Positions 1 to 64,000 of a stretch of DNA of 64,000 bases are shown piece after piece. Under the pieces are notes generated by a model. It had not been told where the DNA came from, searched no databases, and was given only the letters and a program-made list of their open reading frames with translations. The stretch comes from Synechococcus sp. Its GTDB lineage: Bacteria; Cyanobacteriota; Cyanobacteriia; PCC-6307; Cyanobiaceae. The number at the start of each line of letters is the position of its first letter. Within the stretch, counting starts at the first letter, position 1. The translations under genes and the position numbers were made by a program. The stretch covers positions 288,001 through 352,000 of the forward strand of contig JBJBCN010000002.1 of the NCBI GenBank assembly GCA_047285805.1, given 5' to 3'.

Positions 1-11
1 CAGACATCCCC

Positions 12-163
12 CAGAGGCGAGACCCTACCGGCTTTTTAGGGATGCCTTCACTCCCCAGATCACCTTTCAGTGAAGGGAAGGTGTGGTCTGGGTTGAAATG
101 CACCACGCCCACGTATCTGACAACGGCGCTTGCGGGAACCGTCTCCTGGACGTTTATGGCCTT
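12..163. repeat. ~150-bp direct repeat, copy 1 (pairs with 9931-10083)
   Basis: Hand alignment ~122/153 identical; shared blocks TCACTCCCCAGATCACC, AAGGGAAGG, GACAACGGCGCTTG. Confidence 0.9.
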
Positions 164-526
164 ACTGCCCCCTCCCTCGAGGCTACGGTCACTCTCCTTC
201 TGCGCCTAGCCATTCCCCTAACCCCAAGTGGGGGCAATTTGCCGGTGCTTCAGTTCGTCCCTACATGGGGGTAATTCAGTGCAAGATGCTCGCAAGAACC
301 CAGTCGTCAAGTGGCTGATCAGGTCTTATCTCTGGCGACAGTCTTTGACTAACTGGTCGGGATAACTCACCTACTAACTTCTCTTGATAGGCCGCCTATG
401 ATGGGGTAGGAAGAAATACCCGGGCATGAATTCTGATGTCATTTCTTAAGTACGCAGGAAATCCCAAGGAGAATATTAAGTGCAAGGGAAAGGAAATAAG
501 TAGTAATACTCACTCGCTGGAAGAAA

Positions 527-706
527 ATGGCCCATCCTTTGCAGTTCACGGCAAAGCATTCGACAATCCATGAGGTTGACGTCTTGCTTGGGCGAACCTT
601 CTTTGTTGCCTGCACGCGCCATGGCATGTGCAGGCATCTTGACGACTTTGAATTGGCTATTAAGTGCTTGGAAGAGTTGGAGGACGACGTAGAGGTTCTG
701 GAGTGA
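527..706 (+). CDS. 59-aa small protein (MAHPLQFTAKHSTIHEVDVLLGRTFFVACTRHGMCRHLDDFELAIKCLEELEDDVEVLE), below ORF-track cutoff
   Basis: Own translation; AT-rich upstream region; protein-like composition with C-x5-C and acidic tail. Confidence 0.55.
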   Translation: MAHPLQFTAKHSTIHEVDVLLGRTFFVACTRHGMCRHLDDFELAIKCLEELEDDVEVLE

Positions 707-837
707 GTATGCCATGCCAAATAGGCCTTTGGTGAATGCAATGTTCAGCTGACGGCGAGAGCTTCATTTGGGTGTGCCTTTGGGCTCACGATCCTGAATT
801 CTCGACCTCTGTGCATTGCGAAAATAACTAGTTCTAG

Positions 838-1038
838 ATGGGGCAAACTATGGAACTCCAACTTCCTACTGTTATTGCTAATCAGATTGCTGACCTAGAG
901 CAATCTGAGGCTGAGCTGGTTGCAGCCCTAATTCGAGTCAGAGACGAGAAGCTGAGGCTGTTGTCTGAGCTTGGCAATTATCCCGGGCCACAACAGGCCA
1001 TCATTCTTGAAGACTCTCAAGAGCAGCACCTTCTCTGA
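838..1038 (+). CDS. small coiled-coil hypothetical protein
   Basis: 66-aa ORF with heptad-like Leu/Glu pattern. Confidence 0.5.
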   Translation: MGQTMELQLPTVIANQIADLEQSEAELVAALIRVRDEKLRLLSELGNYPGPQQAIILEDSQEQHLL

Positions 1039-1317
1039 CTACTGCTTAGTGACTTGTGGGTATTTGGAATGCCGCAAGGAGCCTCCGCTTGAGGCTCTGG
1101 GGGAATTACTCGGCCTTCTCCTTTTGTCCTGTGGCTTGTGTCTCTGAAGCCCTGCATAAGTTCTTGTACGCATGACCTGAAAACGAATTCAGATGCACGC
1201 TGTAGAAAGCAGTCCTTGCTAACCATGTGCTGCAACAACCCAAACGCTGAGCACCACAAGCCCGACAAGGCGGAGGCCAAGAAGCCCTCACCTAAGAAGA
1301 CATCCCTTACGGAGTCC

Positions 1318-1476
1318 TCACGCCGCTGATCCGCAGTCGGTCATCGGTCTGCCGTCCTCTTCCCGGATGTACACGTCGCATGACGCTTCTGGCTTCTTCC
1401 AGGTACCTTGCTTGATGACTGCAACCGTTGCCCAGAGGTATAGGGCAATGAGGATGCCATCGGTGATCACGTCCAT
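1318..1476 (-). CDS. 52-aa single-TM microprotein, paralogue of 7900-8052
   Basis: MDVITDGILIALYLWATVAVIKQGTWKKPEASCDVYIREEDGRPMTDCGSAA; GGGAGGG RBS; motif shared with the second copy. Confidence 0.75.
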   Translation of the reverse strand: MDVITDGILIALYLWATVAVIKQGTWKKPEASCDVYIREEDGRPMTDCGSAA

Positions 1477-2458
1477 TCATCCCTCCCTAGCTGGCTTCAC
1501 TCTCTACGAAATGTGCTATGAATACATCTGTAGATATGCTTAGCCAGACTCGCTACGCATTCCTGTGGAGCGGCTATGAGGCGGTAACTCGACCGTCTCA
1601 TCAGCTTACGGATGATACCGACGAGTGCTCTCAGGTTTCGTTGAGCATTGGTGGTGCCCGCCGCATCCATCAATTGGGAGATACACCACGCCACAAGAAC
1701 GCGCCGACTCCTGTTGGTCCCGTTGAATGTGCATCACTCGCTTTGAGTCGCGTCCATATGCGGATGGGCCCTTCGAAGCCTTCAAAAACCTTCTCGAGTG
1801 GCCTACAGGGTGTGCGATACCCCTGAATGAGAGGGCAGACGTCCCTAGTCCATCGACTCATTCCACAGGTTCTATTGACGGCTAATTCTGATGGGTGGCC
1901 TTCCAGAGCACGATGCTTTCAAGGCTTAGAGCGCCCAGCAAAACAGCGATTCCAACCCCCAGAGCCATCGCCTGTGGATTTGCAAATTCCCAAATACCCG
2001 TCATTGATTCGCCCTCATTACCTATCAATCTTGACCCAGCCATCTGCCAGATTCATCAGTAATTCCACCTACGCTAAAGGCAGCTAGAAAAATGATAGGT
2101 GCGTCCTCATGACTCAAGATGGTACGAGAATCTATATCGCTGTCTTCATCTAGATGCCGCACATTGCCTTGAGTCTTATCTCTAAACTGCTGGTTTTAAG
2201 TCATAGCCTGAAATGTAGTCAGGCTGTGACCACCACTACGCAAGTGCCTCTCCGGAAGGGAAGACCAGATCGTGTTTTATTTGGTTTTCAACATCTTGCA
2301 ACTCTTCCCCAGCATGAAGCCTGCCTGGCTAAGAGAATGCCTCTTTGGGGTTGTATCTAACTAGTTCCTAGTCTTGATTGGAATCTTTCCGGCTGAGTAA
2401 AGAGCATTAAATGCTCTTTGCGTGTCCACTGTAGTCCCTTGTTCTTGTCTGATTTCAA

Positions 2459-2866
2459 TTAATAACAGCTGGTCTGATATGTGCTATCTGCTTCGGTCAT
2501 GGCTTCGTCGTCATTATGAAAATAGCAGCCATATATCAGGTTGATGATCCTGTTGATATCCATTTCTCTTTCTGAGGCCTCATTCCAGATTTGACCAGCC
2601 AGCTTGGAATCTCCATCCGCTATCTGCGCCTGAACGAGCGAGCGGGCTACAGAGAAATAAGATTGTCTGTCATTTCTTAATTTGCACTCCTCCTCCGATT
2701 TCACATGTCTAACCCCCCTGTAGGTCAGCGTTGTGCACGCGTCGCTTTCAGTTTTATTCCTGCAGGTGTTGTAAGCCTGACTGCGATAGGTCAGCTCCCT
2801 GCACAGATGGGGCGACGAGACCTGAGAGGCATCCTGCCTAAGGTTTCTGAAGATGAGGTTGTTCAT
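2459..2866 (-). CDS. DUF4278-type (LTYRG-repeat) protein with extra C-terminal helical domain
   Basis: LIFRN/LTYRS/LTYRG repeats; lies directly downstream of a glutamine-II riboswitch. Confidence 0.75.
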   Translation of the reverse strand: MNNLIFRNLRQDASQVSSPHLCRELTYRSQAYNTCRNKTESDACTTLTYRGVRHVKSEEECKLRNDRQSYFSVARSLVQAQIADGDSKLAGQIWNEASEREMDINRIINLIYGCYFHNDDEAMTEADSTYQTSCY

Positions 2867-2884
2867 TGTTAGCTCCTGGTTATA

Positions 2885-2944
2885 CCAGGCCCGCGTTCCT
2901 TGACCTGGGTTGAGCTGCGCCTCGAGAAGATGACGAGGTGAACG
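2885..2944 (-). promoter_or_regulatory. Glutamine-II (Downstream-peptide) riboswitch
   Basis: Minus strand CGTTCA-CCTCG..CGAGG-CGCA...CCAGGTC-AAGGAACG-C-GGGCCTGG: P1 CGTTC/GAACG, P2 and pseudoknot CCAGGTC/GGCCTGG; upstream of a DUF4278-type gene. Confidence 0.85.
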
Positions 2945-2948
2945 TTAG

Positions 2949-2962
2949 GTGGCTGTTGCTAC
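2949..2962 (-). promoter_or_regulatory. putative NtcA box at riboswitch transcript start
   Basis: GTAGCAACAGCCAC = GTA-N8-CAC, one mismatch from GTA-N8-TAC, just 5' of the aptamer (repressor-type position). Confidence 0.5.
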
Positions 2963-3305
2963 ATGGATAGTCAAGCTCTCCCTTCGCCAATGTGAAGCTG
3001 ATGAGTGCTTTTCTTAACTATCGGTGCAATGCTTCGACTCTCAAGGCGGCTTGTATGAGTGAAACTACTCATTCAATGCATCTCGCATCTTTAAGGTGCA
3101 ATGGCTCGCTTGCTTTGAATTGCGTTAGAAAGAATTCATCTGATTCCAAGAAGGAAGGCCGCCCCTCCCCGGTGGAAGAGACGGCCTACCTAGGTCGTTT
3201 ATACATGGGATGTGCCTATTGCTTGATGGACAAAAGAGAAGGTTGGAGCTTCTGATCTTGACGCCTGGCGCCGAGCTTCCAGTTGTCGGGCCTTCTTACT
3301 CCTTA

Positions 3306-3782
3306 GGGCACCTCACTGGGTGCGGATGGAGTGTCCCCCGGCAGAACCGAGATTTAGGACGTGCCCGTGGTGGATGAGAAAGCCCTGTGGAGCAGGGGTT
3401 TGCGGTCAGCAGCTCACTGATGCTTCTGAGGTGGAGTGTCGTCCAAAACGCCTCCGAGATCGATGGACCCACCATCGGTCCGATTCGAGCAGAGGGCAAT
3501 CAGGCTTTATGCGCATTGCCTTTCAACGGCAGACCTCCGATAGTCAGGACAGCGTGCCTGGAGTGAGAGGCCGCTCAGAGGCTCAGTTGAGCGTTCCCTC
3601 TTCAGACACCCGCAACGAAGTTCGGCAGCGATGCCTACCGGAAGAAGTCACACTACCAGCGAAGGAAGACTCGGTAGTCGTTCCTATTGCAACGACTACC
3701 AGCTGCGGCACCATGCGTCCATTCGGGAGGAAGACGCCCGGGTAGGAACCCCTAACCGCGGAGAAGCCACCGCGGTTTTTTC
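3306..3782 (+). ncRNA. candidate large structured RNA (~480 nt), copy A; contains a GCGA-tetraloop hairpin reminiscent of Cyano-2
   Basis: More than 10 hand-identified stems, a 3' intrinsic terminator and a 3' end homologous to 7669-7747. 5' boundary uncertain. Confidence 0.6.
3754..3781 (+). terminator. intrinsic terminator
   Basis: AACCGCGG-AGAAGCCA-CCGCGGTT then T-run. Confidence 0.8.
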
Positions 3783-3797
3783 ATGTCTACGGAAAAC

Positions 3798-4100
3798 TCA
3801 GTGCCCGGCGTGATCGCCTTCCTCGACGATGGAAATACTGACATTGCTGTGCGGCTCGCGTAGCAATGTCAGTTCCTGGTACTCAGCGGCGTCATAGGCA
3901 GCTTTCGCAGCAGCCAGGCTCTCGAATTCTTTGATCACGGTCAGATGGCACAGGTTGCCTTCTCGAACATCAGTGTTCAACTCTCGAACAAGGAAGCGTG
4001 CTCCGCATTTGGCGAGATAGGAGCCTGCGGCTTCGATGTAAGGCCCCATCCCTTCTGGGTTGGTGATTGAGCCCGCGACGTTCCAGTAGGCCTTGGCCAT
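3798..4100 (-). CDS. DUF1330 family protein
   Basis: 100 aa; GARFLVR..REG..EFESLAAAKAAY..EYQ pattern. Confidence 0.85.
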   Translation of the reverse strand: MAKAYWNVAGSITNPEGMGPYIEAAGSYLAKCGARFLVRELNTDVREGNLCHLTVIKEFESLAAAKAAYDAAEYQELTLLREPHSNVSISIVEEGDHAGH

Positions 4101-4300
4101 TTCCTTTTAGAAGCTCAGAGGATGTTTACGCGCATCTTTTGTGTCAGATGCAGCCTTCCCGCCGGATAGGTCGGTCGGCAGGCCAGCTTGCCGGTGCCGG
4201 TGAGCGTCAACGGCACCGGCGCTTGGGATTTTCGTCTCCGCACCGAATCACCGCAGGGATCTCCTTATCTCGGCGATACTCATATAAAGGCTCCCTCTAG

Positions 4301-4642
4301 ATGGCTTCCAAGTTTTTCCACGTACACCATGAGTTCCGAGCAGGGAAAGCCCAGCTGTGGTGGGAGAAGGCCACTGCGGCTATGGCTCCTGGCGGTGGCT
4401 GGGATGCCGCGGTGGCAATGAACCTTGAGGCAGGCTTCTACAACCACTCTTTCTGTCCTGTTGGTCCAGAAGGACCTGCCTTTTGCATCTGGGAGGTACG
4501 TGAGGGTATTTCCGCCGAAGACTTTCAGGAATTTATTGATGGCCCAAATGGCGTCAACTTTGGACTGGGCGCATGGATGAACATTTGCCGTGAAATCGAT
4601 GTGGACATGGCCGGTCAGACCCCCTACCCCAGGAAATTCTGA
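4301..4642 (+). CDS. conserved picocyanobacterial hypothetical protein
   Basis: 113-aa ORF with clearly protein-like content (FYNHSFCP, FCIWEVREG). Confidence 0.8.
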   Translation: MASKFFHVHHEFRAGKAQLWWEKATAAMAPGGGWDAAVAMNLEAGFYNHSFCPVGPEGPAFCIWEVREGISAEDFQEFIDGPNGVNFGLGAWMNICREIDVDMAGQTPYPRKF

Positions 4643-4819
4643 TCAATCCAATCGCATGTCTGAAGACCCATTTGGCTGCCCATTGCCCTACTGAACAAAT
4701 CTGAGATCCGAGAGGGAACTTGGCAATCATCCGTTTCGGATCACGGTGGTCTCTCGATCGTGTCCTCTGCGTTTATGGCTCTGGTCTATTTAGGTTTGCT
4801 AGGACTGGACGATGGAGGC

Positions 4820-5455
4820 ATGAAACGACGGCTCGTAGCCACAGCCTTGTTGCTGACCGCACCTCCGTTTGTAGCCGGCGACCTGGGACTGGCAGATCAC
4901 GCCCTCTCTGGCCTTGATTCCAAGAACCCCGATTTCAACCGCAAGTCGTTCCAGACCTCAATCCTGTACGGCTCGGATGGCAAAGGCAGCAGAGGGGTAG
5001 ACAAGACAGTCGCATCCTTTGAGGACGGACTGTTCAAGGTGACAACCAGCCCCAAATGTATCCAACAGATCCAGACCTAACGCTCTGGGACTTTTGTACC
5101 CAACGCGAGCTTCGACGAAAAGGGGATTACTCCTGAGCAGGTAATTTCCTTCGACTCGCATGTCGAGCAGGGCATCATTATTTTCTCGGTCTTCTACCGC
5201 GATTCAGAAGGCAAAGCTCAGCTAGCGACCCTTGGGTTCAACCAGAATGACTCGCTTGGGTTTAAGCACGCCTTCCTGAACTGGTTGTCCTCTTCCGCAG
5301 GGCAATCGAGACTTAAGCTCGTCGAACCTCCGATCGAAAAGCCTGAGGAAGCGCCCTACCCAATCCGACGCCAACCAATGCAGGGCAACTACTGGCGGCT
5401 AAGCCCCACGGGCTTGTCGATATATGCGATGCAAGCCACCACTCAGCCGGGTTGA
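4820..5455 (+). pseudogene. signal-peptide protein interrupted by one in-frame TAA (5078-5080)
   Basis: GGAGG-ATG start MKRRLVATALLL; the same frame stays open for ~124 codons after the stop. Confidence 0.65.
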
Positions 5456-6031
5456 TTCCTCGCCAGTGCCTGCTGGGCTTCTTCCATCAACAACCCGATG
5501 CACGGAGTCATCATCGCTGGTCGGTCACACTCGCTGACCTCAAAGTCTTCCGTCAATACGGCGTATGCCCTCTGGGTAGCGATTAGCAAAGCCTCTACGG
5601 AGATGCCGACCTAACCCGGCATGGTCACGCAGAACGAAGCAGACACAAGTCTTGTCTGCTCTTTTCGGTTGGTATGACATCGATAAGAGCCAACCGTGTA
5701 TGCAAACACCCGGGAGCATGTGCTCCGGGGCTCCGGCCGGCGTTTGGCCCTAACCCCTGGCTGCTTGCGCCAAATTGACTGCGGTGCTGGCGAAGGGAGC
5801 AGACAACACCCATGCCCCCTCCTCTCTGGGTAGACGCAAAGATTGCGACAGCACCAGCGCGACTTCACGTTTCTTAAACGAATCCGCCAGAATTGCCGCA
5901 CACGTTTGAAAGCCATGCCTCTCTCAAATCCAGTTGAGTTGGTTACGGCTTTTTTGGCTGCCACCATCGCCCTGTGGTTTGTGGGCCGTAGTGTCCCCTG
6001 GGCAGAACTTGAAATCGAGGGGGAAAAAAAA

Positions 6032-6547
6032 ATGACCCGCCTCGCAGCTGCGGTTCTCAGTTACTTAATTCGGCCTGGACTTGCTGCATCAATAGGTTTA
6101 CTGCTGCTCCGACTGAGCATTGGATTGTTGATGATTCACCACGGACAAGAGAAACTCGCCGATCCCCAGCAGTTTGCTTCCACCTACGTTGCTTCGCTAG
6201 ACCTGCCCTTTCCCATGTTCTTTGCCTATGCAGCTGGTTTTTCGGAGTTACTTGGGAGTTGGCTTGTAATCCTGGGTCTATTCACTCCGCTGGGGGCTCT
6301 CGCTCTCACCTCAACTATGGCCGTGGCGGCCTATCAACACATACTTACAGGTGGGCTCAATATTTATGTTTTGGAGCTTGTATTGCTTTATCTTGGAGGC
6401 AGCCTTGCGATCTTGCTGAATGGACCCGGCCGTTTCTCGTTCGATGCGGGTATGGCTCCGTTTTTGCTGAATAATTCCGTCAGTACCACCTCTACTGGAG
6501 GAAGTGGCCTGCAACCTTCCACTATTCCTATTGAAAGTCGTGAGTAG
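6032..6547 (+). CDS. DoxX family membrane protein (in frame with upstream TM peptide from 5915)
   Basis: LLLLRLSIGLLMIHHGQEKL...ELLGS...GPGRFSFD DoxX motifs. Confidence 0.9.
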   Translation: MTRLAAAVLSYLIRPGLAASIGLLLLRLSIGLLMIHHGQEKLADPQQFASTYVASLDLPFPMFFAYAAGFSELLGSWLVILGLFTPLGALALTSTMAVAAYQHILTGGLNIYVLELVLLYLGGSLAILLNGPGRFSFDAGMAPFLLNNSVSTTSTGGSGLQPSTIPIESRE

Positions 6548-6840
6548 ACGCACTGATTGCCACTGCTACCTGGGCTGCTTCCATTGGCTCAGTTGATTAG
6601 ACGTCCCGCCTAGAAGCCACAGCCGGTTTGTCTTGTACATGGACACCCCCGGCTCACCTGTCTAACTGGCAATACCGCCATCCCACAGATCAAACGCTAG
6701 GTGCAACAGCCCCATCGGCTTCACAAGAGAAGCGCCGGAAGGCTGTTGTTGACGACTGGAGGCATCCAACCGCCGCCACACGGATCGAGGAGTTCACGTC
6801 TCGTCTTCTGGAGTTATGGCAATGCCTGCGAAATCAGGCA

Positions 6841-6892
6841 ACAGCCCCCCAACAACACTTCCCGCGACTGAGCAGTGTTGTTGGGGGGCTGT
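6841..6892. repeat. perfect 19-bp inverted repeat, 14-nt loop
   Basis: ACAGCCCCCCAACAACACT / AGTGTTGTTGGGGGGCTGT. Confidence 0.95.
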
Positions 6893-6993
6893 ATGAGGTG
6901 GTGCCCCCGCTCGGACAACGCTGTCTTCATGGCGCCTTCAGCTCAGTTATGGCTTAGATCGCTTTAGCCATGCCAGGGGCTGGTGGACTGCTG

Positions 6994-7194
6994 TCAGTTC
7001 CGTGCCTGGATCAAGTCATTCAGCAGCTGCGGTATGTCCACCCCTTTGAGCCCCTCATCGGGGATTGCAGCGACTCGGAGGACGTTTGGCTGACTGGCGA
7101 CCACCTTGGCAATGGCGTGTTCGGAATCCATCGCCCGAACCGGATGGATGCTGCAGCGGTTCGAGTCGCAATAGAACACTGAATACGCCGTCAT
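6994..7194 (-). CDS. small hypothetical protein
   Basis: 66-aa ATG ORF with plausible alpha/beta composition. Confidence 0.55.
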   Translation of the reverse strand: MTAYSVFYCDSNRCSIHPVRAMDSEHAIAKVVASQPNVLRVAAIPDEGLKGVDIPQLLNDLIQARN

Positions 7195-7224
7195 ACCAAT
7201 CCAAAGAAATGGTGTGGGCCGCGA

Positions 7225-7374
7225 TGTGAGGAGTGCGACCCTGCGCTGCCGACATGACCACGGGGAGGTAAGGACCTCGTCCGGCTGGTTGGGTCAGCAC
7301 CGTTCGGTCATGGCTCAAGCAGTTCCCTGGACGCAATAGCCAAGGAGCCAGGAGGTGGGACCCAGGCTTTTTTT
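7225..7374 (+). ncRNA. candidate ~150-nt structured RNA with terminator
   Basis: Nested stems TGCG/CGCA, CTGC/GCAG, CATGACC/GGTCATG; 3' hairpin followed by T7 (7346-7374). Strand inferred from the T-run. Confidence 0.45.
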
Positions 7375-7494
7375 GCCCGGAATTCAGCTGTCCGTGATGT
7401 GATCCCGAAGGTTTCCTGTCATTCCTCCCCAACGGCTCGTGGTTGATCGAACTTGTGCGCCCACCAGTTGTGGGATCGATGTTCATAATTGAGG

Positions 7495-7747
7495 TCCTCA
7501 CACCAGGGCTGGAGTCAGGCTGAGGAGCACGAACAACGCGACTTAGCCGAATCGCAGGCAATGCTTACAAGCCAGGCTGATGGGCTCACCTATCGCGTCA
7601 CTAGCTCGGGGTTGAGCACCCTCTGTGTCTTTACGCAGAAAGGTTCGAGCTGCTGGGATCTGGAATCGGCAGCGGCAGCATGACTCCCACGGGAGGAAGA
7701 CGTCCGGGTAGGAATCTCAGACCGCCAAGAAGTCACGGCAGTTTCTT
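7495..7747 (+). ncRNA. candidate structured RNA (~250 nt), copy B, homologous to 3306-3782
   Basis: CATAAT -10-like box at 7484-7489; several hairpins; 24/25-nt identity with copy A at 7690-7714; similar terminal hairpin. Confidence 0.55.
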
Positions 7748-7899
7748 ATTGCCGCTGAACTCATCGAGACGGACGAAGTCCTCTCACGTAACGCCAATTA
7801 CGACGCATGAAGGAAAGCCACCCCCTCCTCCGATCATGGGTTGCTCTCGACCGTGTCGTCAGCGGCTATGGCTTAGGTCTGTCTAGGACTGAAAGGGGT

Positions 7900-8052
7900 T
7901 CAGCAATGGCGCATTGGGTGCTCATCCCCCTCACGGAAGAAGACCTTGCAGCATCCCTCTGCTGGAGGCTGCTTTCGCTTTGCCTTGTGATCTGCGACCA
8001 CAGTTGCCGTGACGAACAAGGTGAGCAGGATGCCGTCGGTGAGCGGCTCCAT
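7900..8052 (-). CDS. 50-aa single-TM microprotein, paralogue of 1318-1476
   Basis: MEPLTDGILLTLFVTATVVADHKAKRKQPPAEGCCKVFFREGDEHPMRHC; GGAGAGG RBS. Confidence 0.75.
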   Translation of the reverse strand: MEPLTDGILLTLFVTATVVADHKAKRKQPPAEGCCKVFFREGDEHPMRHC

Positions 8053-8598
8053 AAACCTCTCCGTGGCTATCTCTGGTCTAGCCCTGACTGGAAGCTTGTG
8101 CAGGGGGCGCCTTAACCGCAGCAGCCACCTTGGTGCAGGGGAACGACCGTTACGCCTCCAAAAACCGCGGGATCCATGAGGACACGCACTTGAAACCCTC
8201 CATTGGGATCTGCGGCAATCTCAATGGTCAATGCAACCAACTACTGACCATCCGCCTTTGAGTAGTTGAGGAGGTCAACTCGCTGAAGCTCCTTGGTTGT
8301 TGCCATCACCATTGGATCTATCGTTGGCTCAAGAATGCTTCAGCGCCTCCCCTGCGCACGAGTGTTGCTGCTGGCACCAAACTCGAGCAGTGCATCAGTT
8401 CCCTGATGGCATCCGAGTGCTGCAGTCGATCGAAATCTCCGTCAGACACTCTGAAAGTTTCGCTGCGATGCAGGACGCGATCGCCTGACTCTCTTGAAGG
8501 AGACTGGTTTTTCAGTGCATGAGGCAGCCTTCGGGTCGCCTTTTCTCTTGCCCCTTGGCATCCACCATGGGCATTCTGGCTGCAGCCGCTTATAGGCC

Positions 8599-8799
8599 TT
8601 GCTTCGTCTGCTCATCGGGATCGGAGTCACCCTGCTTCCTCTGCAGTTGTGGTCGCACCCAAAGGGCATGTATCCATCACAAGCGGCAGCGGCTAAGAGA
8701 GCTCAAGAGCTTGGATGCGAAGGAACTCATAAGAATGAAGGGAAATGGATGCCATGCCTTGACGAGGCCTCGCTCCACCAAGCATTGCGAAAACAGTGA
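8599..8799 (+). CDS. DUF3721-like small secreted protein
   Basis: Signal-like N-terminus; AKRAQELGCEGTHKNEGKWMPC motif. Confidence 0.75.
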   Translation: MLRLLIGIGVTLLPLQLWSHPKGMYPSQAAAAKRAQELGCEGTHKNEGKWMPCLDEASLHQALRKQ

Positions 8800-9062
8800 A
8801 TCTTCGACGCACCCATCGACTGATCGTGCCTGTAGCAGCCGTACCACTACTTGTCACTTCCCTTTCAGGCTCGGTCTACAGCGGCTTGCTTGATCAAGGA
8901 ATCGATGCCTTCTGGCTGTTAAAGCTGCATACCGGCCGGTTCGGACCAATTAATTTGCAGCCCTACTACTCAGTGATTCTTGGCCTATTGACAATTGCAT
9001 TGATTGTCTCTGGTGTATCACTGTTGCTGCCTAAGCGAAGAAGTCCAAGAAGTTCTCAGTAG
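8796..9062 (+). CDS. PepSY-associated TM-helix small membrane protein
   Basis: LRRTHR..PLLVTSLSG..WLLKLHTG pattern; GTGA overlap with upstream gene. Confidence 0.75.
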   Translation: MNLRRTHRLIVPVAAVPLLVTSLSGSVYSGLLDQGIDAFWLLKLHTGRFGPINLQPYYSVILGLLTIALIVSGVSLLLPKRRSPRSSQ

Positions 9063-9186
9063 GCGAAGTTGGCTTGAGCTCGGTCCTCCTATCCTTGATG
9101 CATGAGGGTGATGCGAAAGCGCAAGGTTTATCTGGCGTAAGCGCAAAACTCCTTAGTCTGGTTTGGACACTGAGATCTAGTTAGTA

Positions 9187-9549
9187 GTGGCCATTAAGAG
9201 CGTTGAAGCGGCAGCAAGATAGCTGGGATAACGGAGTCTCTCCAGCCTTCAGAACATGATGGATGATGGCTGCCTGGATGACTTCATCTCGCTGAATGAG
9301 AGGGGGCATCGGCAGCTAGAGATGAATTGGCTTCGTGAGCGTGTCGCTTAGGTGGTGAACTGGAGTGACTGGAACGTGGTCGCCAAGGAGCGGCTTAACC
9401 GAGTTGATCTGGAGACGATTCTCAGGATTTGGGAATACTGCAATGCGTTGTACGAGCAGTACAGGTGGAAGACACGTCACTTGGCAGCGGAATGGCGACT
9501 GCTTGAGGAGGCAATGCAGAAGGCAAGGCGGGCGGAGGAAATAAACTGA
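9187..9549 (+). pseudogene. degenerate HTH-like DNA-binding protein gene (three in-frame stops)
   Basis: One frame reads VAIKSVEAAAR*LG*RSLSSLQNMMDDG...RERVA*VVNWSDW... Confidence 0.5.
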
Positions 9550-9618
9550 TCGATTGCACGTGGGCTCTTGGACTGACAAATCCTTCAAGAGCTACAACGC
9601 TTGAACTAGCCGTTGAAC

Positions 9619-9918
9619 TCAGTAGTCGTCTCCGTATTTAACCGAAGACGAAGCATCCATCAGCTCGACAGTGGTCTGGTAGCCGCTTTGCACAGTGAAG
9701 TCATGCTGGACGGCAACGTCCTGAAGTGCCTCGACGTCGAGTTCTGGCGCTGTAATCCAGCTGAAGCCCTTGCCAAAGGTGTTGTCTGGGTTGACTACGT
9801 ACCAGTGACAGGCCGTGTCGGGAACAGCAACGGAACACTTCGTCCAGTCGTTGTCCCACTGGGGGACTTGGACAAAGGATAGTGCGGCAAAAACAACGCT
9901 CAAGAAACCGGACAGCAT
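9619..9918 (-). CDS. conserved picocyanobacterial secreted hypothetical protein
   Basis: 99 aa; signal-like N-terminus; QVPQWDNDW..C..C HWY..PDNTFG motif. Confidence 0.8.
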   Translation of the reverse strand: MLSGFLSVVFAALSFVQVPQWDNDWTKCSVAVPDTACHWYVVNPDNTFGKGFSWITAPELDVEALQDVAVQHDFTVQSGYQTTVELMDASSSVKYGDDY

Positions 9919-9930
9919 TCACATATTTCA

Positions 9931-10083
9931 CAGAGGCAAGACCCTAGCGGTTTTTGGGTGATGCAATCACTCCCCAGATCACCCTCCAGTAAAGGGAAGG
10001 CGTGAGGTGGTGCGAAATGTACTTCGCCCCACGTCTCGGACAACGGCGCTTGTGGGATCCGTCTCCAGGGCCGTCATGGCCTT
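9931..10083. repeat. ~150-bp direct repeat, copy 2
   Basis: See copy 1; immediately upstream of the minus-strand gene 9619-9918. Confidence 0.9.
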
Positions 10084-10409
10084 TGTCACCACAGGAGTGC
10101 AAGTCGAACCCAAGGGAGACCCATACGGCGCGCTTTTAGTTCTGTGTGCACGCTTGGTTCATGGCAGTAACCCCGAACAGCCTCCACAACACACCAAGCG
10201 ACGACGACCTCGCACTGCTCTGGCCTAACACCCCCTATGCATGCTGGTTAGGCGAAAAGGCAGCCTGCCGCTGCGCTCTATGCACTGCTCATCGGCGGGT
10301 CCGCTGGGACAGCCAAGAGCATTGACTCCAAGCTGCGTTTTCGCCCAAGGCGGCAACCCTCCCCATCTGGGGGCTATCCCAAAGCGACGCGGCCACTGTT
10401 GAGTGAGGC

Positions 10410-10634
10410 ATGGATCAACTCAGCCCGCATCAACTGAGATCTCTTCGGTTGGATGCGCTTGCCCGTGATCATCAGGTCGTTTTTGATCTGAATGACGGCA
10501 TTACGAACGGGCCCGAAACTTTGGTGAAAGAGCTGATGGATGTAAATGGCTGGCCTGCTCATGAAGCTCTCGACGCTGTTCAACGACTTCAGGAACAAGA
10601 ACTTCTCGACACAACAGACCAAGCAGCCGCTTGA
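10410..10634 (+). CDS. small hypothetical protein
   Basis: GAGG-ATG start, 74 aa, helical composition. Confidence 0.6.
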   Translation: MDQLSPHQLRSLRLDALARDHQVVFDLNDGITNGPETLVKELMDVNGWPAHEALDAVQRLQEQELLDTTDQAAA

Positions 10635-10711
10635 GGCACCTTGACAATTGCCCCTCGCTTTTTTGTATCAGTCAGAGCCATAACCAAGGGGTGCCATGCA
10701 GGCACAGGGAG

Positions 10712-10742
10712 AAAGGGCCGGTTGGTGACCGGCTTTTTTCTT
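10712..10742. terminator. probable bidirectional intrinsic terminator
   Basis: AAGGGCCGG-TTGGTGA-CCGGCTTTTTT. Confidence 0.7.
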
Positions 10743-10950
10743 GCTAGCCAAACAGCTCCCCGACCCACTGCTCAGAAGCGGGGAGTGTTGAGGTGGGGGA
10801 GCTTGGCACTCCCCCGTCTCGGTTCACGGGGTTCTCTCGGACCGTGTCCTCAGCGGTTATGGCCTTGGTGTTGCCGTCAGTGCAAGGGGTTGGCGCATCC
10901 ACTAGGACGAGCCTGGAGGTAAGGACCAACCAGATTCGTGGGACGCACGA
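10712..10950 (-). ncRNA. Yfr6-like structured RNA with short reading frame (tentative)
   Basis: Short frame MVLTSRLVLVDAPTPCTDGNTKAITAEDTVRENPVN followed by three GC hairpins. The resemblance to Yfr6 is from memory and unverified. Confidence 0.45.
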
Positions 10951-11033
10951 ACTTCAGTGTGTCCGCGGCCGTTCAAGCGTGCAACGGCGCATCAGGTATT
11001 GCTGCCGATCCAGCTGCTCGCCTTGAAGGGCTG

Positions 11034-11054
11034 TTTGCCCACGTTTTGCCCACG
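11034..11054. repeat. tandem TTTGCCCACG x2 next to tRNA 3' end (possible integrase arm sites)
   Basis: Exact 10-mers at 11034-11043 and 11045-11054, ~30 bp from the tRNA end. Confidence 0.6.
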
Positions 11055-11082
11055 CTCAAAGGCGTGATCGCTGAGAAATCAA

Positions 11083-11156
11083 TCGGGGCGACAGGATTCG
11101 AACCTGCGACCTAGTGCTCCCAAAGCACCCGCGCTACCAAGCTGCGCCACGCCCCG
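11083..11156 (-). tRNA. trnP: tRNA-Pro(TGG)
   Basis: CGGGGCGTGGCGCAGCTTGGTAGCGCGGGTGCTTTGGGAGCACTAGGTCGCAGGTTCGAATCCTGTCGCCCCGA; cloverleaf, anticodon TGG, no encoded CCA. Confidence 0.98.
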
Positions 11157-11240
11157 TATGTCTGGAGCTTACCGGTCGGTCCGGAGGGCTGGCAGGCCTC
11201 GTCGTCGCCGGTAGAACGCTCCCGCAGTCTTCTGCCCTCC

Positions 11241-11873
11241 ATGGGATCCGGCTTGATTCGCGCTCTCGCTGTTGCCGCTGGTCCGCCCGAGCAGCCCCTG
11301 CGGATTCCAGCCGATATCCATGTCGCCGGTCTGACCTTAGAGCTGGGGATCACCGCCGCGCCGCCCGATTCACCGGCCTTGCCCCTGCGCCCCGGTCAGC
11401 TGATTCGGCTGGTCTATCCCCTAGCGGTCAAGGCCAGCGAAGTCGATTCCTATGGCTGGCGTTACTCCAGTTCCCGCGGCGCATGGCGCATGCACGCCAA
11501 CCAGGATCTTGACGCACCCGCCGGAACGTTCGTGCTGGCCATGCTTCCGGGCCGCGTGGTCCTGGCGGAATCCATCGATGGCTATGGCCTCACCGTGGTG
11601 CTCGACCATGGCCGCAGTTGGCAGAGCATCTATGCCCATCTGCAAAGGGCCAACGTCCGCCCCGGTGACTTTTTGACGGCGGCATCCACCCTGGGCTTGG
11701 TCGGCAAGAGCGGCCGGGCCAGCAGCCCGCACCTCCACGTCGAGCTGCGCCAACGTCAAGGTGAGCACATGCTGGCCTTCGACCCACCCCGGTGCTGGAT
11801 CAGGCCACCCGCCTTCTGTCTTTTTCACCGTCCCCCTTGCCCGAAGCCCGAGTCCAGCCTTGATCACGATTGA
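11241..11873 (+). CDS. M23 family metallopeptidase (probable frameshift near C-terminus)
   Basis: H-x3-D (HANQDL), YAHL and PHLHVE motifs. Confidence 0.85.
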   Translation: MGSGLIRALAVAAGPPEQPLRIPADIHVAGLTLELGITAAPPDSPALPLRPGQLIRLVYPLAVKASEVDSYGWRYSSSRGAWRMHANQDLDAPAGTFVLAMLPGRVVLAESIDGYGLTVVLDHGRSWQSIYAHLQRANVRPGDFLTAASTLGLVGKSGRASSPHLHVELRQRQGEHMLAFDPPRCWIRPPAFCLFHRPPCPKPESSLDHD

Positions 11874-12549
11874 ACGCCCGGGCCTCAAGCTCCGCCATGC
11901 CTCGGCCTGGCTTCAATCACATGGGGTTGGCACAGAAGCCCTGCGTCAGCGCCTACTGCAGGAGGTGCCGTGGGAGCAGCCTCTGGTACGGGTTTATGGC
12001 AAGCAGCACCCCACGCCGCGTCTTACCTGCTGGATGGCCGACCCCGGCTGCAGTTACAGCTACAGCGGCCAGGTGCAGCCGATAACCCCATGGACCGCCT
12101 CGGTGCATGTCCTCCGGGAGCTCTTGGAGCAGCAGCTCGGGATCCGCTTCAACAGCCTGCTGCTCAACCGCTATCGCACCGGAGCCGATCGCATGGGCTG
12201 GCACGCCGATGATGAACCGGAACTCGACAAGGACGCCCCCATCGTCTCCCTGAGCATCGGCGTCCCCCGGGACCTACGGTTTCGACACCGTTCAGGAGGC
12301 GAGGCGCCCTTGACGGTCTGCCTCGATGACGGTGATCTCTTGGTGATGGATCCGCTCACCCAGCTCCACTGGCAGCATGCCCTTCCGGCGCGTGCCCGGG
12401 TCAAGACTGAGCGGATCAACCTCACCTTTCGGCGGATTCAGCCCAGAACCGCGATGCAGTCGATCTCCACCCGCGCGGCCTTGGGCAGTGCGGCCACTTC
12501 GACGCAGGCCCGAGCCGGAGAGACCCCCTCGCCGAAGACCTCGGCATAG
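11860..12549 (+). CDS. alkB: AlkB-like 2OG-Fe(II) dioxygenase
   Basis: LLNRYRTGADRMGWHADDE, WQHALP, RINLTFR; TTG start inferred. Confidence 0.9.
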   Translation: MITIERPGLKLRHASAWLQSHGVGTEALRQRLLQEVPWEQPLVRVYGKQHPTPRLTCWMADPGCSYSYSGQVQPITPWTASVHVLRELLEQQLGIRFNSLLLNRYRTGADRMGWHADDEPELDKDAPIVSLSIGVPRDLRFRHRSGGEAPLTVCLDDGDLLVMDPLTQLHWQHALPARARVKTERINLTFRRIQPRTAMQSISTRAALGSAATSTQARAGETPSPKTSA

Positions 12550-12836
12550 AGCGCGTTCACCTTGGCGAAGTCCCCCAGATCGGCCAGGAAGACCGTGGTG
12601 CGCACCACCTGTTGCGGTGTGCAGCCGGCTTCCTGCAGTACGGCTTTGAGGTTGCTGAGCACCTGCCGGGCTTCGGCTTCCACATCGCCGCCCCCCACCA
12701 TGGAGCCGGTGGCTGGATCCAGTGCGATTTGGCCCGAGCAATAGAGAACCCCACCCGCCTTCACGGCCTGGTTGTAGGGGCCCACCGGTGCTGGAGCCGC
12801 TGCGGTTGTTACCGCCTCAATCGCTGGAAGGGTCAT
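12438..12836 (-). CDS. ridA: RidA (YjgF/YER057c) enamine deaminase
   Basis: APVGPYNQAV, SGQIALDP, PARACVEVAALPK. Confidence 0.95.
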   Translation of the reverse strand: MTLPAIEAVTTAAAPAPVGPYNQAVKAGGVLYCSGQIALDPATGSMVGGGDVEAEARQVLSNLKAVLQEAGCTPQQVVRTTVFLADLGDFAKVNALYAEVFGEGVSPARACVEVAALPKAARVEIDCIAVLG

Positions 12837-12879
12837 TGCACGAGAGGATGTGGCGCCGAGCCTATGGCGAACCCGCTGA

Positions 12880-13980
12880 ATGCCCGCAGAGATTCCCACC
12901 CCTGAACTCCCCCAGGAGCCGCAGGTGGAGCTCAGCGGCCTCTGGCATCGCTACACCGGTCCCGCCTCCAGCGGTGACTGGACGCTGCGGGATATCGATT
13001 TTCAGCTCCAGCCCGGTGAGCTAGTGGGGCTGCTTGGCCCCTCGGGCTGTGGCAAGACCACCCTGCTGCGCTTGATTGCCGGCTTCGAGCAGCCCGAGCG
13101 CGGTTCCGTTTCCATCGGTGGTCGGCCCGTGGCCGGCCACGGGCGCTGGCTGCCGCCCGAGCGCCGCGGGGTGGGCATGGTCTTTCAGGACTACGCCCTC
13201 TTCCCCCACCTCGATGCCTGGCGCAACGCCTGCTTTGGCCTCAAGCGCGGACAGGACACCAGCCGTGCGGCCTGGCTGCTGGAGCTGCTCGGCTTGAAGG
13301 GCCTCGAGCGCCGTTATCCCCATGAACTCTCTGGCGGCCAACGCCAACGGCTGGCCTTGGCCCGCGCCCTGGCCCCAGGCTGCTCATTGGTGCTGCTGGA
13401 TGAGCCCTTCTCCAACCTGGATGTCGAGGTGCGTCTGCGCCTGCGCGCTGAGCTCCCAGGTGTCCTGGCCCGTTGCGGCGCCAGCGGGGTGATCGTCACC
13501 CATGACCCCGAGGAGGCGATGGCGATCTGCGATCGGGTGGCTGTGCTCGAGTCCGGTCACCTGCACCAATGCGCCAGCCCCCGCGAGCTCGTCAACGCTC
13601 CGGCAACCTCCTTTGTGGGTCGTTTTGTCCTCCAGGGCAATCTGCTCCCGGCTCAGGTGCAGGCCGGTTCCTGCGAAACGCCGCTAGGTGTTCTTGATCC
13701 CGTTGATCAAGCCGCGGCTGGATCTGTAAGCGGCTCCGAGGTGCTCGTCAGCCAGCAGGCCATCGAGCTCGTCCCGGACGACGACGCTGAGGCCTGGGTG
13801 GTGGGCCGTGAATACCTCGGGCGCGAGTGGCTCTATCAGGTGCAGCTCAACGAGCTCCGTCTCCGCCTGCGGCTTCCCCTGGATCTCGATTACTCCCGCG
13901 GCCAGCGCTGTCAGCTGCGCCTGCGCTCGGGCGAGTCGGCTCGTCTCTACCCCAGTGGTTCGGCCCTGATCGCCCGCTAG
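12880..13980 (+). CDS. futC: Fe(III) ABC transporter ATP-binding protein (FutC/SfuC type)
   Basis: GPSGCGKT, LSGGQRQR, LLDEPFSNLD, MVFQDYALFPHL. Confidence 0.8.
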   Translation: MPAEIPTPELPQEPQVELSGLWHRYTGPASSGDWTLRDIDFQLQPGELVGLLGPSGCGKTTLLRLIAGFEQPERGSVSIGGRPVAGHGRWLPPERRGVGMVFQDYALFPHLDAWRNACFGLKRGQDTSRAAWLLELLGLKGLERRYPHELSGGQRQRLALARALAPGCSLVLLDEPFSNLDVEVRLRLRAELPGVLARCGASGVIVTHDPEEAMAICDRVAVLESGHLHQCASPRELVNAPATSFVGRFVLQGNLLPAQVQAGSCETPLGVLDPVDQAAAGSVSGSEVLVSQQAIELVPDDDAEAWVVGREYLGREWLYQVQLNELRLRLRLPLDLDYSRGQRCQLRLRSGESARLYPSGSALIAR

Positions 13981-14753
13981 CCACGCCAGAGATCTTTGTG
14001 CCCCCGCAACTGACGCAGGGCGGCGGCGTCCTGGGCCCGCACAAACAGATTGGTGGCCTGCTCCAGAGCAATGCTGCTGGGGATGGTCGGCTCCCCCTCA
14101 CGGCGGAGCTGCTGGACCGCCACGAGACGCTCAGCGATGGCGGTGTTACCCGGTTCCCTCTCGGCGGCCCAGCGCAGATTTCCCTCGGTGTACTCGTGGG
14201 CGCACCACACTCGGGTGTTGGGCCCCAGGGCGCTCAGGATCTGCAGCGAGTTCAGCATCTGCTCGGGCGTGCCCTCAAAGAGGCGTCCGCAGCCCCCAGC
14301 AAAAAGGGTGTCGCCGCAGAAAAGCTCTGCCGCTTCCTTGGATTGGGGTTCCAGTACGTACGCAATGTGGTGGCGCGTGTGGCCCGGCACCTCAAGCACC
14401 CGCAGGTTCCGCCCGAGGAGTTTCAATCGATCGCCCCCCTGGACGCCCTGGGTCTGCAGCGGGATCCGTTCGTGATCTGCTGCACTGGCGATCACCGCAG
14501 CCTGCGGCCAGCGCTGCAGCAACCCCGGTGTCCCGCCAATGTGGTCGTGGTGGTGGTGGGTGTTCAGGATCGCCTCGAGCTCCAGCCCCCGCTCCTCCAG
14601 CCAGGCGATAACGGGCCTGGCCACCGCCGGATCCACCACGGCTGCACCGCTGCCGCAACCGTGCAAGACAAAGACGTAGTTGTCGCTCAGGACCGGGATC
14701 AGCGAAACCGTCGTGGCGGCATGCATCGTTAAAGTCCCGGTTCTGGCTGCCAT
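13977..14753 (-). CDS. gloB: hydroxyacylglutathione hydrolase (glyoxalase II)
   Basis: [33 protein letters not shown]. Confidence 0.95.
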
Positions 14754-14755
14754 CC

Positions 14756-15391
14756 ATGATCACCGTCGCGCTGGCCAAGGGAGCCCTGCTCAAGGACTCG
14801 GTTAGTCGCTTTGCGGCCGCTGGCCTGGATTTCGCGGCGGTGCTGGAGCCCGGTAATCGTCAGCTGATGGTGCCCAGCGTTTGCGGCCGGGCTCGGGCTC
14901 TGCTGGTGCGCAACGCGGATGTGCCGGTCTATGTGGCCTACGGCCAGGCCCAGCTCGGGGTGGTGGGTTACGACGTGTTGAAGGAACACCAGCTGCCGGT
15001 AGCGCAGTTGGTGGACCTCGGGTTTGGCGGTTGCCGGATGAGCGTGGCCGTGAAGGCCTCCAGCCCCTACCGCCGAGCCAGCGACCTGCCAGCCCACTGC
15101 AGGATTGCCAGCAAATTCACCCGCTGCGCTGAGGAGTATTTCGAGGCTTTGGACCTGCCCGTTGAGCTGATCCACCTAGCCGGTTCCGTCGAACTGGGGC
15201 CGATCACGGGCATGAGCGAAGCCATCGTTGACCTGGTGGCCACCGGCCGCACCCTCGAAGAGAACGGCCTGATCTCCATCGAAGATCTCTTCCACTCCAC
15301 CGCCCGCCTGGTGGGTCACCCCCTGTCCTTGCGACTGGATTCCGGCGAGATCCAATCGATCGTCGATCAGATCGCCAGCGCAGGCGCCTGA
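14756..15391 (+). CDS. hisG: ATP phosphoribosyltransferase, short form
   Basis: [27 protein letters not shown]. Confidence 0.97.
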
Positions 15392-17190
15392 TGGCCAAGC
15401 ACGACCGTCAGCGGCTGGTGCGTCTGCTGCCCTATCTGGGGCGCGACCGCAAACGCCTGCTGCTAACCCTGGTGCTGCTGATCCCTGTGGCCGGTGCCGC
15501 GGCGGTGCAACCGTTACTGGTGGGTCAGGCCATTTCAGCCCTGCGCCAGGAGCCCGTGCTGGCCTGGCTCGAGCCCATGTCCCTATCGGGCCAGCTGCGC
15601 ACCCTTGTGCTGCTGCTGTTGGTGGCGGTCTTGATCCGCCTCGGCCTTCAAGGGCTGCAGAGCTTCAACGTTCAGGCCGTTGGCCAACGTCTGACCGCGC
15701 GGATTCGCAACGATCTATTCGCCCATGCGATGGATCTCTCCCTGCGCTTCCACGACCGCACGCCGGTCGGCAAGTTGCTGACGCGACTGACCAGTGACGT
15801 CGATGCCCTCGCTGAGGTCTTCGGCAGTGGCGCCGTCGGACTGCTGGCCGACCTGGTCACCCTGCTGGTGATCGCCGGAACGATGGTGGCCATTGAACCG
15901 CGTCTCGCGGTGCTGCTGCTGGCGGTGCAACTGCCTGTCACCTTGACGATGCTCTGGCTGCAGAAGCGCTATCGCAAGGCCAACTACCGCGTCCGGGAGG
16001 AGCTCTCTCAGCTGAATGCGGATCTGCAAGAGAACCTCCAGGGATTGGAGGTGGTTCAGATGTTCCGGCGCGAGTCCCACAACTCCGCCCGCTTTTCCCG
16101 CACCGCGGATGCCTACCGCAGTGCCGTCAACAGTACGATTTTCTACGACTCCTCTATCTCTGCCCTGATCGAGTGGGTCTCCCTCGGGGCGATCTCCCTG
16201 GTGCTGGCCCTGGGGGGCTGGATGGTGACCGCCGGCGCTATGGGCCTTGGCACCCTGACCACCTTCATCCTTTATTCCCAGCGCCTCTTTGACCCCCTGC
16301 GCCAACTGGCTGAGCGCTTCACCCAGATCCAGGGGGGCCTCACAGCCGTCGAGCGGATCGGTGAATTGCTCGAGGAGCCCATTGAGATTCAGGAGCTGCC
16401 CCTCAACCAGCGCTCGGCTGCCGCGATCCTCACGGGCAGTGAGATGAGCAGTGCCGGTGAGGTCGTCTTTGAGAACGTCTCCTTCGCCTACCGACCGGAC
16501 GACCCGATCCTCACCGACCTCTCCTTCCGGATCGCCCCCGGTGAACACGTCGCACTGGTAGGACCGACCGGTTCTGGCAAGACCACGATCATTCGCCTGC
16601 TCTGCCGTCTCTATGAGCCCCAGCAGGGCCGGATCCTGCTGGATGGCGTCGACATCCGCGAGTTGCCGATCCCGACCCTGCGCCAACGCCTGGGGGTGGT
16701 GCTTCAGGACACCTTCCTCTTCAGCGGCAATGTCTCAGATAACCTCCGCCTCGATGGCTCAGTCAGTGATGCCGAGCTGGAGCGCATCTGTTTCGAGCTC
16801 GGACTGGAGCCCCTTCTGGATCGGCTGTCCTCCGGCCTGACCACCGAGCTGCGGGAGCGGGGCAGCAACCTCTCCTCCGGTGAGCGTCAGCTGCTCTCGG
16901 TTGCCCGGGTGGCGATCCGTAACCCCTCGGTCCTGGTCATGGACGAGGCCACGGCCTTTCTCGATCCCTCCACCGAGGCGACCCTGCAGCGTGACCTCGA
17001 CAAGCTTCTGCGCCAGCGCACCGCTATTGTTATTGCCCACCGTCTGGCCACCGTGGAAGCGGCCCACCGGATCCTGGTGCTCCAGCGCGGTCGCCTAATT
17101 GAAGAGGGCACCCATATCGCCCTGCGCGCTGCAGGTGGGCTCTACGCCCAGTTGGCTGAACTGCAGGAGCGCGGCTTGGCGAAGCTCTAG
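15391..17190 (+). CDS. ABC exporter, fused permease/ATPase (MdlB-like)
   Basis: Six-TM domain plus GPTGSGKT, LSSGERQ, MDEATA. Confidence 0.93.
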   Translation: MAKHDRQRLVRLLPYLGRDRKRLLLTLVLLIPVAGAAAVQPLLVGQAISALRQEPVLAWLEPMSLSGQLRTLVLLLLVAVLIRLGLQGLQSFNVQAVGQRLTARIRNDLFAHAMDLSLRFHDRTPVGKLLTRLTSDVDALAEVFGSGAVGLLADLVTLLVIAGTMVAIEPRLAVLLLAVQLPVTLTMLWLQKRYRKANYRVREELSQLNADLQENLQGLEVVQMFRRESHNSARFSRTADAYRSAVNSTIFYDSSISALIEWVSLGAISLVLALGGWMVTAGAMGLGTLTTFILYSQRLFDPLRQLAERFTQIQGGLTAVERIGELLEEPIEIQELPLNQRSAAAILTGSEMSSAGEVVFENVSFAYRPDDPILTDLSFRIAPGEHVALVGPTGSGKTTIIRLLCRLYEPQQGRILLDGVDIRELPIPTLRQRLGVVLQDTFLFSGNVSDNLRLDGSVSDAELERICFELGLEPLLDRLSSGLTTELRERGSNLSSGERQLLSVARVAIRNPSVLVMDEATAFLDPSTEATLQRDLDKLLRQRTAIVIAHRLATVEAAHRILVLQRGRLIEEGTHIALRAAGGLYAQLAELQERGLAKL

Positions 17191-17915
17191 GCCAGCGTTC
17201 GCTCTAGCCAGTTCTCCAGTACCTCGGCCAGGGGACCTGGTGCACTGCGCATTGGCAGGTGCCCTTCTCCGGCTAACTCGTGCATTTCAGCGCCGCTGGC
17301 GTAGCCGGCGAGATGGCGCACGTACCGCGGCTCCATCACCGTGTCCTTGCTCCCCACCACCCAGAGGCTGGGCACCGTCAGCTGGCTGGCGAGCGCCGGC
17401 AATTGGCGCACGGCTCCGCTCTGCATGCTGCAGGCCAGTAGCCCCCGGGCGGCGCGTAATTCCGCCACCAGCGGGCTGCGAATGGCTTCGGTGCCAGGCA
17501 GTTGCGCCAGCCAGGTCGGGCGCCAACGCAAAAACGTGGCGCCGCCATTGCGCACCATCCGAAACGGCCGCGGCTGATAGACCCCGCCGCCCGAGGCGAT
17601 CTGGATAATGCCTCGCAGCTGCCCCCCGAGCTGGGGGGCGGCATGCAGCACCAGGCTTCCCCCCAGAGAATGGCCGATCAGCACGATTGGTCGCCCCTGG
17701 GCCCGCTCCCGTGCCGCTTCGGCGAGCCAACGGCCGTAGCTGACCAAGTTGGTGCGGAGCTCCTTCGGGCGTGGGCGTTGGCCAAAGCCCGGCAGATCCG
17801 GGGTCCAGCAGTCCCAGCGCGGCTCCAGAGCTTGGGTCAGGGGCTCCCAGAGCCGCCCTGAGAGCAGCCAGCCGTGCACGCCAACCAGCAGAGGTGCCGC
17901 GTTCAGGGATCCCAA
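17187..17915 (-). CDS. alpha/beta fold hydrolase
   Basis: HGW, DLPGFG, GHSLGG nucleophile elbow. Confidence 0.9.
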   Translation of the reverse strand: MGSLNAAPLLVGVHGWLLSGRLWEPLTQALEPRWDCWTPDLPGFGQRPRPKELRTNLVSYGRWLAEAARERAQGRPIVLIGHSLGGSLVLHAAPQLGGQLRGIIQIASGGGVYQPRPFRMVRNGGATFLRWRPTWLAQLPGTEAIRSPLVAELRAARGLLACSMQSGAVRQLPALASQLTVPSLWVVGSKDTVMEPRYVRHLAGYASGAEMHELAGEGHLPMRSAPGPLAEVLENWLERTLA

Positions 17916-17955
17916 TGCAAGAAACGGACCCAGCCTGCATCAATGCGGTGACCTG

Positions 17956-18489
17956 GTGGGTCAAGATCAACCCAGCACTGGAGCGGGATCCGTTCTGATT
18001 GGTTCCACAGCCACCGAACTCGAGGAGCTCTACGGCCGGGACCATCGCGTGTGCGCGACGCCCCATGCGAAGGCCTCCCTGGTCTTGAGCCTGGAGCGGG
18101 AGATTGACCTCTACGAACTCGAACAGCTCACCGATGCGGTGGGCTGGAGCCGCCGTCCCCTGCGACGGGTGCGCAAGGCCCTGGAGAACAGCCTCCTGGT
18201 GGTGGCCCTCTGGCGCCATGACGCGCGTCTGCCGCGCCTGGTCGGATTTGCCCGCTGCACCGGCGATGGCGTGATCGAGGCCACCGTCTGGGACGTGGCG
18301 GTCCATCCCCATTATCAAGGGCTGGGCCTGGGTAAACAGCTGATGCAGTACGTCATTGAGCGGCTGCAGTTGATGCAGGTGGAGCGCATTAGCCTCTTCG
18401 CCGATCCAGGCGTGATCGAGTTCTACGGCGCCCAGGGCTGGGAGCTGGAACCCCAGAACCGTCGCTGCGCCTTCTGGTACGCCCCCTAG
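17956..18489 (+). CDS. GNAT acetyltransferase (Ycf52-like); start approximate
   Basis: VGWSRRP, DVAVHPHYQGLGLGK, FY..GW. Confidence 0.88.
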   Translation: MGQDQPSTGAGSVLIGSTATELEELYGRDHRVCATPHAKASLVLSLEREIDLYELEQLTDAVGWSRRPLRRVRKALENSLLVVALWRHDARLPRLVGFARCTGDGVIEATVWDVAVHPHYQGLGLGKQLMQYVIERLQLMQVERISLFADPGVIEFYGAQGWELEPQNRRCAFWYAP

Positions 18490-19172
18490 CGGTAGTAGCG
18501 CTGGGACAGCTCGTCCTCGGTGGCCCCCTGACGCCAAGCCCGCCGCAGGGAGGCATTACGTTGTGCCGTTTTCAGTACCCCATCCTGTCTCCAGCGGCGG
18601 CCATGGACCGCCAGCGGTAGGCCGAGAGGGCGGATCGGGGCCAGCGGTTGCAGCCGTTGGATCAGATCCAGGTCTTCCATCAGCGCAAGGGGGCGCATGC
18701 CGCCGGCCTGCTCGAGGAGTGCGCGTGGGAGCAGTAGCCCCTGATCGCCGTAGGGAAGGGTCCTTAGCTGGCAGCGCCAGTGGACGGCCCACTCGAGCAG
18801 CCGCAGGTTGAGGCCAGTAGCGGCGACCTGGAAGTCGAAGTACCAGGCGGCTGGTTCATCGGCCATGGCCCGCTCCACCCGCTTCCCCCACCCCGTGGGG
18901 AGTCGCGAATCGGCGTGTAACAGCAACAGCCAGGGAGCCGTTGCCGCCGTAATGCCGACCTGCAGTTGCCGTCCCCGGTTGGCAGCACTGCGCAGCACCT
19001 GGGCCCCAGCCCGTTGGGCGACCGCGGCGGTGTCTGGTTCAGGGCTGGAATCCACCACGATCGTCTCGCGCACCAGCCCGGTTGGTCCCTGCTGAAGGTC
19101 CGCCAGCAATAGGGGCAACCGCTCAGCCTCCATCAGCGTCGGGATGACCACCGCCAGGGAAGGCCGGCTCAT
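18486..19172 (-). CDS. family 2 glycosyltransferase (TIGR04283 type)
   Basis: VVIPTL.EA, LLLHADS, LPYGDQG, LMEDL. Confidence 0.9.
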   Translation of the reverse strand: MSRPSLAVVIPTLMEAERLPLLLADLQQGPTGLVRETIVVDSSPEPDTAAVAQRAGAQVLRSAANRGRQLQVGITAATAPWLLLLHADSRLPTGWGKRVERAMADEPAAWYFDFQVAATGLNLRLLEWAVHWRCQLRTLPYGDQGLLLPRALLEQAGGMRPLALMEDLDLIQRLQPLAPIRPLGLPLAVHGRRWRQDGVLKTAQRNASLRRAWRQGATEDELSQRYYR

Positions 19173-19831
19173 GGCGGCGGCAACTGGCAGCGCCACCAGT
19201 CCTCGAGGTCCTGGCCTTCGTCGAGATCCTTCTGCTCCCGCAGCAGCTGCACCGGCAAGGCGCGTTGGGCCGCCGCCGCCAAGCTGGCTTGCAGCACCTG
19301 GCCCGTTCCCCAGGGGATGCCACTCATGAGGTGGGCGCCGGCCCACTGGAATCCAGCGCGGTTCAGGCCAATCAACCAGTAGCCCCCATCGCAGGCGGGT
19401 CCGATCACCAGGGGTGCGCTCAGCAGGGCCTCGGCGGCCGATTCCAGGTCCTGGGTTTCCAGGCCAGGCAGGTCCGTGCCGATGACGAGTACCCGTTCAG
19501 CCCCCGCCTGAAAGGCCCGCTGTAGTTGCCGTTGCATGCGGCAGCCCAAATTGCCGCTCCCCTGCGCGCTCAACTGCGCGCCCGGTGCGATGGGTTGCAG
19601 CTGCAGCTGCCAGCGTCGAAGGCCGCGGGGGCCCAGTCCGTCGACGGCGACCTCCAGGCTGTGCTCGTGCCGCTGGCTCCAGCTGCCGCCCACTTGCAGG
19701 CTGTGCTGGGTGAGCCGGCATTGCACCTGGGTCGCGCTCCAACGACCTGTCTGGCGGGCCAGGCGGCTTTTGCAGCGGCCGGGGGCTGGCCAGCGGGCCA
19801 TGACCACCAGCGTCAACGGGGCACTGGCCAT
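19169..19831 (-). CDS. TIGR04282/DUF2064 glycosyltransferase-like protein
   Basis: MARWPAPGRCKSRL, IGTDLP, GPACDGGYWLIGL; overlaps its TIGR04283 partner. Confidence 0.9.
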   Translation of the reverse strand: MASAPLTLVVMARWPAPGRCKSRLARQTGRWSATQVQCRLTQHSLQVGGSWSQRHEHSLEVAVDGLGPRGLRRWQLQLQPIAPGAQLSAQGSGNLGCRMQRQLQRAFQAGAERVLVIGTDLPGLETQDLESAAEALLSAPLVIGPACDGGYWLIGLNRAGFQWAGAHLMSGIPWGTGQVLQASLAAAAQRALPVQLLREQKDLDEGQDLEDWWRCQLPPP

Positions 19832-19838
19832 TCCGCGC

Positions 19839-21032
19839 CTACTTTCCGCGCGGGAGTTCGGCGGGTTTGATCTGCAGGGTCAGGGTTCGTTCCTTGCGCT
19901 GGATCACGATCGCCAGGTTCTGGCCGACCCGGCCCTGGTCCACTGCGACCTGCACTTCAGAGGGGTTCTTCACGGGTTTGCCCCCAACCTGCTCGATCAG
20001 GTCACAGGCGCGCATGCCTCCCTTGGCGGCCGGGCTGCCTGGGATGACCTCCACGACGACGACCCCCTTGGTTTCCGGCAGGCGGCATTCGGCATCAGTA
20101 GCATTCACTTCCCGGGCCAGCTGGGGGGTAAGGGCCTGCAGGCGTACGCCGATATACGGATGGGAGGCTTGGCCGCGATCCAGGATTTGAGCGGCAATCT
20201 GGCGCCCAAGGTTGATCGGGATGGCAAAGCTCAGGCCCGCCCCTGGGGCCTGTCGGATGGCGGTGTTGATCCCAATGACCTGGCCCCGGTCATTGATCAA
20301 GGGGCCGCCGCTGTTGCCGGGGTTCACGGCCGCGTCGGTCTGGATGTAGGGGACCCGCTGCCCTTCGCCGAGGGCATTAGTCCGCTGTACGGCACTGATG
20401 ATGCCCAAGGTGACGGTGTTGTCGAGGCCGAGGGGGTTGCCAATCGCAATCGCCCATTCGCCCGGCCGCACGCTTTTGGAGTTGCCCAGGGGGGCTACCG
20501 GCAGGTTGGCGGCAGCCACCTTGACCACGGCGACATCGGTGATCGGGTCGGAGCCCAGCACCTTGCCTTTGAAGTTGCGCCCATCGGGCAGCGTCACGCC
20601 GACTTCATTGGTGCCCTCCACCACGTGGGCGTTGGTCAGGATCACCCCGTCCGAGCGGGTGATGAAGCCCGAGCCTTGCCCCTGCTGTTGCTGGACCGAC
20701 GGGCCGCTGCCAAAGAGTCCCCCCATCGGGTTGACCACCCGCCGCACCGTGTCGATGCGCACCACCGCCGGTCCCACTTTGTCGACGGCGTTGACCACAA
20801 AGCTTTTGCCCCCAGGCAGCGGAGCAGCAGCGGGGGCATCACTGACTTGAGCAGGATCACTGCCCTTGCCACTACTCCAGCTGGGCAGACGCAGCCCGGT
20901 GCCGTTGCAGCCGCTTAATCCCACGCCGAGCAGCAGGCAACCCAAGGCGACCTGGGGGCGAACGCCATGCATCAAACGGGTCATGCTGCGCGCGGGCGTG
21001 GGGCAGGTGTTCAGGCGCATCATCGGAGACAC
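19839..21032 (-). CDS. htrA: HtrA/DegQ serine protease with PDZ domain
   Basis: GSGF, TNAHVV, TDAAVNPGNSGGPL; lipobox-like LSGC. Confidence 0.93.
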   Translation of the reverse strand: MSPMMRLNTCPTPARSMTRLMHGVRPQVALGCLLLGVGLSGCNGTGLRLPSWSSGKGSDPAQVSDAPAAAPLPGGKSFVVNAVDKVGPAVVRIDTVRRVVNPMGGLFGSGPSVQQQQGQGSGFITRSDGVILTNAHVVEGTNEVGVTLPDGRNFKGKVLGSDPITDVAVVKVAAANLPVAPLGNSKSVRPGEWAIAIGNPLGLDNTVTLGIISAVQRTNALGEGQRVPYIQTDAAVNPGNSGGPLINDRGQVIGINTAIRQAPGAGLSFAIPINLGRQIAAQILDRGQASHPYIGVRLQALTPQLAREVNATDAECRLPETKGVVVVEVIPGSPAAKGGMRACDLIEQVGGKPVKNPSEVQVAVDQGRVGQNLAIVIQRKERTLTLQIKPAELPRGK

Positions 21033-21077
21033 TGCCCTGAGAGACCACCCCTATATTCATGAACCCCAGGTGATGAC

Positions 21078-22484
21078 GTGACGGTGCAGCAGGGAGAAAC
21101 GCTGTGGCGTCACGTTCAGGCAGCACTCCAAGGGAACCTCTCCAAGCCCACCTTTGAGACCTGGATCCGTCCAGCGACCTGTGCCGCACTCCAGGGCAAC
21201 GAACTTCAGCTCCTCGCCCCCAACACCTTTGCCTGCGGCTGGCTGCGCAAGAACTACCTGAGCACCATCGCGGCGGTCGCCAGCGAGATCGCCGGTCGGT
21301 CGATCGCGGTCAGCGTGGAAGCCGGCGGCGAATCGGCCCAGGGCATCACCTTGAACGGTCAGCCCCCCACCACCGCCGGCGTGGACGCCGCCCCCGGCAC
21401 TCCCGCTCCCCAGCAACGCACCGCCACGGGCGAAGCCCCGCGCAAGTTGGCTCCGGGCCTGAACCCCCGCTACGTCTTCAACCGCTTTGTGGTCGGGCCG
21501 AACAGCCGCATGCCCCATGCGGCGGCCCTCGCCGTTGCCGAATCCCCCGGCCGTGAATTCAATCCCCTCTTCATCTGCGGTGGCGTTGGTCTGGGCAAGA
21601 CCCACCTGATGCAGGCCATCGGTCACTACCGCCTTGAGATTGACCCTGACGCCCGCGTCGCCTACGTCAGCACCGAGACCTTCACCAACGATCTAATCCA
21701 AGCCATCCGCAAGGACGGCATGCAGAAATTCCGGGACCGCTACCGGGCCGCCGATCTTATCCTCGTGGATGACATTCAGTTCATTGAAGGCAAGGAATAC
21801 ACCCAAGAAGAGTTCTTCCATACCTTCAATGCCCTGCATGAAGCCGGGCGCCAGATCGTCATCGCCAGCGATCGCCCCCCCAGCCAAATTCCCCGGCTGC
21901 AGGAGCGCTTGATCTCACGCTTCTCGATGGGCCTCATCGCCGACATCCAGACCCCGGATCTGGAAACACGGATGGCGATCCTGCACAAAAAGGCTGAGCA
22001 CGAGCGGGTCAGCCTGCCCCGGGACTTAATCCAATACCTGGCGGGTCGCTTCACATCCAACATCCGTGAACTTGAGGGTGCCCTGACCCGTGCCGTCGCC
22101 TTCGCCTCTATCACGGGCCTACCAATGACTGTGGAATCGGTCGCGCCGATGCTCGATCCCGCGGGCGTCGAGGTCGAGGTGACCCCTGAGCAAGTCCTTA
22201 GCAAGGTGGCCGAGGTCTTTGGTGTCGGCGTCGATGAAATGAAGAGCGCCAGCCGCAAACGGGCCGTCAGCCAAGCCCGTCAGGTGGGCATGTATCTGAT
22301 GCGTCAGGGCACCAACCTCTCCCTACCGCGCATTGGCGATGCCTTTGGTGGAAAAGATCACTCCACGGTGATGTACGCCGTCGAGCAAACCGAGAAGAAG
22401 CTTGCGGCGGATCCCCAGCTGGGTCGCCAGGTGCAGCATGTGCGCGATCTGCTGCAGATCGACTCCCGCCGCCGCACCCGCTAG
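21078..22484 (+). CDS. dnaA: chromosomal replication initiator DnaA
   Basis: [30 protein letters not shown]. Confidence 0.98.
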
Positions 22485-22487
22485 GCG

Positions 22488-23435
22488 TTAACCGGTAATC
22501 GGCTCACTGGGGTCGAGGCCTTCGACTTCACCGGAGAAGACGCGGCTGGCGGCTATGTCATCCGCTTCGATCGTCATCAGATCCAGCTTGGTGAGCTGAC
22601 TGCTGTTCATCCAATTGAACAGACGATTGGCCTGGCGCATCCGTGCACGATCGATCGCATTGCGAATGGAGCGGGCATTGGCAAAGAACGGCAGTTGCAT
22701 GCGCCGATCGATGTAATCCGCGAAGGCCGCCAGGGCCTCATCGCTGAAGCGGTAGTTCTCCTCCGCGAGGATCAACCGGGCAATCGCGAGCAGCTCGGTC
22801 GCGCTGTAATCCGGGAAATCAATGTGATTGGCGACCCGGGAGGACAGGCCTGGATTGCTTTGGTAAAAGACATCCATGCGCTCCTTGTAGCCCGCAAAGA
22901 TGACGACGAGATCATCGCGGTTGTTCTCCATCACCTGAAGCAGGATCTCGATCGCCTCCGCGCCATAGTCCCGCTCGTTCTCAGGGCGATAGAGGTAATA
23001 GGCCTCGTCGATGAACAGCACCCCGCCCATCGCTTTTTTGAGCATCTCCCGCGTTTTCGGTGCGGTGTGGCCGATGTATTGCCCGACCAGATCATCCCGG
23101 GTGGCAGTGACCACATGGCCTTTGCGTACGTAGCCGAGCTTGTGCAGGATTTGCGACATTCGCTTGGCCACGGTCGTCTTGCCCGTGCCCGGCCTACCCG
23201 TGAAGGACATGTGCAGGCTGGGGGCCGTCGTGGAGAGCCCTACCTGCTTGCGTGCGCGATCGACGACCAGCAGGGCCGCGATTTCACGGATCCGCGTTTT
23301 GACAGGTTTGAGGCCGATCAGCTCCTGGTCGAGTTGATCGAGAACGTCCTGGACCTCGGCCCCTTCGTAGGCGGCCTGGAGATCAACCGGCGTGCTGTCG
23401 GGCTGCTCAGACGAGGCCATCGATGGCAGCGGCAA
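22488..23435 (-). CDS. cbbX: CbbX Rubisco activase-type AAA+ ATPase
   Basis: [28 protein letters not shown]. Confidence 0.96.
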
Positions 23436-23661
23436 AGGCGTGGTCAGCCTCGCCGATGCTGCCCCCCTCCTCTTCGGGCCGCAGGGTGATGTTCACGTAT
23501 GTACGCCCAAAACTGATGTCGGGGTAGCGCCCTTCCTGCTCGCAGAAGTCGTTGAGGCGATCGAGAAAGGCCCTATTGCCTGCGTAGTCTTCGAATTCAA
23601 TCCGCCGCTCCAGCCACTCGACGCGATCGGGCTTGGGCCGGGGGTTCCAAAGATGATCCAT
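23407..23661 (-). CDS. pterin dehydratase-like Rubisco assembly factor (acRAF)
   Basis: [21 protein letters not shown]; located in the cso locus. Confidence 0.85.
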
Positions 23662-23670
23662 GGTTTGAAC

Positions 23671-24813
23671 CTACGCCGCGAGGCAGTCGGTCCGGCCAAT
23701 GACCAGCCGCGCTGCCCAAGAGGCGGCGTAGGCCCGGTTGGCCTCCTGTTCCTCCGGGTTACTGGTGTTCAAGGCATGGGGCATAGTGCCGCTGATGGCC
23801 GCGTTGGTAACGCAGAACATCGACTTCTGGAAGCTGCGGCAGATCTTTTCGCGTACATCCCCCTCGCCTCGGGTGCGCTCCCAGTACCACTTGTGCAGGC
23901 GCTGTGGCAGATGGCGGTACATGTCCTGCATCAGTAGGCTCGGCGGAACCCCCGCACCCATCGTGGGCAGGGGATCAGCGTAGAGAGCGCCGTAGGTGAA
24001 GGTCGCCTGGTCCGGTGAGATCTGCTGGGCCTGGGCGTTGTAGCTGACGGTGCCAAGGAAGGGCATGCCCCGCAGGAAGACCGCTTCGACGTAGGGCACT
24101 GCCACATCCACCAAGAAGGTGAGCTTGGCCTCGGGCGGCAAGATCCAGAACTGTTCCCCGCCGATCTTCACGCCATATTCGATCGGGTTGGCTGCGGCGG
24201 CCACCAGTCCCTGTTTGATGAAGTCGACCACATCCGGGATCGAGCGCACAGCGCCAGAGTGCTCGGCCTTGGCCAGATCGATAAACAAATCGCTCATCAC
24301 ACGCCAGAACTGACCGAGGGCATGGGTCGTGGCGGCGTTGCGGATCAGTTCACTCAGGAAATCCGGGAAGAGCGGATGCAGGATCGCCAGCAGCGGGTCG
24401 CGCCGGCGCTTGGCGGCGATGATCGCTTTGCAGTTCTCGTCGAAGGCCTCACTATCGAAGTAGGCATCCATTCCGCCGGTGGCATGCCAGAGCATGCCTT
24501 TCATGCAGTACTCGGCGTACTCGAAGTTGATCCGGTCGTGGTTGAGGTGGCGCCAGATCTTCGCGGGGCTGAGGTCCCCGTCGAGGTACTTGAAGATCGG
24601 GAATGGATTAAGGAACTGATGTTCCCCTTGGTAGATCAGGTTCTTGCTATAGGCATCGAGCACTTCGCCATAGCTCTCGAGCACATCGACCACCTCGATG
24701 AGATGATCGGGGGTATCGCTCAGGAGGGTCTCACCGCCGAGCAGCTTGGCGGTGATCTGCTCGGTGTCGAGGCCGGGATTGCTGTGAACCAGCTCGGCAG
24801 GAATAACAGGCAT
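23671..24813 (-). CDS. cupB: CO2 hydration protein CupB/ChpX
   Basis: HDRINFEYAEYC, GTVSYNAQA; 380 aa fits CupB better than the longer CupA. Confidence 0.88.
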   Translation of the reverse strand: MPVIPAELVHSNPGLDTEQITAKLLGGETLLSDTPDHLIEVVDVLESYGEVLDAYSKNLIYQGEHQFLNPFPIFKYLDGDLSPAKIWRHLNHDRINFEYAEYCMKGMLWHATGGMDAYFDSEAFDENCKAIIAAKRRRDPLLAILHPLFPDFLSELIRNAATTHALGQFWRVMSDLFIDLAKAEHSGAVRSIPDVVDFIKQGLVAAAANPIEYGVKIGGEQFWILPPEAKLTFLVDVAVPYVEAVFLRGMPFLGTVSYNAQAQQISPDQATFTYGALYADPLPTMGAGVPPSLLMQDMYRHLPQRLHKWYWERTRGEGDVREKICRSFQKSMFCVTNAAISGTMPHALNTSNPEEQEANRAYAASWAARLVIGRTDCLAA

Positions 24814-24814
24814 T

Positions 24815-26323
24815 TCAGCTCACTCCCATCGATTGCAGGGCTAAGGCGGTGATCGAGTTCTCGCTCAGGTAGCTGAGGCCAAACGGTAAGAGGCCAAGTC
24901 CAACAATCGCTGCCGCTAGGGCGATGGCCGGATAGGTCTCCCTCGGAGCAACCGGTGCCAGTTGTACGTCCAAGCGTGCGTCCTTTATCGGGTCGTCGCT
25001 GTCCGGGGTAATCGAGAGACGGCCGAAGAAGGCACGGTTCACCAGTAGCAGGAAGTAAACAGCCGTCAGACCCGAGCCAACCATCGAGAGAAGGGTGGCG
25101 ACAGGGAAGGCCGCGATGCTGCCGCGGAACACCAGGAACTCGGAGATGAAACCAGCCATGCCCGGCAAGCCAGCGCTGGCCATGACCGCCAGGATCATCA
25201 GGGTTCCGGTCAAGGGGAGACCCTTCTCTGGACTCAACAAACCATGGAGGACCTTTAGATCGCGGGTGCCGGTCTTGCGGTAGACGATTCCCACCAGCAG
25301 GAACAGGAGAGCCGAAATCAGACCGTGGGCCACCATCTGAAAGACGGCTCCAAGCAAGCTGATCGGAGTATTGGCTGCGGCAGCTAAGAGCACATAACCC
25401 ATGTGGCCGACCGAGCTGAAGGCCACCATCCGTTTCATGTCGGTCTGAGCGATGGCGGCCAGGGAGCCATAGAGCACGGAGATGGCCGCCCAGATGGCCA
25501 ATCCCGGGGCGAGTTCAGCCCAAGCTTCCGGGAAGAGCTGGAGGCCAAAGCGCAGTAGGCCATAGGTGCCGAGTTTCAGCAGCACACCCGCTAGCAGTAC
25601 AGAGACCGGCGTGGCTGCCTGGGTGTGGGCATCCGGCAGCCAGTTGTGCAGGGGCACCAGGGGTATCTTGATGCCAAAGCCCAGCAGGATCGCCACCAGT
25701 AGAACGATTTGACCGCCCATGGCCAGGCGATCGGAGAGGACCGGGGTGATGCTGAAGTCGACGCTACCGGTAAGCAGGGCTAAGCCCAGGAAGGCGCCGA
25801 GGATCAACATCCCGGAGATGGCCGTGAAGATCAGAAACTTCGTGGCGGCATAAGTCCTGTTCGCTCCGCCCCAAACCGAGATGAGCAGCCAGAGCGGGAT
25901 CAGCTCCAGCTCATAGAAGAGGAAAAAGAGAAGCAGGTTGTCGGCGATGAACGCGCCATTCACGGCACCGCTGATCAGCAGCAGCATCGCGAAATAAATC
26001 CGCGGCCTTCGTTCGATATCACGGGTGATGACAGCCGAAACCAAGGTCAGGGCGGCATTGATCAGCACCAACGGCAGGGAGAGGCCGTCGATCCCGAGGG
26101 AATAATCCAGACCGATGCCCGGTAGCCAGCTGTGGAATTCCTTCAGCTGCATCCCGGCAATGCTGGGATCGAACTGGACGGTGATCACCAGGCTGGCCAC
26201 CAGCTGGACCACAAGGATGGCGATCGTGATTAGGCGCAGCCGTCCTAGGGGTTGGTCCCCAGGCCAGAGCAGCAGGACGGCGGTCCCCAGGAAGGGGATC
26301 AGAAGTAGAGAACTCAGCAACAT
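24815..26323 (-). CDS. ndhD4: NDH-1 subunit D4 (CO2 uptake)
   Basis: NuoM family motifs (PLHNWLPDAH, LKLGTYG); operon with cupB. Confidence 0.88.
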   Translation of the reverse strand: MLLSSLLLIPFLGTAVLLLWPGDQPLGRLRLITIAILVVQLVASLVITVQFDPSIAGMQLKEFHSWLPGIGLDYSLGIDGLSLPLVLINAALTLVSAVITRDIERRPRIYFAMLLLISGAVNGAFIADNLLLFFLFYELELIPLWLLISVWGGANRTYAATKFLIFTAISGMLILGAFLGLALLTGSVDFSITPVLSDRLAMGGQIVLLVAILLGFGIKIPLVPLHNWLPDAHTQAATPVSVLLAGVLLKLGTYGLLRFGLQLFPEAWAELAPGLAIWAAISVLYGSLAAIAQTDMKRMVAFSSVGHMGYVLLAAAANTPISLLGAVFQMVAHGLISALLFLLVGIVYRKTGTRDLKVLHGLLSPEKGLPLTGTLMILAVMASAGLPGMAGFISEFLVFRGSIAAFPVATLLSMVGSGLTAVYFLLLVNRAFFGRLSITPDSDDPIKDARLDVQLAPVAPRETYPAIALAAAIVGLGLLPFGLSYLSENSITALALQSMGVS

Positions 26324-26326
26324 CGA

Positions 26327-28186
26327 TTAACCTCCCCGTCCGAGCTGGAGCACACCGAGCAGCAAGACAATCGCCAGCAAAACCGTGAGCACATAGCTCT
26401 GGCTCTTGCCGCTTACGCTGAGCTTGAGTCCATTGGCTGTGGCCATCGAGAGGTTGCCGACACTATCGGCCATGGCCTTGATCACCTTCAGGTCAACCCA
26501 ACGGGTTAATTGCGCGAGGTTGGCCACGAGGCTGACCACCGTGCGCTTGTAGATCTCAGGTGTGTAGAAGTCGTAGGCCAGCAGGTCCTGCAGGGTTCGA
26601 ATCCACGGCGTTGTGGAACGGGACCAGAACTGATTGAGAGGAACGAGAGCTCCAATCACCACGCCGACCAGACCGGAGACCGAGACCACAACGGCCACCG
26701 GAATACTGAAGGAAGCGATCCCTGGTACGGGATCGATGCGCTGCATCATCGCGGGCAGCAACAGGACGATCACGCTCAGGCTGACCATTGGCAGGGCCAT
26801 CAACCAGTTGACCTCAGGCGCACGCTTGGTCTTCGGCAGGGGTTGGCCAAGGAACAAGGAGCGATAGACACGGGTGGAGTTCGTGGCTGTGAGCAGATTC
26901 GTGAGCAAGAACACCAACGCAAAGCCCGGGGCCCGGTCCTGGAGGCTGTTGACCATGAGGCCGTAGCACCAGAAGGATCCCAGGGGCAGGAGTCCAACTA
27001 CACCGGCGCTGCCGATGATGAAGGCCAAGGATGTGGCTGGCATGCGGGTGCCGATCCCGCCCAGTTCGGTCAGGTCCTGACAGTTGGTGGTGGCGATGAT
27101 GCTTCCAACGCCCATGAATTGCAGTGCTCGGGCCAGGCCATGGGCAAAAAGTAAGAGCAGAGCAATGCCGGGCAGCTGGAGGGCGATTGCGATGAAGACA
27201 AGACCCAGATATGAGGTTGTCGAATAACTGAAGACGCGTTTGAGGTCGACCTGGGCCAGGGAGACCAGCGCGCCGCCAATTGCACTGATCGCTCCCACCG
27301 TCAACAACACGTCTGTTGCAACGGGAGAGAGCCGAACGATCGGCATCAGCTTCATGAGCACAATCGCGCCGCAGGTCACCACGACGGAATTCCTCAGGAT
27401 TGAGGCCGGGTTCGGTCCTTCCATGGCTTCATCGAGCCAGAGGTGCATTGGGAATTGGGCACATTTGCCCATCGGACCTGCGATCAGACCCAGACCCAGC
27501 AGGCTGATGCCGACCGGTCCGAGGGCACCAGTTCCTTTGAGGTTGCCGGCCCAGTCATAGAGGTCGGTGAACTCCATCGAACCTGCAAAGGCTGAGAGTG
27601 CGACCACCCCCATCAACAACAGAACATCACCAACGCGTTTAGTCAGGAAGGCGTCGCGGGCGGCGGTCACGACCAAGGGCTGGGCGTACCAGAACCCCAC
27701 CAGCAGGTAGGTCGAGAGAGTGAGCATTTCCAGGAGGAAATAGCTCATAAAAAGGTTGCTGCTGAGAACCACACCGCTCATGGCCCCTTCGAAGAAACCG
27801 ATCAGGGCGTAGAAGCGGGCCAAGGACCACTCTTTATCGAGGTAGCCCAGGGCATAGACCTGGCAGATCAGGCTCATCGTCGTGACGAACTCCAGCGCAG
27901 CCAGGTTCGTCAGCGAGAGATCGAAGCCAATGCGCAAATTCAAGTCAGCGGCCTGGAACCAGGCCACATCGACATGCTGCGGTCCGATCTCGTAGACCGA
28001 GCGGATTACCAGGCTGCCGTGGATAACGGCGAACAACGTGACCAGAAGATTGAGGTAAGCCGCCGGACGGGGCCCGTTTCGCTTGATCCAACCCGTCGCC
28101 CAGGGCAACGACAGGAGCATCCCACTGAACCCGTAGATCGGGATCAGCCAGATCAGTTGCAGGGGGAGGGGTAGAGCGGCGCTCAA
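26327..28186 (-). CDS. ndhF4: NDH-1 subunit F4 (CO2 uptake)
   Basis: GPRPAAY, GKCAQFPMHLWLDEAMEGP. Confidence 0.88.
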   Translation of the reverse strand: MSAALPLPLQLIWLIPIYGFSGMLLSLPWATGWIKRNGPRPAAYLNLLVTLFAVIHGSLVIRSVYEIGPQHVDVAWFQAADLNLRIGFDLSLTNLAALEFVTTMSLICQVYALGYLDKEWSLARFYALIGFFEGAMSGVVLSSNLFMSYFLLEMLTLSTYLLVGFWYAQPLVVTAARDAFLTKRVGDVLLLMGVVALSAFAGSMEFTDLYDWAGNLKGTGALGPVGISLLGLGLIAGPMGKCAQFPMHLWLDEAMEGPNPASILRNSVVVTCGAIVLMKLMPIVRLSPVATDVLLTVGAISAIGGALVSLAQVDLKRVFSYSTTSYLGLVFIAIALQLPGIALLLLFAHGLARALQFMGVGSIIATTNCQDLTELGGIGTRMPATSLAFIIGSAGVVGLLPLGSFWCYGLMVNSLQDRAPGFALVFLLTNLLTATNSTRVYRSLFLGQPLPKTKRAPEVNWLMALPMVSLSVIVLLLPAMMQRIDPVPGIASFSIPVAVVVSVSGLVGVVIGALVPLNQFWSRSTTPWIRTLQDLLAYDFYTPEIYKRTVVSLVANLAQLTRWVDLKVIKAMADSVGNLSMATANGLKLSVSGKSQSYVLTVLLAIVLLLGVLQLGRGG

Positions 28187-28279
28187 ACTGATTAAGAATT
28201 GGGCCGCCGAAAGCGGCTTCGGCGGCGGAATCTAGGCGCTTCTGATGCCAGTTGACGAACCCAGAAGCACTGAAGCAAC

Positions 28280-28792
28280 TCAGAAGCTGGCGCGTTCGTG
28301 CAGGGTTCTGCGACGACGGGTGCCGTAACTGCCATACCCACGGGGACGGCGACCACCGAGCTCCTTGAGCCAGGTCTCAAGGTCCTGCATGTGGTGCTGT
28401 TCGTCGTCCAGCAGGGTCTGGAAGAAGGCCGCGTTGTTCTGGTCGTTAAGGAGACGACAAAAGCGCACGGCTTCGTCGTAGTGGCTGACGAGTTGCTGCT
28501 CCAGGTCAGCGTTCTGCTCGAGCAGTCCCACCAGATCGGGGGCGTGGGTCACCGGTTGCAGTTGGGAGGCTGCAGGTGCCACGCCAAGGGAGAGCATCTG
28601 CTGGACGATCCGCTCAGCGTGCCCCATCTCCTCTACGGTTTCCTGGCGGAACCGTTCGGCCGATGCCTCATCGCCCCAGAGCCCCACGAGGGAGGCCTGG
28701 GTCATGTACTGCTGAACAGCGGTCAGCTCAAGGCTGAGGGCACTCCCCAGAAAACCAAGGACGCGCGGATGATGGATGGCGTCCATGGTCAT
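28280..28792 (-). CDS. carboxysome-associated bacterioferritin-like protein
   Basis: ELTAVQQY, EEMGHAE, DEQHH ferritin-like ligands. Confidence 0.88.
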   Translation of the reverse strand: MTMDAIHHPRVLGFLGSALSLELTAVQQYMTQASLVGLWGDEASAERFRQETVEEMGHAERIVQQMLSLGVAPAASQLQPVTHAPDLVGLLEQNADLEQQLVSHYDEAVRFCRLLNDQNNAAFFQTLLDDEQHHMQDLETWLKELGGRRPRGYGSYGTRRRRTLHERASF

Positions 28793-29433
28793 CAGGCCCG
28801 GCGGTTGTTGGTGCTGGCCAGGGCGGGCTCGACTTCGGCGTGGGGGCGGGCAATGATGTGGGCGGCCACCAGGCCGTCACCCACGCGCTCGCAGGCGTCG
28901 GCGCCAGCGCGAACGGCGGCGTTTACAGCACCGGTTTCACCACGTACCAGCACGGTGACGTAACCACCACCGACGAACTCGCGACCGATCAGGGTCACTT
29001 CAGCTGCCTTGGTCATGGCATCAGCCGCTTCGATCGCGGGCACCAGACCTCGGGTCTCGATCATGCCGAGAGCGATGCCTTGAACGGAAGAAGCCATGGG
29101 GGAGGTGCTTGTGGAGGGGGTGGAGCGGTTGCCGCCGGAGCCCGAGCCGGAGGCGGAGGAACGAGAGGCTGCAGCGCGGGTGTTGCGACGGGCGGCCGGA
29201 GCCGCCTTCGCAGCGGAGCTGGCCGCGGTTTTCGCGGGGGTCGAGGCGACCGTTTTGGCGGTCACCGTCACGGGGGCAGACGCTGCCGCCCGGGCGGGGG
29301 TGCTGGCCTTGGCCGCCGCGGCGGGGATCGCGGTCACCGAAGTGGTCCCGGCCGCAGGCTTGGCGGCAGCAGGCTTAGCGCTGGATTCGGCGCTCGCCGA
29401 AGTGCTGGTGGCTCGGGATCGTGGTGTGGCCAT
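28792..29433 (-). CDS. csoS1E: BMC-H shell protein with long Ala/Ser/Thr N-terminal extension
   Basis: C-terminal [11 protein letters not shown]...HIIARPH domain. Confidence 0.92.
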   Translation of the reverse strand: MATPRSRATSTSASAESSAKPAAAKPAAGTTSVTAIPAAAAKASTPARAAASAPVTVTAKTVASTPAKTAASSAAKAAPAARRNTRAAASRSSASGSGSGGNRSTPSTSTSPMASSVQGIALGMIETRGLVPAIEAADAMTKAAEVTLIGREFVGGGYVTVLVRGETGAVNAAVRAGADACERVGDGLVAAHIIARPHAEVEPALASTNNRRA

Positions 29434-29515
29434 GACGGTGATGGGCTAAGCCCGGTTGATGGTCGCTGGTGGAAACGGAATGGACCCAGGCTGGCTGGGA
29501 GGAACGCGGGGCTCC

Positions 29516-29770
29516 TTAGCCGTCGGGCGACCAGTGGTCGATGATGCCGCCGATCGTGAGATCGGTGAACAGGCTGGCGTTGCCGGTGGCGTGGCGGGCA
29601 GCGGAGCCACTCGCGGTGAAGACCCAGTTGCCGGGGGAGGCCCCAACCGGATCGGTGGCGACGTTCAACTTGCCCTTGGAGTTGCGCAAGATCCGCAGGT
29701 TTTGGTGGGCGAAGCCCTCCACCCTTTGGGTGCAGACCATCGATCCCATCACCTGCATGATCTCCATCAC
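29516..29770 (-). CDS. csoS4B: carboxysome vertex protein B
   Basis: VATDPVGASPGNWV, TDLTIGGIIDHW. Confidence 0.95.
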   Translation of the reverse strand: MMEIMQVMGSMVCTQRVEGFAHQNLRILRNSKGKLNVATDPVGASPGNWVFTASGSAARHATGNASLFTDLTIGGIIDHWSPDG

Positions 29771-30057
29771 TTGGCTCCCCCTTGGGGTTTGCCCGCCGCC
29801 ATCTCTTTGCCTGCGTCGGGATCCCAGTGATCGATGATCCCGACGATCGTCAGATCGCTCGGATAGGACTTGCTGCCGGCCGCTTCACGGGCCGCGGAGC
29901 TACCGACGCAAATCACCCAATCGCCGGGGATGGCACCAACGGCATCGACAGCCACTTTCTGGGTGCTGCCATCAAGCACGACCTGGAGGTGTTTGTGCTG
30001 GAAGTCCGCGATGCGGTTGGTGGAAACCAGTGGCTTCAGCACTTTGCAGATCAACAT
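29767..30057 (-). CDS. csoS4A: carboxysome vertex protein A
   Basis: LVSTNRI, VAVDAVG, GSSAAREAAG. Confidence 0.95.
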   Translation of the reverse strand: MLICKVLKPLVSTNRIADFQHKHLQVVLDGSTQKVAVDAVGAIPGDWVICVGSSAAREAAGSKSYPSDLTIVGIIDHWDPDAGKEMAAGKPQGGAK

Positions 30058-30058
30058 T

Positions 30059-31810
30059 TCAGTGCCCCCCTCCTGTGTTGAACGTGATTGAGGAACTTAC
30101 GGTCTCGGCCGGAATGTGCCGATCGCGATCCCGCACGGTGAGCAGGGTGTGCAAAAGCCCTTGCTCACAGAGTTCGCTGTAACGGGCCTCGATGGCAGCC
30201 TTCACCCGCTCGCAGTGCTGGATCGCACGTTCGCGGGCACCAGGAACAGCGCCGTGGTAATCGAAACGAAGCACCACCGGAATCGGTAGACCGCGGGAGA
30301 CGTTGAGGCCCTTGAAAATCTTGACCCCGACATCGAGATCGGGAGCGCCTTCTTCAACGGTGTCCATGTAGGCGAAGTAAGTCAGGTTGCGGAGGTGGAT
30401 CTCCTTGAAGCCGATGCCCACACCAATGAAGCGCTCGGCGTGGCCGAAATCGCTGTAGCTGCCGCCGTGGTACTGGCGGACGTAATCGATCTGAGAGAGG
30501 TTGTTCTCGATCAGTCGGCTGATCAGCTTGACCATGCCCTGATCGGGGGCCCCGGCTGCGGCCGTGGTGACCTGCTTCTCGATCTCATCGCGAGCCTGGT
30601 CCGCGCGCATGCCGCGGGTGGCCTCATAGACGTCGCGGGCATCGAGCCAGCTCTCCAGGTTGGTGCTGCCGTCGGCACCTGGCACGTGGACCCGAATGGC
30701 ATCGGTGTCCGTGTCCATGCCGATCAGCAACAGATCAACTGAGGCCCCGCAGCAGAAGCTGTTTTCGACAGCTTGTTGGAAGTCCTGCAGACGTTGCAAC
30801 CCCTGGGCGGCAGCGGCGCTGTCATCACTGCCATGGGCGGCGCAGCCTTCGTGGCAGGGGTCCTTCGAGCTGAAGTGGTAGACGACCGTTTTGAGGTAAC
30901 GGGTGTCGGCGTGGGCTGGGTTCGGAAGCCCTTCGCGGTAACGCCGGTGCTCAGTTTTGACCCAGCGGTCGACGGTGTTCTCGACGTCGAACATCGCACC
31001 GGCATGGGAGCGGCGTCGCACCGAGCTGAAGGGCAGCCTCAGCGCGTAGGCGATCGCATGGGCCAGGCGACCATCTGCGCAAGGGGTGACATCCAAGAGA
31101 TGGAAGCCGCACTCCAGCAGGAAGGCGTTGAAGTCTTCTGCGTCGCTGCTGCCGGATTGGGCCGCCAGAGGATCGTCGTTGAAGAATGAGAGGCTGGCTT
31201 GCTCGTAGGCCTCAAAGACGCACCAGGCAAAGAGGGTGCGCATGTCCAGTTGCGCGGTCCATGCGGTCTCGAGGATCGGCTGGGGCAGCTCATGTCCCAG
31301 CTCAGCGATGGCCAGGCGCTGGGCCTGCTCAACAAAATTGTTCTCGTGCTGGAGCGCTGAAAGGCGCTTCAAGACGGGCACGATCCGATCAAAGGAGCCG
31401 AGGGTCTGCTCCTCGTAAGCCCTTAGGGCGGCGTTGGCTTGGCCGTTGCTGAGTGGATTGAGTCCACCGGAACGGATGGAACCGGCCGAGAGGCCCCCGC
31501 TGGAACTGCGGTCCAGAACGACCTGGGTCGCAACAGGGCGAACGCGGCGTGTGTTCCCCAACTTGGTGCTGACCACCGCACTGGAGGGTTTCTTGGCCCT
31601 GGGGCCACTGGGGCGTGTCGCACCGCGAGGGGTGCGGGAGGCGTTCGCCAATTCACGCTGACGCAGAACCTTGCTGAAGGCACTGCTGGGGTTGAGCTCA
31701 GCGGGGGAGTCCGCTGGATTGGCCGAGACCGGGTCCCCAGTGCCGCGTTGGCGACGGCTGGGGGCCGTTGGTGCTAGCGGCCGCTCGTTATTGGCGGAAC
31801 GCTGAGGCAT
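30059..31810 (-). CDS. csoS3: carboxysomal carbonic anhydrase CsoSCA
   Basis: PCADGRL, HFS..DP.HEGCAAHG. Confidence 0.96.
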   Translation of the reverse strand: MPQRSANNERPLAPTAPSRRQRGTGDPVSANPADSPAELNPSSAFSKVLRQRELANASRTPRGATRPSGPRAKKPSSAVVSTKLGNTRRVRPVATQVVLDRSSSGGLSAGSIRSGGLNPLSNGQANAALRAYEEQTLGSFDRIVPVLKRLSALQHENNFVEQAQRLAIAELGHELPQPILETAWTAQLDMRTLFAWCVFEAYEQASLSFFNDDPLAAQSGSSDAEDFNAFLLECGFHLLDVTPCADGRLAHAIAYALRLPFSSVRRRSHAGAMFDVENTVDRWVKTEHRRYREGLPNPAHADTRYLKTVVYHFSSKDPCHEGCAAHGSDDSAAAAQGLQRLQDFQQAVENSFCCGASVDLLLIGMDTDTDAIRVHVPGADGSTNLESWLDARDVYEATRGMRADQARDEIEKQVTTAAAGAPDQGMVKLISRLIENNLSQIDYVRQYHGGSYSDFGHAERFIGVGIGFKEIHLRNLTYFAYMDTVEEGAPDLDVGVKIFKGLNVSRGLPIPVVLRFDYHGAVPGARERAIQHCERVKAAIEARYSELCEQGLLHTLLTVRDRDRHIPAETVSSSITFNTGGGH

Positions 31811-31823
31811 GTCGAAGTGCTCC

Positions 31824-34190
31824 TCAGCCCCGGGCGCCGCCGGAGACGGTGATCAGAGAGCCCTGATCGGTGCTGCCGCTGGAGCCGGTCACCTTGTTGT
31901 TGGGAGCAGGAACTTCGTCGTTTCGCTTGGGCTGAACGCCGGGCATGGCACTCATCGGACCCACGCGGGTGGGGTTCCGGCGACGGGCCGAACGGCCCTC
32001 GGTGCCGGTCACGCGGTCGCCACGATCCCAGTCATCGCCGGTGATCTTGGTGCCGGAGCCTTCGCCGGTCACCCGGGAAGCTTGGGCTTCATCGGCGGCT
32101 ATGGCCACGGGCTCCTGGGCTTGGGCCAGGCGCTGGCTGGAGCGACGGTCGAAGCGGAACTGTTCAGTTCCGGTGATCTTGCCGCTGGCCATGTCGAAAG
32201 GGCCAGTGATCCGTCCGCCTTGCTCGTAGGTGCTGCCGGTGACGCTACCGGTGCTTTCGCGCTCTTCCTGAGCAGCTCGGGCAGGGGACTGGACGCTGAA
32301 CTCTTGCCAAGCCGCACCGTTCAAGGGCTGGGGAAAGTCGGCATCGCGGCTGGGAGCAGTACCGCAGGCGCTGGCCTGTTGATCCGCACCGACGTAGGGG
32401 GTGCCGCTGATGGATTCACAGGCGCCGTGCTCGGCGCCGGTCATCACACCACCGATGCCGGGCTGGATGCCGGTCATTCGGTTGGAGTTGCGGACGGGGG
32501 TGCGCTCACGGACAGCGCGAACGGCGGAGGTGTTGCAGAAGTCGCCTGGCTGCTCGAGGCCGGCGTAGGGGGTGCCGGTCACCACCTTGCAGCTGCCGGG
32601 CTCATCACCGGTCACTTTTTCAGAGCGGCCGGTGCGGCTGCCGCTGACCACCTGGTTGCGGTTGGTGATGCTGAAGCCCACCTTTGCGGCTTCCGGTGCG
32701 GGACGTGTGCCGCAGAAGCCGTCGAACTGCTCGCTGCCGATGTACTCATCACCTGTGACGTTGCGGCAGCTTCCGGCTTCATCGCCGGTGACTTGCTTGC
32801 TGCGGCCCACGGCGGTGCCGGTGACACCGGTGCCCCGAAGGGTGTTTTGGCTGCTGACCTTGGTTGCGGCACGGCCACCGACGTTGGCATCGGAACCGAG
32901 GTACTGGTCGCCCGTCAAGTTGCGGCCTGAACCGGCTTCGTCTCCGGTGACCCGCTCGCTGCGACCCACCATTACGCCGCTAACGGCCTGGCCGCCTTGG
33001 GTTTGGCTCTGGCCCACCTTGCGCACGGAGGGATTGCCCACACCGCAATAGGAGCTGGACTGGTTGGCCGAGATGTACTCGGTACCGGTGACGGTCTTGC
33101 AGGTTCCGGGCTCATCGCCGGTGACCTTCTCACTGCGGCCTACTTCGTTGCCGGTGACGCGGTTGCCGTGGCTGGTGGCGCTGACGCCCACCTTGGCGGG
33201 CTGGTTGCCGCTGGCGGGTTGGCCACCGCAGAATGTCTGGAAGACTTCAGCGCCCAGATATTCGGTTCCGGTGATCGAACGGCAGGTGGCTGCTTCGTTG
33301 CCGGTGGTTTTGACCGAACGGTTGGCTTGGGTGCCGGTGACCGTTTGACCGGAGAGGGTTTCACTGACGCCCACCTTCCAGGCGGCATCAGCGGCGGCGG
33401 CTTGCTTGGCGCCGTGGCGGTTGGGGCCGCTGGGGCGGGTGCCGCTGTTGCGGGCACTGCCGGCAGCACCGGTCTTGCTCTTCAGTTCACGGACTTTCTG
33501 GGCCAGCTCACGAGCACTCAAATCCGGGTTGATCTGGCGAGCGACAGCAGCTGCACCGGTTTTGGTGGAGTTGCTGGCGGACTTACCGCGCTTGCTCAGG
33601 GCCTCACGGCGTGCCAGCACCAGGGCGCGGCTCGCGTTGTGCTGGGCGGTTCCCTTGCGTGCAGCGGCGCGACGCTCACTGCCGGCGCGGTTCGAGCTAG
33701 CGGAAGCCCGCTCGCTGGATAGCGACAGGGTTGCCGAACGGGATTGTTGGGTATCGGTTGTTTTCTCTTGGCACTTGCACTTGTGCTCAGCGGCCGGCGC
33801 CGCTGCTGCCTTCGGGGCTTCCTTGGCGACGTCGGTGCGGGTGCGGTCCTTGGAGGTGTCAGCGCGCTTACCGCCGCGGGTCATGGCCTCGCGCCTGGAG
33901 AGCACCAGGTCCCGGCTGGGGTTCGAGACCCGCTTGCCCGCGTTGGACCGGTGCGAGGTGCTGGGGGAGGACAGCTGACGATGGGTCGGTGCCGCAGCAG
34001 GGGCGGCAGCTTCAGCGGCGGCCGGGCGGGGAGCGCTGCTGGGAGCGGCGTTGGTCCGGGTCGGACGGGCATCGGCTGCGCTGCGAACGCGTCCACCACC
34101 GCTGCCGTAACGGCCGGAGGCTTTCTTACCGCCGTCGGTGAGGGCCTTACGGCGCTCCAGGGCTGCTTCGCGACTCGATTTAGTGGCCAT
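31824..34190 (-). CDS. csoS2: carboxysome scaffold protein CsoS2
   Basis: N-repeats (SR..L.RR.AL..GK), many (V/I)TG M-repeats, C-terminal ITVSGGARG. Confidence 0.97.
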   Translation of the reverse strand: MATKSSREAALERRKALTDGGKKASGRYGSGGGRVRSAADARPTRTNAAPSSAPRPAAAEAAAPAAAPTHRQLSSPSTSHRSNAGKRVSNPSRDLVLSRREAMTRGGKRADTSKDRTRTDVAKEAPKAAAAPAAEHKCKCQEKTTDTQQSRSATLSLSSERASASSNRAGSERRAAARKGTAQHNASRALVLARREALSKRGKSASNSTKTGAAAVARQINPDLSARELAQKVRELKSKTGAAGSARNSGTRPSGPNRHGAKQAAAADAAWKVGVSETLSGQTVTGTQANRSVKTTGNEAATCRSITGTEYLGAEVFQTFCGGQPASGNQPAKVGVSATSHGNRVTGNEVGRSEKVTGDEPGTCKTVTGTEYISANQSSSYCGVGNPSVRKVGQSQTQGGQAVSGVMVGRSERVTGDEAGSGRNLTGDQYLGSDANVGGRAATKVSSQNTLRGTGVTGTAVGRSKQVTGDEAGSCRNVTGDEYIGSEQFDGFCGTRPAPEAAKVGFSITNRNQVVSGSRTGRSEKVTGDEPGSCKVVTGTPYAGLEQPGDFCNTSAVRAVRERTPVRNSNRMTGIQPGIGGVMTGAEHGACESISGTPYVGADQQASACGTAPSRDADFPQPLNGAAWQEFSVQSPARAAQEERESTGSVTGSTYEQGGRITGPFDMASGKITGTEQFRFDRRSSQRLAQAQEPVAIAADEAQASRVTGEGSGTKITGDDWDRGDRVTGTEGRSARRRNPTRVGPMSAMPGVQPKRNDEVPAPNNKVTGSSGSTDQGSLITVSGGARG

Positions 34191-34318
34191 GTCCGCCCGG
34201 TGTATGGAATGACTGGATGGCATTCACGAGCCGGTCGATCTCAATCAACGCAGCGCGAAAATGCATGGAATCTGAAGGCGGAAACCCGCAATCAGATGGT
34301 TAATCTGTAAAAGAAGGA

Positions 34319-34344
34319 GTGGTCTCGAGATAAGCCGAGACCAC
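34319..34344 (-). terminator. stem-loop after rbcS
   Basis: GTGGTCTCG/CGAGACCAC 9-bp stem followed by pyrimidine tract on the minus strand. Confidence 0.65.
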
Positions 34345-34364
34345 AACTTGATGAAGGCGCTGAA

Positions 34365-34706
34365 TCAGCGGCCTTCGAACACCACGAAGCAAGCACCTTG
34401 GCTTTGGGTGTAGGCGTCGTAGCCCACGAGACGCACGTGATGGTCGGGGTAAGCGCGGTGGCAAGCTTCGAGCTCGTTCACGATGACGCTCAGGTCCTTC
34501 TCACCGAAGAAGGGCAGCTTCCAGTAGGACCAATAGGTGGCCATGGAGCGGCTGGGGTGGACGTGCTCGACGAGCGGGCTCCAACCCTGGGCAATGATGT
34601 ACGCGATCTGGTCGTAGATCTCGTCCTGGGTCATCGGCGGCAGGAAGCCGAAGGTCTCCAGGGTGGCGACTGTTTGGTAGTCACCCACGGTGCTCTTGAA
34701 AGGCAT
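34365..34706 (-). CDS. rbcS: Rubisco small subunit, form IA
   Basis: LETFGFLPP, YWSYWKLPFFGE. Confidence 0.98.
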   Translation of the reverse strand: MPFKSTVGDYQTVATLETFGFLPPMTQDEIYDQIAYIIAQGWSPLVEHVHPSRSMATYWSYWKLPFFGEKDLSVIVNELEACHRAYPDHHVRLVGYDAYTQSQGACFVVFEGR

Positions 34707-34822
34707 GGGGTTCCTTGAGATGGATGGAATGAATGAACCTTGATTTGGTTCGATGTCCTGTTCCGATCACTGAATGGGTTGGAGTCAACCGAAGCTGACT
34801 CCGTGACCCACTCGCTTCGAAA

Positions 34823-36235
34823 TCAGTTGACGTCGAGCTTGTCGACGGTGTCGAACTCGAACTTGATTTCCTTCCAGGTCTCGAGGGCGATGGCCAGCTC
34901 GGGGCTGTGCTTCGCGGCTTCCATGAGGATGTCGCGGCCTTCGCGCTCAATCTCGCGACCGGCGTTACGGGCTTTGACGCAGGCTTCCAGTGCAACGCGG
35001 TTAGCGGCAGCACCAGCAGCAGAACCCCAGGGGTGACCGTGGGTACCACCACCGAACTGGAGCACTGAGTCATCACCGAAGATGCTCACCAGGGCCGGCA
35101 TGTGCCAGACGTGGATACCGCCAGATGCCACGGCGAACACGCCGCCCATGGAACCCCAATCTTGGTCGAAGAAGTTACCGCGGCTGCGATCTTCGGGAAC
35201 GAAGGATTCGCGCAGTTGGTCGATGTAGCCGAGGGTGGACTGACGGTCGCCCTCGAGCTTGCCGACCACGGTGCCGGTGTGCAGCTGGTCACCACCGGAG
35301 AGACGCAGACACTTAGCGAGAACGCGGAAGTGGATGCCGTGCTTGGGGTGACGGTCGATCACCGCGTGCATGGCGCGGTGGATGTGCAGCAGGATGCCGT
35401 TCTTACGGCACCAGTGGGACAGACCGGTGTTAGCGGTGAAGCCACCAGTGATGTAGTCGTGCATGATGATCGGCTGCCCGAGTTCCTTGGCGAACTCGGC
35501 CCGCTCGTACATCTGCTCAGGCGTGGCGGCGGTGCAGTTCAGGTAGTGACCCTTACGCTCGCCGGTCTCCTGCTCAGCGGATTTCACGGCTTCGGCAACG
35601 AACTCGAACCGGTTCTGCCAACGCTGGAAGGGCTGGGAGTTGATGTTCTCGTCGTCCTTGGTGAAGTCGAGACCACCGCGGAGGCACTCATACACAACCC
35701 GGCCGTAGTTCTTACCGCTCAGGCCAAGCTTCGGCTTGATGGTGCAACCCAGCAGGGGACGGCCGTACTTGTTCATACGGTCGCGCTCGACCTGGATGCC
35801 GTTCGGCGGACCCATGCAGGTCTTGATAAACGCCATCGGGAAGCGGATGTCTTCCAGACGCAGGTGGCGCAGAGCCTTGAAACCGAAGACGTTGCCGACC
35901 AGGGAGGTCAGAACGTTGGTGACGGAACCCTCTTCGAACAGGTCGAGGGGGTAGGCGATGAACGCATAGAAGGACTCCTTGTCGCCAGGAACGTCTTCGA
36001 TGCGGTAGCAACGGCCCTTGTAGAAGTCGAGGTCGGTGAGGAGCTCGGACCACACAGTGGACCAGGTGCCGGTCGAGGATTCAGCAGCCACAGCAGCGGC
36101 AACTTCTTCCTTGGGGACACCTTCCTGGCCGGTGCACTTGAAGCAAGCCAGCAGGTCGGTGTCGAGGGGTACGTAATCAGGAGTCCAATACGTGTCGCGG
36201 TACTCCTTAACCCCAGCGTCGTACTTCTTAGCCAT
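34823..36235 (-). CDS. rbcL: Rubisco large subunit, form IA
   Basis: [23 protein letters not shown]. Confidence 0.99.
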
Positions 36236-36306
36236 GGAGAATCTCCGAGTGGGTCGAGGGAAATAAGTCAGAGGGATGAGTGGCCATTAATGGCCTAACT
36301 CAGTCC

Positions 36307-36621
36307 TCAGTCCTTCGAACCAACGAAGCCGGCGCTGCTGTTCAGAGCAGGCTCTACTTCACGGTGGGGGCGGGCAATGATGTGGGCGGCAACCAGGCCA
36401 TCACCCACGCGCTCGCAGGCATCGGCGCCAGCGCGAACGGCAGCGTTCACAGCACCGGTTTCGCCGCGGACCAGAACGGTGACGTAACCGCCGCCCACGA
36501 ATTCGCGACCGACCAGGCGCACTTCGGCAGCCTTGGTCATGGCGTCAGCGGCTTCGATCGCGGGGACCAGACCCCGGGTTTCGATCATGCCGAGGGCGAT
36601 GCCCATGGTTTCGTTAGCCAT
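36307..36621 (-). CDS. csoS1A: major carboxysome shell protein CsoS1A (CcmK1)
   Basis: [17 protein letters not shown]. Confidence 0.97.
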
Positions 36622-36730
36622 TACCTGCTCCTGGAGGAGGGGTGGAATGTTCGCCAGCAACCTTGCTTCGTCAACGATCCGTAAGTCAAGACATTTAGTG
36701 CCAAATGGCGATCACCGTCCCCTCAGTGTT

Positions 36731-36749
36731 TGATAAGTGGGGCTGATCA
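36731..36749. promoter_or_regulatory. LysR-type inverted repeat upstream of cso operon
   Basis: TGATAAG-N5-CTGATCA (6/7 symmetric, T-N11-A core), ~110 bp upstream of csoS1A. Confidence 0.4.
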
Positions 36750-36825
36750 GTGCCTCACAAAACGATGCATATCCTTTTCGGGCTGCTCCGATGACCGGTA
36801 CATGGCGTCTCTAAAAGCACTGCGG

Positions 36826-37108
36826 CTAGAGCGATTCGACTTCCGAGAGATGGGCAATGCCGCCGTAATACTCCAGGAATGGTTTGAGAGCGACACTCAG
36901 TCCTTCCACGATCTGAGGCTCGCAAAACACGAGCACGTGAGCATTCGCACCAGCCCGCTGAAGTCGATGGCCCCCGATACAGAGCTGTGTGGGACCTTGC
37001 CGGTCACATGGTTAATCACGTTTTAGCCCGCTGAACCGGCGCATCGGTCGTATTGAGGACAGCATCGAGCTCCCGCTCGCCCAGGATCAGATCGAGACGT
37101 CTTTTCGG
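36826..37108 (-). pseudogene. sbtB: decayed PII-like SbtB gene
   Basis: Pieces read KRRLDLILGERELDAVL / HVTGK..DFSG / GANAHVLVFCE...LEYYGGIAHLSEVESL*; no start codon, frameshifts and a stop. Confidence 0.8.
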
Positions 37109-38104
37109 TCAGCCGGCGGCAGGAAGGACGGTGTTGATAAGGGCCATGTAGAGCGGGATCCCGAGCAGGATGTTGAAGGGAAAGGTCAATCCAAGTGCCG
37201 TTGAGATGTAAAAACTCGGGTTGGCTTCTGGAACCGTCATCCGCATCGCCGCAGGAACCGCGATGTAGGAGGCGCTGGCACAAAGCACGACAAACAACAG
37301 GGCATTGCCGGGGCTGAGAGCCAAGCCCTTGGCAATCAGGGTGCCCACTAGGGCGTTAAAGAGCGGCATCAACACGGCAAAGCCGATCAGGAATCCACCC
37401 GTTTGCTTCAGGTCTCGAAGGCGTTGGGCGGCGACGATGCCCATATCCAGCAGGAAAAAGCTCAGGGCGCCATAGAACAATTTGTCGGTGAAGGGCAGCA
37501 TCTTTTCAACGCTGCTGGGACTGTTGGCAGCACTGAGAAACCCCACCAATAAGCTGCCGACCAAGAGATAAACCGAGCCGTTCAGCAGCGCCTCATGCAG
37601 CACCGCTCCCCAGCGCATTCCTCCCACACTCGTGCGTTGCTGCGGCGCCGCCAGTTTCACGAGGAGCAGGCCAACAATGATCGCCGGCGACTCCATCAGC
37701 GCTAGCGCGGCGACCATGAAGCCGTCGTGCTGTAGATGCTGGGTATCCAGAAAGGTTTCAGCGGTAATAAAGGTCACCGCCGAGATTGAGCCGTAGGTCC
37801 CGGCAATGGCGGCCGCATTGAAGCCGTCCAGCTTCCAGCGCAACACCACATAGGAATAGAGCGGCACCGCGAGGGACATCAGGACCGCTGCGGCAATGGT
37901 CGGTAGGACTTGGCCACTGACGCCGCTGTGCTGCAGCTCGAGGCCGCCTTTGAATCCAATTGCCAGCAAGAGATAGAGCGAGAACAGCTTCGGCAGGGGA
38001 TCCGGGATCTCCAGATCCGAGCCCAGTAGGACGGCGATGACTCCAAGAAAAAAGAAGAGGACCGGGGGTGTGAACAGGTTCTGGAAAACCAGGCTGGTGT
38101 CCAT
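37109..38104 (-). CDS. sbtA: SbtA-family Na+/bicarbonate transporter (DUF897)
   Basis: YLLLAIGFKGG, YGSISAVTF, ALMESPAI, SASYIAVPAAMR. Confidence 0.9.
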   Translation of the reverse strand: MDTSLVFQNLFTPPVLFFFLGVIAVLLGSDLEIPDPLPKLFSLYLLLAIGFKGGLELQHSGVSGQVLPTIAAAVLMSLAVPLYSYVVLRWKLDGFNAAAIAGTYGSISAVTFITAETFLDTQHLQHDGFMVAALALMESPAIIVGLLLVKLAAPQQRTSVGGMRWGAVLHEALLNGSVYLLVGSLLVGFLSAANSPSSVEKMLPFTDKLFYGALSFFLLDMGIVAAQRLRDLKQTGGFLIGFAVLMPLFNALVGTLIAKGLALSPGNALLFVVLCASASYIAVPAAMRMTVPEANPSFYISTALGLTFPFNILLGIPLYMALINTVLPAAG

Positions 38105-38311
38105 CGAGGAACCCGTAGCGATGGCGCGATTCTGGGCGCTCTGGGTGTGTTCAGAGCTGCATACATCCGGCATCGAGCCGCTTGCAGCGCCTGGGGACCC
38201 TCCCTACGGTTGGATCGAGGTAGGTGCCCCTGGATTTCTCTGGGGTGGAATGTTCAACCCAACCTGCCTCACCCCTTTAGGCGGCACAATGGCGGCCCCT
38301 GGCGTCATTGG

Positions 38312-38908
38312 ATGCGACCTGGCACATCCCAGCCGATTTTGGTGATTGCCAGTGGCAACCCCTACAAGGTGGCCGAGATCAGCTCGATGCTCGATGCGGT
38401 CGACCTGGAGGTTCGTCAGCAGCCCGACGGCCTCGAGATCGAAGAAACAGGCAAGACCTACCTCGAAAACGCTCGCCTGAAGGCCTGTGCGGTGGCCCAG
38501 TTGACGGGGCAGTGGGCGTTGGCCGACGACTCCGGCCTAGAGGTCGATGCCTTGGCTGGTGCCCCAGGCCTCTATTCAGCCCGCTACGCCGCCACTGACT
38601 CCGAGCGCATCCACCGGCTGCTGCAGGAATTGGGATCGAGCCCCTACCGCAGCGGCTGCTTTAACAGCGCCATGGTGCTCTCTGACCCTGAGGGCCGCCC
38701 CGTGCTGGAGTCCGAGGGGATCTGCCGCGGCGAAATCCTCACCAGCCCCCAGGGGACAGGCGGTGGATATGACCCGATCTTTTGGGTGCGTGAAGCTGGC
38801 CTGACCTATGCCCAGATGGGGCAGCACCTCAAGGACAAACTGGGTTCTCGTGGCAAGGCTGCGCGTTCCTTGGCGCCGGGCCTCAAGGAGATCTTCGCTC
38901 TGTCCTAA
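38312..38908 (+). CDS. rdgB: Ham1/RdgB non-canonical purine NTP pyrophosphatase
   Basis: ASGNPYK, ENARLKA, ADDSGL, GYDPIF. Confidence 0.93.
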   Translation: MRPGTSQPILVIASGNPYKVAEISSMLDAVDLEVRQQPDGLEIEETGKTYLENARLKACAVAQLTGQWALADDSGLEVDALAGAPGLYSARYAATDSERIHRLLQELGSSPYRSGCFNSAMVLSDPEGRPVLESEGICRGEILTSPQGTGGGYDPIFWVREAGLTYAQMGQHLKDKLGSRGKAARSLAPGLKEIFALS

Positions 38909-38909
38909 A

Positions 38910-39704
38910 TCAACGGGCTGAGCGCCGGTTGATCTGCTCGACCGCGCGCATAGCGGCCGCGGCGGCTTCGTTCACATCCCCTTCCCAACCCGCCAGGGTC
39001 AGGCGGCCAAAGGCGCCGACGGCTTTGACGTCGACCACCGTGATGTTGCTGGCCTTTTCGGCCTCATTGGCCGCGAGCAGGACATAGCCAGCCGGTTCGG
39101 TCTCGAGAATGAACATGCTCATGCCCGCCTGAATCATCGAACCGCGCCGGTTCTGACGGTTGATCAGCACGGCATGGTCAGGCGTGATCGCCCGAATCAC
39201 CTCGGTCCAGGTCACGCTGCAGTGGGTGCGCTCGTCGACGCTGCTGCCGATCGCCTCCAGCACCACATCACCGGAGTGGAGCACATTGCTCTGGTCGCGG
39301 TGATAAAGCGCGAGGGAGCCAAAGGCCCGCTCGACGATCATCTGGCCGAGGCGGACCGTGCTGGCCTTGAGGGCAATGTCGGTGACCCGGTGCACGGCCA
39401 TGCCCGGGGAGACCTCCAACCAGAGGCAGGCATCGCCGGGGATCGGTAGGAAGCCTTGGCTCACCGTCCCCATGTAGGTGGCGAGCTGGGGTTGGAGCGA
39501 GTCGAGAAAAACGTAGGTGCGCAGCTCGATCGATTCGACCGCACTGGCTTGGCTCACCAGCCGCGCTTCGCTGTCAGTTGTGATGACACAGCTGGCGGCC
39601 GATGGATGGAGTTCATCCAGAGAGGTGCCACTGCCGCTGAATCCCAAGTCGGTGCCAGTAATCTGGACCGATGAACTGCGTCGCCTGGGATTGCGTTCGA
39701 TCAA
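38910..39704 (-). CDS. csoS1D: BMC-T shell protein CsoS1D
   Basis: [30 protein letters not shown]. Confidence 0.96.
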
Positions 39705-39904
39705 GGGGTCGGGATGCTCCCTGAAGTTGGTTCAGCACCGCCTTCAAGGCGGTGAGGTCCTCAGCTGACCAGCGGGAGGAGCGCGGCGATCTTACCGCCC
39801 GATCGCTGTGTCCTCGCTCGCTAACGCCGGCCCGAAAAGGTGTCCACGGCCACAACCGTCGCCGCTGGCGTGGCTAACACGGGCCCATCCGCGGTGCGTT
39901 AGCA

Positions 39905-40213
39905 ATGCTCACACCGTCCACCAGGCTTCGGCTGCAGAACATCGTCCACCGCATTGGTGAGGATGAGGCGGTCTCGTTGGAGGAACGGATCTACCTCCAG
40001 AAATTTGCCGACCGCCATCACGCCGTCGCGGCCTGGCTGCGCCAGGCACGCCGCCGGCAGCAGGTGGCCTCCAGCCAAGGGGTTGATCGCTTGCTGGCAG
40101 AGCTGGATTTAGGGGATGTGGAACCAGGGGCAGCCTTTCGGCCGGATCCGGAGGATCCCGGCGATCTCGGCGATTGGTTCGGCCATGCCCCGGATTGGTT
40201 GCGGCGCAGCTGA
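39905..40213 (+). CDS. conserved hypothetical protein
   Basis: LTPSTRLRLQ..VSLEERIYLQKFA..WLRRS, typical small picocyanobacterial protein. Confidence 0.8.
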   Translation: MLTPSTRLRLQNIVHRIGEDEAVSLEERIYLQKFADRHHAVAAWLRQARRRQQVASSQGVDRLLAELDLGDVEPGAAFRPDPEDPGDLGDWFGHAPDWLRRS

Positions 40214-40286
40214 TGTTCGCTTGTCTCTGAGGTCTTGCGCCGCCGGCGAGAGCCGGTACCGTCCGGCCATCACCGCAGGATTGCCC

Positions 40287-40721
40287 GTGGCTGCTAAGCG
40301 CTCTGCTACTTCTGCGTCCGCTAAGGGCGCTGCTCCCGTTCAAGACGGCGGCGATCTCAATGCGGATCAGGCGCTGGCACTCGTCAGCATGAGCCTGATG
40401 CAGAAACTGGCGGCCCAAGGCGAGTTGCCTTGGGTTTGGAACGAGGCTGAGGACGGCGGTTCCTGTGACATCGCCGGTCTGCGCCAACGCTTGGAGCTGA
40501 CTCAGCTCGCCCTGCAAACCGGTGCCCCCTTGTCCACCGCCGAAGTCACTTATTTGATGGGTTCCCGCCCCGGCAGCGCTGAGATGGAGCGCGGTGGCCT
40601 GCGTGCCCGCCGCATCAGCCGCAACGTCTGGAAGCTGAACCAGCTCTCCGGCGCCCAGCAGGGCCGCGGTGAAGTTACCAGCTTTGCAAGCTTCAATGAC
40701 GGCCGCCGTCGCTTTGGCTGA
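40287..40721 (+). CDS. conserved hypothetical protein (start approximate)
   Basis: ALVSMSLMQKL, LRQRLELT, GAPLSTAEV, RNVWKL. Confidence 0.75.
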   Translation: MAAKRSATSASAKGAAPVQDGGDLNADQALALVSMSLMQKLAAQGELPWVWNEAEDGGSCDIAGLRQRLELTQLALQTGAPLSTAEVTYLMGSRPGSAEMERGGLRARRISRNVWKLNQLSGAQQGRGEVTSFASFNDGRRRFG

Positions 40722-41090
40722 TTAAGGCAATTCGCCGCCTGCGCTGATCTCCTGATCCCAGGCGGAGATCAATTCGTTTTTCAATGTTTCAGCCTGCAGC
40801 AGAGCGCTCTCGAGCCCTCCCCACCAGTTGATGAGGGCCACCGGGACCGGCATGGCGTTGCATTCCAGTTCGTAAGACTGGATTTGATCTTCAGCATCGA
40901 TGAGGACACAGATGCTGAACTCCAGCAGCCCGTTGGGCCAGGGGTGAAGCGAAACCGTAGTGATCGCGTCCAGGTCAATGCTCCACCAAGGGGCGTCTGG
41001 TGGGACCTTGGGAACACCGGCTGGCAGGTCAAGTTTGGCCCAACCCCGCAGGACCAGTTGTTCCAGTAGGTCGTTGAGGTTGGAGCGCAT
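40722..41090 (-). CDS. hypothetical protein
   Basis: Protein-like 122-aa ORF. Confidence 0.55.
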   Translation of the reverse strand: MRSNLNDLLEQLVLRGWAKLDLPAGVPKVPPDAPWWSIDLDAITTVSLHPWPNGLLEFSICVLIDAEDQIQSYELECNAMPVPVALINWWGGLESALLQAETLKNELISAWDQEISAGGELP

Positions 41091-41187
41091 GGACAGCCCC
41101 AGATGGGGTCCCTTTGTCATGGCACGGGCCATGGGCTGCCAGCAAGCACAGATCCAGCGATGGTGAGCCCAGTTGTCCGCAACAGGG

Positions 41188-41890
41188 TTGCTGTCGTTTG
41201 CCCGTCGTCTGGTTGGGGCGTCCCCTGCCGCGCGCGGAGGCTGATGCCCAGCGGCTCCCCAGTCTGATTGCGCTGCCGATCCTGTCCTCGGATGCCCTCT
41301 CCTCGGTGGCTTACGCGACCGAGGTGGCCCTGGGGGTATTGATCTTGGCTGGCAGTGCTGCCGCTCATGGTCTGGGGGCTGGGCGGGATCAGCCGGCGCT
41401 ACAAACGGGTCTATGACGCGTCGAACTGAAGCCCGGGGAGGACACCTCGGTGCCTTGCCCATATCCTCAGGACGTTTTGGAGAACCAGAGCATCATCTGG
41501 CTGGCTTCCTGGAGTCGGCCCACGCTGGAGGCCTCGCGCTTCGCCGCCCAGGTCTCGGATCGGGTGATTGGCGTCTGGGTCTGCGAACCGAACGACGACT
41601 TTGAGGCGCTGCGCCAGCGTTGGCGTCGACTCTTCGGAGATGCCCCTCAATTTGAGTTGCGCCTGCTGGAGAAGTCCCTTCGCCTTCTTGATCGATCCCT
41701 TTGCCCATTTCGTTGCGGAGGCGGATGCCCGCTGCCCGGAGAGTCAATTCACGATCGTGATGCCGATGGCAATTCCCCGGCGGCGCTTGATCACCTGCTG
41801 CTCAACCATCGCGGCTTGAACATGCTTGAGGCCCTCAACGAACGGCGTAGCCGAGTGTTCACCGTGGTGCGCTATTTCCCTCCGGCCTAG
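41188..41890 (+). pseudogene. APC-family (KimA/YdaO-like) permease remnant with large internal deletion and frameshifts
   Basis: LSSDALSSVAYATE signature joined directly to the last TM and cytosolic domain. Confidence 0.8.
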
Positions 41891-43155
41891 AGCTTCTCGA
41901 TGCAGAACTGCAGCGCGCCGTAGCACTGCTGGAGTTCTGCATCGCTTGTGCAAAGGGGCGGTAGCAGGTACACGACATTGCCCAGGGGTCTGAGGTAGAC
42001 CCCCTGCTCGATGCAGTGGCGCTGGACGACCTTGCCGATCGGGTTCAGATAACTGTTCTCGCCAGCCTCGATCTCGAAGGCAGCCACGGTGCCGGTGCAG
42101 CGGACGTCCCGCACCTTGGGGTGCTGTGCGAGGGCTTCGAGATGCGGTTGATGGCGGGCCTCAAAGCCCTTGTAGGCCTTTGGGTTGGCCTCAAGCAGAT
42201 CCAGGCTGGCGAGGGCAGCGGCGCAACCCAAGGGGTTCGCAGTAAAGCTGTGGCCGTGGAAAAAAGTGGCGGTGGGCTCGCTGTCGCTGATGAAGCCGGC
42301 GTAGATGCGCTCACTGGCCATGGTTACCGCCATCGGCAAGAAACCGCCGGTGAGTCCTTTGGAGAGTGCCACAAGGTCAGGCTGAATCCCGGCCCGCTGG
42401 CAGGCAAACAGCGCCCCGGTCCTGCCGAAGCCGGTCATCACCTCATCGGCAATCAGCAGGCCTCCACTGGCTTGCACCTCATCGGCGACGGCCTTAAGGA
42501 ATTCAGGGCGCACCATGCGCATGCCGGCGGCCCCCTGGATGAGGGGTTCGACGATCAGGGCGGCAGTGGGGGTCTGGAGCGCCTCGCGCAAGGCTGCGAG
42601 GGCGACCGCTTCGCGCTCCGCCACGGTCTCATCACCCCAGTGGGTGGCCGGCAGCGGCAGTCGGGTCACATCAAAGAGCAGGTCGTCGAAGGCTTCGGTG
42701 AAGACCGAGCGATCACCGACGGCCATCGCCCCAAAAGTGTCGCCGTGATAGGCCCCTTCAAAGGCAATCAATTGGCGGCGTTCACTGCCTTGGTTCCGCC
42801 ACCACTGCCAGGCCATCTTCAGGGCCACCTCGACGGCGCTGGAGCCGTTGTCGGAGAAGAAGAGCCGCTCCAGACCGATGTGGGCACTGAGGCGGTTGGC
42901 GAGTTGTTCGGCTGGCCCGTGGCTGAAGTTGGCGAAGATCACCTGCTCCAGCGCTTGGGCTTGGCGCCCAATGGCGGCGGCGATGTTCGGCTCGGCATGG
43001 CCATGGAGGGTGACCCACCAACTGCTGATGGCATCGATCAGCTCACGGCCGTCTTCGAGTTCCAGCAGGGACCCTTTTGCCCGCACCACCCGTTGGGGCG
43101 CGTCGCTGCGCGCTACTTGGGTGATCGGGTGCCAGAGGTGGGGGTGCCAGGCCAT
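41887..43155 (-). CDS. bioA: adenosylmethionine-8-amino-7-oxononanoate aminotransferase
   Basis: WHP.TQ, DAISSWWVTLHGH, DEVMTGFGRTG, LSKGLTGG. Confidence 0.96.
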   Translation of the reverse strand: MAWHPHLWHPITQVARSDAPQRVVRAKGSLLELEDGRELIDAISSWWVTLHGHAEPNIAAAIGRQAQALEQVIFANFSHGPAEQLANRLSAHIGLERLFFSDNGSSAVEVALKMAWQWWRNQGSERRQLIAFEGAYHGDTFGAMAVGDRSVFTEAFDDLLFDVTRLPLPATHWGDETVAEREAVALAALREALQTPTAALIVEPLIQGAAGMRMVRPEFLKAVADEVQASGGLLIADEVMTGFGRTGALFACQRAGIQPDLVALSKGLTGGFLPMAVTMASERIYAGFISDSEPTATFFHGHSFTANPLGCAAALASLDLLEANPKAYKGFEARHQPHLEALAQHPKVRDVRCTGTVAAFEIEAGENSYLNPIGKVVQRHCIEQGVYLRPLGNVVYLLPPLCTSDAELQQCYGALQFCIEKL

Positions 43156-43158
43156 GGC

Positions 43159-44847
43159 TTAAGCGATGGCGCTGACGGCCTGCTGCAGGGCCAGGCGACG
43201 GTCCAGGCCGGTGCGCTCAGGCGGCAATTTCTTGTAGAGCCCGAGCTTCTCCAGACGGCGTTTGGTGGTGCCCGTAGCCCCAACCACAAAGACCTCACGG
43301 CCCTTCTCGATGGCCTCCTCCACCGCGTTCTCTACAGCCAGGGCGGCGGTCACCCCCAGGTGGGAGACCTCGGTGAGGTCGAAGACCACGGCGCGGCAAT
43401 CACCAATGGCGTTGTGCTCGCGGCCGATCGCCTTGGCGACACCGAAGATCATCGCCCCGTTGAGCTGGAAGAGCAGGACCTGACCGCGGGCGGCGTCGAG
43501 CAGTTGACGTTCTTCATCGCTGATTTCCAGGTCGCCGTCGCCGGTGCTGATCGACTTGACGCTCTTGCTTTGCAGAGCACTCATCTTGTCGATCGTGAGG
43601 ATGTTGGCGATGAAGACGCCAACGCCCACTGCGGCGATCAGGTCCACCAAAACGGTTAGTGCGATCACCAGATACATGATCAGTGCGCCGCTGATCGAGA
43701 TGCGGTGGGCGCGCTGGATGAAGCCCCAGTCGACGATGTCGACACCGACCTTTAAGGCGATCCCCGCGAGGACGGCTTGGGGGATTTGGGCTGCCACGCT
43801 GGTGAGGGCGAGGATCACCACCATCAAGATCAGGGCTCGGCTAATGCCTGAGAGAGCGCTGCGGCCGCCGCTCTGGATGTTGACCACGGTGCCCATGGTG
43901 GCGCCGGCGCCAGGCAGACCACCGAAGAGGCCGGAGGCGAGGTTCCCGAGGCCTTGGCCGATCAGTTCTTTGTTGGAGTTGTGCTCGGTGCGGGTGATGC
44001 TGTCGGCCACAACCGACGTAAGTAGGGCATCGATGCAGCCGAGCATGCCAAGCACGGCCGCATCCACAAACATCAGTTGCAATTCGCCCAGCTCAAAGTG
44101 GGGGATCTGCAGGGCGGGGAACCCTGAGGCGATTTCTCCTATGCGGCGGATCTCTTCGCCGCCGCTGCCCGAGAGCAGCGTGAGGGAGAGCACGGTGCCC
44201 ACCACCAGAGCAATCAGCTGTGGTGGCGCAATTTTTTTGACGGCTGCTGGGGTCAACCACAGGATCGCCATGGTGATCACCGCCAGGGTGATCTCGGTGG
44301 GCCGCGCGTTGGCGAGCAGTTGGGGCAGGTTGTTGAGCGTGCCCATGACGCCGCCCTTGGGGCTGGCCTGACCGAGGAATGGTCCCAGCTGGAGAATGAT
44401 CAGGATGAGACCGATCCCGCTCATGAAGCCCGAGATAACCGTGTAGGGCATCTGGGTCACGTAGCGACCGAGCCGCAGCAGACCAAAGGCGATCTGAAAG
44501 ACGCCCGCGAGCATGACCACGGTGAAGGCCATGGCCAGGCCGTGCTCGGGGTTGCGAGCGGTCAAGCTCGCAATGACGGTCGTCATCACCACGGTCATCG
44601 GACCGGTGGGCTCCGAGATCAGGCTCGGGGTACCGCCGAAAAGGGCCGCAAAGAGGCCCACCAGCACCGCACCCCAGAGGCCGGCGGCCGCACCGGCTCC
44701 AGACGCGACGCCGAAGGCCAGGGCCATGGGCAGAGCGATCACCGCGGCGGTGACACCGCCAAAGAGATCCCCTTTGATGTTGTTGGTGCTGATCTGATTC
44801 AGCAGGCGAAAACTTGACGCTCGTGGGGAGGTCGACGCCGGGGTCAT
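43159..44847 (-). CDS. bicA: SulP-family bicarbonate transporter with STAS domain
   Basis: ALPMALAFG, ISEPTGPM, GAGATMGTV. Confidence 0.88.
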   Translation of the reverse strand: MTPASTSPRASSFRLLNQISTNNIKGDLFGGVTAAVIALPMALAFGVASGAGAAAGLWGAVLVGLFAALFGGTPSLISEPTGPMTVVMTTVIASLTARNPEHGLAMAFTVVMLAGVFQIAFGLLRLGRYVTQMPYTVISGFMSGIGLILIILQLGPFLGQASPKGGVMGTLNNLPQLLANARPTEITLAVITMAILWLTPAAVKKIAPPQLIALVVGTVLSLTLLSGSGGEEIRRIGEIASGFPALQIPHFELGELQLMFVDAAVLGMLGCIDALLTSVVADSITRTEHNSNKELIGQGLGNLASGLFGGLPGAGATMGTVVNIQSGGRSALSGISRALILMVVILALTSVAAQIPQAVLAGIALKVGVDIVDWGFIQRAHRISISGALIMYLVIALTVLVDLIAAVGVGVFIANILTIDKMSALQSKSVKSISTGDGDLEISDEERQLLDAARGQVLLFQLNGAMIFGVAKAIGREHNAIGDCRAVVFDLTEVSHLGVTAALAVENAVEEAIEKGREVFVVGATGTTKRRLEKLGLYKKLPPERTGLDRRLALQQAVSAIA

Positions 44848-44957
44848 GACCGCTGCGGAGGGGGCCAAAACGCTACGCCTGAGCCGAATCATTTGGGGCT
44901 CGGCCGGCAGCGCGTTAGTGAATCGGGCATCCTGAGGTCTCGACCTTCGTGCGACCA

Positions 44958-46067
44958 ATGGGCGAGCCCACCAGCCTGGCGGCCCTGGAGGCCAGCTTTG
45001 AGCGGGAAGCGCGCCTGGATCAGTCCTATGTCGTGCTGACGGTTGCGGCGAGCTTGATCGCCACGTTGGGTCTGTTGGCTGACAGCGCTGCGGTCGTGAT
45101 CGGGGCCATGTTGATTGCCCCCTGGATCCTGCCCCTGCGCAGCGCCTCCTTCGCGATCCTGGAGGGCCGGTTGGCGCTCGTGGGCCGGGCCCTTCTGACG
45201 CTGGCCGTGGGGGTGGCGATCACGGTGTTGACTTCAGCGGCACTGGGGTTGGTGGCCCATCTGCCCGTGCTGGGTGATGAGGTGCTCGGACGCACCACCC
45301 CCAATCTTCTGGATTTGGGGATTGCCCTGGTGGCGGGCTCGGTGGCCACTTATGGCCGTCTGAAACCGGAAGCGGTCTCCTCCATGGCAGGAACGGCCAT
45401 CGCGGTGGCCCTGGTGCCGCCTGTCTGTGTGCTCGGATTGCTGCTGGCTTTGCAGCAATGGGACCCTGCCAAGGGGGCGGCTTTGCTGTTTGCCGCAAAC
45501 CTGCTCGGCATTCTGTCGGGGGGCTTGCTGACTTTGGTGGCCACCCAGGCCAGCCTGCGCCAGCAGCTGTTCCGCAGCCAGATGGGCCTGGTCAGCTTGC
45601 TACTGACCGGATTGCTCTTGATCCCGCTGACGGGTGGCTTTGTGACGCTGCTGGGTCAAGCGCAGCAGAGGCAGGCCCTGGAAGAGGTGGAGCGGGCGAT
45701 CACTGAAAGCCTGCGTCAGCGCACTCTTACCCTCGGGCGGGATTCTGAGCTCACCGACGTCAAGATTGATTGGAGTCAGAACCCACCCTTGATCAAGGCA
45801 GCGGTGCGGGTGAGCCGGCCGAACTTGCCGACCCCCAAGCAAGTCGCGGCCGTTCAAGATTTCATTAATCGGACCCAGAAATTCCGCTACCGCCTTTTGG
45901 TTCAGCGGGTTTCGATCGATGTGATCGGTCCTGAAACCGAACCCAACCCTGAGCCGATCCCGGTTGAGGAACCCAAGGAGCAGGCCCCAGAACCGGCTGA
46001 GCCGGCACCGGTACCGGCACCGGTGCCTCCTACTCCTTCCGTGATGGCCCCGGCTCCCCCCGCTTAA
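44958..46067 (+). CDS. DUF389 membrane protein
   Basis: DSAAVVIGAMLIAP, RTTPNLLDL, GTAIAVALVPP. Confidence 0.9.
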   Translation: MGEPTSLAALEASFEREARLDQSYVVLTVAASLIATLGLLADSAAVVIGAMLIAPWILPLRSASFAILEGRLALVGRALLTLAVGVAITVLTSAALGLVAHLPVLGDEVLGRTTPNLLDLGIALVAGSVATYGRLKPEAVSSMAGTAIAVALVPPVCVLGLLLALQQWDPAKGAALLFAANLLGILSGGLLTLVATQASLRQQLFRSQMGLVSLLLTGLLLIPLTGGFVTLLGQAQQRQALEEVERAITESLRQRTLTLGRDSELTDVKIDWSQNPPLIKAAVRVSRPNLPTPKQVAAVQDFINRTQKFRYRLLVQRVSIDVIGPETEPNPEPIPVEEPKEQAPEPAEPAPVPAPVPPTPSVMAPAPPA

Positions 46068-46123
46068 CGGTCAGGAGACATTTCGTCTGTTCTGTGCACA
46101 ATTGGGCCAGTCCGCTGCTGGCC

Positions 46124-47209
46124 ATGCCTGACGCCCTCACCTTCCTGGAGATCGTCGCCGGCATTTTGCTCCTCTTTGGCGGGGGGGAGTTGTTCGTGGC
46201 AGGGGCCGTTGCGCTCTCGCTGCTGCTCGGCATCCCTCAAATCGTCATTGGTTTGACGGTGGTTGCCTTTGGTACTAGTGCTCCTGAGTTGTTTGTGAGC
46301 CTGCTCTCGACTCTTCAGGGCAGCACAGGCGGTGATTCGATTGCCGTAAGCAATGTCCTTGGCTCCAACATCTTCAATGTGATGGTGGTGCTGGGCGCCA
46401 GCGCGGCGATAACGTCCCTGCGGGTGCGCAGTCGCTTGGTGCGGCGTGATGTGCCTTTGTTGCTCTCGGTGTCGATGGCCACGTGGGCCATGGCCTCATC
46501 CGGCAGCTTCACTTGGGTAGCAGGTCTGGCCCTGTTGACGGCCCTGGTCATCACGCTGGTGTGGGAAGTCCGCTCAGCCCGGGAAGACCACGAGGAAGGG
46601 CTCGATGACATTGACGCCGAGGGGGCTTCAACCACCCCGGTGGCCCTGTTCAAGTTGGTCGTGGGCCTGGCGCTGCTGGTGGTGGGTTCCCAAGTGTTGA
46701 TCAAGGGAGCCATCGCTGCGGCCCAAAGCTTGGGGGTCAGCGAGGCGGTCATTGGTCTGACGATTGTCTCGGCCGGGACCTCAATGCCCGAGCTGGTGAC
46801 CTCTCTGGTTGCCGCCTATCGGGGTAAGGCGGATTTGGCGATCGGCAACGTGGTGGGTAGCAACCTGCTGAACCAACTGCTGATCCTCGGCCTGTGTGCT
46901 CTTGTTTCCGGTCAGGACGGTCTCCTGGTCAGTCCGGAGCTGCTCCGCCGTGACTTCCCTGTAATGGTGCTGACGACCCTGGCTTGCCTACCGATTTTCT
47001 GGAGCGGCGGGGTGATCAACCGTCTTGAAGGTTGGCTGTTGCTTGGGGCATATGGCCTCTATCTGATTGAACAGATCCTGAGCAGCACAGCGGCACCGGG
47101 AATCGATGAATTCAGGCTCTTTGTCCTGGTGGCAGTCTTCCCTCTAGTGCTTGTGTTCCTAACCTGGACATCCCTGAGCTGGCTGCAACAGCGCAAGGCC
47201 GCTGGCTAG
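46124..47209 (+). CDS. Ca2+/Na+ antiporter (YrbG family)
   Basis: Two alpha repeats GTSAPEL / GTSMPEL, GNVVGSN. Confidence 0.93.
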   Translation: MPDALTFLEIVAGILLLFGGGELFVAGAVALSLLLGIPQIVIGLTVVAFGTSAPELFVSLLSTLQGSTGGDSIAVSNVLGSNIFNVMVVLGASAAITSLRVRSRLVRRDVPLLLSVSMATWAMASSGSFTWVAGLALLTALVITLVWEVRSAREDHEEGLDDIDAEGASTTPVALFKLVVGLALLVVGSQVLIKGAIAAAQSLGVSEAVIGLTIVSAGTSMPELVTSLVAAYRGKADLAIGNVVGSNLLNQLLILGLCALVSGQDGLLVSPELLRRDFPVMVLTTLACLPIFWSGGVINRLEGWLLLGAYGLYLIEQILSSTAAPGIDEFRLFVLVAVFPLVLVFLTWTSLSWLQQRKAAG

Positions 47210-47221
47210 AGAGCCGGCGCT

Positions 47222-47440
47222 TCAGTTGAGAACGACACCGGGGAGCATGGACACGCTGAGCCCGGCCGCGGTGGCATCGGAGTAAAGGCTCTCGCTGCTC
47301 TCCCGGTTCAAGTTCACCTTGCCGGAGCAAATCAGCTCCCAGGTGTCACTGGCGAAGTGGGTCTGCAGCCAAAGCATCCCGACGACACTGCGGTGCTTAA
47401 GGTTGTAACTCGCTCCGACGGACGTCAAGGTGATGTCCAT
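47222..47440 (-). CDS. small conserved hypothetical protein
   Basis: SVVGMLWLQTHF..W motif, 72 aa. Confidence 0.65.
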   Translation of the reverse strand: MDITLTSVGASYNLKHRSVVGMLWLQTHFASDTWELICSGKVNLNRESSESLYSDATAAGLSVSMLPGVVLN

Positions 47441-47498
47441 GGCCCATAAAAAGCTCCCCCTATTGCAGAGGGAGGAGCCGGATGCTGATGTATCAAAG

Positions 47499-47537
47499 CG
47501 AACCAAAACCAAAACCAATGGCCTTGGTTTTGGTTCG
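47499..47537. terminator. hairpin after DUF4278 gene
   Basis: CGAACCAAAACCAA / TTGGTTTTGGTTCG inverted repeat. Confidence 0.7.
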
Positions 47538-47540
47538 TGA

Positions 47541-47765
47541 TCAGCCTTGGTTGACTTCGGCCGCGGCTTCCGCCTGACGGTGGCGGTAGTGGTGGCCGCG
47601 ATACAGAAGGTCAACGGAGGCGTCGACGGAAGCGGCTTCGTGGCGGAGAGAGGCCTCGAAGTGCTGACCCCGATAAGCGTGCTGAACAGGGGTGGCGGCG
47701 GGCTGTTCGTGACTGGCGGTCTCGTAACTGATGCCGCGGTATTGCAGTTTGCTCATGGTGTTCAT
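47541..47765 (-). CDS. DUF4278 protein (YRG repeats)
   Basis: LQYRG, HAYRG, LLYRG repeats; downstream of a glutamine riboswitch. Confidence 0.9.
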   Translation of the reverse strand: MNTMSKLQYRGISYETASHEQPAATPVQHAYRGQHFEASLRHEAASVDASVDLLYRGHHYRHRQAEAAAEVNQG

Positions 47766-47808
47766 CGGGCCTCGAAGGGTCGGTGGGTTGTCCGCTTCGT
47801 GGAAGGAG

Positions 47809-47872
47809 CGTTGCTTCGCCTAGCGGTGGGCTACTTCCGGTGGAGCCAGGCCGAAAGGGGGCTCCCTCAACG
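47809..47872 (-). promoter_or_regulatory. Glutamine-I (glnA) riboswitch
   Basis: Minus strand CGTTG-A-GGGAGCC..GGCTCC-ACC-GGAAGTA-GCC..GGC-GAAG-CAACG matches the three-stem junction with E-loop. Confidence 0.9.
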
Positions 47873-47957
47873 TTTTGTCCTTCAGAAGCATTTCTAGCTA
47901 ATCGGCAATGTTCAAAATGAACAAAATGGACCTATCTATACACTTTGCAATGCATGA

Positions 47958-47973
47958 TGTGATGACTTGAACA
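47958..47973. promoter_or_regulatory. possible NtcA-like site in amt1/DUF4278 divergent promoter
   Basis: TGT-N10-ACA (TGTGATGACTTGAACA); a further GTA-N8-AAC at 48033-48046. Confidence 0.4.
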
Positions 47974-48122
47974 TTTTTCCTTCACATTCCCTCTCGTGTC
48001 TTGGTCGTCTTTGTCGGTCAAATTGCGAATTGGTAGCGACTGAAACCTTGACGGAGTTGTTTCATGAGGAACAGTGTTAGGCAATGGCGGTAATCCGTCA
48101 TCCACCCAGCGACTGCTTTTTG

Positions 48123-49580
48123 ATGACTGTTGCTTCTGCGTCTCGGCCTCGGCCGAAGAGCCTGCAGGAAGCGAGTTTGCTCGAGGGACCGCAGCTCCTC
48201 CTCCGCAAGGTGCGAGGTCTTTCCTCCGGCCGCTCGTTGACCTGGCTGGCCTGTGTACCCCTGGCTCTCTTCGGTCTGGGTGTCTTCAACCTCTCAGCTC
48301 ACGCAACCGAGTTGCCAGAGCTCAATGCAGCCTTCTTGGCTAACAACATGTGGCTCTTGGTGGCCACGATCCTGGTGATCTTCATGAACGCCGGTTTCGC
48401 CATGGTCGAAGCCGGGATGTGCCGCCAGAAGAACGCCGTCAACATTCTTGCCAAGAACCTTTTCGTGTTCGCCCTTGCGGTGACCGCTTATTGGTTCATT
48501 GGTTACTCGCTGATGTACGGCGGCTCCGTCGCAGACGGCTGGTTCTATTTCAACGGACTGTTCTTTGACCCCACTGTCACCGCTGAGATGGTGACAGACG
48601 GAAGTCTGGTCCCCACAGTTGACTTCCTCTTCCAGGCCGCTTTCGCCGGCACCGCTGCCACAATTGTTTCCGGTCTGGTGGCTGAGCGCGTCAAGTTCGG
48701 CGAGTTTGTGATCTTCGCCCTCGTTCTGACCGCTTTCATCTACCCGGTCTCCGGTTCCTGGCAGTGGAATGGCGGCTGGCTGAGCGAGCTCGGCTTCATT
48801 GATTTCGCTGGCTCCTCCATCGTTCACTCTGTAGGCGCTTGGGCTGGTCTGGTGGGCGCCATGCTGCTTGGACCCCGTATTGGCAAGTTCGTGGGCGGCA
48901 AGCCCCAGGCCATCCCTGGCCACAACATGTCGATCGCAACCCTCGGCGCGCTGATCCTTTGGATCGGCTGGTACGGCTTCAACCCCGGCTCCGAGCTGGC
49001 GATGGACCAGTACGTGCCTTACGTGGCTGTGACCACCACCCTGGCTGCTGCTGGCGGTGCTATAGCGGCCACCATCGTTTCTACCGTGACTTCGGGTAAG
49101 CCTGACCTAACGATGATCATCAACGGCATCCTGGCCGGTCTCGTTAGCATCACCGCAGGTTGCGGCAACATGACCCTGGTGGGTTCCTGGGTCGCCGGTG
49201 CCGTTGGAGGCATCATCGTCGTCTTCGCCGTCTCCGCACTCGACGCCGCTGGCATCGATGATCCCGTTGGCGCCTTCTCCGTGCACGGCGTGTGCGGCGT
49301 CTGGGGCACCCTTGTGATTGGCCTCTGGGGCGTGGATGGCATGGATGTTGGCTCCGCCGGCATCGGCCTGCTCAACGGTGGCGGCATCAGCCAGCTGGGT
49401 ATTCAGGCTCTGGGCTGTGCGGCTTACGCCATCTGGACCATCTTCACCTGCTGGATTGCCTGGTCGGTAATCGGCGGTCTTTTCGGCGGCATCCGCGTCA
49501 CCGAGCAAGAAGAGATAGAAGGTCTCGACATCGGCGAGCACGGCATGGAGGCTTACCCCGATTTCGCTTCGGCGAAGTGA
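48123..49580 (+). CDS. amt1: ammonium transporter
   Basis: MNAGFAMVEAG, DFAGSSIVH, GWYGFNPGS, DDPVGAFSVHG. Confidence 0.97.
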   Translation: MTVASASRPRPKSLQEASLLEGPQLLLRKVRGLSSGRSLTWLACVPLALFGLGVFNLSAHATELPELNAAFLANNMWLLVATILVIFMNAGFAMVEAGMCRQKNAVNILAKNLFVFALAVTAYWFIGYSLMYGGSVADGWFYFNGLFFDPTVTAEMVTDGSLVPTVDFLFQAAFAGTAATIVSGLVAERVKFGEFVIFALVLTAFIYPVSGSWQWNGGWLSELGFIDFAGSSIVHSVGAWAGLVGAMLLGPRIGKFVGGKPQAIPGHNMSIATLGALILWIGWYGFNPGSELAMDQYVPYVAVTTTLAAAGGAIAATIVSTVTSGKPDLTMIINGILAGLVSITAGCGNMTLVGSWVAGAVGGIIVVFAVSALDAAGIDDPVGAFSVHGVCGVWGTLVIGLWGVDGMDVGSAGIGLLNGGGISQLGIQALGCAAYAIWTIFTCWIAWSVIGGLFGGIRVTEQEEIEGLDIGEHGMEAYPDFASAK

Positions 49581-49601
49581 TCCTCCGACCTGTTCTCCCT
49601 G

Positions 49602-49625
49602 GGCCCGCTTTGGCGGGCCTTTTTT
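49602..49625 (+). terminator. amt1 intrinsic terminator
   Basis: GGCCCGC-TTTG-GCGGGCC then T7. Confidence 0.9.
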
Positions 49626-49885
49626 GTGGGCTGGCTGAGCTGGCCTGTGAGCATGCAAGCCAAAGGCTGTCCAGCTTTTGCCCTGCACGCGCTGCGGTGC
49701 TCGCTTGATCACCAAAACCGAGCAGCAGCCTGTGCGCTTGGTTTGCGCGGAGTGCCAGCAGGTGTTCGTCCGTTTTGGAGCGTTACTCCACTGCTCGGCC
49801 TGGTGGTCGTTCCACTGCTGGTGATGAGACTTTCGCCGCGAATTGGGCGGGTCCCCCAGGCGCCCCGCACCCAATTTGGGCGCCA

Positions 49886-50314
49886 CTAGATGAAGTACAT
49901 CGCCTGAGCCTGCAGGAGTGCATCCCGTTGCGCGACGAGGTCTGCCAGGGTTGTGGACTCCAGCAGAGCTCGCCGCTGCTCCGCAAGCTGATTGTCGAGC
50001 GAGTGCACGACCTGTCGCTCCATGCTCGGCTGGTCCATTTGTTGCGCTTCGGATTTGCCCTCCAGGCAGTCGAGCACCTCGCTGAGCTGGATCGCTGCTG
50101 CCGGTCTGGCCAGTTGGTAGCCCCCCCTGGGGCCGCGGCTGCTGTTAAGTAGGCCCCTTTTGCGCAGGCTGGTCAGCATTTGCTCGAGGTAGCGCTCTGG
50201 GATGCCCTGGCGCTGGGCGATGACGGAGACCTGCAGCCGTCCCCCTTGGGCCTGGATGCCAGCGAGCTCAATCAGGGCCAGTAGTCCGTAGCTGGTTTTG
50301 GCGTTGAAGGACAA
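49886..50314 (-). CDS. Rrf2 family transcriptional regulator
   Basis: IPERYLEQ, SSRGPRGGYQLAR; lacks the Fe-S Cys triad. Confidence 0.92.
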   Translation of the reverse strand: MSFNAKTSYGLLALIELAGIQAQGGRLQVSVIAQRQGIPERYLEQMLTSLRKRGLLNSSRGPRGGYQLARPAAAIQLSEVLDCLEGKSEAQQMDQPSMERQVVHSLDNQLAEQRRALLESTTLADLVAQRDALLQAQAMYFI

Positions 50315-50458
50315 CGGCGGCGCTCGGTTTATTTTACGGTAAAGTACTTGGGAATTTCTGACGCTGAGTCGATAGTTGATGATTACGTTCTGATGTCCCT
50401 GTTCCGTCTAAGCCGTATTTCCCGACCTCATTGCCGAGTTTTCAGCCCTGTAGGCTGA

Positions 50459-52285
50459 ATGCCTCGACCGATCGCCCCCGTCTTGGCTGATCTTTTTGCT
50501 GCTGCCTTGCAGCCCGAAGCATTGATCACGCTGCTGGTGCTGATCGGCTCGGTTGTGCTGTTTGTTTCCGGTTGGCTGGCCCCGGATCTCACGGGTCTGC
50601 TGGCCGCCGGTTTGCTGGTCAGCTTTCACGTGATTGAGCCGCGGGAGGCCCTGGAGGGTTTTGGCAGCCCGGCCCTAATCACCCTGGCCGGCCTGTTTGC
50701 GATTTCCGCGGGACTGTTCCGCAGTGGTGGTTTGGATCGTCTTCGGGCCTTGATTGGCTCCGATGCGATTCGCAGCCCAAAGCGAATGATCGCCCTGATG
50801 GTGACGGTGGTGGGCCCCGTTTCTGCAGTGGTCCCCAACACCCCGATCGTGGCCAGCCTTCTGCCGGTGGTCGAGGGCTGGTGCAAGCGCCGCCGCATTC
50901 CCCCGTCGAAGGTGCTCCTCCCCTTGTCCTTCGCGACGGTGCTCGGGGGCACCATCACCCTGTTGGGCAGTTCGGTGAACTTGCTGGCAAGTGAGGTCAG
51001 CAGCCGTCTGGGTTACGGCAGTTTTGGCCTGTTTAGCTTTACCCCGATTGGCTTGGGGGTCTGGTTGCTGGGCGGCTCCGTGATGGTGCTGCTCGCCGAT
51101 CGTTTTCTGCCGGACCGGGGGCGTGATGACGATGACCTGATCGCCGATCTCTCCAGCAGTGGCTATTTGACCGAGGTCAAGATTCCCCTGGGCTCTGAGC
51201 TCATTGGTCAATCGCTCCATGCCACCCGCCTGCAACGGCGCTTTGACCTCGATGTCCTCGAGCTCCATCGCGGCAGGGAGCGCTTCATGCCGCCCCTGGC
51301 TGATCGCACGTTGATGCTGGGCGACCGGTTGCTACTGCGCTGCAACCGCGACGACCTGCTGCGGCTGCAGCAGGACCACACGGTGGTGTTGGCCCCCACG
51401 CCGGAGCAGCCGGTGAGCTTGGAAGACAACAGTCAGCGGATGGTGGAGGTGCTGTTGCCTTCGGGGTCCACCTTGGCTGGGGACTGCCTGCGAGATTTGC
51501 GCTTCAGGCAGCGTTACAACGCCACGGTTCTCGCCTTGCGCCGCGGCAATGCAGTTCTGCGGGAGCGGCTGGGCCGGGTTCAGCTGCGCGAGGGCGATGT
51601 CCTTCTGCTTCAGGGACCAAAAGACGCCATCCGTGGCCTTCAGGCCAGCAACGACCTGGTCGTCCTCGAGCAGCTGGAGAAGGATCTGCCGACGGTGAGC
51701 CGCAAGCGCTTGGCTCTGCTGATTGCGGCCCTGGTGCTGCTTCTGCCCAGTTTTGAGGTCATCCCTCTGGTCGCGTCCGTCCTGCTGGGCACGGTGGCGA
51801 TGGTGGTGACGGGTTGCCTGCGGGCCGGTGAATTGCAGCGGGTCGTGCGCCTAGATGTTCTAGTGCTCCTGGGCTCCTTGGCTAGCTTCAGCGTCGCCCT
51901 TGAGAAAACGGGTTTGGCTTCGGCCCTCGCCCAGGCGTTGTTGCTCGGCCTCAGTAACTGGCCTGTCTACGGCGCCATGGTGGTGGTCTTCCTCTTCACG
52001 GTGGCCCTGACGGAGGTGATGAGCAACGCCGCCACGGTGGCGATGTTGATTCCAGTCGCTGGTCAATTGGCCCAGGGGTTGGGTTTGCCGCCGATAGCCC
52101 TGATCTACATCGTGCTGTTCGGCGCCAGCCAGAGCTTTCTGAGCCCCGTCGGCTATCAAACCAATCTGATGGTCTACGGCCCGGGTCGCTATCACTTCTT
52201 GGACGTCTCCCGCTACGGCTTCCCCTTAACCATTGCCATGGCCATCGCTGTGCCCTGGATGGTCTGCCGTTGGTTCGGCCTGTAG
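50459..52285 (+). CDS. SLC13/CitMHS permease with TrkA-C domains
   Basis: VPNTP, LLGSSVNL, MSNAA, PVGYQTN. Confidence 0.92.
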   Translation: MPRPIAPVLADLFAAALQPEALITLLVLIGSVVLFVSGWLAPDLTGLLAAGLLVSFHVIEPREALEGFGSPALITLAGLFAISAGLFRSGGLDRLRALIGSDAIRSPKRMIALMVTVVGPVSAVVPNTPIVASLLPVVEGWCKRRRIPPSKVLLPLSFATVLGGTITLLGSSVNLLASEVSSRLGYGSFGLFSFTPIGLGVWLLGGSVMVLLADRFLPDRGRDDDDLIADLSSSGYLTEVKIPLGSELIGQSLHATRLQRRFDLDVLELHRGRERFMPPLADRTLMLGDRLLLRCNRDDLLRLQQDHTVVLAPTPEQPVSLEDNSQRMVEVLLPSGSTLAGDCLRDLRFRQRYNATVLALRRGNAVLRERLGRVQLREGDVLLLQGPKDAIRGLQASNDLVVLEQLEKDLPTVSRKRLALLIAALVLLLPSFEVIPLVASVLLGTVAMVVTGCLRAGELQRVVRLDVLVLLGSLASFSVALEKTGLASALAQALLLGLSNWPVYGAMVVVFLFTVALTEVMSNAATVAMLIPVAGQLAQGLGLPPIALIYIVLFGASQSFLSPVGYQTNLMVYGPGRYHFLDVSRYGFPLTIAMAIAVPWMVCRWFGL

Positions 52286-52317
52286 AACGTGGGTCTCCAG
52301 TGACGGAACACCCTTCG

Positions 52318-52779
52318 ATGAGCGGGCCTAAGGCTTGGCTGAGGCGCTTGCGTCAGTGGCTGCTTTGGCTGTGGCACCACGAGGCCTCGGTCGGTCAGAA
52401 GGCCCGCGGATTAGCCGCCGGCGTGTTCATGGGGTGTTTCCCCATCTTTGGCTTGCAGACCCTGCTGGGGATTGCACTGGCCAGCTTGGTGCGCGGTAAC
52501 CACATCCTGGCTGCGGCGGGCACTTGGATCAGCAATCCCCTGACCTATATCCCTCTTTACTGGCTCAACTACGCCGTGGGCTGCAGGGTGCTGGGCCCGG
52601 GTCCCGCCTTGCCCTCTCTCGAAGCGCTTCAGCAGGGTGGACTCTTGGAGCTGGGACTGGCGATGAGTTCTCGCCTGTTGCTCGGATCCATCTTGGTGGG
52701 ATTGGCCAGTGCGGGGCTGTTTGGTGGTCTCTATTGGTGGCTGCTCAAGCGCAGTAAGGGCGCCAGCGCTCACACTTAA
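52318..52779 (+). CDS. DUF2062 membrane protein
   Basis: ARGLAAGVF, TWISNPLT. Confidence 0.88.
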   Translation: MSGPKAWLRRLRQWLLWLWHHEASVGQKARGLAAGVFMGCFPIFGLQTLLGIALASLVRGNHILAAAGTWISNPLTYIPLYWLNYAVGCRVLGPGPALPSLEALQQGGLLELGLAMSSRLLLGSILVGLASAGLFGGLYWWLLKRSKGASAHT

Positions 52780-53771
52780 TTCTCGCTGGGCAGCCGCTTC
52801 CAGCCGGCCAGCACGCCCAGGATGTCGGCAGCACTGACTAGGCCGACGAAAGCCCCGAATTCATCCACGACGACGCGGACGGAGCTGCGGTCGCCTCGTC
52901 GGAAGCTGGTCAGGAGTCGATCGGCGCGAATCATCTCAGGTACGAACTGCGGCGCATCGCAGAGCTGGCTGATTAGGCGGTAGCCGCCGCCGCTGAGCAG
53001 TTCAGCCATGGCCCGCTCGCGGCTTAGGACCCCGAGGACCTCATCCACCTCTTCTCCAAGGACCACCCACCAGGCATCATCGGGGGCTTCCAGGATCTCC
53101 TGGCGCACCGAGTCCAGGCTGGCGCTGCCGGAGAGGGAGGGGGTGGCGACCCGCGAGACCATTAGGTCCCTGGCGGTGAGGTCGTTGAGGGCAAAGACCT
53201 TGCCGATCATTGCAGCTTCGTCGGCTTCGATTTGACCCTGTTGCGAGCCCAGGCGAGCCATCAAGTGGATCTCACGTTCGTTGGTCGTGAGTTCGTTCTT
53301 GGCGGTGATGGCCGGCATCAGCTTCTCGAGAACCAGCAGTAGGGGCAAGGTCAGGCGCTCGAGCATCAGCAGGATGCGCGCCGAGACCAAGGAGATGGGC
53401 ATGGCGAAGCTGTTGCCAATCGTCTTCGGCAGGATTTCAGCGAAGAGGATCACGGCCACCGTGAATCCCACGTTGAAGAGCAGCAGCGCCCAGCGGCCCC
53501 CAACGTTCTCGAAGACCTGGTTGGCCTGACTGCCCAGCAGGATGGAGCCGGAGATGTTGAAGAGGTTGTTGATCACCACGAGCAGCACCAGGGCTCGTCC
53601 CGGTCTGGCCTTAATCCGCTCCAGCGCCTTCGATCCGGCCACCCGCTGTTGCTTGAGGGTGTGGACCTGAATCGGATTCGCCGTCAACATGGCGGCTTCC
53701 GCACTGGAGGCCAACGCCGAGCCCATCAGGATCAGCACTGCCATCACCAGCAGCACAACGATCGGATTCAT
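52776..53771 (-). CDS. CNNM (DUF21)/CBS domain protein
   Basis: SSAEAA, FAEILPK, VVDEFG. Confidence 0.9.
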   Translation of the reverse strand: MNPIVVLLVMAVLILMGSALASSAEAAMLTANPIQVHTLKQQRVAGSKALERIKARPGRALVLLVVINNLFNISGSILLGSQANQVFENVGGRWALLLFNVGFTVAVILFAEILPKTIGNSFAMPISLVSARILLMLERLTLPLLLVLEKLMPAITAKNELTTNEREIHLMARLGSQQGQIEADEAAMIGKVFALNDLTARDLMVSRVATPSLSGSASLDSVRQEILEAPDDAWWVVLGEEVDEVLGVLSRERAMAELLSGGGYRLISQLCDAPQFVPEMIRADRLLTSFRRGDRSSVRVVVDEFGAFVGLVSAADILGVLAGWKRLPSEN

Positions 53772-53821
53772 GGACTGGTGGACGCTGCGAGATCGATCGG
53801 ACCTTACCTACGGTTTGCGGG

Positions 53822-55225
53822 ATGAACCCGTCTTCGAGCAATCCAGTTAGGGCGCTGCAGCGTTGGCGTCAGCAGCTCACGGTGCCGCAGTTCACCGTGG
53901 TGACGGGTCTGTTGGTCATCGTTCTGGCGACGCTGCTCCTCTCGACACCGCTCTGCTCGACCAGCAACGTTGGCCTCTGGCAAGCCTTGTTCACGGCCAC
54001 CTCGGCAATCACCGTGACGGGACTCACGGTGATTGATATCGGCGAAGACCTGACCTTCGCCGGGCAGGTGGTGCTGGCCGGTCTGATCGTCACCGGTGGC
54101 CTCGGCTTGATGGCGATTACGACCTTTCTGCAGGGCTTCGTTCAGGGGCGATCTGGTTTGCGGCATCGCCTCGACAAGGGGCGTTCCCTCGATGAGTTTG
54201 GCGTCGGTGGCATTGGACCCACCTTCCACAGCATCCTGCTGGTGGCCCTCTGTGTGATGGGCCTGGGCACGGTGGTGCTCTATAGCTTTGGCTTCAGCGA
54301 CATCGATGACCCCGGCCGCCGGCTGTGGGCCTCGATGTTCCATGCGATCAGCGCATACAACAACGCTGGCTTTGGCCTCTGGTCCAACAGCCTGGAGAAC
54401 TATCGCGATAACTCGGTGGTGACCGGTGTGATCGCTTTGATGATCGTCGTTGGCGGTATCGGCTGGCGGGTGGCCAATGACATCTGGAATAACCGCTTTC
54501 GCTTGGGGCGCCTTCGCCGCCTGAGCCTGCACACCCGACTGGTCATCCGCAGCACTGCCCTGCTCATCGCCATTGGCGCGGCCGGTCTGCTCATCACCGA
54601 GCATTTCGGCTACGGCGCCTCGGCGATGGAGCCCTACAGCTTTTTGCAGCGCCTGCAGATTGTCCTCTTCCAGTCCATCACTACCCGGACCGCTGGCTTC
54701 AACACCATTCCTCTCTCGGCTCACCAGATCACGGATGCCGGCCTGCTGTTGATCATCGTCTTGATGTTCATCGGTGCCAGTCCGGGCGGAACTGGCGGCG
54801 GGGTCAAGACGACGACCTTCGCGATCTTGATGGGGGCGACCCGCTCGACCCTGCAGGGCCGCAGCGATGTCCTCTTGCATCGCCGTCAGATTCCCGATAC
54901 GACGGTTTTGCGTGCCGTTGGGGTCACCTTGGCTTCGGCCTTGTTTGTGGTGTTGATGGCCCTGAGCTTGGGGCTGGGCAATTCCCTGGGACAGCAGCAG
55001 GTCCAGTCCTTCAGTTTCCTGGAGAAGCTCTTCACCTGTGTGTCCGCCTTCGGCACGGTCGGCCTCGATCTGGGGGTGACGGCCCACCTAAACCGCTGGG
55101 GCCAGTTGGTGTTGATGGTTGGGATGTTTGTGGGGCGGGTCGGAATCCTGTTGTTGCTCTCGGCGCTCTACGGCCACCGGCACCAAAATCGCGTCGGCTA
55201 TCCCAAAGAAGATTTGTATGTCTAG
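53822..55225 (+). CDS. ktrB: Trk/Ktr K+ uptake membrane subunit
   Basis: TVTGL, NNAGF, RTAGF, GTVGL pore loops. Confidence 0.92.
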   Translation: MNPSSSNPVRALQRWRQQLTVPQFTVVTGLLVIVLATLLLSTPLCSTSNVGLWQALFTATSAITVTGLTVIDIGEDLTFAGQVVLAGLIVTGGLGLMAITTFLQGFVQGRSGLRHRLDKGRSLDEFGVGGIGPTFHSILLVALCVMGLGTVVLYSFGFSDIDDPGRRLWASMFHAISAYNNAGFGLWSNSLENYRDNSVVTGVIALMIVVGGIGWRVANDIWNNRFRLGRLRRLSLHTRLVIRSTALLIAIGAAGLLITEHFGYGASAMEPYSFLQRLQIVLFQSITTRTAGFNTIPLSAHQITDAGLLLIIVLMFIGASPGGTGGGVKTTTFAILMGATRSTLQGRSDVLLHRRQIPDTTVLRAVGVTLASALFVVLMALSLGLGNSLGQQQVQSFSFLEKLFTCVSAFGTVGLDLGVTAHLNRWGQLVLMVGMFVGRVGILLLLSALYGHRHQNRVGYPKEDLYV

Positions 55226-55270
55226 TGGGTTCACCACTTAGAACAGGGGCGTCGAGCTGAATCAGTTGCT

Positions 55271-55975
55271 GTGAATCAGTGGTGGCAGTGGAGCGCTGAA
55301 TCCGGGGTCCGCCGCGGCAGCTTTGCCGTGATCGGGGTCGGACGTTTCGGCTCTTCGGTCTGCTCGGAATTGCTGCAGTCCGGCGCTGGAGTGTTGGCGA
55401 TTGATTCCAGCCAGCGCGCCATCGACGAACTGCGTCAGATCGATCCCGCGATCGAAGCGCGGGTTGTGGATTGCACCGATGAAGAGGCCCTGCGGGCCGC
55501 CGGGGTGCTTGACATGGAGACCGTGGTGGTCGCCATGAGTGAACCGCTGGAGGCCAGCGTCACCGCGACCTTGATCTGCAAAGACTCCGAAGGCAGCCGC
55601 GTTAAGCAGGTGATCGCCCGGGCCACGAGCGACATCCACATGAAGATGTTGAAGCGGGTCGGTGCAGACCGCGTCGTCTTCCCTTCAAAAATGATGGGTC
55701 AGCGCCTGGGAATGGAGCTGGTTCGGCCGAACTTGCTGGAGCAATTGCGGTTGGATGACCGCAGCAGCATTGAAGAGATCAAGGTTCCCGAGGCTTTTGT
55801 GGGCCATTCCTTGCGGGATCTCAACCTGCGCAAGCACTACAACGTCAATGTGCTGGCGGCTGGTCCGGCGGGGGAGCTGCATGTGAACCCTCCGGCGTCC
55901 CACGTGTTGGCGGCGGGGGAGCTGCTGGTGGTGATGGGCTCTGAAGATTCCTTGAGAGCACTGCCGGCCAGTTGA
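55271..55975 (+). CDS. ktrA: Trk/Ktr K+ uptake NAD-binding subunit
   Basis: VIGVGRFG Rossmann motif plus RCK-C domain. Confidence 0.92.
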   Translation: MNQWWQWSAESGVRRGSFAVIGVGRFGSSVCSELLQSGAGVLAIDSSQRAIDELRQIDPAIEARVVDCTDEEALRAAGVLDMETVVVAMSEPLEASVTATLICKDSEGSRVKQVIARATSDIHMKMLKRVGADRVVFPSKMMGQRLGMELVRPNLLEQLRLDDRSSIEEIKVPEAFVGHSLRDLNLRKHYNVNVLAAGPAGELHVNPPASHVLAAGELLVVMGSEDSLRALPAS

Positions 55976-56059
55976 TGGCCCGCATTTGTGCGCTTTCCCT
56001 CACGCCATAAGTGACGGCTTGTGGCCAAAACGGTTCCGCTCCCCAGTAACCGGCGCTAG

Positions 56060-57364
<1,305 letters not shown>

Positions 57365-57374
57365 TTCGCCACCC

Positions 57375-58958
57375 ATGGAACTCACGCTCTGGACCTACGA
57401 AGGCCCCCCGCACGTCGGGGCCATGCGCATTGCCGCCTCCATGGAGGGGGTGCACTACGTCCTCCATGCCCCGCAGGGGGACACCTACGCCGATTTGTTG
57501 TTTACGATGATCGAGCGACGGGATCGCCGTCCTCCCGTCACCTACACGACCTTCCAGGCCCGGGACCTCGGAGGTGACACGGCGGAGTTGGTAAAGCGCT
57601 CCATTGCCGATGCGGTCGAACGGTTTCAACCCGAGGCCCTGCTGGTGGGTGAGAGCTGCACGGCGGAGTTAATTCAGGACCAACCCGGCGCCCTGGCGGC
57701 TGGCATGGATCTCGGCGGGATTCCGATGGTCAATCTGGAGTTGCCGGCCTATTCGAAAAAGGAGAACTGGGGGGCTGCTGAGACCTTCTACCAACTGGTC
57801 CGCAACCTGCTCAAGCCCCAGTTGCCCGCCCCTGGTGCTCCCAAGCTGGACCCCACCCGCTGGCGCTCCGAGAACCGTCGTCCCCGGGTTAATTTGCTCG
57901 GCCCCTCGCTCTTGGGGTTCCGCTGCCGCGATGACGTGCGGGAGCTAACTCAGCTCTTGGCTGGCTATGGCATCGACGTGGCGGTCGTCGCTCCTCTAGG
58001 GGCCCGGCCGGCAGATCTGCTGCGCATCCCGACGGCCGATGCCAACTTGAACCTCTACCCCGAGGTGTCCGGGTCGGTTTGCAGTTGGCTCGAGCGCCAG
58101 TTCGGCCTGCCGACGGTCAAAACCGTTCCGATCGGCATCGGTGCCACGGTGGAGTTCCTGCGCGAGCTGCATGATGTTTTGGGCCTGGAGCGGCCTGCGG
58201 AGCTGCAGGCTGAGCACCAGTCCCGCTTGCCCTGGTATTCCCGCTCCGTCGATTCCACCTATCTGACTGGGAAACGGGTGTTTGTCTTTGCCGATGGCAC
58301 CCATGCCATCGCAGCTGCCCGGATTGCCAGCCGCGAGCTTGGCTTTGAGGTGGTCGGTCTGGGGACCTACAGCCGGGAGATGGCCAGGGAGGTCAGGGCG
58401 CTGGCGGTTGAGTTGGGGCTGGAGGCCTTGATCACCGATGACTACCTCGCCGTTGAGGCGGCTATGGCCGAGGCCGCACCGGAGTTGGTGCTGGGAACCC
58501 AAATGGAGCGGCACAGCGCCAAGCGCCTCGGGGTCCCCTGCGCGGTCATTAGCGCCCCGCTGCATGTGCAGGATGTGCCGGCCCGCTACGCCCCGCAGAT
58601 GGGTTGGGAGGGGGCCAACGTGATCTTCGACAGTTGGGTTCACCCCCTGATGATGGGGCTGGAGGAACACCTCATCGGGATGTTCCGCCATGACTTTGAG
58701 TTTGTCGACGGCCATCGCAGTCACCTGGGGGATGGTGCTCCCGCTGCACCGCCGGTTGAAGAGACCGCTGCGGTGGCGGTTTCCGTTGCTGGGGTCAGCC
58801 TGAGTTGGAGTTCCGATGGAGAGGCGGAACTGGCGAAGATCCCCTTCTTCGTTCGCGGCAAGGTTCGCAAAAACACCGAGGCCTATGCCCGGGAACAGGG
58901 GCTAGCTGTGATCGACAGCGAAGCCTTGTATGAAGCGAAGGCCCATTACAGCCGCTGA
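57375..58958 (+). CDS. chlB: dark-operative protochlorophyllide reductase subunit B
   Basis: [17 protein letters not shown]-terminal KIPFFVRGK. Confidence 0.97.
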
Positions 58959-59124
58959 TCGTTGCGCTGACCTGAGTATTGCTACCTAAAAATCTGTGTT
59001 GTAATCCGCATTTTTTGCCTAACTGTTTCGCTTTGCGTGTGCCTAGAGGTCAACTGGCCATTGCCGGTCTTGTATAGAGGCAGAGCATGAAAACCAGGGT
59101 TTCTGTGTTCCTGGTTTTTCCTGA

Positions 59125-60012
<888 letters not shown>

Positions 60013-60025
60013 GGGCGGGTCTCAG

Positions 60026-60295
60026 CTACAGGCGCACCTTCGTCACCTCTGCCTTGAGGCTTCCGCCGCGGGTTCCCACATCGATGGGGCCCGCGTGAAG
60101 ATCTCCACTCGAAGGCCAAAGCGGGCAACGCTCCACAGCCCTTGGGCCTGGATCGCGGCGCCGGCTACCGCGGCGAGGGGCGAGAGCAGCGGCTGCAGCC
60201 GGTCCGCTCTTTGGCCGTTCAGCAGCAGGGCTGCGGCGATCCCCCCCACCGAAGCCGACCAGCAGCTGCAGGCAGGATTGGGCGGTGCGGTTCAA
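60026..60295 (-). pseudogene. small membrane protein gene with apparent compensating frameshifts
   Basis: The hydrophobic reading needs one G fewer in the G7 run (60241-60247) and a second shift near 60100. Confidence 0.4.
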
Positions 60296-60759
60296 GAGCT
60301 CAGGCTCGTGCAGGCTTCCAGTAGGAGGGTCTCGGCTGGGGTGCCGCCGCTGGGAACGCGCCAGTCGCCCCAGTTGGATCCGGCCCGCTTGCGTTTGATG
60401 GTCATGTCCCTGCAGTTCACCGCCAGGGCCCGATCGGGAATGCTGCCCTTGGGATCGCTGTCGGGGGTGGAGGGCCAACTGAGCCCGCCAATCGACGTGG
60501 GTCGTGTCACTGCGTGCCGCCAGGGGGCGATCCAGACGTAGTGGTGGGTGTCAAACGGCTTCCAGCTCTTCCAATCCACTTCCACGTCCCCGAAACGACG
60601 CCAGCGCGCGTGCTCTTCCTGTTGCCGCTCTCGCAGCCGCTCCAGCAGGATCTGTTGTTCGGTTGCGCTTGCAGTATTCGCCAGCGCACTAAGAGTGCCT
60701 GTGCTCAGCAGTAGCAAGCCCCCTTTGAGCAAGGCAAAAAGGCGAGCACGGCGCGTCAT
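60292..60759 (-). CDS. secreted hypothetical protein
   Basis: Signal peptide; WRRFGDVEVDWKSW, LAVNC motifs. Confidence 0.7.
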   Translation of the reverse strand: MTRRARLFALLKGGLLLLSTGTLSALANTASATEQQILLERLRERQQEEHARWRRFGDVEVDWKSWKPFDTHHYVWIAPWRHAVTRPTSIGGLSWPSTPDSDPKGSIPDRALAVNCRDMTIKRKRAGSNWGDWRVPSGGTPAETLLLEACTSLSS

Positions 60760-61225
60760 GGCAGTTTGGGCAGCGGCAGGGGCGAGATCGACTTCAGGGC
60801 GTCCTTGATCGAGACGGTGACATTGCCGCCGATCTGGTTCACTCCCACCTCGCCACTCACCAGCAGCGGTTCCTCGCTGACGATCTCCACCGCTTCGACG
60901 ATCTTCTCAACGGCCACAGGCTTCTGGATCCGTGTCACACATACCGGCAGGGACTCATTGGCTCTGAAGGCAACGGGCAGGGAGCCATTGGCCTGGTCTT
61001 GCACCGGGCTCACGATCTTCTCGACCTGGATAGGCCCCTTCAGGACCATCGGAAAGGGAATCGGCCGCTTCACGGCGATCGGAATGGGTTGCCCCCAGAT
61101 CTGGATGGCTGACAGGGCTGTTGACCAGGTCGTGAGGACAATCGCCGGGGCCAGCGACTGGCCATGGCCAGCAGGAACCAGCGGGGCTGGACCTCCTGGT
61201 TCAGTGGATTCACCGGCCTGCCCAT
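60756..61225 (-). pseudogene. Val/Pro-rich repeat protein, N-terminus apparently frameshifted
   Basis: Frame of 60756-61073 extends upstream through a TM-like segment with no start codon; VEKIV repeats. Confidence 0.45.
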
Positions 61226-61303
61226 CGGCAACCCTGCAAGGCTTGCCTCAGGCAAACATCACCGATGAAGGGTTGTCATCCCTACTGAGGACTAGACGTT
61301 CGC

Positions 61304-62356
<1,053 letters not shown>

Positions 62357-62887
62357 TTAGGGGGTCGGGTCTGTCTTGGATGGTTGCTGATTGGAATCCG
62401 GTTTGGTTTGCTTCCAGACCACTCGGAGCCTGTTCGGGGCAATCCACTGATCTTGTTCTTGGATCAGCTTTTGTTCTCCGCCCACGCTGAAGAGGCGATC
62501 AAAGCGGTTTTGAGCCTTGAGCAGCTTCGCTTTTTGGATGTCCAATACGGCGGTGACTTCGCCGTAGCGATCGAGGCGTTCCTGGTAGGCGCCGGCCAGT
62601 CGCACCAGGCTGACAACTGCCACCAGGCAAAGGCCAATCTTGAGTGATAGTCCGATCGTGCCGTAGAGCAGCTCTTGAGTGGGACTCGATGCTCGCAGCT
62701 GCTGGGCAGGAGAGGTTTCAACGACGCTCAGCTTGGCGTCTCGCGGTTTACGACCGGCGTGACGCTGGCCCAGGGCAGAATCAGGTTTGTTGCCTTGAGA
62801 AGTTCTGTTCCGATTTGCTGATCGCCTTTGCGATGGCCGGGCAGATCGGGAGGGACTCAAGGGTGTGGATATGTCGGGAGAGACCAA
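62357..62887 (-). CDS. conserved cyanobacterial membrane-anchored protein
   Basis: One TM segment, coiled coil, EQDQWIAPNRLRVVW. Confidence 0.8.
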   Translation of the reverse strand: MVSPDISTPLSPSRSARPSQRRSANRNRTSQGNKPDSALGQRHAGRKPRDAKLSVVETSPAQQLRASSPTQELLYGTIGLSLKIGLCLVAVVSLVRLAGAYQERLDRYGEVTAVLDIQKAKLLKAQNRFDRLFSVGGEQKLIQEQDQWIAPNRLRVVWKQTKPDSNQQPSKTDPTP

Positions 62888-62923
62888 CCGCTTCTAGCAG
62901 TTTGTCTCTCCCGTGCCAAGGGA

Positions 62924-63022
62924 TCAGGCGCGATAGAGGCTGGCGGCGAGACGCACTGCAAGCACGCCAGCGTGGGCGGCCACCACCAGGGCAATCAGAA
63001 CTTCAGCCTGGGTGAGGGACAT
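62924..63022 (-). CDS. psaM: photosystem I subunit XII
   Basis: MSLTQAEVLIALVVAAHAGVLAVRLAASLYRA. Confidence 0.93.
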   Translation of the reverse strand: MSLTQAEVLIALVVAAHAGVLAVRLAASLYRA

Positions 63023-63155
63023 GACCGTCGAGAAAAACACCAACTCATTCTCACGTAGATGTGCGTTCTGGCTAGTGAGAAGGCCTTGGCCTGTCACAGC
63101 TCGACACCCCTGGGTGAGGGCCTCGCTACGGTCAATCGGCACTGCTTAAGGCGTT

Positions 63156-63641
63156 TTGGTGTCTGGTCTGGCTCCTGGAAGCACGGTGTCGATTTCGGCG
63201 CAACAGGTTCAAGACCAGAGCCTCGAGCCCCTTCAGCCTTGGTTTGCATTGGATCCCAAGGACCTGCTGCAGGCCAGCGGCAGTCTCACCCTGGCCTTCG
63301 ATTGGCCGCGCTCGGCTGAGGATCCCCGCGAGCTCTCTGAAATCACTGAGCTGCGTCTCTGGAGCCTGCGTGTTGATGCCCTCTGTCCTTGGCTGCCGAT
63401 CCTGCTCGAGCGCAGTAGTGGTCAGTTGACCCGCCACGTGGCAATGCTGCTGCCCCATCAATTCAGCCGCAGTGATGGGATTCGCTTTGCTCCAGACAGC
63501 CTGGAGCTCTGGATGACCCATCGCCTCTATCTGCTCGATCACTGGTCCCGGGGATACGCCCTGAACTGCCGGGGCAACCTTGAGCAGATGGCTGCGGTGC
63601 TTGGTTTTGAGCTGGACGGCAGCTTCTGGACAGACCACTAG
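63156..63641 (+). CDS. CRR6 family NdhI maturation factor (DUF1817)
   Basis: DPRELSEI.ELRLW, AMLLPHQF, LELW. Confidence 0.88.
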   Translation: MVSGLAPGSTVSISAQQVQDQSLEPLQPWFALDPKDLLQASGSLTLAFDWPRSAEDPRELSEITELRLWSLRVDALCPWLPILLERSSGQLTRHVAMLLPHQFSRSDGIRFAPDSLELWMTHRLYLLDHWSRGYALNCRGNLEQMAAVLGFELDGSFWTDH

Positions 63642-63645
63642 GGGA

Positions 63646-64000
63646 TTAGATCCAGAGCAGCAGGGCTCGCCGGCCTACATCAACGGCCAGCAGGATGCAG
63701 AGCAGTCGGATCAGCCCCACCAGGCGTTGTTCGGACACTTTTTGCAGGTGAGCGGCTGACCACTGGGCGGCTGAGGCGGCTGCGGCCCCGAGGACCAAGC
63801 CGATCAGAAGCTGTGCCCTGCCGTCGCCCCAAAACGTGAGGGCAGCCACCAGGGACGAGGCAAAGACCGCCATCGTGCTCAGCCGGATCGCTAGGTAGAC
63901 CCCCAGCCGTAGGCCGCGCACCATCAGCGGCACCATCACGAGCCCGCCGCCGACCCCGAATAAGCCGCTGGAGAGACCCGCCACCAGGCCGACGCCTATT
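63646..64000 (-). CDS. TauE/SafE (TSUP) family transporter, 3' part
   Basis: AGLSSGLFGVGGGLVMVP; runs off the window edge. Confidence 0.88.
   Translation of the reverse strand, partial: IGVGLVAGLSSGLFGVGGGLVMVPLMVRGLRLGVYLAIRLSTMAVFASSLVAALTFWGDGRAQLLIGLVLGAAAASAAQWSAAHLQKVSEQRLVGLIRLLCILLAVDVGRRALLLWI

Follow-up and report, generated by a model that had tools for sequence, protein, structure and literature searches.

MgrB, the 47-aa inhibitor of PhoQ in Escherichia coli, is a protein of about 50 residues with one membrane helix and a two-Cys tail. In PMC12648545, the Cys pair of MgrB is treated as a redox input, and CcoQ and CcoS appear as accessory proteins with an N-out/C-in topology. The Hok/Gef toxins (PF01848) are likewise about 50 aa in length, with one helix and a Cys-bearing C-terminal extension, and the C-terminus of HokC is periplasmic (PMC8509063). 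The Fst/Ldr toxins (PF13955 and PF13940) are defined, in PMC8147318, by a P/D/S/T-XXX-G motif within the helix, where X is hydrophobic. Small single-helix proteins of cyanobacteria include HliR1 and Norf4 (PMC5126843), Ncl1450 (bioRxiv 10.64898/2025.12.20.695498), and PetG. What small membrane proteins do in picocyanobacteria is little known.

A multi-copy microprotein family

I analysed a window of 64,000 nucleotides from Synechococcus sp., for which a preliminary description had reported two minus-strand ORFs with strong ribosome-binding sites. Both ORFs are present (Table 1), and a GGAG/GGAGG-type site lies 4-12 nt 5' of each ATG. The two proteins share 21 of 50 residues (42%, E 4e-14 in BLASTP), and the motif proposed for the pair, both Cys included, was found in copy a and copy b. 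Their DNA has indeed diverged, with a pS of 0.77 and a pN of 0.33. The locus is not a plain duplication; the genome carries five copies of the family, one of which (copy e) is broken. The term "unannotated" holds for the function and not for the genes: both exact proteins are gene calls in public collections, where some homologues bear the label "hypothetical protein". The proteins are named by no library or fold search.

Table 1. Features of the window discussed in the text
Feature	Position	Strand	Description
Copy a	1318..1476	-	Microprotein ORF of 52 aa with an acidic N-terminus, a hydrophobic helix at 7-21, a basic linker and C33-x14-C48
Leader of copy a	1477..1506	-	GGAGG at 1482-1486; TAGA box ~30 nt 5' of ATG; without the 45-nt element seen in the other subfamilies
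RNA-like repeat "copy B"	7669..7747	+	Degenerate member of a six-copy family; neighbour, outside the microprotein system
Dispersed island repeat, ~130 bp	7769..7886	-	Separates copy b from RNA-like copy B; 29 profile matches in the genome
Copy b	7900..8052	-	Microprotein ORF of 50 aa with a weaker hydrophobic segment, C35-x14-C50 and an extra C34
Conserved ~45-nt upstream element	8053..8098	-	Putative promoter with TAGA box, and ribosome-binding site; common to b, b2, c, d, e
tRNA-Pro(TGG)	11083..11156	-	Island edge; copies a, b and e (broken) lie on this island

In library searches of 29 members, the best E was 0.012 for Pfam (one member) and 0.12 for NCBIfam, and PHROGs matched 3-6 members to unnamed families at 0.006; none of these was accepted, and PADLOC gave nothing. 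The PDB sequences gave a single match at E 1.5, Foldseek gave no match, and the best VIA-align hit (Z 3.4) covered the helix only and is uninformative on the fold. In the ESM Atlas, an unnamed 48-aa cluster, which may be the family itself, scored best at 0.89, while named clusters scored 0.79 or less. Matches in phage and plasmid records were at E 1 or worse, and none of the 25 IMG/VR candidates was confirmed. Topic searches of the literature, for a family that has no name to go by, yielded no paper on it; supplementary small-ORF tables could still include its members.

The two window ORFs are protein-coding and belong to a multi-copy family that was found in a single subclade of picocyanobacteria. 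The carriers are 4 of the 401 genomes of the taxonomic family, all from that subclade, and no relatives beyond the family were detectable among 1.84 billion representative proteins. The members form 47 protein clusters. In the four related carrier genomes there are 16 loci, and each of the four has at least one intact long copy. Two of the 12 long copies are broken, and three short copies of 30-31 aa lack the Cys tail. No locus is common to all four carriers; the copies have been gained, lost, and decayed at many island sites. Such broken long copies and tail-less short copies, together with the absence of a common locus, are also compatible with a selfish or dispensable gene. In a search for longer or fused forms, one 102-aa match contains the entire family motif, while a 769-aa repetitive protein proved to be a chance match. 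Left out before counting were G006 (E 0.005, positions 2-25), a faint likeness to the short forms within a 216-aa open frame that the short-form model missed, as well as G022 (E 0.017, 13 residues), L014 (14 residues), and two unrelated cluster members. L013, labelled Salipiger, was treated as misbinned because the protein and a 150-nt upstream stretch match the G062 locus.

Purifying selection

The preliminary description had suggested purifying selection, and pairwise counts, on which all selection figures rest, bear this out. The best orthologue pairs have a dN/dS of 0.04-0.07, and p falls as low as 2e-9 among close pairs. Copy a is 96% identical to its orthologue in G023, with eight synonymous and two non-synonymous changes (dN/dS 0.07), while comparison of copy b with b-type homologues, from G036 and from a metagenome contig, gave a dN/dS of 0.36-0.39. 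Among 14 unique intact genes, pN was below pS in all 91 pairs, although the pairs are not independent, and no alternative frame is open throughout all 14. Over five close pairs, pN/pS was 0.24 for the helix, 0.31 for the linker, and 0.23 for the tail. The family is a clean case of a lineage-restricted microprotein under strong purifying selection.

Predicted membrane topology and the Cys pair

A single hydrophobic segment was claimed for each ORF, and both hydropathy and a predicted structure agree with it. The best 15-residue Kyte-Doolittle (KD) mean is 1.9-3.2 in all 29 members, which predicts one hydrophobic helix in a protein of less than 60 aa. At about 15 aa the segment is short, and that of copy b is weak (mean KD 1.93). 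The AlphaFold2 model has a helix at 3-25 and strands at 34-36 and 45-47; the confidence in the tail is low (pLDDT in the 60s; pTM 0.36). In all 14 unique intact genes, residues 1-6 contain no K/R and one or two D/E, and residues 21-30 contain two to four K/R. The positive-inside rule orients a basic linker toward the cytoplasm, and these charges predict an N-out/C-in topology with a cytoplasmic tail.

The Cys pair is conserved as described. Both Cys are kept in 33 of 41 full-length cluster representatives, and the C-x14-C spacing is fixed in 13 of the 14 unique intact genes. Insertions are restricted to the region N-terminal of the first Cys, so that the spacing is preserved. Copy d of the source genome has lost the first Cys. 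The pair may be used for redox or metal binding.

A possible modulator of a larger membrane protein

The reading that I prefer, tentatively and at a little short of even chances, is that the family is a predicted single-pass membrane microprotein that would modulate a larger membrane protein or complex, with C-x14-C as a putative thiol switch. The upstream element would drive transcription and the ORF would then be translated. On insertion, the acidic N-terminus would face outside (lumen or periplasm), while the basic linker and the Cys tail would be cytoplasmic by the positive-inside rule. The tail may fold as a beta-hairpin that brings the two Cys together, as predicted with low confidence, and the helix may dock on the partner. 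Reversible formation of a disulfide, or binding of a metal, could then alter the action of the tail on the partner.

The best functional analogy is MgrB, and CcoQ and CcoS are analogues in architecture. However, the Cys residues of MgrB are periplasmic, whereas the microprotein tail is predicted from charge to be cytoplasmic. Homology to MgrB was not detected (profile probability 9% over 11 helix columns; no Pfam/NCBIfam match). PetG has an equal charge polarity and a similar E-P-L-x-x-G start, and four of six shuffle tests gave p<0.05, a likeness that rests on the N-terminal motif and was chosen after the fact; the PetG model PF02529 matched the true petG only. HliR1 is genus-restricted (PMC5126843), comparable to the clade-restricted microproteins. 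Unlike PetG, HliR1, Norf4, and Ncl1450, the microproteins have a shorter helix with a Cys-loop tail and are encoded by multi-copy genes on islands. An antisense RNA overlaps Ncl1450 (bioRxiv 10.64898/2025.12.20.695498), whereas none was found at the microprotein loci. As for neighbours, no gene accompanies every subfamily; the SPFH gene next to copy e was rejected as a fixed partner, the cassette being absent beside it in three of the four genomes with this gene.

The Cys-less copy, the tail-less short forms, and the broken copies are natural controls, with which the redox-switch and toxin hypotheses can be tested at little cost.

A possible type I-like toxin and other explanations

The main rival, which I regard as somewhat unlikely, is a type I-like membrane toxin with an Fst/Ldr-like topology and a Hok-like tail motif. 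A hypothetical antisense RNA, encoded in cis and covering the start of translation, would restrain it, and it would act as a selfish or island-stabilising module. The size and the single helix are compatible with such a toxin (PMC12648545). The existence of short forms, whose pN of 0.18 is below their pS of 0.41, is in its favour, as are multiple, patchy, island-borne, and often broken copies. In addition, from about -45 to codon 12 the DNA is conserved beyond what coding alone accounts for, and 101 of 157 four-fold sites in codons 2-12 are identical, compared with a fraction of 0.32-0.41 elsewhere. This stretch could conceal an antisense RNA.

On the other hand, the upstream conservation ends at about 45 nt, and thus there is no long shared leader. 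The 45-nt element has four significant profile matches in the genome, each immediately 5' of a family ORF, and its identity outside the Shine-Dalgarno (SD) sequence is 0.58-0.77 against 0.32-0.40 for shuffled sequences. Most copies move as a module of about 200 bp that includes this element. The leader of copy a may serve as a promoter as well; a sigma-70 scan found no site close to either window ORF. The consensus fold has five pairs and no compensatory changes, which also speaks against the toxin. Closure of the initiation regions did not exceed that of background genes or synonymous shuffles, and 11 of 15 were at or below the synonymous-shuffle mean; an unclosed region fits an openly translated gene. 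Copy b, whose initiation region is the most closed (17.5 vs 12.7 +/- 3.3), is a point for the toxin. Neither sequestration of the ribosome-binding site nor covariation was found, in a closure test in which only two of five hok controls stood out. No antisense terminator is common across the subfamilies.

A candidate antitoxin was the RNA-like repeat, which I take to be the "RNA copy B" of the preliminary description; it is 77.5% identical to 3702-3781. Copy b does converge on this repeat, as had been noted at about 150 bp, and the repeat ends about 153 nt from the stop codon. The proposed pairing did not hold up, for the adjacency is unique to copy b, BLAST finds no repeat in two of the four carriers, and the complementarity is at chance level. 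The repeat was thus rejected, and is probably not an antitoxin of the microproteins. Rfam had no match for the repeat or either ORF locus.

The motif C-x-V-x-I-R-x-G locally resembles HokC/HokD. When the family was set against five E. coli Hok proteins, 8 of 30 comparisons gave p<0.05 against segment shuffles, yet the likeness is weak and the lead was chosen after the fact. The Hok profile met the tail at a probability of 6% (E 0.006, 16 columns) and the LdrA profile reached 0.6%, neither above MgrB. The HOK_GEF model PF01848 matched none of 29 members at E<=10, where filters drop most matches above 0.1, and nothing in the source genome. The Hok N-side carries +1/+2 and that of the microproteins -1/-2, with K/R after the helix; judged by charge only, the polarity is opposite to that of Hok. 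The invariant helix Cys15 and the tail residues E31/E40/A46 of Hok have no counterpart. With Fst/Ldr, the microproteins share a charged C-terminus predicted to be cytoplasmic, a P-x-x-x-G motif, frequent Trp, and, for the short forms, an equal size (PMC8147318). However, P3-L-T-D-G7 lies N-terminal of the helix, with Asp present in 40 of 41 representatives where a hydrophobic residue is required, and Trp lies inside the helix. Fst_toxin and Ldr_toxin had no match at the family loci in G000, G036, and G062; for the Fst model the control is weak, as no control genome gave a match at its cut-off.

A variant, unlikely in my estimate, is a redox-gated membrane toxin or dormancy switch: an island-spreading promoter and gene module with Fst/Ldr-like topology, whose cytoplasmic C-x14-C loop would couple activity to the light-driven thiol state, and which would be unrelated in sequence to described type I toxins. 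The importance of the family would rise if it were toxic or gated by light and redox state.

It is distinctly unlikely that the microprotein chelates or senses metal while tethered to the membrane, with C-x14-C and nearby His/Met binding Cu(I) or Zn directly and no protein partner being needed. A cytoplasmic Cys pair is usually reduced, which counts for this, and His at positions 34 (24/41), 43 (16/41), and 47 (10/41) and Met at 45 (20/41) flank the pair in the cluster representatives. However, subfamily a, including copy a of the window, has no His. CxxC is absent, the loci have no metal-transport neighbour in common, and forms without the tail have persisted.

Also quite improbable is a precursor whose N-terminal helix would be a cleavable signal, releasing a disulfide-looped peptide of about 27 aa with a signalling, antimicrobial, or surface role. 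The hydrophobic stretch is short and is closed by small-residue motifs (T-V-A, V-A-A), and a disulfide would be stable extracellularly. Against this, none of the 14 genes has a basic n-region, the N-terminus being acidic; there is no lipobox or double-glycine motif and no common processing or export gene nearby, and forms without a tail would have next to nothing to release.

Finally, the genes could be neutral passengers of the island DNA that serve no function at present. This reading would account for the broken copies, the patchy loci, and the one copy that sits inside an insert interrupting a response-regulator gene, but it is largely refuted, and extremely improbable, given the low dN/dS of the close pairs and the conserved upstream element.

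The microprotein genes and their distribution

Both minus-strand ORFs of the preliminary description were recovered as copies a and b, each with the claimed ribosome-binding site, a GGAG-type sequence directly 5′ of the ATG. The two proteins are identical at 21 of 50 residues (E 4e-14). The wording "duplicated, unannotated" stands as far as two related copies lie in the window, but a search of the source genome gave five family copies, all on contig C2, and proteins a and b are already in public collections as gene calls, some homologues being named "hypothetical protein". From its gene content and the tRNA-Pro(TGG) gene, the region fits a picocyanobacterial hypervariable island; proline-TGG is among the island tRNAs listed in bioRxiv 10.1101/2020.12.28.424599.

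Positions of the gene copies and neighbouring elements
Feature	Position	Strand	Remark
Copy a	window 1318-1476	−	52 aa
Copy b	window 7900-8052	−	50 aa
Copy c	contig C2 119583	+	own-genome search
Copy d	contig C2 884649	+	own-genome search
Copy e	contig C2 285984	−	2 kb left of window; two in-frame stops
Insert holding copy c	L010:5674-7000 (G000:C2:118674-120000)		~1.3 kb
SPFH/band-7-like gene (presumed)	L012:10033-10851	−	directly before broken copy e
RNA-like repeat, copy A	window 3674-3790	+	
RNA-like repeat, taken as copy B	window 7669-7747	+	
~130-bp dispersed repeat	window 10748-10873, 7769-7886, 4668-4793, 53-167	− (all)	
tRNA-Pro(TGG)	window 11083-11156		
Multi-copy element	window 3150-3610		
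Glutamine-II riboswitch	window 2884-2947	−	55 bits

This is a real, previously unnamed microprotein family restricted to a subclade. Its profile matched 5 of 45 genus genomes, one weakly (dropped), and 4 of 401 family-rank genomes. The carriers (the source genome G000, G023, G036, and G062) are four of the five genomes with a tyrS identity of at least 89%, the source genome counted, while all remaining genomes show at most 84%; the fifth is represented by an assembly of 230 contigs that is 86% complete. The four carriers have 16 loci (10 intact long, 2 broken long, 3 short, and 1 degenerate remnant), none of which is common to all four. A protein search gave 47 family clusters at 90% identity, and 15 matches came from an exhaustive profile search across 1.84 billion representatives: 14 belong to the family, and one is a repetitive sequence matched by chance. 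Eight of 26 candidate metagenome loci were confirmed. No family member was found in the viral contigs, phages, and plasmids searched, and none of the family libraries, PDB, and fold searches gives the family a name. A contig labelled Salipiger bermudensis (L013, CAXQPR010000088.1) matches the G062 family locus and is thus probably a misbinned picocyanobacterial contig.

Coding, selection, and predicted topology

Judged from the sequences, the family is protein-coding, and I infer that its genes are translated. The purifying selection proposed earlier was borne out: pN was lower than pS in 91 of 91 pairs of the 14 unique intact genes, the pairs not being independent. Of the changes between copy a and its G023 orthologue, 8 are synonymous and 2 non-synonymous (dN/dS 0.07, p 2e-4); between copy c and a metagenome copy the numbers are 16 and 3 (dN/dS 0.04, p 2e-9). 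Constraint is looser in subfamilies b and d (dN/dS 0.35-0.53), and a b pair that is nearly identical, differing by just 3 changes, has 0.71. No alternative reading frame is open throughout all 14 genes. Constraint is alike in the helix, linker, and tail (pN/pS 0.24, 0.31, and 0.23; 5 pairs). Three members in G036 and G062 (L023, L029, and L030) are only 30-31 aa long and have no Cys tail; a G036/G062 pair of such short forms has pN 0.18 versus pS 0.41.

In all 14 genes, residues 1-6 include no K/R and 1-2 D/E, while residues 21-30 include 2-4 K/R, and a hydrophobic segment of ~15 residues lies between the acidic N-terminus and the K/R-bearing linker (KD 1.9-3.2, lowest in copy b). By the positive-inside rule, this charge distribution predicts an N-out/C-in topology, the tail being cytoplasmic. 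Both Cys residues are present in 33 of 41 full-length cluster representatives, and the C-x14-C spacing is kept in 13 of the 14 genes, copy d having lost the first Cys; length changes are confined to the linker ahead of the first Cys. AlphaFold2 gave a helix at 3-25 and strands at 34-36 and 45-47 (mean pLDDT 71.5, tail in the 60s, pTM 0.36), a strand register that would set the two Cys residues face to face.

Apparent mobility of the genes

Upstream of the genes, ~45 nt are common to subfamilies b, b2, c, d, and e, with an identity of 0.58-0.77 outside the ribosome site in all 10 pairs, versus 0.32-0.40 in a shuffled control. Beyond this element, identity is mostly near chance (0.24-0.57 upstream, 0.22-0.45 downstream). 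Its profile had four significant genome matches, each directly 5′ of a family ORF; copy a retains only the TAGA box, at equal distance. The element may be a promoter, and a sigma-70 scan found no site. Empty sites occur: downstream of the gene ahead of copy e, presumably SPFH/band-7-like by its motif, G023, G062, and the comparison genome G008 have unrelated DNA. In four metagenome contigs an intact cassette stands behind this gene. Copy c lies in a mosaic insert that replaces part of a response-regulator gene, presumably with a LuxR-type C-terminus; the insert is absent from G023, G036, and G062, where the gene is uninterrupted. The short upstream element, the empty sites, and the insert suggest that the family genes travel, multiply, and decay in the form of short stretches of island DNA. 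In one stretch of G062 (L047-L048, G062:C1:2168000-2208000), several full or partial tRNA-Pro copies, together with the sequence that follows them, reappear between modules at intervals of a few kb, a pattern that repeated integration would produce.

Possible function

Any mechanism beyond a coding, selected, hydrophobic, Cys-conserved, and modular family would be interpretation. The most likely reading, a tentative one, is that an openly translated microprotein would cross the membrane once, its helix would dock on a larger membrane protein, and its cytoplasmic Cys loop would serve as a thiol switch. Its working mode would resemble those of MgrB, whose Cys pair is the redox input, and of the N-out/C-in accessory proteins CcoQ/CcoS (both described in PMC12648545), with thiol chemistry similar to that of CP12 (PMC5126843), although the family belongs to none of these.

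A type I-like membrane toxin is the main, less likely alternative. Likenesses to Hok/Gef, Fst/Ldr, PetG, and MgrB served as leads. Pfam toxin models had no match at the family loci, and profile probabilities were 6% for Hok (16 tail columns), 0.6% for LdrA, and 9% for MgrB. In segment-shuffle tests, p<0.05 was reached by 8 of 30 comparisons with Hok and by 4 of 6 with PetG, all chosen after the fact. The charge polarity of Hok, whose C-terminus is periplasmic according to PMC8509063, is opposite to the family's. The Fst/Ldr motif requires hydrophobic residues and lies inside the helix (PMC8147318), whereas the motif of this family contains Asp and stands ahead of the helix. The median cost of opening the initiation region is 9.1-11.7 kcal/mol versus 11.5-14.7 for 60 of 700 background genes, a weak test since no more than 2 of the 5 hok controls were set apart by it. 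In 11 of 15 copies the initiation region is no more closed than in synonymous shuffles, and the consensus fold has no compensatory changes. The toxin reading is nevertheless kept because of the short forms, the birth-and-death pattern of copies, and the conservation of codons 2-12, where 101 of 157 four-fold sites are identical versus 0.32-0.41 elsewhere (composition alone predicts 0.44 and 0.27, respectively). This conservation could stem from codon preference at the 5′ end, from conversion among the gene copies, or from targeting by an antisense RNA.

RNA-like repeats and other elements

The suggested pairing of the genes with RNA copy B did not hold. The RNA-like repeat family, which has no Rfam match, has six copies in the source genome and four in G023, with a promoter-like TTGCAA-16-CAnnAT start and, in copy A, a strong hairpin and T-tract. 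BLAST found it in these two of 45 genomes and in none of the other 43, including the carriers G036 and G062; in G062, just a terminator-like fragment is present. Measured between midpoints, the nearest repeat lies 0.27, 1.4, 2.3, 42, and 157 kb away from the five gene copies (1.4 and 4.0 kb in G023). Duplexes of four mRNAs with RNA copy A or B had z-scores between −1.7 and +0.4, and in 24 pairings perfect complements reached 9 nt at most. The two families merely inhabit the same islands.

The ~130-bp repeat has 29 profile matches in the genome, which form clusters, mostly of one orientation within each; close to family copies, 15 of 15 matches share the strand of the gene. The repeat could represent the end of an element or a substrate for recombination adjoining tRNA-Pro. 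The multi-copy element is matched about eight times in the genome, partially or fully, and the Glutamine-II riboswitch precedes an ORF that matches DUF4278 weakly.

Follow-up and report, generated by a model that had tools for sequence, protein, structure and literature searches.

The stretch between positions 3306 and 3782 of the window (the whole 64,000 nucleotides of DNA analyzed here, G000:C2:288001–352000) is a chimera: it joins part of a minus-strand RNA of Yfr103 type and that RNA's two-way promoter to a very small RNA gene unrelated to them. A real non-coding RNA gene does lie here, with strand and ends that differ from those first proposed, and very probably one already described rather than new: we are highly confident that positions 3464 to ∼3148 (minus) hold a diverged paralog of Yfr103, recognized by its features and not by sequence-to-sequence comparison. 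The identification was made because length, multiple copies, distribution and palindrome position agree. As judged from sequence, the family, stand-alone RNAs of ∼290–330 nt from picocyanobacteria of ocean and lake, combines a sigma70-type promoter, a covarying core of ∼220–270 nt and an intrinsic terminator, with neither a conserved reading frame nor a fixed neighbour. A preliminary description of this DNA had proposed one ∼480-nt RNA on the plus strand. It was right in placing here a large, structured RNA that is non-coding and has no known function; its outline of that RNA had to be redrawn.

Yfr103 was reportedly first described by Voigt et al. in 2014. In Synechococcus CC9605 it is represented by seven paralogs of 290–328 nt, and it made up 55.2% of the Synechococcus start-site reads obtained in situ from a Red Sea sample (Hou et al. 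2016, PMC5069720). According to passages of the same report, WH7803, RCC307 and low-light Prochlorococcus carry homologs, the structure is conserved, an imperfect palindrome lies at −29 to −58 and the function is unknown (PMC5069720). Passages of a later study give a length of 304 nt, the absence of an Rfam model, and occurrence in LLI–LLIV but not HL1/HL2 (Lott et al. 2020, PMC7368042). The RNA has been published as extremely abundant and responsive to light and temperature. A full-text literature search for Yfr103 returned Hou et al. 2016 alone, with Voigt 2014 and Gierga 2012 lying beyond its reach, and passages of PMC2518516, PMC2864571, PMC6191309, PMC6596454 and PMC12873609 do not describe a Yfr103-type family.

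The locus belongs to a low-G+C island that makes up the first 11 kb of the window (47–58% G+C versus 57–69% beyond) and ends at a tRNA-Pro gene (11083–11156). On either side of the flagged stretch lie a Glutamine-II riboswitch (2947–2884, minus) and a DUF1330 gene (4100–3798, minus). The riboswitch (55.3 bits), 200 nt downstream of the terminator of the Yfr103-type RNA on the same strand, precedes a minus-strand ORF at 2866–2459 that is DUF4278-like, below the Pfam cut-off. The island also holds a ∼160-nt repeat pair (1–163 and 9920–10083, 76–84% identical) and a ∼52-nt repeat triple (4756, 7849 and 10840), which may be additional cassettes of small RNAs or promoters.

When the genome was searched at the DNA level, the 477-nt stretch fell into parts that recur independently of each other. 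In order, it comprises part of a multicopy family (3245–3464, minus), promoter DNA (3465–3544), a leader remnant (3551–3609), an insertion junction (3609/3610) and a second repeat family (3673–3781). Because window positions 3154–3609 are joined straight to position 8439 onward both in L016, from a sister genome, and in a paralog at C2:729.7–730.8 kb, 3610–8449 was taken as an insertion of ∼4.84 kb, bounded by an 8-bp direct repeat (3602–3609, second copy 8442–8449; plus). The insertion begins at 3609/3610; therefore, the proposed ∼480-nt RNA would span its junction, and the two halves of that RNA were found separately in the genome, so that a single transcript from 3306 to 3782 was abandoned. 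All eight of the stems listed in support of it were recovered in place, but folding of the stretch as one unit is weak, or marginal, when set against shuffles (plus strand z −1.65, 4 of 100 shuffles as good; minus strand z −1.66, 6 of 100). Rfam gave no match anywhere within 3306–3782 at E≤10. Only one of these stems, GAGGTG/CGCCTC (3428/3449), matches a family helix; GGGCAC (3306), paired earlier with 3361, pairs locally with 3319–3323 in the family model, CCCTG/CAGGG is complete only through substitutions unique to the window copy, and the GCGA hairpin (3624–3635), offered as a sign of Cyano-2, lies inside the insert and outside the family core and was recovered in no paralog.

The start of a leader (3551–3609, plus) is retained next to the junction, and in two related loci it continues into DUF3721 and PepSY_TM-like genes, which in the window were displaced to 8442–9062 by the insertion. 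A further copy (L040) has its breakpoint at the same leader site, which suggests a recombination hot spot in the leader at the site of insertion. The 141-aa ORF at 3320–3745 (plus) is spurious, as the preliminary description had supposed: it has no Pfam match, is frameshifted in all three of its closest copies (with stops in two of them), and the net length difference to the window copy is a multiple of three in only 23 of 63 homologs.

The family profile matched the window at 3243–3463 on the minus strand (100.9 bits). A predicted −10 box occupies 3471–3476 (minus), with A−11 at 3475 and T−7 at 3471, and the start (+1 A) was placed at 3464 from the −10/−35 spacing, distances being counted ungapped from one invariant column (window 3464). 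On the minus strand of aligned homologs, A−11 and T−7 were each present in 50 of 50 and the TTG of the −35 box in 47, 45 and 46 of 50, and the spacer had a fixed length without sequence conservation. With no motif filter applied, 117 of the 142 non-redundant elements carried the promoter pattern, whereas only 4 of the 142 did so when read in the control direction; a terminator-like run followed the core in 111 of 142, by a crude pattern used without a control. Homologs carry a hairpin and U-run behind the core, and the intrinsic terminator of the window copy (3146–3187, minus), with a 14-pair stem and a short U/C tail, is common to its paralogs. A start at 3464 and a terminator at 3187–3146 yield a predicted full transcript of ∼317 nt (3148–3464, minus; 3' end approximate), consistent with the promoter alignment and the profile match, and approximate family lengths obtained with a rough pattern were 249–350 in 45 of 63 measurable loci. 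With the promoter and terminator of the large RNA both on the minus strand, the earlier orientation is reversed and the earlier boundaries give way to 3464 and ∼3148. A plus-strand reading of the large family was ruled out by the same promoter and terminator analysis, and counts of G-U versus A-C (128 versus 131) carried no strand signal.

RNA contigs at the WH7803 copy (L250, predicted start 1750) offer a hint on start and level. In two runs of one study the contigs reach 1737 and 1734 and cover no position further on, and in a run of another study contig depth, a poor measure, was 16,477–25,000 versus 541–605 on the flanks (27–46x, in one of four runs). The fourth run (X21) gave zero cover at this locus.

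Upstream of the start, an imperfect palindrome (3493–3522; AGGGCAAT...ATTGCCTT) covers exactly −29 to −58 and comprises two back-to-back −35 boxes (minus 3499–3494; plus 3516–3521), the proximal half being the −35 box of the RNA and the distal half a −35 box on the opposite strand. Its core half-sites at −55 to −51 and −36 to −32 were conserved in 36–47 of 50 per base, and it is possibly also a regulator site. Two stems formerly read as RNA structure belong to this region, since AGGGCAAT/ATTGCCTT is the promoter palindrome itself and GATCGATGG/CCATCGGTC straddles the start site and the −10 box.

A conserved mirror (divergent) promoter was an unexpected extra, predicted from sequence with a −10 box at 3539–3544 (plus) and a start at ∼3551. 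The opposite A−11 and T−7 stood exactly 17 nt on in 72 of 87 filtered loci, while other spacings were found in 13 (one base further), 19 (at +7) and 0–9 loci (at 14 other offsets); among unfiltered loci with both TTG motifs, an opposite −10 box was present in 70 of 77. The mirror promoter occurred in 69 of 96 high-scoring copies versus 1 of 46 low-scoring ones (score under 110), and in two related loci it faces the leader and the DUF3721/PepSY_TM-like genes. The published CC9605 start-site table holds no opposite start near the expected 87-nt offset for any of its seven Yfr103 genes (a positive control worked); since natural-community reads were mapped to one reference for that table, strain-variable flanks could escape it. 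RNA contigs from two runs gave no cover at the mirror promoter of the WH7803 copy. Text passages on Yfr103 in PMC5069720 and PMC7368042 mention neither a mirror promoter, nor presence in freshwater Cyanobium/Vulcanococcus, nor a second sub-family in which most copies lack the distal half-site.

The conserved structured core (3245–3464, minus) was modelled on an alignment of 64 copies (A3) using pair counts. After a 5' hairpin comes a long helix with interruptions (the long-range helix), which closes a three-way junction; one arm of the junction is a hairpin of variable length and the other a GCACC/GGUGC hairpin that is nearly invariant. The pairs were set by hand because the structure predicted by RNAalifold from A3 was poor and incomplete and contained a long-range helix foreign to the family. 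Across the resulting 52-pair model, which was set from covariation and then counted on the same alignment of kindred copies, 90.3% of cells were paired versus 85.4±0.2 in shuffles, and double changes were found in 23 of the 52 pairs versus 13.6±1.7. None of 500 shuffles reached either value, and slid partners paired in 31–43%. One helix of the model pairs in only 72% of cells, the alignment register being the cause. Invariant unpaired or junction bases gather in CUCCAACA, AGGUGCCC and UGGCCC and are kept in a divergent sub-family. This sub-family (L289–L303; genera g41, g44, g50, g55 and g60) has long insertions in the loop of the invariant hairpin and is mostly without the distal promoter half-site.

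The window copy belongs to a sub-lineage of four copies from two genomes, 90–93% identical, in which the variable hairpin is shortened and some helices are compensated. Compared to the other three, it has 8 private core changes, one of them in the invariant GGCCCC, and it departs from columns at least 90% conserved at 14–16 positions (median 1). In the MAFFT alignment it keeps 35 of the 52 pairs (median 47), a loss due partly to register errors. Fold scores of the core (40 shuffles each) were z −0.3 for the window copy, 0.03 for its twin and −1.2 to −4.9 for the other five full copies; at full length the window copy scored z −1.02. Its promoter is intact. By these comparisons the window copy is unusually diverged, more so than any other, and may be decaying or specialised.

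Eight copies of the family (family window ∼3146–3520) were found in G000, seven of them full and one with an internal deletion. In the latter (L006; G000:C2:278,700–278,930) the whole junction domain is cleanly lost and the outer helices and promoter are kept, making it a natural deletion variant. Among genomes of the host's taxonomic family, the element was detected in 225 of 300 by DNA search and in 130 of 150 by sequence profile, a positive genome giving between 1 and about 10 matches, and the named relatives that carry it include Synechococcus, Cyanobium, Vulcanococcus and Prochlorococcus records, WH7803 (L132) and RCC307 (L219) among the carriers. The profile search returned no match in two genera, g33 (0 of 11) and g29 (0 of 7). 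One genus of 1.6–1.7-Mb genomes, which may be the high-light clade, was empty by DNA search (0 of 27) and by profile (0 of 11). Beyond the taxonomic family, weak matches were obtained in 5 of 139 genomes (E≥5e-4), of which the three checked sit in long ORFs and the other two align poorly. The homolog search employed a sequence-only model with no structure term; remote structural homologs outside the family are therefore possible. For eight typical homolog loci, Rfam returned nothing at E≤1.

Phage and plasmid collections contained no match, and 1 of 33 viral-contig pattern matches was real, among host-like genes. That copy (L306:1859–2069, on an IMG/VR contig) lies next to a Mo-nitro_C/TerB-domain gene in what looks like host DNA. 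Nine further real copies, eight full-length and one cut by a contig end, came from MAG contigs labelled non-cyanobacterial (L130, L137, L141, L180, L185, L201, L212, L224 and L240), which are probably mislabelled or misbinned. Clustering of ORFs within 1.5 kb of 201 elements, used by itself, produced no neighbour cluster common to most, whether of mobility genes in general or of the transposase, nuclease or reverse transcriptase that would accompany a mobile-element guide or retro-element RNA: the two largest clusters were frames overlapping the element, a 46-locus cluster consisted partly of such frames, and the next held 24 loci. Eight small-genome loci occupy one common syntenic site. Identical pairs and a tandem triple of the element also exist among genomes of the taxonomic family; three tandem copies with equal scores lie 450 bp apart at G107:C1:2,267,989–2,269,128, and an inverted pair with equal scores is separated by 1.5 kb at G075:C1:120,422–122,405. 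A cis-regulatory leader or riboswitch finds no consistent downstream gene here, with a terminator behind the core and neighbours that vary across the 201 elements.

The other end of the flagged stretch belongs to a second family, element C (∼3670–3785), which has seven copies in this genome, in the window (3721–3781 and 7665–7750) and elsewhere on C2 (at 161.3, 280.4, 284.5, 727.6 and 1337.5 kb), and strong DNA matches in only one other (G023) of 44 genomes of the genus. Alignment of the seven copies suggests a promoter at 3673–3714 (plus), with a palindromic upstream motif, a TTGC box, A−11 at 3710 and T−7 at 3714, in front of a candidate small RNA of ∼61 nt (3721–3781, plus) made of a 5' hairpin, a single-stranded GGUAGG and a terminator (3754–3781). 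The fold of 3660–3790 scored z −2.70, and element C has no relevant Rfam family. It is a candidate for a separate RNA gene with its own promoter and ownership of the plus-strand terminator: the intrinsic terminator reported in the preliminary description is present, with its hairpin placed at 3754–3777 by the terminator prediction, but would end this ∼61-nt RNA and not a larger one. The perfect 10-bp stem reported just ahead of it has mismatches in paralogs and falls in promoter DNA, before the start of the second RNA. Elsewhere in the window, the upstream motif of element C (GTAG.CG...ATTG) occurs at 5830 and 6544, on both sides of a DoxX-family gene, with no RNA behind; an ATTGC half-site of this motif is common to the Yfr103-type promoter.

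As to function, the Yfr103-type RNA may be a protein-binding decoy or scaffold with its dose set by copy number, a proposal made tentatively, at a little under even chances, from anatomy and abundance. Such an RNA would act in trans and stoichiometrically. Its compact multi-helix fold would present invariant junction bases to a protein, which would be sequestered or scaffolded during light or temperature acclimation, and the dose would be adjusted by DNA duplication of the whole promoter–RNA–terminator cassette into genomic islands. Taken as a whole, identity and mechanism together are likely to be the best explanation of the locus. Because the palindrome appears to form overlapping opposite promoters, polymerase or a dimeric regulator might direct transcription either to the RNA or to the flank. 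If true, this would be a protein-titrating RNA in a portable cassette whose mirror promoters act as a toggle, with polymerase flipping under some condition to the island gene or antisense strand beyond, an extension we regard as distinctly unlikely. Were the toggle real, it would constitute a mobile regulatory switch of an undescribed kind, with a single 24-bp palindrome providing both −35 boxes.

Several other readings compete with the decoy or scaffold proposal. Cyanobacterial sRNAs such as Yfr1/Yfr2 usually work by base pairing, and the Yfr103-type RNA has several conserved C-rich motifs, so that regulation of mRNAs by pairing through C-rich stretches (anti-Shine-Dalgarno-like CUCC/ACUCC) is the leading alternative, albeit a rather unlikely one. 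Most CUCC motifs are paired within the RNA model, however, and the longest perfect genome complements were 13, 11 and 10 nt for three of five motifs, the other two falling under the 9-nt floor. Only the 10-mer occurred more often than a uniform model predicts (26 versus 4.5), an excess for which high G+C can account, and a 240-nt invariant-rich fold exceeds what a seed would need.

The cassette could instead be a selfish element or passenger spreading among islands, or a portable two-way promoter with a recombination repeat, which we hold to be quite unlikely. Spread of this kind would fit the 1 to about 10 matches per genome, the variable sites, identical pairs and tandem copies, the insertion junction only 145 bp from the start site of the Yfr103-type RNA, the existence of degenerate and deleted copies, and the two loci in which the mirror promoter faces a leader and DUF3721 gene. 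It fits poorly with occurrence in 130 of 150 genomes of the taxonomic family, with the single syntenic site of the eight small-genome loci and with the compensated helices; furthermore, neighbour clustering (done without Pfam) showed no common mobility gene, and the phage and plasmid collections were without a match, the sole real viral-contig match (1 of 33) being among host-like genes.

A trans-acting aptamer or ribozyme, binding a ligand or catalytic, is improbable: no Rfam similarity was found for the eight typical loci at E≤1 and, because the terminator lies directly behind the core, there is no downstream gene for the RNA to control, despite the invariant junction bases, sheared G-A-like closing pair and asymmetric internal loops seen in all sub-families. 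Lastly, a single ∼480-nt plus-strand RNA (3306–3782) containing a domain like Cyano-2, or else a gene for a 141-aa protein, is scarcely credible, for although the stems and the plus-strand terminator (3754–3781) are present, the RNA would cross the insertion junction, its halves occur apart in the genome, Cyano-2 similarity was not found and the ORF is broken in all three closest copies.

Yfr103 accounts for 55% of Red Sea Synechococcus start-site reads (PMC5069720), yet in the published passages it has no known function and no Rfam model. The present analysis contributes a structure backed by covariation, the anatomy of the promoter, a record of where in the family the RNA occurs and where it is naturally absent, and natural variants that show deletion or decay. 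With structure, promoter, distribution and natural variants now supplied, the question of Yfr103 function becomes directly testable. The copy in the window, a diverged example, contributes little to the biology on its own.

Among known systems, 6S RNA and CsrB-type RNAs are abundant, stand-alone RNAs that act by titrating protein. They provide a working analogy only for a protein-binding Yfr103-type RNA, in which no Rfam match, symmetric promoter-like bubble or GGA-loop array was found. Cyano-2 (RF01702) is similarly a multicopy structured element of picocyanobacterial islands, but differs in size and distribution and shares no sequence similarity. The link to Cyano-2 drawn in the preliminary description was not borne out, as no match in the genome passed the cut-off and the family bears it no resemblance. 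The best score in the genome was 12.7 bits, elsewhere, versus a 40-bit cut-off; Cyano-2 was present in 5 of 121 genomes of the taxonomic family, all of another genus, and the best match of the Yfr103-type family inside a Cyano-2 locus had E=5.5. Cyano-2 has GCGA-capped hairpins in two stem-loops, whereas one GCGA hairpin is found here (3624–3635), outside the core. Yfr8/Yfr9 of Prochlorococcus MED4 are likewise island ncRNAs, of 290 nt, but are reported in passages of PMC2518516 only from high-light strains, where they form a sense/antisense pair that includes a 44-aa ORF, unlike the Yfr103-type family with its lack of a conserved ORF. Yfr2 promoters with CGRE1/PMM1637, as presented in passages of PMC6191309, share an inverted repeat from near −55, a 13–14-nt spacer and an abundant picocyanobacterial RNA; the CGRE1 flanks are GTTG/GTTA, whereas the Yfr103-type half-site is GCAAT and each half is also a −35 box. 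With Yfr103 itself, apart from the unusual divergence of the window copy, the published passages agree in length (here ∼317 nt, published 290–328), in the presence of paralogs (here eight), in a palindrome at −29 to −58, in a range of marine Synechococcus and low-light Prochlorococcus, in the absence of an Rfam model and an unknown function, and in having a conserved secondary structure.
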